Assembly: GCF_025526975.1 (NCBI RefSeq)
Contig: NW_026515699.1
Location: 310,001 to 340,939 of the forward strand
Direction: 5' to 3'
Length of the DNA stretch: 30,939 nucleotides
From: Fimicolochytrium jonesii
Lineage: Eukaryota
Part shown: piece by piece, positions 1 to 30,939 of the stretch
How positions within the stretch are numbered: the stretch's first letter is position 1
Layout of the letters: every line of letters begins with the position of its first letter
Notes under the pieces: model-generated
The model's database searches: none
What the model was told of the DNA's origin: nothing
What the model saw: the letters and a program-made list of their open reading frames with translations, nothing else
Position numbers and translations under genes: made by a program

Positions 1-3000
1 ACCCAGCTCTTCAAAACCACCTTCGCGCCCACGAAGGAGATCGCCAACGCCAAAGGGGCGTACAAACTCACGCCGGCGCAGGTATCCTCGACGCAAGATA
101 CGCGGCTGCTGATCTTTGCGGCGTGGTTGAAGCGGTTGTTGCCGATATATGATCCGGCCCGGTTTGCGGCGGATTGGTGGGAGGCGTTGATCAGGCCGTT
201 GTTGGTGGCGGGGAGGTGGAGGCCGCTGTTGGATGTGTGTGGGGAGCTTGCGGTCGCGTTGTTGTGTACTGACTCGTGGGTTGCGACGAGCGCGACGGCG
301 GCAGCGGGGAATGGGGGATCGCAGACGAACCTGCTGGCGGGGAACGTGACGGCCGCGGGCCAGTTCAGGCGCTCGGTGGCGTGGACCTATTTTGCTGAAC
401 GGCATGCGTTCTGGGAGAAGGATAGCATTGCGACCACGCCTAAATCGGGGGGAAGTTCACCGGGTCGGGGAGCATCGACAACCATCGAACAGTCCAACGT
501 CCCAACAACCACACGCCGCGTAGGCGCCTTCTGGGACTCCACCTCCTGTCTCAACTTTGAGAAGATCCTCATCTCGCTCGCAATCTCAAAACCCAAAGAA
601 TTCTTTGACATCCTCAACGAGTTTGCGCTCATGAAGGAGTACCGCCTGCACCTGCTCGTCTTCCTCGCCAAGCTGATCAGACGCGAGGAGGCGCCCTGCT
701 ACTATATCATCGACACCCCGCTGTTTGCCACGTTACTCGCGAGCGCGGGGAGGGATACCAACCCGGCGATTTTGACCTCTACGTTGAGTGTGCTTACGGC
801 CCTGCTGCCGGTTGTGGCGACGCGATTGGCGGAGTATCTGGATGAGCTCATGGCGGGATTGGTGAGGGTGGTGAAGTGGGAAGCGGTGTTCGTGGGCGTT
901 TTCAAAGGGGCTGAGGATGAGAGCAAACAAGGGCTGGAGCAAAACAACCCTGGTGGAGGAAGTGAGGGGTCCCGCGGCGCAGGTAAAGCGGAGGGAGACT
1001 TTGCGTTTGTATCTATCTCTATCCATGAACATGGCACTCAGCTGTGTTGATGATCAACAGGAGCCTCCACCCGCGCCAAATCGATCCTCACCGACTACAC
1101 CCTCGCCGCGGTGCACCAAGCCATCGAGAACTACTACACACTCCTGTACGGCATGTTCCCCTGTACCACCGTCGCCGCCGTGCGTTCAGTACTGACGAAG
1201 GACGAGTCGTCACCGCCATCGGTGAAGACAGGCAACAGTCTGCCGATGTTTGAGATCGCGGACGATCCGCTGGCGCAGCTGACGGAACGCTTGTTGGATG
1301 CGGATGATTGGGAGTTGGAGAAGGTTGTGGGGGGGCGGTTTAGGGTGAGTTCTTGGTTTGGAGTTACAATCAACCCCCTTATCCACCCTGACTGACACAA
1401 TCGCATTTATCAGAAACTCGTCGAAGCCCACAAACTCCACCCAAATCTTATCCTCTCGACTCCAGCAGACGAACGCAACACAATTCGTAACATCCAGAAA
1501 CCGCCGTCCGAAATCGTCGTGGAAAGCTTGGAGCTGCGTGTACCGGCCATCTCCCCACTCCTCGCTTCGCATCAGCAAAGGCCCTTGGTGCAGGGTCTAA
1601 AAGAGGAACAGACAGCACAGCACGACACCCCACTTGCGTCCCTGACCGCATTCACAATCCTCGACAACCAGCTCGCCGTCGCGCCCCGCCTCTTCCCGGC
1701 CACCGAGGGGGATAACCGCGACTCCTCGCCAAGGGACACGCGGGCTGTAGGCGGGAAGAATAACCCCGTATCCCCGCTCGTGGTGTCGCCGCTTGCCGCT
1801 GATGCGAAGAGTGTGGGTTCTGTGAGAAGCGAGCATGATCCGGTTGTTGCTGCTGTGGCTGTATCGGAGCCGGCGGTGGTGTCAACACAGACTGATGGTG
1901 TGGCAGTCAATGCGAGCAAATCGGTCGATTTCGATCTGGACCTTATCTTGCAGATGAACAGGGCGTTGCGCGTATCTGTTCTGGGGATCAAGGAAAGTTT
2001 CGGTTACGAGGCCGTCAAATCGCCGCATGCACACGGTGGGAACAACGCGGATAGTCAGACGCAGCAGGATCTGGACGTGCTCCGCCTGCAGCTGATGATG
2101 CTGCTCAACGAGGTCAATTTCCAAGCCTACATGCGCTGGCACCATCTGCAGTATATCCGCAAACTGAAGAAGGACCGGATGATGGAGGAGTTGAAGGATG
2201 CGGATCGGCAGAGTGTGGTGGGTGAAGATACCTTTTCTTTCACCATCTCATTTTCGTTCTGACTTACGGCCTTTCTTTTTTTTTTCCTCCAGTTCGAAAC
2301 CCTCAAACAACGCCAAAGCGAATTACACACCCTCCACGAAACGCTCACCCGTCTCCGCGCCGAATCCGCATCCCTCCGCGACCGCTCCCGGCGTCACGAA
2401 GACGACCTGACCAAACGGATCCGCAGCTACCAATTCGAAGCCGAAACCCTCACATCACAGAACAACGCGTTAAGGGAACGCGTCGACATGCTCACGCGGG
2501 ATCTGCGGGATGCGACGCGGAAGACGGACGAAGATGTGGAGAAGATCTTTGCGTTGCAGACCGAGTTGGAGGTGCTTCGGCCGGAGATGGAGAGGTTGCG
2601 GGAGTGTGAGGGGGTCATTGAACGGTTGTCGAGGGGGGTTGTTGAGAGGGGCACGACGAACTCTGGGCGGATGGGGGTTAGCGGTATCACCGCTGGTATC
2701 GCCGGCACTCGCGCCTCGACATCCATATCAGACCCCGCCAAACTGTCCTCCAGCAGCACGGAAACGCAGTTCCTCCTCGACCGCATCCTCTCCCTCGAAC
2801 TCTCCCTCGCCGACCTCGAAAACGCGCACACGGCGCTGACCCAACAACACACCGTCCTCTCCACGGACCACACATCCCTGCAGATACGTGCGCAGCGATT
2901 GGAAAGCGTGAACGAACGATTGGAGAAGGATGCGGCGGAACATGCCCGGGTTGTGGAGGGGTTGGTTAGTAAAGGGGCCGAAAGGGTGAGGTGTGTTGAG

Positions 3001-3168
3001 GAGAAGTATCGGACTGTTAGGAGGTGTTGTGTGAGGTTGGAGGCTGTTGTGGAGGAGTTGAAGGGGAGGGTGGGTCGGGGAGAGAATGGGCAGGGGGATA
3101 GGAAAGAGGGGCATGGGGAGGGGGAGGAGGAGGAGGTGGGGGAGGTAAGGATTGGGAGGTATACTTGA
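1..3168 (+). CDS. TSC1: Hamartin/TSC1 homolog, 5'-partial. Exons <1-982, 1061-1344, 1414-2217, 2293-3168
   Basis: Frame 1 is open from base 1. GT-AG introns 983-1060, 1345-1413 and 2218-2292 join the ORFs in frame. Hamartin-type motifs YYTLLYGMFPC and KLVEAHKLHPNLI, the segment LQLMMLLNEVNFQAYMRWHHLQYIRKL, and a long C-terminal coiled coil. Confidence 0.88.
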
Positions 3169-3857
3169 GCGGAGTTGGTTGATATCGAGCGGTGTCTTGA
3201 GTGAACGGCGTTGGGCGTGCGTTTGCTTCAGTCTTCTTTGAGGCTCTTTTGTTCTCGTTTAGCAAACCTTCGTATGTACGATGCTTATATCCTGTAGATA
3301 CCCAAATCACATATGTGTGGTACTGTAGCACCATCCTTTATGCCCGGAGTAGGTTGAACGCGAGCGCTTCGACGGGATGCCTGTTCAAACTGTTTTCCTT
3401 TTTTTTTGCATGAGCGTGCAATCACGTGAGCGTCCGATCCTTCTAAGTGGTCGGATTCGCATGCGTCATCATCGCTCGAAACCGCCTCTCTCTCTCTCTG
3501 TCTGTCTCTTTCCTCTGCTCAACAAGGCTCTGGGGCTTGCCAACAGCGCAAAGTCGCAACGGGACGTTCCCACGCAACTTCCGTGACTTCCGAAAGCCTC
3601 CAAGCCCTTCTCCTAGAGGCTCATACTCATAAAGTCCCTTTCCATTACATCGACTCCGATCTCCATATTGTTGCTGGCACCATTCTGTTAAGCTCAAACT
3701 TGTCGCCTTTTCCCGCCAATTCCATAGAGCCACGTGGCCGTCGCTAAGGACATCCCTCACTCACATTCACATTGGGATAGGAGGAGCAAAGTCTAGCCGA
3801 GCGTCTATAGCTAGATCACCTACCCCATTTGACCGATACACATAGCCTCAGGATATC

Positions 3858-6737
3858 ATGGGTTCAAACTCCATGTTTGACGACGATGCTTGGGCTCCGC
3901 CGCCCCCGCCCGTGGGCGAGGATAAGCTTTGGCGGGAGGTTGAGTTGGAGAAGGAATGGTCTGAAAAAGCGAAAGGTAAGTGGATAGGACAACTGCATAC
4001 CTGCGTCACACTCCGGAGCCATACTTGACCTTCCTGGCCTCATTCCAGACATGTCCGTCCCATCACTATCCGGCATGCGCAAACCCAGTTTTGGAGCCAT
4101 ATCGCCCTCCCTATTGCAACGGCAGGACTCGACGTTCGAGAAACGGGTAGACCCATGGGGCCGGTCGTACGTCCTCGGCGGCCGGCCAGGGTATAGGCGG
4201 AATACTTCCGAGAGCACGACCGGCGATCTTTTTGGGACGAATGCGCCGCCAGCTGATATGAATGAGCAGTTGGCTGGGTTCGAGCAGGAGCCGTTTGAGG
4301 ACTCGGATGAGGAAGGGGAAGCCAATTTGGAGCTGGAGGGGGGGTTGCATGAGGAACCTTTCTCTGATGATAGGTGGGTGGGTGGTGGCCATTCTCCAAG
4401 GTTGTTGATTCATTCCTTTTGCTTATGAGTGACATCTTCTTGGTTTGCAGTGACTCGGCGCACCCACCACAAGAAAACGGTCGGGATAGATCGATTTCCC
4501 CACGACGGTTAACAAAACGAAGATCCTCCATTCTGTCAATCCGAAGTTTACCTAGAGTCATGCACCACGAGAATAATGATAGCGATAACGAGCAGCAACT
4601 GGACTCATATCCATTTCCCCAAAACAACAACTATGCCCGTCAACAAGGCTCACCCACACCATCACTTGTCAAAAAACGATCATCACAAATGCAGCTCCGA
4701 CGGAAAGCCAGCGCCGCAAGCGACATGCTAGTAAACTCAACGCATTCCTCCTCCTCCACACTAGTTGAAAGCCGATCGAACGGCGCCTCCTCAATGAAGG
4801 TTCTGGCGGACGTCGTCAGCGGGGGCGAGGAGTCTGAATTGGACGAGGAGCTGTCTACCGACAACTCGATCACATTCTACCAAGGCTTTCGGGCACTGCA
4901 CCCGAAGATGGCGAGCACGGCGTCTCTGAACTCCCCGCACAAGCTGGGGCTGAACCTTGGCAATTCTAGCCAAGTAAGCATAATAACATCGTTCCAGCCA
5001 CCCACACCACGCGGCGGGAAGGAGTTACCGACAAAAGCTCGGTTACACGCCGCATCGATCAACAACATCGCCCGACTCTTCTCTGAGTTGTTGAACGAGC
5101 GCGACACGGTGCTGGCCGAGAGCGATAAGCTGGAAAACACCCGCGTGGCGCTGTCGGATGAGCTCCGACAGGTGGAGGATCTGTTAACCGATCTGGGTCG
5201 ACGGAAGCAGGATCTGACCGCGAAACTGAAGCGGGTGGTCGCGAAAGAAGAGAAGGTCAACGTGCTGTTGGACGAGCTGGACAGCAAGATTGGATCCATC
5301 GGCGACGAATCGCAGTCGTTTGAGCGGACGATCCGGAAACTGAAGGGCCACTCGGCGGCGATCACAGCTGATATTGACGTTGATGAGGATGATGTGCCGG
5401 AGATTCCGCCAAACACGTGCTTCAGGACGCTGTATGGCCACACGGACAGCGTGGAGTGTTTGGATTTTGATATGCCGTTTGGGACCCTGGTGACGGGGAG
5501 CGCGGATAAGACGATTAGGGTTTGGGATTTGAGTAGTCATCGGTGCGCTGCTTCCTTGTCTGGACATACAGGTAAACCTCGATTCGAAGAAGCGCCACCG
5601 GTCAAAGGTGGGATAGATACTGACCTTCCAACACCTCTCTCACCACAGGATGGGTCCGAGCACTCCAACTAAAAGGCCAAACCCTCATGACCGGCTCGGG
5701 CGACCACACCATCCGCCAATGGAACCTCTCCAACCTCCCCCCTCTCCCCTCCACCAACCCCGCCCACCCCTCAAACATCCCGCCCTCAACCCCCTACTAC
5801 ACCCCGGTAGCCAACGAAGACATCTCCGTACACACCTACAAAGGCCACACCGGCGGCGTCGGCTGCCTGATGTTCGACGACTCGTGGCTCGTCTCTGGCT
5901 CAGCCGACAAGACTATCCGACAGTGGGACCGCGAAACGGGGGCTGAGGTCGCTGTACTTCGATCCGAACGATGGGTCGACCAGGACGGGATGGACCGCGC
6001 TGACCGGCTCCTCCTCGGCGAGTTCCCACCGCCAGCAACCTCCGTCGTCGCCCCACCCACGGACCTCATCCGCACAAACACCTCCTCAGTCCTCCCCCCG
6101 CGCGCCGGGTTCACACTCTACAACGTCGGCGGGCACGTCGGCGCGCTGCAGTTCTGGAGACATGCGCTTGCTGCTGGGTACGGGGACGGGGTGATTAGAC
6201 TGTGGGATCTGCGGACGGGGAAATGTCATCGGGAGCTCCATGGACATACGGGCGCGGTGACGACGTTGAAATTTGATCAGAGTAACGTTGTTAGTGGGAG
6301 TGTTGATCGGACTGTTAAGGTATGTGGTTGGGGTTTTGTTGGTACGTTGGGGTTGGGTATAGGGGATGTGAGATTGATATCTTTATTCTTTGATTTTAGG
6401 TCTGGGATCTCCGCGGAGGCGAAGCCATCGACGATATCCGCTTCCAGGGCGGCGTCATTGATCTGCACCATGATATGTTTAGGTTGACTGTGGCTGCTGG
6501 GTCGAGTAACGTCAAGGTAAAGAATTCGAGATTGAGGCCTAGCGAGTTCACGCATCCCGGCTTCAGATCACACTTCTTATGACAACTTATGATTATTGCT
6601 TTCAGATATACAACCGAACAACATCCGCCATCAAGATCCTCGAAGGGCACACCAAACCGGTGCGCGCGTTGCGGCATATGGACGATACGTTGATTTCGGG
6701 AGGGATGGATACGACTGTGCGCTTGTGGCGGATCTAA
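3858..6737 (+). CDS. MDV1: Mdv1/Caf4-like mitochondrial fission adaptor (low-complexity N-terminus, coiled coil, WD40 propeller). Exons 3858-3975, 4049-4373, 4451-5571, 5649-6319, 6400-6516, 6606-6737
   Basis: Five GT-AG introns give one continuous frame. A heptad coiled coil (about 5070-5345) is followed by WD40 repeats: GHTDSVECLDFDMPFGTLVTGSADKTIRVWDL, GHTGWVRALQ, LVSGSADKTIRQWD, LAAGYGDGVIRLWDLRTG, GHTGAVTTLKFD. The 'LDFDxPFGTLVT' and 'DKTIRQWD' motifs are typical of Mdv1/Caf4. Confidence 0.8.
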
Positions 6738-7661
6738 ATGAATGTCGTCAGACGTTTCAATGACGAGTCGAGAGACCGGTTGAGGAGACTTCAAGTCACA
6801 CACACTTGCACACCACGAAGCGCGCTCATATACAGTACATAACCTGCGACGTAACTGGAACACATGGAAAATATGCATGCCTCTTATAGTTGGATGTGGG
6901 GGGCCGGGTTGGAGGATGATCTTCTTTTCTATGTACATACTGGTGGGTGGGGGGGCGGTCCCACGGGAGATTTGGTCTGCTCTGATGTGAGGAGGCGTAA
7001 TGACATACACTCAGAGGTTGGTGGATTTCCACGTCGGTCTTGACTCTTGAGACGTTGTTATGGATGCGCTCGCAACAAGCCTCCCACCCCCTCGCTCTGG
7101 GAGGGGAGTAGACTGGATTACCGTGTAGTCCATAGCTTATGTGTGATATATAGTTAGCGAGCGAGCGGCTCTCATTTTGCATCGTATGTACGGAGAATAT
7201 GACGACGTACGACATGGGTTACGCTCAGCATGAAGCAGGAGCCGTGGGCAAGCGTGCTCGGGAGTCGGGAGTGTGAGGGAGTAAACGTAATCAGCCAACG
7301 CGACAGACTCGCCCACAACCTTCCCGCTGTTTCCGCTTTCCGCCATCCCACATAAAAAAGCCCCTGAGCTGAGAGCTCACACTGCCCACCCCAGGCCCGT
7401 ATCACAAACTTGAGAGTCTCGCCTACGAACGATAAGAATACCGGCTGCCGATAGACTGGAGAAACCGGCGAACCAAAACTGGTCTTATCCGCAGTCAAAA
7501 CGCTTTGTGCCATTCTCGCCATTCCCAACTCCCTCTCGGGAATACCCCCTCACACATCGTCAACCCCGACCCCAAAGTCTTCCAAGACCGACTGACTGAC
7601 AAGGGATAAGGACCAACCCCCCCCCCCCCCCCAACAAAAATCAACCCTCTCGACCAACCGA

Positions 7662-8590
7662 ATGGTCATTCGCACCTCAAAAAAACACACCACCAACAAA
7701 TCCTCCCGTTCCGACTTTGACGACTCTGAGCTCCACGACAGCGCAACTATGCCCGCAGCATCCACAACAAGTCTCAGCCGCCTCCTCATCGTAGGCCTAG
7801 GCAACCACAGCCTCCCCTTGACCCGCCACAATGTCGGGATGATGGCGCTGGACTACAGCGTCAAGCAATTGGGGGCGAGCGTGTGGAAGCTGGAGAAGGG
7901 TGTGGGTGGGTTTGTTGCTGAGATGCCAGGGCAGAGGAGGGTGGTGTTCTACAAGGCGAAGGGGTACATGAATACGTGTGGGGGGAGTGTTGCGAGGGCT
8001 GGTGCGTGTGACTCGTCTGGGAAAGGGAGGGGAGAACTGTTCTGACCGACGGGGTTTTTGGGGTTTCTTATAGCACGCGAGTATGGCGTCGCACCGGAAG
8101 ATGTGGTTGTGCTGCAGGATGATTTGGAGAGGAAGGTTGGCGCGGTGTCGATCAAGAATGCCGGGAGTGCTGGGTAAGCTTGCCCCGTCTTCCATATCCT
8201 TTGTGTGAAATAGTTGCTGCCCCCCCGAGTTTACACATTGTTCCCCTTCTCGTAGCGGTCATAACGGCACGAAATCAATCATAGCCTCGCTCCGCACAGA
8301 CGTAAGTGCCCTCCCATGACCCCCCCCCCCCCCCCACTTCCCCGCACCCCCATTAGGTTTCGCTCACCGACTCATCTCCCGCCCTCACACAGAAATTCCG
8401 CCGCATCCGAATCGGCATCGGCCGCCCCGCCACCAAATCACAGTCCGAGGTCGGCGACTATGTTCTGACAAAGTTTGGCGAGAGCGAGATGGAAGTGTTG
8501 CGCGAGGAGGCGTTTCCGGGGGTGTTGAAGGTGTTGGTGGGGATGATTGATGGGGGTGGGGGTGGGAAGGACGTGGCCCCGTCGGCGTAG
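7662..8590 (+). CDS. PTH1: Peptidyl-tRNA hydrolase (bacterial-type Pth, probably mitochondrial). Exons 7662 (or 7749)-8001, 8074-8173, 8256-8301, 8393-8590
   Basis: After splicing three GT-AG introns the motifs LIVGLGN, TRHNVG, YMN, VLQDDLE, GSAGGHNG and FRRIRIGIGRP..V.DYVL..F appear in the canonical Pth order. The start codon is ambiguous. Confidence 0.92.
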
Positions 8591-9805
8591 TGAGTGGGGG
8601 AGATGGGAGAGAAGGGGGAAATACAGGCGCAGATGTAGAGGTTGGATAGAGCCATCTTTCTTGGACGTAACTTATGGAATTTTGGATAGAGTAGACGTTT
8701 GTTGAATGATAGGCAGACTGAAGACCATTCTGGCCGTGGTGCATTCAGAAAGGTCCGTCCGGCGGCTGATGAGCAACACATCCGTCTATGGCGCTAATCG
8801 TAATTGGCTACCATTCGACATCCCTCACCCGACCCTACTCCTATTTATTCCCTCCCCCTGTCTCTCTCCCGGTTGCAATATTCATAGGGAAACGTTGAGC
8901 AATAGGACGGTCGAATCTCGGGACTTGCGTTGGAAAAGGCTGGACAGCAAACTAGTATAGGCACTGATACATTCCCGCGGCGCGGGGGATTCATTTTCCT
9001 GCACCCAAGGCATCGTTCGTTGCTTCACCAAAGTTTGCATCCGCAACGACCCTCGCAAAGCCCGCGCACACACCAGATATCCGCCCCGCCGGTCGCGCAC
9101 AAGAATCTGGACCAAATCGTCTTTCTGTGTTTGAAAGTCAAAGCAAAACGCATCCCCTTCGACGACCAGGATTTAACCCCATCGTCTTCTCTTTACTTGC
9201 GACAGACGTTGAGAGCACGGTTACATTTGGATTGATGACACGAATCTAACAACACCCACAATCAGCCGCTACATCCAATGCTCCTCGCCGAAACCCGTCT
9301 CCGAAACCCGCCACATTGCCGAGTATTGAAGCCATTTCTACGTAGTCGCTCTCATCGCTCAACGAGAGCATACGGGCTCTCATGGCACCGCGGAAAAGCT
9401 TCCGCTCGTTGAACCGTTGTTCCTCACACCTCAATATTGACATGTAAGGCACAAGTTTTTGAGCACATTCCATATTTTTCTTCCTTTATTTTATAGGGTG
9501 CTCGGAAGAGCTTCGGCGTCACCCGGAGGTAGTGCAATACCGGGGACACCAGTGCCAAGGCCGTGAGCAAGCCCACGGTAACTCGGCGAGTTTCAAAAAT
9601 ATGATTGACAAAAATATCCAACATGTGGATAGGTTTAGTTGTCAAACTAAACAGAACAGATACTACACTTGATCTTAGCCAAAAGGCCAGAGAGGATTGG
9701 AGAAAAACGAAAGGGGATGCGGCGACGGGCCGTCCTTTTATAGACGGCGGCGGAGGGGCGAGGTGGGGAAGCCGTGGAAGGTCGGGGAAGGAAGTCACGC
9801 CCAAA

Positions 9806-9909
9806 AGGTGGCACAGTCATGCACTGCGCCCGCAATCCGTGTGACCGCTGTCCGGCCTAGGTGGCACAGTCATGCACTGCGCCCGCAATCCGTGTCACTC
9901 TGTCCGGCC
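9806..9909. repeat. Tandem direct repeat, about 53-bp unit x2
   Basis: aggtggcacagtcatgcactgcgcccgcaatccgtgt...tgtccggcc at 9806-9857 and 9859-9909. The core GCAATCCGTGT recurs at about 9931 and 10082. Confidence 0.9.
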
Positions 9910-10867
9910 AATCGCACCGCGTTGTGGTGAGCAATCCGTGTTACTGTGACGCGTGCCGTGTGTGTTGGGACGCGTGAGAGAAGAGCGTGGCGAAGTTCGA
10001 GTCCGCTCGGCAGCTCCCAGGGTTGGCAGACGCCGTCAACCAACGCAGTGTACATACAGTACTGTACAACTATAGGTGCCCGCAATCCGTGTAAGCTGTC
10101 TTGAGCTCTCGTAAGGATCTGTGAGTCGGTGAGCGGTGAGCCCTGACCGAAAACTGCGAAGCGACAGCGAAACTGTCAACAGGATAGCAGCACCTTCGCT
10201 TGTGTGCTCTGTTGGTGTTTTAGTCAGCATTGAAAGGGAATGCGTCAGGGCGGACGATGCATATGTTGCCCCGTTTCTTGGAATACGGGCGAGAAGAGGG
10301 AAGGGGGTGCTTCACAGATGCTTCTATTCAATCTCCGCATCAAGTCCGCAATCAACAGGATTCTCGAGAAGGAACCTCGACAAGTATCCGCTCGCCGCCG
10401 TTCCGTGCGCAGGGGTGTACACTGTATATGTAGTTGCTATTCTGATCTTCCTAACGTAAAGTCCGAAAATACGACCCAACGTTTGCCAACCGAATTGGTC
10501 GAAAGATGACATACAACCCAGAAGGCGGAAAACGTGTAGAGTATCCGCGGACGGGGAATCCCTCGTCTCTAATCATCCGTCTGTTCATCATCTGCAAAGC
10601 GCACTTGTTGCTTGTGCCGCGTCGAATCTTCATCCACTGTCCAATGGCCATCTCGATGTTGATAGAGTCTTTGTGTGAGCAAAGAGAATGCAGAGTTGGT
10701 GTGGACGTCTTCACACTTGAGCTGCGGGTAAGCACCCGGGCCCAACCAGGCAGCCGGCGTCAGACAGCGGATGTGGGGTTGTCGTTTTCCGTAGTAAGAC
10801 CGCCAACCTTCTACGGAGAGCCATCGAATCCCTCGCTCCATCGCCGCCCCTCCACTTTCCAACCCCT

Positions 10868-12838
10868 CTACCGCTGCCGTCCCCATCCCCATCCCCACCC
10901 CCCTTTTCCCCCGACCCTAACCCACTTCTCAACATGAAACAAATGCCCCCTATTCCTCCTCGCATATAACGAAAACGTCAGACTGGCCGATAAGACCGCC
11001 ACAAACGTCATGATCGCGGGGATGTAGAACTGTTCTGGCCGTGAGAAGACTATCGTTGCTAATGAGGCGAGCAGGTCGAATGTGTTTTGGAGGGATGTTT
11101 GGTGGCCTGAGATTAGGCCGAGGGTCGCTGGTGGGACGCTGTGGGGTGTGCATTGGCTGTCAGTGGTTGACGCAGAGTTGAAAAGGAGAGTGGGGGGGGG
11201 CCGCAAAGTGCTCATACCATTCCTGCAAGATCTGCATCTGGGCCAAATCAAACCCCCACAGCCCAAACCTACTCGCCACGGTGCCCCCCAACAGCATGCC
11301 CGCGCTAACCACCCTCCTCTCCCCACCCACCCCAAAACTCCCCACCGCAACCGCCACACAAGCACACTCGCTCCACACGCTCCACAGCCCCGTTCTCACG
11401 AGTCCGAGATGCACGACCATGGGCTTGATTGCGAATGTGGCGGAGAGGCCTGAGAGCACCGCGAGGAGGCGGATAAGGGCCAGGAAGGGTTGGGTGAAGG
11501 ATTGGGAGAGGAGGTAGGTTATCATGACTGGATTGAGGGAGAGGACGGTGAAGTAGAGCTGGGCGAGGGACAGGGAGGTTAGGAAGGTTGGGTCGTGGGT
11601 GAAGGTGTGCATGGAGGTGCGGAAGTTGTGGAAGCGGGTGCGGTGTGGTGGGGGTGTTGGTGACATGGGGGTTGCTTCTGGCAGGGTCGGTGGTGAGGTA
11701 TCGCCGGGGGAGGTTTCGCCAATGTGAATGTCTTCAGCAGCCCGAGGGCTCTTGGCGACGGCGAGCGCAGGCACGCGATTGTACACGGCGGTGATGAAGA
11801 TCCACTCGACGGGGATGGTAGCGATGCTCATGGCGGCGACGACGAGCATGACGGTTGGAGTCGACGCTTTGATGTTGATTGCTGAGACGACCAGCGGCGC
11901 GAGGAGTTTGCAGAGGAGATCGATGCGGCGGAGATGGCTGTTTAACGCTGGAATGTAAAATGCCAGGATCAGTTCCCCGCTTGACGATGTCCAGGCGACA
12001 ACATCCACTTTCCCATCCACTCACAAGTCAAAACCCCACTCTTCCCCCTTGCCAACACCACCACCCAATCCCTCTCCACAGCGATCGTCGTCCCCACATT
12101 GGCGAGCCTCAACGCGCATCCCAGGACGCACACCGCCGCAAAGCCCACGTACGTCCATGCTACACGCACAATCAGATACTCCGATGTGGCGTACAGCGTC
12201 AGGGCCGTCAGTGCAATCGACAGCTTTTGGGTGATAAGGAAGGCGCGGATACCTGTCAATGTTTTAGACGGGGGGTGTGAGTTGGGGGAGTGTGGATGAT
12301 TTAAGAGCGAGTGGGAAAGATGTCTCACCGACCAGACGGCGGGCGGTATCTACACGCCTCCCGATGCTTGAGCTGAAGATGATGGCTGAGGCCGTTACGA
12401 CGAGTGTGTATAGCGAGACTTGGAGGAGGGTGTCCGGGAAGATGTAGGCTAGGAAAATGGCTGGAGAGCGCACACTGGACATGAGTGAGCGGTTACTTCG
12501 GACCCATGGATGCGTATGTAAAGGGAAGCTACCAACCGGTGGCCCACTCATCCGCCCTCACACTCCACGTCGTGAAGAAGTAGCTCTGGAGAGGCAAAAG
12601 TTCAGGGCGTCCTCTTTCCTCGAACGTGGTCGACTTTGAACACTATAACATATATACATACCAGGCAAAGGAGATAACCAGTCTTCTTCTCGAACGAGTC
12701 GATCAACTGGAAATCATTCTCTTCCTCTGGTGGGCTCTCATGGTCACCTTCCGCTTCTGTTAAAACTGGGAGGTTATGGTTTTGACTCGTGGCGGGAGGT
12801 GTGAAGTTGTCGGCAACGGTGACACTTGTCGTCGACAT
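10868..12838 (-). CDS. SLC40A1: Ferroportin (SLC40/FPN1/IREG family) iron or divalent-metal exporter. Exons 12838-12662, 12585-12537, 12460-12329, 12252-12025, 11947-11218, 11138-10868
   Basis: Five GT-AG introns. Ferroportin motifs SYFFTTWSVRADEWA, IAVERDWVVVL, LNSHLRRIDLLCKLLAP, LYFTVLS, SRFGLWGFDLAQMQILQE, SLQNTFDLL and RRNRGHLFH, with multiple TM helices. Confidence 0.92.
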
Positions 12839-13126
12839 GGCTTTGCTCACTGGACGCAGCACTGCACGGGCAAGCGAGCTGGCAGGACGGGCTTTACCTC
12901 TTGGGTCCCTACAGTTCCACGGCGTAAGAGCAGGGTTGCCCTGTCGCCGTTTCCGCAGGGTGCGCTTTGTCTTTCGTGGCGGAAGAGCGGAACTCTGAGC
13001 GGAACTGGGAAGGGGCGCGTGACGGCCGGCCGGTTGTCCCCCTCCTCGTTTTTCCTCCCTCCTCTCCCTCCTTTTCCCCTCTACATCTTGGACATCTCAG
13101 GCGGGACATAGACCGGCCGCTGAGGA

Positions 13127-13996
13127 ATGCGCACCCCCCTTCAGCATATCGCCCACGCACGATCCCTTCTTCGTCCGCTAGCACATCCTCTCACAGCGCG
13201 TCCAGCCTCCTCCCTTATCACATCCCGCAAGATCATCCTCAAGATGTCCACCAACACCAACCTCACCGACGCCGGCCCAGTCACCTCCATCATCCCACCC
13301 ACAACGCTACCCACCACCACCTCCCACCCCACCCATCACATCCACCACCCGGACCTCGCCGCGATGCGCATAACCTACAACCAACACACCCTCCTGGACA
13401 CCCAAATCCTCCCTTCCCCCTTCTCCCAATTCGAATCCTGGTTCAACGACGCCAAACGCGACGCCCTGACCACCTCCGTCGAGCCAAACGCCATGAACCT
13501 CGCCACATCCACCCGCGACGGTCGGCCCTCGTCGCGGATGGTCCTGCTGAAAGATTACGATGAGGACGGGTTTGTGTTTTTCACGAATTATGAGAGTCGG
13601 AAGGGGAGGGAGTTGAGTGAGAACCCGTGGGCGGCGCTCAATTTCTGGTGGGGACAGCGGAGTGTGCGTGTCGAGGGCCGGGCCGAAAAGGTAGACGCGG
13701 CCGAGAGCGATGAGTACTACAACTCTCGCCCCAGGGGGTCGCGGATCGGGGCGTGGACGTCGCCGCAGAGTTGTGCGTTGCAGGGGAGGGAGGAGTTGGA
13801 GAGTTTGGAGAGGGAGGTGGAGAAGAGGTTTGAAGGGGTGGAGGAGATCCCGCGGCCGCCGTTTTGGGGCGGGTTTAGGGTTGTCCCGGAGCGGATTGAG
13901 TTTTGGCAGGGGAGGCCGAGTCGGTTGCATGATCGGATTGAGTTTAGGAGGACGGAAGGTGGGAAACGGTGGAAGATGGCTAGATTAGCGCCCTAG
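13127..13996 (+). CDS. PDX3: Pyridoxine/pyridoxamine 5'-phosphate oxidase, intronless, possible N-terminal mitochondrial presequence (alternative ATG 13243)
   Basis: Motifs EPNAMNLAT, PSSRMVLLK, FVFFTNYESRKGRELSENP, RSVRVEG, YYNSRPRGSRIGAWTSPQS, PRPPFWGG, IEFWQGRPSRLHDR and C-terminal RLAP. Confidence 0.96.
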   Translation: MRTPLQHIAHARSLLRPLAHPLTARPASSLITSRKIILKMSTNTNLTDAGPVTSIIPPTTLPTTTSHPTHHIHHPDLAAMRITYNQHTLLDTQILPSPFSQFESWFNDAKRDALTTSVEPNAMNLATSTRDGRPSSRMVLLKDYDEDGFVFFTNYESRKGRELSENPWAALNFWWGQRSVRVEGRAEKVDAAESDEYYNSRPRGSRIGAWTSPQSCALQGREELESLEREVEKRFEGVEEIPRPPFWGGFRVVPERIEFWQGRPSRLHDRIEFRRTEGGKRWKMARLAP

Positions 13997-14250
13997 GTTC
14001 TCACGGACACTTTCGTCAAATGTACATTCTCAGTGAACAAGGCCTAGAATGCTTCGAGCTTTGATACACGTGTGCTTTATACGGCGTGGATTGAACTTAA
14101 CGATACCTATCTATGTACATCGGCGGTTTCCGAGCATTCTATTCTATATTTGTCAAACTACGCCCGTCACCAGGTATACTTTCCACCACAGGACGGGGAT
14201 GATGTCGAATTACTGACATCGTTCTCCTCTGATTTCAGGTCCACTTATGT

Positions 14251-15797
14251 TCACCAAACCGCAAAATGATCCCACCCCGCCTCAACCCTTGTCGCCTGGG
14301 GTTCCCCAGTCATCCTTGCAACAACTCGTGGCGGCGACCCAGTAATCCTCACCGCCGTAATACGCGGGTGTAGCCCACTCCCAGCATCACTCCCCGTCGA
14401 AGTCGAGCCGGACCCGAACGGCCAGTACCATTTCGTCTTCATTTGGGGTTTTGATTCCGGTGGTGGGGATGTCTCGGCAGCAGCGGCGGCAGCACCCCAC
14501 GCGACGATACTCCCGTCCCGTTTCAGTACCAGTAATGAGGTGGGTGAGAGGGCTACGTCCGCTACGTCCGTGAGCACTTCTCGACTCTCCGCACCCTCCC
14601 GGCCGATATCGAACAACGCCAACGTCCCGCCCTCATGCAACGCGACCCCAAAATCGGCACCACATGCTATCTTTCTGACTGGCACAGCGTCCAGCAACAC
14701 GTCCGCGACGGGCGGGGCGTCCCATACCTCTGCCAGACGCGGGTTGGGGCGGGTTTCGGGGTAATCGGGTGGTTTTATGCCTGTTGCGGGGTCGGTTGTC
14801 GGTGTTGTGCCAAAGATGAGGCATCGACGTTGTTGAGTATCCTCGACCCCAACGATCCCGACGACGCCGTCCCCCACTGCGATAGCCTCGATATGTGCGG
14901 CGTTGTTCATGAAGGGGTGTTGAAGGACGTGGGAGATGAGCACGGGGCTGAGGGCGGTGTGCGCGCCGAGGTGGCCCCATGCGTAGAGTTCCGCTGGCTG
15001 CTGCTCATTCCCACTCCCACTTCCACTTCCATCCCCAACAGGTACAGCCAGCACAGCAGTAGTATTCCCCCTCGCCGCAACCCTAACCCCCCTCCTCCCC
15101 AACTCCCCAAAAAACCCCACCGCAATCGCGTTCGAATCATGATACTCCGTTCCATGCCCCAACGCCCCGCCGCCCCACGTGTACACCGTCCCCGCATGCG
15201 TCAGCGCGACGGTGTGGAAGTCACCGCAGGCGAGGGCGGTCACGTCGGTGGAGGATAAGGGACCTTTGAGGCGCGTGGGGAGGGGCAGCGCGTCGTCGTC
15301 GTCGTCGTCGAGGAAGCCGCTGGACTCGGGGATGTGGCCTGCCTAAAGGGGTGAAGACGGGGTTTTAGTATTGAGTGGATATCACCCTCATATTGATGTT
15401 CGATTGTTGAGACATACCTGCCCGTAAAAATTGGATCCCCAAGAAAAGAGGTGTCCGCCGCTCGCACCCCTCAGCAGCGCCACCGTGTGGCTAACCCCAC
15501 ATACCACGTCGTCAATTTTCACACCATCGAACAGCTCAATACTCTTGGGAGTAGTGAGTGCCGTCTGGTCGCCGTGGCCTAGTTTGGAGTCTAGGCCTGA
15601 GCCCCTGCAAAAACGGGAATGGGAATGAGCGAAGTACACGAATTGTTATGAGGAACAGTTTCTGGACTGTACCATGTTGATAGAAGACGGGGTGTTGCCC
15701 TGCTGCTGTGCGCGTTGAGGTGCGGTAGTAGCAGACGTCCCCACGGGCGTCTGATGCAGGCTCTAGCGAACTGCAGTTGTGGCAATCGTGGAGGCAT
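14251..15797 (-). CDS. RCC1/BLIP-II repeat protein with an Arg/Leu-rich N-terminus resembling a mitochondrial presequence. Exons 15797-15673, 15604-15418, 15342-14251
   Basis: Two GT-AG introns join STWGSGLDSKLGHGD, VVCGVSHTVAL..LFSWGSNFYGQ, ALACGDFHTVALT..GTVYTWG..LGHG, IACGADF and VEAGWDH, which are RCC1 repeats. Orthology is not resolved. Confidence 0.82.
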
Positions 15798-16286
15798 GTT
15801 GGGTGAGTTGGGAGTCGTCTTCGAACGTTGTTTTGCAAAACGCTCCCGCACGCGTATTTCACAACGGGAAGTAAAAAGACACAAAGCGCATTCGCACGTG
15901 GGCCAGAACCGGGAGTCGAACCTCCGCGCTCATCATTTCCTCGTCGCCGCATCCCGATGAATACGCCGCGATGAATATAGAAGTTGGCGACCTGTCCCTC
16001 TCCGAGGACTCGAGCTTTGATACTCTGAGACGATAATGCAGTTAGCGAGATGCTCACGGGCGTGCTCTTCCAGCGAGAAAAACAACATATACCCTGCATG
16101 CGGTCGCGCTTCTCCGGCTTTGTCAGTCTTCAGTAGGACGCATCCCTGGCAACCAGTTCGTGATATATCAAGCAGAATGGCTATGAATTGAAGAAACACA
16201 GGTAACAAATACGTCCATGAATAATCTCCATATCCATAAATCTAAATTGTCTATGAAGCCATACGCCCTGCATCCACATCGCCCGT

Positions 16287-17313
16287 CTACTTGCAAGTAG
16301 TCCCATAGTTAATCCCAGGGTAAAATACATGCGCATTATTGATCCCCACCCCACCCTGCGAATTGACGCAGTCGGCCGGCTCATTCCCGTAGCAGCGATA
16401 AGTAGTGGCCGCGCTCGGCTGTCCGCTGGCGTCGTTGCCGGCCCAGATCTCGGTTTTCGAGTGGCGGTAGCCGAAGCCTGTGGGTGGGAGGAGGGGGACC
16501 CCATCTGTTTCGCCCGAAGAGAGATTGCCTTTAGGAAACGTTGCCCCATATGAAAGAGAAAAGCAACACATTTACCATTTGCGTGGGTGACTCGGTAAAA
16601 GCTGCCGACATCGACATCAGTCGCTCCGGCCAGCAGGTCAACATAAGCCGCATACTGATGGTTCCCAACCCTTGGCGAAGCAAATGCCCAAGCCTGCGCG
16701 ATCCTCATCTCAGGCATCGTCCTTAAATCCGCAAACGCCAGCGACGTCAACGCGCCGCCCAGACTGTGTCCCGTAAGCGTCACCGTGTAGCCCCGGTTCA
16801 CAGCAAGCGCACCGGCAATCGCCCTGCGGATCTGCTCGGAGATGGACACCCACGCGCCGCGGAATCCTAAGTGGACCGAACACCCTGTACATGCGGCATA
16901 ACCCACGCCGACGAACGAAATGTCGGTCACGGCGTCGCGGAGGGCCTTGCTGCCGCCGAACGAGACGATGATTTCACGGGTGGTGTCGGCGCGGAAGACG
17001 ATGGCTTGGGTGTTGGTGAAGTTGATTTTGATGTAGTTGAGGACGGTGGAGCGGTCGGGAGGGACGGGGCAGTTTTGGCCGATGGAGGTGGCGGCGAAGT
17101 TGCCGTAGCGGACGAGGTTGGTATAGAATGATGGGTCGACTGCGTAAAAGGGAGAGAGAGCCAGCGGAGGGATTAAGTTTCGACCGGCAAGCATCATGGT
17201 CAAAGTATGCGCTTACCCAAAGTCCTCTTTGTTGCAGCCGGAGCCGGGGCCGCGACGACTGAACCGAGCCCCGCAACCGCAACGCACAGGAGGCTGCGTA
17301 GGGAGAGCTTCAT
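16287..17313 (-). CDS. Secreted class-3 lipase / feruloyl esterase A-like alpha/beta hydrolase. Exons 17313-17217, 17139-16576, 16504-16287
   Basis: Exon 1 encodes a signal peptide and propeptide, MKLSLRSLLCVAVAGLGSVVAAPAPAATKR (dibasic KR). Also CSVHLGF, the nucleophile motif TGHSLGG, FASPRVGN, RVTHANDGVP (Asp) and NNAHVFY (His). Two GT-AG introns. Confidence 0.9.
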
Positions 17314-17836
17314 CGTTGAGGGGACTTTGGGTGAAAAGCAGGAGGGAGTCGGCATCGATGGGGGTTATTAAATGGCCGTGGCCAAACGGCGAACTCCCGA
17401 ATGTGGTTCCCCGCAAAACATCAACGGAAGAAAGAGCACAGACCTATAACACAGGCCGGCTGCAAAACGTCAGCGAGAAAAATGAAAAGTGGCCATACAG
17501 TACTGTAGGCCAATAGCGTAAGATATCCACCTCCACCCCGAGCTCAATTTAGCGCGAAGGCATCCATCTCCGCCATCTAGTAGCTACCTCGCAACGCGAA
17601 CTTGCCTCCATCGATGCTCGTCCTGCTTCAAACTTGCTATATTTTTGTTGGTGTCGTAGGGAAATAGACTTCTCCTACCACTCTGTTGGTTGCTGGGAAC
17701 AAACAAATATGCCCCCAGTTTTCCTCGGTGGGCCTTGCAAGCAACCTCCAAAGAGTAGCGAACCGTGCGCAAAGGGCAGAACGCTCAACTCCGGCAACTT
17801 TAGAAATTCAAACAATCCCCCCACGATTCCCCCAAG

Positions 17837-19440
17837 ATGGACCCCATCCTCACCCCAGCCTCCTGGAAATACAAACACGAAGGCAATGCAAACGTTGTCT
17901 TCACCTACACCGGCTCACAACCACCCCTAGTAAGTTGAATGCTGTGTCTATGCTACACCCTGGCTGGACACCACCTAACACTTCCATCCAGGAAGGCCAT
18001 GTCCTCCGCGTCCGCAAAAGCGATGACACATCGGAGACACCCATGAGTCTTGGGGATGAGCAGGGGTTCCAGGAGCGGGTGATTGGGCCGCTTGTTGGGG
18101 GGGATTATGTCGCTAAGACTGTGAGTCGGGGCGAGCAATTCCAATTTGCATCAGGAGGTTCTGAGCGGGCCCGGTTTCTGTCGTAGAGACTCGTGAAGGT
18201 CACCCCAGACTTCTTGCAAGCCCTATCAACAGCCTTCGCGGCGTTACGACCGGAAGCGAGGCGGAACAGGGATCTGGACCTCCGACAGGAGTTTGTGGCG
18301 TTGATTCCGGATCTGACTGTTGCGGGCACTGATGGTCGTGATGGTGGGGAGGCCATCACTGTTGAGATCAAGGTAGGTTTTTGAGGTCTCCTGCCAAACT
18401 ATGGGGAGTCATTGACGATTGCCTTCAAAAGCCCAAATGGGGCTTCCTCCCAACCTCCCCGAACATCAACCCCGTCAAACTGCACACATGCCGCTACTGC
18501 ATGCACCAGCACTACAAACAGCACATACCGCCGAGCGAGTTCTGCCCTCTGGACCTGTACTCGGGCGATCAACGGCGGGTTGCGAAGGCTGTGGATGCGT
18601 TGGTTAGGTGTCCGCAGAATAATCTAAGGGTTTTTGTTGGGGGGGAATGTGTTGGGGTCGACAGTGTAGGTGTTTGTTGTTGTTGCTGTGAGCTTTTGTG
18701 GATGAGCGCTGATGGCTCTTATCTAGGCGACTGCTAAAGCCGCGGTGGAAGCATTAATGCGTGCATCCCATTCGACCGACATGGTAAGCATCCCTCATCA
18801 ATGCCCCTCTCAGTATCCTCTCCTCTAATCCGCCCCACACAGACCCCAGCCGCTTTCCTCACAACCCTCCTAACCCCCATAATCACCTCCCAACCCCTCT
18901 TCCCGCGTCTCGCAACCCACCAAGCAGGTCTCGACTCCCTTGACATTGAAGGGATCATCACGGTCTACAATGCGCTACCAACAGAGTTGAAGGAGATGAA
19001 CCCGACGCTGGGGGAGTGGGAGGGGGTTGTGGCGGGGTATTTGGGACATGATGTGGGAGCGGTGGAGGGGGTGGAGGAAAGTAGACAGCGGGTGTATGAG
19101 TATCTACTGTCTGCAACGTTAAAGGATTGTTCGGTTATGATTACCGTTTGGGTTGAGGAGAACACTGAGGATGATGGGTGAGCTTCCTCGCTTTCACTTG
19201 CATGTGCGGTCTTGACTCACTGCTTCTAATTCATCATATAGTCACACAGCCCCATCAAAAGAAAACGAAGGCACCATATCTGTCCCCACCTCCTCCTCGC
19301 AACCAAGAACCATCCGCTACACCTTAGGTCTAGTCGACATCGACCCAAAGAACATCACAAAGGTGCCGGAGCATTATGCGAAGGATCAGGAGATTGTGAA
19401 GTGTTACGCGAGCGTAGGGGTTGAGAGGCGGTGTGGGTGA
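17837..19440 (+). CDS. IPK1: Inositol-pentakisphosphate 2-kinase. Exons 17837-17929, 17992-18120, 18187-18372, 18432-18665, 18727-18783, 18843-19177, 19242-19440
   Basis: IP5 2-kinase motifs in order: WKYKHEGNANVVF, VLRVRK, LIPDLT, VEIKPKWGF, CRYCMHQ, FCPLDLYSG, PQNNLRVF, YLLSATLKDCSVMI, VDIDPK. Six introns keep the frame. Confidence 0.92.
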
Positions 19441-19753
19441 CGGACGGTAAACGATTGTGTGGGAGGGGTTTAGGCTGAGGTTGAGGGTGCCGGCGTATTA
19501 GGTAGACACGTAGATTTATCATGTTGGGTGGCTTTGGAGTTCCTTCAGATCCGAGGCACAGCGGAAGGAAGCTTGGATTTGGGGAAAAACATCCCTCGAA
19601 GCGACGCGACTGAGGTACCAGTTCCCATAGTAATACGTTCAATGCAAATATATTTCTGAAACATGCAAAGAACATGTTGGAGGGAAGGGGAATGGGCGAA
19701 TCCGTATTCTACTCCACGTCGCCCCTAACTCCGTGTGGCTAAACTGGCAAACT

Positions 19754-19801
19754 AGGAGAACAACATCCATCTTTTGCATCAATACTGGATGTTGTTCTCC
19801 T
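19754..19801. repeat. Perfect 16-bp inverted repeat (hairpin, 16-nt loop)
   Basis: aggagaacaacatcca (19754-19769) is the exact reverse complement of tggatgttgttctcct (19786-19801). Confidence 0.95.
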
Positions 19802-19875
19802 TGTTCTTCGCCGTAAAGTTGAAGAGGCTTCTTCTAGAGTGTGTTGGGGACGGGATCCAGCAATTTCGTCCGGGA

Positions 19876-20301
19876 TCAGACAGCTTTGACCTCTTTGACG
19901 ACGAATGTGACCTCCGAGTGCCGGGGCCCAGGGAAGCCAGCGAAACCGCCGAGACTGCCGAAACCGCCGAATTCGCCTGAGGCTCCTCCTCTTTCCCGTC
20001 CTGCCCGCCCCTCACTTCTTTGATTATCAAAGCATTCTCGGTTCCCGCCAGTCAACTTCCTACGAGCCAGCTGTAAGTTGATAGCAATATAGTAGGTGAG
20101 GAGACAAGATTAGTGAATGAGAAGACGCGAAGGATACGCTTACCTGTCGCGTGGTCTGTCTGTGGTTTAGCGTCCGAGAACGTTCCGTACATCCGGGTCA
20201 CGGAATATGCGAACATGGCGGCTAAAATCCAGACGGAGGCAAAGTAGCGCTAGGAGCGCTAGGCAACCCGAATGACGGTCGTGATGGATACTTACAGCCA
20301 T
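19876..20301 (-). other. Small spliced minus-strand locus of uncertain coding status (candidate introns 20295-20222 and 20143-20071)
   Basis: Two consensus donors (GTAAGT, GTAAGC) with pyrimidine-rich acceptors (TTTTAG, TTACAG) at 73-74 nt spacing, like introns elsewhere in the window. No recognisable protein family. Confidence 0.45.
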
Positions 20302-20588
20302 CCCAAGTCAAAACCCCAGCACAGGAAATCGAATGCGATTCCGCCCACCCAAGGGAAGGCAGGATATATTGTCAGTAAAAGTGTCACAATAACCTCGATC
20401 CAGGCCTGTGGTCATCAAATCCAGTCACGTGCGTGCCCGAGTCATTAAATCGCGGTTTCTTCCTCTTTGCGAGAGTCCCCTTTGACAGAACGCCTGCGAG
20501 AGAGCGTATTTGCGGTTTGGAAAGCAAGGCATATCTACGAGCAACGTTTCGTGGTCGCTAACATCAACCTACGCTACCCCCATTACAG

Positions 20589-20890
20589 GTAAGCACACTC
20601 GCACCACCTACCCACTCACAGCAACCACGGCGGGCAGAGCGAACGGCTGCCCGTTTTGTTTGCAGAAAGAGCGTCCGAATCAGCCGACTTGGGAATTGCA
20701 TGTGGACATTGCGTGGGAATACTAACCATCCGACTACCATCCATCCATCCATTCATTGCATCCATCGCTTTTTTTCATTCACACCACTATCGAACGTACC
20801 TCTCGACGTTCTATCCATCCATCCATCGACTCGCTGTACTCGAATCGTTCGTTCCGAAACTCCCTTACGACATCGTCATTCCGATTATAG
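20589..20890 (+). other. Probable 5'-UTR intron of RPL17
   Basis: CAG|GTAAGC donor at 20589 and ATTATAG acceptor ending at 20890, 16 nt before the ATG. Contains a (CCAT)n-rich stretch. Confidence 0.6.
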
Positions 20891-20906
20891 GTCATTAGCA
20901 GACACA

Positions 20907-22060
20907 ATGGGCCGGTACGTTTTTCGATTTACGAAGAGTGAACTTATGCCAGGGTGGTGTGGGCTCACGAACGTGTGATTTATAGTTACGCTGCCGAACC
21001 CGAGAACCCCGCCAAGTGTGAGTGTCGAATTGCGAATGACGAGGGGGGTGCTTAGGATTGCTGGGTTGGGGCATCAGGAGGGTTGAATGGACCAGGGGTG
21101 GCGTGGAGAGGAGTCCAGGGGGACGACGGAAGAGAAGCAGAAGGAAAGGAGGCAACGATATGCGGCATGGTAGAGGAGGGGCCACTCGTGAGAATTGAAC
21201 ATGCCTGCGTGGCATGGAGCGGAATGGTCGACCCCGCACACTCGGCTTCAACTAGGTGGACAATCTTCGTGGGGGAAACGGGGACCGATGGATTTTTCTT
21301 GAGGACAGAACTGGGAGCGTGAGGATTCCATGGGACAGACACGCTGACGGATATTGTTTTTCGAAAACACAGCCGTCAAGGCGAAGGGTTCTTACCTCCG
21401 CACTCACTTCAAGAACACCCGTGAAGTCGCCAAGACCATCTCGGGCATGAAGTTGAGGAAGGCCGTCACTTTCCTTGGTGATGTCAAGGAGCACAAGCAG
21501 GCTGTGCCTTTCCGTCGTTTCTCTGGCGGTGTCGGCCGTACTGCCCAGGCCAAGGTGTGGGGTGTCACTCAGGCCAGGTGGCCCGTGAAGTCTTGCGAGT
21601 TCGTTCTCGGCCTCCTCAAGAACGCTGAGAGCAACGCCGAGGTATGTTGTGGGAAACAAAATCTGATGGTGGCGGACCTATGTCTGAGGAAATTTGATAA
21701 ACTAACGAATCACACATTCATCAGGTCAAGGGATTGAACTTGGACTCGCTCGTTGTCCGTCACATCCAGGTCAACCAGGCCCCCAAGCAACGTCGTAGGA
21801 CCTACCGTGCTCACGGTCGTATCAACCGTAAGTACATCACTACTCGTATCTCTCAAAAAAATCCTTGCGGCTTCGTTTAACGCCACTTTCTCACGATCCA
21901 TCCAGCCTACATGTCCCACCCCTGCCACATCGAGCTGACCTTGGTCGAGGAGGACAAGCAGGTCGCCAGGGAAGAGAACACCGTTGCTCCCAGGCTTTCC
22001 AAGAAGAGGCAGATCCGCGCCAGGACCGCAGCGTCCCGCGCCACCCCCGCCTCCGCTTAG
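20907..22060 (+). CDS. RPL17: 60S ribosomal protein L17 (uL22). Exons 20907-20914, 20986-21017, 21373-21641, 21725-21827, 21906-22060
   Basis: Spliced product [31 protein letters not shown]...[14 protein letters not shown]...RWPVKS...[14 protein letters not shown]...[31 protein letters not shown], with strong codon bias. Confidence 0.98.
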
Positions 22061-22597
22061 AGGAAATAATCATTGACCCACCACCCCTTTGATTTTTATC
22101 TCTTTGTGAATACACCACCACAGATGCCCGCTCCGCCCGTCTTCTTACTTAACTTCCGCGAAATACAAGTGTGAAAATTTGATTGGAAGCCCGGCGTATT
22201 CTGAGTCTGACTGGGCTGTGGTGGCCGTGCAGATGGTTTGTTCCGGTTCACCTGTCCCCCTCCTGCCAGTGCATAGAGCATGTACACACCGCCTCCCCTA
22301 CACATGTTGGCGGGTGGGTAGAGCCCCACTTAAAGAACAGTGGGAACAATGTCAAAAGCCCGATCTGCGGTGAGGTAAGCATGATTCACGCGTCTTTCCG
22401 ACCGAGGACTCCAGAACAGAATGAGGCGGTTTGCACTTTTGAAGGTGGGAAGTACGTAGTATTCGGTCGCTCTTGCATCTGCCGCATCTTTGCGTCCCGT
22501 CCGTTTCCATCCTATTTAAATAACTGAAGGAAAAAACAGAGAGAGGAAAGCGCACCTCATAGATATACAGACGTAAACCAGAGTGGGAAAAAAAGCC

Positions 22598-25500
22598 ATG
22601 GAAGTCGCCACCACCCCGCTAGGTTCGGCCTCAGCGTCCGCCATCGAGCTCTCCGCACCGGAAGTGGCACCCGGCCCGCCCACCGACGCCCCCCCTCCCG
22701 ACCCCAGCGCAGAAGAACCACCCCCTCCCACCGACCCCCTAACCGCCAAACTACACGCCCTGCGGCACCACCTCACCACCTTCACCACAACGCACACCCA
22801 CCTCCGCACCGCCGTCGCATCCGCCCAAGACCTCTACCACGGCCCCACCACCGTCATCTCCGACCGCAATGCGTACGCGATGGGGTTGGCGACCAGCGCC
22901 GCGCAGGCTAAGCAGGGGGTTGTGGAGCTCACGAGGCAATTGAGTGAGGCTGCGGAGCTGTTGGGTGGGTTTTTGGACTTGCAAGGGGGGGTTTTGGGAG
23001 GGGTGGGGAGGGGGGTTGAGGGGGTTCGGCAGGTATGTGTTGGGAGACGTTGATGTTCTTGGAGTTGTGGGGGAGGGATGGGATGAGGCGCTGATGAAAT
23101 GGCTTGGCAGCATATGGACCTTGTTGAGGAAAAAGTGACGCAGCGGTCGTTGGGGAGGGGGAAGCGTAAGGTGATTGAAAGGTGTCCTAAGATTATCAAG
23201 CTCGAAGGTACGTCAGATGACCCGCCTCCAGTCCATCGGAAACAACGTCGCGAGGAAACAAGCAATCTAAGTAATGCATCTTTCCCCAGGCGCAACACCC
23301 AAACTCCCCCTCCAACCCCAACTTCAATTCGACCTCCGCGCCTACGAATCCATCGGCATCATCCGCAACCTCCCTCCTTCCTCCCGCCGCGCCTCTCGTC
23401 AACCAACGAACACCTCCTCCCACTCCGGGGGCGCGATAGTGTACTCCCCCTCCAAAATGACTCTCGAACAGGCAGTGTCTTCCGGGCGGTCGCGGTCAGG
23501 GAGTCTGGCGCAACGGACGAATATCACGGCGTTCTTTTCGGGTGGAGGCGGTGCGGGTGAGATGATGGGGGGCAGTCGGAGGTCGTCGAATGTGACATCG
23601 GAGACGATGAGTAGATTGGCGACGGAGAGCGGGGCGACGAAACGGGCGTCGGTTTTGAAGGATGTGGTGTTTTTGGAGCAGGGGGCCGGTGAAGGTGGGT
23701 TTTCACCACAACAAAAAAATCCGTTCATTCGTTGTGGGAGAAGCAAACGCCTGGAATGCTAAATCGGAATGCCTTTTTTTCGCAGGGCCCCGATCCTCCG
23801 GCTCCCTTGACCGCGGCATCGACGTACCCTCAAACCCCAAAACCGTCGCACAGATACAACAGCAAGGCCGTATCCCCAAATCAACCTCGTTCGCACACGC
23901 CCAGCAGAGCTTAACGGGGTTAGCGCAATCGCGCTCGATAACGAATTTGCAAGCGTTCGGGTCGCAGAGCAGTCTGGTGCGCGGTAAGGCGGCGTCGTTG
24001 ACCTCTATGCACTCGATTGAGGGAGGGAGGGAGCCGATTCCTGTTAAGGTGGAGGGGCAGAGTGTGAGGAGGGCGTCGGAGGTGCAGCATATTGGTGAGT
24101 TTTTCCTCTGCAAATGTCCCATCTTCTGTACTACCGTTTTGGAATCCTAATTTTTGATATCTTCTGTCTACAGAATCATTGAACGTCGACACATCCCCCA
24201 CCCTCAACCTCGAAAACCAAATCATCAGCCCCGTCAGCCGCGAAATGTCCATCAACCGCGGGGTGGTCAGGATCCCGGCGCCTCCAGTCGTTGGACCCTC
24301 GCCCCGATCTTCTGCAGCTGCCCCTCCACCGCCGCCGCCGCCACCTCCCGCGCCGGGCGCACTGCAGAAAGCCAAATCCGCGTCGAGGGAGCAAGTCATC
24401 GCGCCATCGGTTCCGGTAGCTGTTACCGCTGGGCCCCCTCCGCCGCCGCCTCCCCCGGTCCCTACACCCGCGGCTGCAGGTGGTGGTGGTCCGCCTCCCC
24501 CTCCTCCTCCTCCACCGATTACAGCAGGCAGTGGGGGGCCCCCGCCGCCGCCTCCCCCACCAGCTCCACCGGCCATCTCAGCAGGTCCACCGCCTCCACC
24601 CCCGCCTCCCATCGCAGCCAGTGGACCGAGTATCGCTACGGGCGGTGGTGGCCCGCCCCCGCCTCCCCCCCCGCCTGTAATCGCTGCTGGTGGTGGTGGA
24701 CCCCCGCCTCCGCCCCCACTTCCAATGACTTCCGGTGGTGGTGGACCACCCCCACCTCCACCTCCTCCAATGGCTGGCGCCGGTGGCCCGCCGCCACCTC
24801 CCCCGCCTCCGACGCATTCCAGCGGCGGGCCGCCCCCACCTCCCCCACCGCCGTCAGGTGCAGGTGGCCCACCCCCACCCCCGCCTCCTGCTTCAGGCGG
24901 ATTCGGAGGAGGACCCCCGCCGCCGCCGCCCCCTGCGCCGTCGTCAGGTAATGCTCGCGAAATACGCAATTGACGCGATATGGGTTTCTGAAAACTCACA
25001 ATTTGGGTTTTGTTCTTTCACAAAGGTGGAGGCGATTTACAAGCCCAGCTCCAGAACGCGCTGAAGAATAAAGGGCCGAGGGCTCCGCCGCCTCCTGCAG
25101 GTATACCTCACCCCCCCGGCAGAAAATGACCCCGTCAACAACATTCAATCTCACACATACATACATTCTTCTCCCCCATCCAGCCGATACAACCGACTCT
25201 CCCAACAGCGGCGGCAGCGGCCTCTCCCTCCAAGAACAGCTCGCCCTCGCCGTCAAAAACCGCAAACCCACCACACCGTCCACGCCCTCGCCCACAAAGC
25301 CCGTGGAACCGGAACCGGTCTCGATGCAGGACCAGTTGCGGATGACGTTGCAGAAGCGGGCGCAGAAGAGTGAGAGTGGCGCTGGTGGTGGTCCTGCGGG
25401 TGCGGGAAGTGAGATGAAGAAGCCGGTGGAGGAGAAGGTGGATTTCCAGAGCCAGTTGAGGAGTGCGCTCAAGACGCGGTCTCGTACGTTTGAGGAAATC

Positions 25501-26236
25501 ACCGGGTTTTGGTGTTTTTGGGCTGTCCCTTGTCCGCTATTTTTAACATCATGGGTATGTTTTGCAGCCACGGGAGCGGGGATCCCCGAGAAACAAAAGA
25601 GTGCGGATTCGCCTTCTGGTATGTGTGAAAGAATGGAGACGATAAAGAGGGATGCGCAACACTTGCTGACGAGATGAAAACACAACGAAACAGAATCGTC
25701 GCCGGCAACAGGCAGCGTGCGTGACCGGTGGAAGAATTTGGAGAAGCAGACGTCGTCAGGTAAACCCTCATCAAACGTTCATCAGTCTCCCAATGGAGGG
25801 AAATAATGTGTGGTTTCGCTGATTGTGTAGGTGGCGTGGTAGCTACCCCCGTCCGCAAACCCAGCGTGCCCACACCCACCTCCGGAATTGGTCGACGCAC
25901 GTCTTCCAACGCCGACGGTAAGAATCCCCCCCCCTCTCCTCCCTCTTCCAATCACACCACACTAACCTCCCAACATCTTCAGCAGCCCCCCCACCCCCCG
26001 CCCCCGTCCTTCCCCCCGCCCCAGGAATCCCACCCGACACGCCCGTGATCGCCGTGGGCGCCTATACATCCACCGGCCCGGGGCAGCTCACCCTCACGCC
26101 GGGGCAGACGCTGAAGGTGATCAAGTGGGATTATGGGAATGGGTGGGCTTTTGGACGGACGGTTGTGCCTGAGGGGGAGCAGGCGGAGGAGGGGATCTTT
26201 CCGCAGACTTTTGTGGCGAGGGGGTTGGGGTTGTGA
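22598..26236 (+). CDS. Abl-interactor (Abi)-like protein: N-terminal Abi helical region, long polyproline region, C-terminal SH3. Exons 22598-23032, 23111-23207, 23290-23694, 23786-24094, 24174-24947, 25026-25100, 25184-25483, 25568-25618, 25694-25759, 25831-25917, 25983-26236
   Basis: Ten introns give a continuous frame. FLDLQ...RQHMDLVEEKVTQRSLG...RCPKII...FDLRAYESIG parallels the Abi consensus as I recall it (LLDIQ...QTVDIHKEKVARREIG...RTHKII...IDYTVLDDVG). The SH3 is AVGAYTSTGPGQLTLTPGQTLKV...GWAFG...EGIFPQTFV. Confidence 0.78.
24321..24940 (+). repeat. Coding low-complexity repeat of about 12 (Gly)n-(Pro)6-9 tracts
   Basis: Visible directly in the 24179-24973 translation. Confidence 0.95.
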
Positions 26237-27464
26237 GGTGGGGGATTGGATTGGGATCGTGCAGTGGGGGAGTTATTGAGGAGTGAATGTCTCCGACGCA
26301 GTTCGTTGTGTGAGCAGTGACTTTCTAGGTGTTCATATGATTATTGAGGCGAAATTGGACTCGGAAATGTGATTGTTTCTCCGACCCTGAGCGCGCTGTC
26401 GAAATTGGAAAGGAGGATCCAGTGGGCATCCCGACCGCTTATCTGCTCGCCAACTTCCTGTAAGAGCAGACCCATGCGCTTGATGCTCTATGTATCCGGA
26501 TGTTATGCTCCGAACCAATCCAGGAATCCTCAACTGCTTCGGGGAGGCTAGGGTGGTATCTATTGCGGCCCATTCGCAATAACGCTGGAAACCCGATTCG
26601 GCCTTCAGAACAAAGGGAAAAACATTGTGCTCCGCATAGGGGTCGAACCTGTGACCTACTGAGCATAATATGTTTCGTACCGTTTGTGAGAGAATGGACT
26701 GACAGTATGACAGTATTTTTGACCGCATTCGCAACTCACCCCGACGCTCTAACCGACTGAACCAGCGGAGCGAGATCCACCCTCTGGCCCACTGATCTGG
26801 AAGAGTTTGCATTTTCGGGGTGTCATACCCCCCGGAATGTCCTTCCGGCCAGCGAACAGAGCAAGTAACGGTTTGGGGGCAGTCAACATCAGCACAGATG
26901 CTGCACCACAAGGTCCAATGTGGGGCCCCCGTCGGGGTGAAGGAGCATCGTCTGATCATGGCAACTTGCGAAGAGCAGCTACGACATCCTGTTCAGAAGG
27001 CGGATGAATGCAACGGTGCAGACCGCAATGGCCCAAGCCCTTTGCGCACAGTACTGGGGCATTGGCCCTCGTCGTTCTCTCTGAGTCAAAGCTATGCCCA
27101 CCGGACAACCAAAGGGCTCGAGGAGATGATAGACGCCCTCCACGCCCTCTGTTAATGTGCACGCAGAGGATCCGCGCAAGCTAACCATTCGGAGGTCTCC
27201 AAGCGGGTGCTGTACACCTACATCTTATCGATGACACGGAGCGTGGGTATTCCTGCCTACATCAGAGGTCGCATTGACCTGACCTGACTTCCACTTCCTG
27301 AAGGGTGACACCGTTGCGGATTCCTAACTCCCAGCTGCCCGATTAGATACCATTTTCGCCACACTCGGGCACGTGCCCGTTTGTGATGTTTGGGATGTTG
27401 CAACTTGAGCCGGCCGAGGCGATTCGTGGGTATGTGGTTATGCGGCCCGCTTCAACAGCTGTAT

Positions 27465-27790
27465 GGGCAGCAGCAGCTAAGGGATGCGCCACACATATAG
27501 GTTAGCATGGGGTGGTGCATGGTGGGGGCCTGTTTTCGGGGCATTATGTGGCGTATGTGAGGGTTAGCAAGCGACCACCACCAGCGAATGGCGCTGGTGA
27601 CGCTGGAGCGAGTGCGGAAGAGGGGGCGGAGACGAAAGCCCCTACATCTGCAACACCGGAACAAGAAACGACAGAGAGCGAATGGGCGTACTGTAGCGAT
27701 ACGCATACGAGGGCGGCGACGTGGGAGGAGGTTAGCAAGGTGCAGGCATATATTCTGTTTTACGAGCGGTGGGATGGTGATGGGCAGTAG
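27465..27790 (+). pseudogene. C-terminal fragment of a USP (peptidase C19) deubiquitinase, frameshifted
   Basis: His box GVVHGGGLFSGHYVAYVR followed by WAYCSD...VSKVQAYILFYER. There is an in-frame TAG at 27503, the expected YRL lies in a shifted frame (27496-27504), and I found no Cys box or upstream exons between 26236 and 27460. Confidence 0.8.
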
Positions 27791-27894
27791 CTTAGTACAG
27801 AGTACATATTTACTGTTCCGGAGAATAAACCCCAACCAGCCAGCCTCGGGTGGCATGTCAGCTTTGCTGCCGGAGCGGCGATGCGTATCGGATA

Positions 27895-27929
27895 TAACCC
27901 TAACCCTAACCCTAACCCTAACCCTAACC
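27895..27929. repeat. Interstitial telomeric repeat (TAACCC)5 + TAACC, i.e. TTAGGG on the minus strand
   Basis: Read directly. TTAGGG is the common fungal telomere unit. Confidence 0.95.
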
Positions 27930-28103
27930 TGATTTCAACTCCGATGAATATGCTCTGGACGAGGAACGTAGTTCATGAGTTCAATGGATGAGGAGAAGGC
28001 TGTGCTTACTAAGCTTCTTTTCTTTCAACTCGAGCGATAATACAGTATAAATACATCCCCATCCCTGACCCCGTCCCGAGGGCTAATGACTGCTAATGGC
28101 TAC

Positions 28104-28163
28104 AGCGTGAAGGCTGTAAGGCCGAGCGTGGGCGTAAGGCCGAGCGTGAAGGCTGTAAGGCCG
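28104..28163. repeat. Tandem repeat of 18-21 bp x3 (AGCGTGAAGGCTGTAAGGCCG)
   Basis: Copies 1 and 3 are identical; the middle copy is shortened (agcgtgggcgtaaggccg). Confidence 0.9.
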
Positions 28164-28420
28164 CGCGTATGGGCAGCACATCTCCTAAAAGTGGTTTCTA
28201 ACCGTTCACAAGGATACAGCCAGTGTCCATAAAAGCTCCGAACCCGCAAGATTAAGTCAGTCTCCACTGTCGGCGCGTCCGACGTGACTCACAGCACCCG
28301 GGTCGTTTTCTTCACACTACTGTATGCCTCTCCTCAGCCAAGATCCTCGGCAATTGCCAAACCTTTTTCCACAGAATGCAATGGCACTGTTACCCTGCTA
28401 CTAGAAGCTAGAGCTATGAC

Positions 28421-28471
28421 CACTGCCGGCACGGCCAGGCGTGGTATTCACTGCCGGCATGGCCAGGCGTG
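28421..28471. repeat. 23-bp direct repeat x2 (CACTGCCGGCAYGGCCAGGCGTG)
   Basis: 28421-28443 and 28449-28471, one mismatch. Confidence 0.9.
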
Positions 28472-28579
28472 ATTGTTAGCTTAACTCTTGCTGGGCAGCA
28501 TTCTGCCACTGCTTTTTGGAGGTTGAGGTTGCCGGTGGCTCTCGTTACTTCCGCAATCGCTTGAGGGGCAGCCTAGATC

Positions 28580-29520
28580 TCGTCCCATACGCTTATTCAA
28601 GTCCGGAACGTAAGCCATACATCCCAACCGGCACACGTCCATCGTTCAAAGGTGAACCTCTGAGGCCAACCCCATGCGCCTTTTCAGTGCGCAACGGCCT
28701 GCACCGCTCCATACGCTTATCCAGCCCCGGAACGTCAGCCATACACCCCAAGAGGTACTCCAGCACCTCAACCCGGCTCTCAACGCTCTCTCCTTTCGCT
28801 GATTACGGAAGTGAACCTCTGAGTCCACCCATGCGCCTTCTGCGCGCTCCGGCTTCCACCGCTCCGTATGTTTATCCACCTCCGGCCGCAGCCACCGCCA
28901 TCTATGACTCCGTTGTCACCGGCACCCCATACGCCTTCTCAGTGCGCTACGGCTTACTCCATCCCATACGCTTATCAAGCCCCGGAACAGAAGCCAGTTA
29001 CCCCGGTAACATCATGGACACGAACAATAAGAAGGAAGCCCCCGATGCAGCCTCCATGGCCCATGCCATGCACGTTCAAGTCCACCCAGCCACACACGAC
29101 GTCCGCCTCTGCAAAGCGAAAGGCGAACTTCGGGCTGTACGGATCACAAGACCCCATCTTTGCGGATCTGGATCCACCTCTTCAAGACCACCACCGCCAC
29201 AATGGACTGGCGGATTCGACTACCGTTACTTCAAAGAAGGACACCGTACTTATCCCACCTACGTCCGGCGGCAACGCGCCCGCTCTATGCGACGTGTTAT
29301 CGGCTCCCGGTCTTACCCAGCCTCATACATCAGCTGTGCACTGATGAGGCAAACCTCTTATATCCGCTGCGAAATGCGCTGATAAAGAGAATCAGCGACG
29401 TTACCCCATCAACGGATCACCCGATTTGGACAACACAACGCTACCCCGGCTTCCACGCCATACGCCATTCCAGCGCGCCCCGGCTTCCCGCCGTACGCCA
29501 TTTCAGTGCGTAACCGACCC
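28580..29520. repeat. Dispersed degenerate repeat family built on a CCATACGC/CCATGCGC core
   Basis: Related blocks at about 28584, 28671-28740, 28828, 28926-28996 and 29457-29515, e.g. cccatgcgccttttcagtgcgcaacggc...ccatacgcttatccagccccggaac versus cccatacgccttctcagtgcgctacggc...ccatacgcttatcaagccccggaac. gtgaacctctgag occurs twice. Confidence 0.8.
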
Positions 29521-29988
29521 GCCTCTGAGTTCCCCATTTCAACACGCTCCTCTACTACCCGGAAGCAGTGGGGGCCCTCACGTGGGCATCTCGGGAGGAT
29601 GATACCTCCAACACCAATCGCTTGAGGTGTAGCCTGGATTTTGGGCACTCGCGGTACGCTATCAACTTCCGTCATTCATCGCTTCGCCGTCGTAGTCGTG
29701 GATGCCTCGGTAAAAACCTCTCCCAGGCGTAAAAACCTCCGTGAGGAAAAAAAACATAGATCCTGGGAGTAGGAAAAGAGCGCATCGTCGTATCAGGCAA
29801 GATCGGCTTTTGATGCCGTGCATATATATCCTCGTTTTCACCTCCAACCGCCACCAGGTAACAACCGCAATTCCTCACCGCTCTCAGCTTCATTACCACA
29901 GCACTGACGCGAGTTCCTTGACACACAGCTATCACGGCAATCACCTGCAACACCCGTCTCGGCTGACTTAGGGCACAGCACAGCCAAC

Positions 29989-30939
29989 ATGTCATCACAC
30001 CAAGCGCTCCAGGGGCACCTGTGGTGTGGCATCTTTACTGGAGTAACCACACCACGGCGGAAGAGGAGGAAGGTCACTCCAGTTACCCCGCGGTTGCCCA
30101 TACGTCTGCCGACCGCTGTGCAGACACCATTGCAATCACCCCCGCGATTTGAGTTCCCACCGTCTGTCCATCGCCACTTGCCCGAAGCAATTGCAGACAT
30201 GGTCAGTGAGAGTTCCGGCGATGACGACGGGCAGCACCAGCAGCGAGGGCTTTCACCTGTGGAAAGGGGTCTGCAGCGTCCGTTGAACCTCCCCGCTCCC
30301 ATCCCTTTCCGTTTTCCCAGCACACCGGGTGGATCACTGGTGCCTGAACCCCCGCCGCCACCACCACCAGTTCAACGACCTCGCCCACAGACGCATGCCA
30401 GCACGAAGGTTTCCCTTCACCGAATCCATAATCACAATCAAGTGCAAAGGGAGCGCCTGACAACGTTCATCGGCGATGTTCACGTACTTGCGCGCCACAC
30501 CACCTTCTTTCTCAAGTACTACCTTGGTGAGTTTTTGAGGTACACTACAGTGTATATTTCCCATAAGACAATGTCCTGACTGCTACATCTGCCCTCTCCA
30601 CTACAGCTGATCATCCTCTACACGATTTCCCGGACATCACCGACAAGCACATTAGTGTGATATTTGAGCTGCTAAACAATCCGGGCTACAACGGCAATCC
30701 GGTCCTCGCGCAAGAGTTGCGTCCACGGGTTCAAGAGTACTGTAATGTTCACGGATTCGCCCCCATCCGCATGCGAAGTAGCCAACAGACCGCAGCATAC
30801 ACAGCTACGAGCATCTTCACCAACCTTAAAGTCAACATACAGGAGCATTTTATGCAAATGTTTCTGCGCTATGTCAATGAAATGCTTGGTTTGAAGCAAG
30901 TCGTACTGCATCTCCGAGCGCAGCGCCAACAGTATTATC
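29989..30939 (+). CDS. Fanzor1 (eukaryotic TnpB-like RNA-guided DNA endonuclease), 3'-partial. Exons 29989-30526 and 30607->30939
   Basis: Intron GTGAGT...CTGAC...CTACAG (30527-30606) joins HASTKVSLHRI...RERLTTFIGDVHVLARHTTFFLKYYL to ADHPLHDFPDITDKHISVIFELLN...LRPRVQEYCNVHGF...QQTAAYTATSIFTNLKVNIQEHFMQMFLRYVN. This is colinear with the N-terminal region of Spizellomyces punctatus Fanzor1 as I recall it (...TNLKVNVQEHFMQMLLRYIN). The frame is open to the window end. Confidence 0.88.

Follow-up and report, generated by a model that had tools for sequence, protein, structure and literature searches.

A multicopy Fanzor1 gene family in the chytrid Fimicolochytrium jonesii with a changed TAM-contact surface

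The 30,939-nt stretch of Fimicolochytrium jonesii DNA analyzed here (hereafter, the window) ends inside an open frame, and the question raised by this locus is whether that frame and the ORF beginning at 29989 form a single gene, what the gene encodes, and how its product would compare with the enzymes already studied. The first-pass annotation had proposed that an 80-nt canonical intron links the two frames into a Fanzor1 RNA-guided nuclease gene. Our preferred reading, to which we assign a probability of about 0.6, is that the window holds the 5′ 290 codons of one multicopy, intron-containing Fanzor1 gene of a spizellomycetalean chytrid, and that the family to which it belongs is active with an altered or looser target-adjacent motif (TAM). 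The features of the locus are as follows.

29823..29983, + strand: candidate promoter and 5′-UTR intron signals, motifs only (TATATA at 29823, donor-like GTAAC at 29858, CTGAC at 29963, and three AG ends before the ATG)
29989..30526, + strand: coding exon 1 (179 codons plus one base), with the N-terminal extension, a WED strand and the first REC helix; 16 family rows share its start methionine
29989..30393, + strand: proline-rich (21%) N-terminal extension of ~135 aa, predicted to be disordered
30055..30072, + strand: basic cluster RRKRRK, a likely nuclear localization signal, found in 17 family rows, intact or with one R-to-Q change
30527..30606, + strand: intron of 80 nt, phase-1 GT-AG, after the codon equivalent to SpuFz1 residue 64
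30607..30939, + strand: coding exon 2, REC domain, open at the window edge and alignable to about SpuFz1 residue 170
30678..30710, + strand: shortened REC loop without Arg or Lys, replacing the SpuFz1 R96 loop (the TAM-groove anchor)
30737..30804, + strand: second "intron" of the public 230-aa model, judged spurious; the stretch aligns in frame to SpuFz1
30783..30797, + strand: start of the TAM-reading REC helix, with Q239/Q240 equivalent to SpuFz1 Q129/Q130 and A243 at the N133 position
30912..30920, + strand: in-frame deletion of 6 codons when compared with the whole sister; in five other models 5 codons are missing here

The ATG at 29989 opens a 196-aa unspliced ORF whose stop codon (30579) lies within the proposed intron; another frame stays open from 30567 as far as the window edge. 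Removal of 30527-30606 joins them into 290 stop-free codons that reach the edge. The intron has a G/GTGAGT donor and a CTACAG acceptor, its CTGAC branch motif lies 31 nt from the 3′ end and its pyrimidine tract is 74%; among nine frame-keeping GT-AG pairs it scored highest against SpuFz1 (253, with the runner-up at 225), and the same junction recurs in 19 of the 21 F. jonesii family models that cover this point. Together with the exon-wise collinearity described below, these observations bear out the proposed intron at 30527-30606 as a predicted gene structure. Upstream of the ATG, the N-terminal extensions of two sister models resemble the window only in the last few codons. A nuclear localization role for the RRKRRK cluster is likely by analogy with Fanzor localization data (PMC10530073). 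The spliceosomal intron and the hamartin, WD40, ferroportin, RCC1 and lipase 3 domains of the neighboring genes place this Fanzor1 gene in a eukaryotic nuclear locus. We found no CpG depletion in the Fanzor exons relative to host exons, and the window copy departs from well-conserved family columns at few points, the 6-codon in-frame deletion among them.

Each exon aligns separately to SpuFz1 (PDB 8gkh), as the comparison proposed in the first-pass annotation had anticipated. Exon 2 alone matched chain positions 466-560 (E = 4.1e-14). From exon 1, the final 52 codons searched alone matched positions 411-458 (E = 0.011), their sole match up to E = 10. The gap between the two matches is 7 residues in both proteins, so that the exons are in register. 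The spliced peptide, with its alignment score of 253, is identical to SpuFz1 at 60 of 157 positions, and the highest score among 200 shuffles was 50; the earlier claim of a match over about 150 aa held. Pfam-A contains no family for the exons, for 20 sister models or for SpuFz1 itself; because SpuFz1 has none, the silence on the exons is uninformative. A tree built from 26 REC-region rows placed the window copy within an F. jonesii clade (97/99) that adjoins a Gaertneriomyces protein (90/98) and is separate from the S. punctatus clade; this tree carried long-branch warnings. These exon-wise matches and the placement among Fanzor1 rows establish homology to the enlarged Fanzor1 REC/WED lobe, and the window retains the guide- or unwinding-related residues H21, K25, Q148 and R157. 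Sequence, tree and the fold predicted for a sister copy (below) support the identification of the gene as a Fanzor1 close to SpuFz1. The window itself contains no RuvC domain, omegaRNA or element end.

The gene had been described as missed by the ORF track. Public annotation does model the 30527-30606 intron, but then ends the protein with a spurious second one. The public model, XP_052921974.1 (P0021, 230 aa), is identical to the spliced peptide over 222 residues, and adding a 68-nt intron at 30737-30804 to the spliced gene reproduces it letter for letter. We rejected this second intron, judging that a predictor introduced it in order to reach a stop, because it would delete conserved REC coding sequence that aligns in frame to SpuFz1. 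XP_052921974.1 lies on a contig of 340,939 nt, exactly 310,000 nt more than the window; the window edge is therefore probably the contig end, broken inside a repeat, and a 2-3 kb extension is accordingly not obtainable from that assembly. Judging from the sister copy, the remaining coding sequence would place the first catalytic Asp about 0.6 kb beyond the edge and the stop about 1.4 kb beyond it, plus introns. It is unlikely that the copy is instead a true 3′-truncated relic and the window edge merely a tiling boundary: many sister models do end early and the 6-codon deletion is private to this copy, but the frame stays open through the final base, and the forced stop in the identical public model fits a cut at a contig end. 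The chance that the window copy is intact is near one in four; in S. punctatus, 19 of 42 Fanzor loci are full length (PMC10432273), and the lower bound for full-length F. jonesii gene models is 1 in 35. As it stands, the window copy is the front part of a gene, a fragment, and a whole sister is more suitable for testing.

A search with exon 2 returned 20 relatives among 61 candidates, every one of them named F. jonesii, and cluster look-ups and a second search enlarged the set to 35 gene models. The sister models are ~80-95% alike and amount to dozens of copies, with at least 37 distinct F. jonesii models reaching the C-terminal motif (30 rows of Table S2 of PMC10711439 plus 7 from this analysis), a copy number that may reflect carriage by a mobile element. 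Only one of the 35 (P0032, XP_052925929.1, 761 aa) spans the whole protein. Its residues 129-759 align to SpuFz1 at E = 4.6e-149, with 279 of 606 aligned residues identical (46%). By definition, the rearranged RuvC-II Glu of Fanzor1 proteins precedes a CxxC zinc finger by six residues, and the RuvC-III Asp follows (PMC10711439). The whole sister has this arrangement, with E656 six residues before the CxxC (C663/C666), a second cysteine pair at C699/C704 and D731, as well as the RuvC-I motif D497-P-G; in the window copy the corresponding positions would fall beyond the edge. Across the family models that cover them, D497 is present in 23 of 24, E656 in 14 of 14 and D731 in 11 of 11, and all three acidic residues occur together in 10 of the 35 models. 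The sister also retains Y345, R387, R407 and R531, which are guide- or unwinding-related. A structure prediction for the sister was of moderate quality (mean pLDDT 62.5, below 50 over residues 1-143), and a Foldseek search with it gave only seven matches at E ≤ 0.001, all of them Fanzor1 structures (SpuFz1, PpFz1 and GtFz1).

By analogy with SpuFz1, whole copies would likely function as RNA-guided DNA nucleases. A spliced mRNA would yield a protein of ~755 aa that the basic cluster would direct into the nucleus; there it would bind an omegaRNA made from the element 3′ end together with the flanking guide, REC and WED would clamp the TAM, and RuvC would cut both DNA strands. Cutting of empty sites may then aid persistence of the element, as has been proposed, but not proven, for Fanzors (PMC10432273).

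The difference from SpuFz1 that the first-pass annotation overlooked is in the TAM-contact surface. SpuFz1 reads its CATA motif through R96, Q129, Q130, N133 and R291 (PMC10432273), and a REC-loop arginine is common to the three solved Fanzor1 enzymes, with R85A abolishing cleavage by GtFz1 (PMC11423790). The window copy retains the equivalents of Q129 and Q130, has Ala in place of N133, and has an R96 loop that is five residues shorter and contains neither Arg nor Lys. A REC loop without any basic residue was found in 20 of 21 family rows, the window included, compared with 0 of 45 relatives, whose median is 5 (0 of 35 when S. punctatus is left out); the R96 column itself is Arg or Lys in 38 of the 45. 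These counts use only rows that span the loop, with the unrelated repeat protein P0063 removed and rows scoring below 60 against the SpuFz1 REC stretch (e.g., P0021, P0044 and P0055) left out; the loop alignment is gapped, and the absence of basic residues does not depend on its register. Of 27 family rows, 26 have Ala at position 133, a residue that none of 53 other rows has there; the equivalent of Q129 is retained in 21 of 23 copies and that of Q130 in 23 of 24. The SpuFz1 contact set is thus not shared by the family as a whole, R96 and N133 being changed family-wide and R291 varying.

The R291 position lies in a WED TAM helix (P0032 residues 390-401), a stretch that is beyond the edge for the window copy. 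This helix holds the peak 12-residue polymorphism among the copies (0.224, against a median of 0.038), a value reached by 7 of 2000 site permutations; the permutation ignores structural clustering of variable sites, and the copies are related rather than independent. Among 20 copies, the R291 equivalent is Arg in 11, His in 5, Gln in 3 and Cys in 1, and the helix variants fall into three shared haplotypes. In S. punctatus, the same helix window is unremarkable among 11 copies, with R291 in 11 of 11, R/K96 in 10 of 10 and N133 in 10 of 10. CpG changes in Arg codons usually yield His, Gln or Cys. At the position of SpuFz1 N385, the family carries Gly (G499 in the sister). N385A killed an engineered SpuFz1 (PMC13434818), but we do not take G499 to prove that the enzyme is dead: DPG is the form that Fanzors commonly have (PMC10711439), and the active PpFz1 and GtFz1 carry it.

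Judged from sequence, such an altered TAM face would likely change, loosen or weaken target choice. The main rival to our preferred reading is the last of these taken to its end, namely that effective DNA binding has been lost, the TAM-gripping surface having decayed under relaxed selection while the gene travels as passive transposon cargo. This is possible, and we hold it to be improbable rather than remote. In its favor, a basic-free loop marks nearly the whole family and none of the 45 relatives, the corresponding arginine is essential in GtFz1 (PMC11423790), the R291 position is Arg in just over half of the copies with the other three residues each a single CpG change away, and most gene models are partial. 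Against it are the triad, the zinc finger and many RNA contacts, all kept relative to SpuFz1 across ~54% divergence, the retention of the Q129/Q130 equivalents in most copies, and WED helix variants that form shared haplotypes rather than scattered single changes.

A different rival, which we regard as unlikely, is that these are ordinary SpuFz1-like nucleases that read a CATA-like motif through other residues, so that the differences have no great effect. Counterparts of Q129, Q130 and Y345 persist, the whole sister retains R291, and Fanzor1 proteins are known to vary in their TAM residues (PMC11423790). A CATA also occurs at 29755, ~230 nt 5′ of the ATG, which is no more than expected by chance. 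Against this, two of the five named TAM contacts (R96 and N133) are changed family-wide and R291 is variable, while S. punctatus copies keep all three, and a Spu-1-like left end was not found.

We favor an active family with an altered or looser TAM because the long branch that saw the loop rebuilt (0.85 changes per column) left the triad and zinc finger in place, and from their survival we infer that the enzyme stayed under selection. Whole copies are accordingly predicted, at the level of sequence, to recognize a TAM that is different or looser. Counting against an active SpuFz1-like family are the small share of models that are whole (1 of 35) or have all three acidic residues (10 of 35), the loss of the loop arginine, the change of N385 to Gly, the lack of a Spu-1-like left end upstream, and the long-branch warnings in the tree. 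It is a more doubtful proposition that an active F. jonesii family without the TAM-groove arginine, diversifying its TAM-reading helix within one genome, would supply natural SpuFz1-like editors with relaxed or several TAMs.

Among the known systems, the closest is SpuFz1 of the Spu-1 elements of Spizellomyces punctatus (PDB 8gkh and 9ceu-9cez; PMC10432273, PMC3627910). The two share a collinear WED-REC-WED-RuvC-zinc finger order with 46% identity to the whole sister, the same catalytic triad, multicopy occurrence in a chytrid of the same order, and an N-terminal basic cluster. They differ in that SpuFz1 is a single intronless ORF of 1917 nt, whereas an intron interrupts the window gene at residue 64, probably with several others elsewhere, and in that SpuFz1 has ~20 residues before the same point to which the F. 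jonesii gene adds ~115. At the TAM face and active site, the F. jonesii family differs by an uncharged loop shortened by 5 aa, Ala for N133, Gly for N385 and a polymorphic R291 position. PpFz1 of Parasitella parasitica (PDB 9cf0-3) and GtFz1 of Guillardia theta (PDB 9cer-t) share the Fanzor1 fold and the DPG motif (PMC11423790) but are far more distant, with 16-20% identity in the structure alignment; both keep the REC-loop arginine (PMC11423790), and the F. jonesii family is without the RuvC insertion domain. CrFNuc / CRe-1 of Chlamydomonas (PMC10530073, PMC3627910) resembles the window gene in having spliceosomal introns in a Fanzor1 gene and an N-terminal nuclear localization signal, but CrFNuc / CRe-1 rides on Helitron2, and no transposase was found near the F. 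jonesii gene in 26250-29950.

Intron gain in Fanzors is published (PMC10530073, PMC3627910), and intron-bearing Fanzors have been described before. Breaks in the sister models cluster at P0032 positions 178, 353-357, 423 and 515-516 (3 to 4 each), with further hints at 572 and ~642, which suggests four to six introns in the family genes, as read from protein models only; breaks at probable introns may be annotation errors. The residue-64 intron is missing from the metagenomic relatives L001, L002 and L004, whose alignments are continuous. Two of these, L001 (717-794) and L002 (5377-5443), have in common a phase-1 intron after SpuFz1 residue 163 that is not in SpuFz1, the F. jonesii family or the window copy. 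Intron positions thus turn over within the clade. One family model, P0048 (EV422DRAFT_623327), joins a tyrosine-recombinase-like N-terminal part (weak Pfam matches) to a Fanzor fragment; it is probably a chimeric gene model and a possible clue to a neighboring or carrier element.

Upstream of the gene, the 10-nt Spu-1 end motif had 67 matches at 2 mismatches, against 60 expected, and no closer match occurred in the 1.6 kb 5′ of the ATG; we therefore rejected a Spu-1-type left end. With an intron in the gene and no end motif, the locus does not have the Spu-1 form of a single intronless ORF between 30-nt inverted repeats. No transposase was found among 24 upstream frames (26250-29950), and a 300-aa upstream frame had no Atlas match. 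At 28554-29740, direct repeats of 25-80 nt form a patchwork in which the core CCATACGC recurs, possibly a separate repeat element. A comparison of DNA run X1 with the window at 80% identity gave five short pieces, three of them ~99% identical within 29109-29740 and one with unlike letters at both ends; none lay at the intron or the window edge, a result that covers a small share of words and says nothing on expression or the Fanzor exons. About 2 kb 5′ of the Fanzor gene is an interstitial telomere-type array, (TAACCC) x5.8, at 27895-27929. Just 5′ of this array ends a C-terminal His-box part of a ubiquitin-specific protease at 27506-27790 (+; Pfam UCH, 30.6 bits), and a pattern search of the window found no Cys-box motif of such a protease. 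A tRNA-like match with a long insert at 26628-26771 (-) scored 27.8 bits, below the Rfam cut-off of 29, and was not called by ARAGORN.

A metagenome search with the whole sister returned no relative, and a search with the alignment returned seven loci at 36-46%; the alignment query found no Fanzor1 relatives in viral contigs. The metagenomic loci had no flank similarity to the window and no convincing terminal repeats. L008 (1951-3267), a Fanzor1 relative at 35%, is on a 3.3-kb contig in a Bacteroidota genome bin and is most likely eukaryotic contamination of the bin.

The family has been caught before in a published screen. Table S2 of the 2023 supplement of PMC10711439 lists 33 F. jonesii Fanzor HMM hits; these are the same family, at least four rows being among the 35 models here, and all 30 rows examined are C-terminal pieces. 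Six accessions, XP_052921974.1 and P0032 among them, had no match in the portion of that table available to us, in a search run without a positive control, and the main-text passages of the paper that were available hold no discussion of the F. jonesii rows. No F. jonesii term occurs in the accessible supplements of PMC10432273 (file 2 excepted); the accessible supplement of PMC10530073 has none either, which is a weak negative as it also lacks Spizellomyces. The full-text literature yielded no study of the family, though subscription papers, patents or bioRxiv supplements may hold one; as far as these searches go, it is apparently unstudied beyond the screen. The candidate new nuclease of the first-pass annotation is thus a Fanzor1 as claimed, but one of dozens of copies of a family already in a published hit table, and the whole sister XP_052925929.1 is the better candidate.

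The new lead is the changed TAM face, and the whole sister is the copy on which to follow it up. Among Fanzor1 editors, SpuFz1 has been developed furthest; it is bound to its CATA motif, and a 2026 engineering paper describes a wider motif as something still needed (PMC13434818). A natural relative that is 46% identical, differs at the TAM contacts and carries three helix haplotypes is a test of how Fanzor TAMs evolve, and the family also tests whether the loop arginine is truly required. Should the family prove inactive, it would show the decay of an RNA-guided nuclease while its element keeps spreading.
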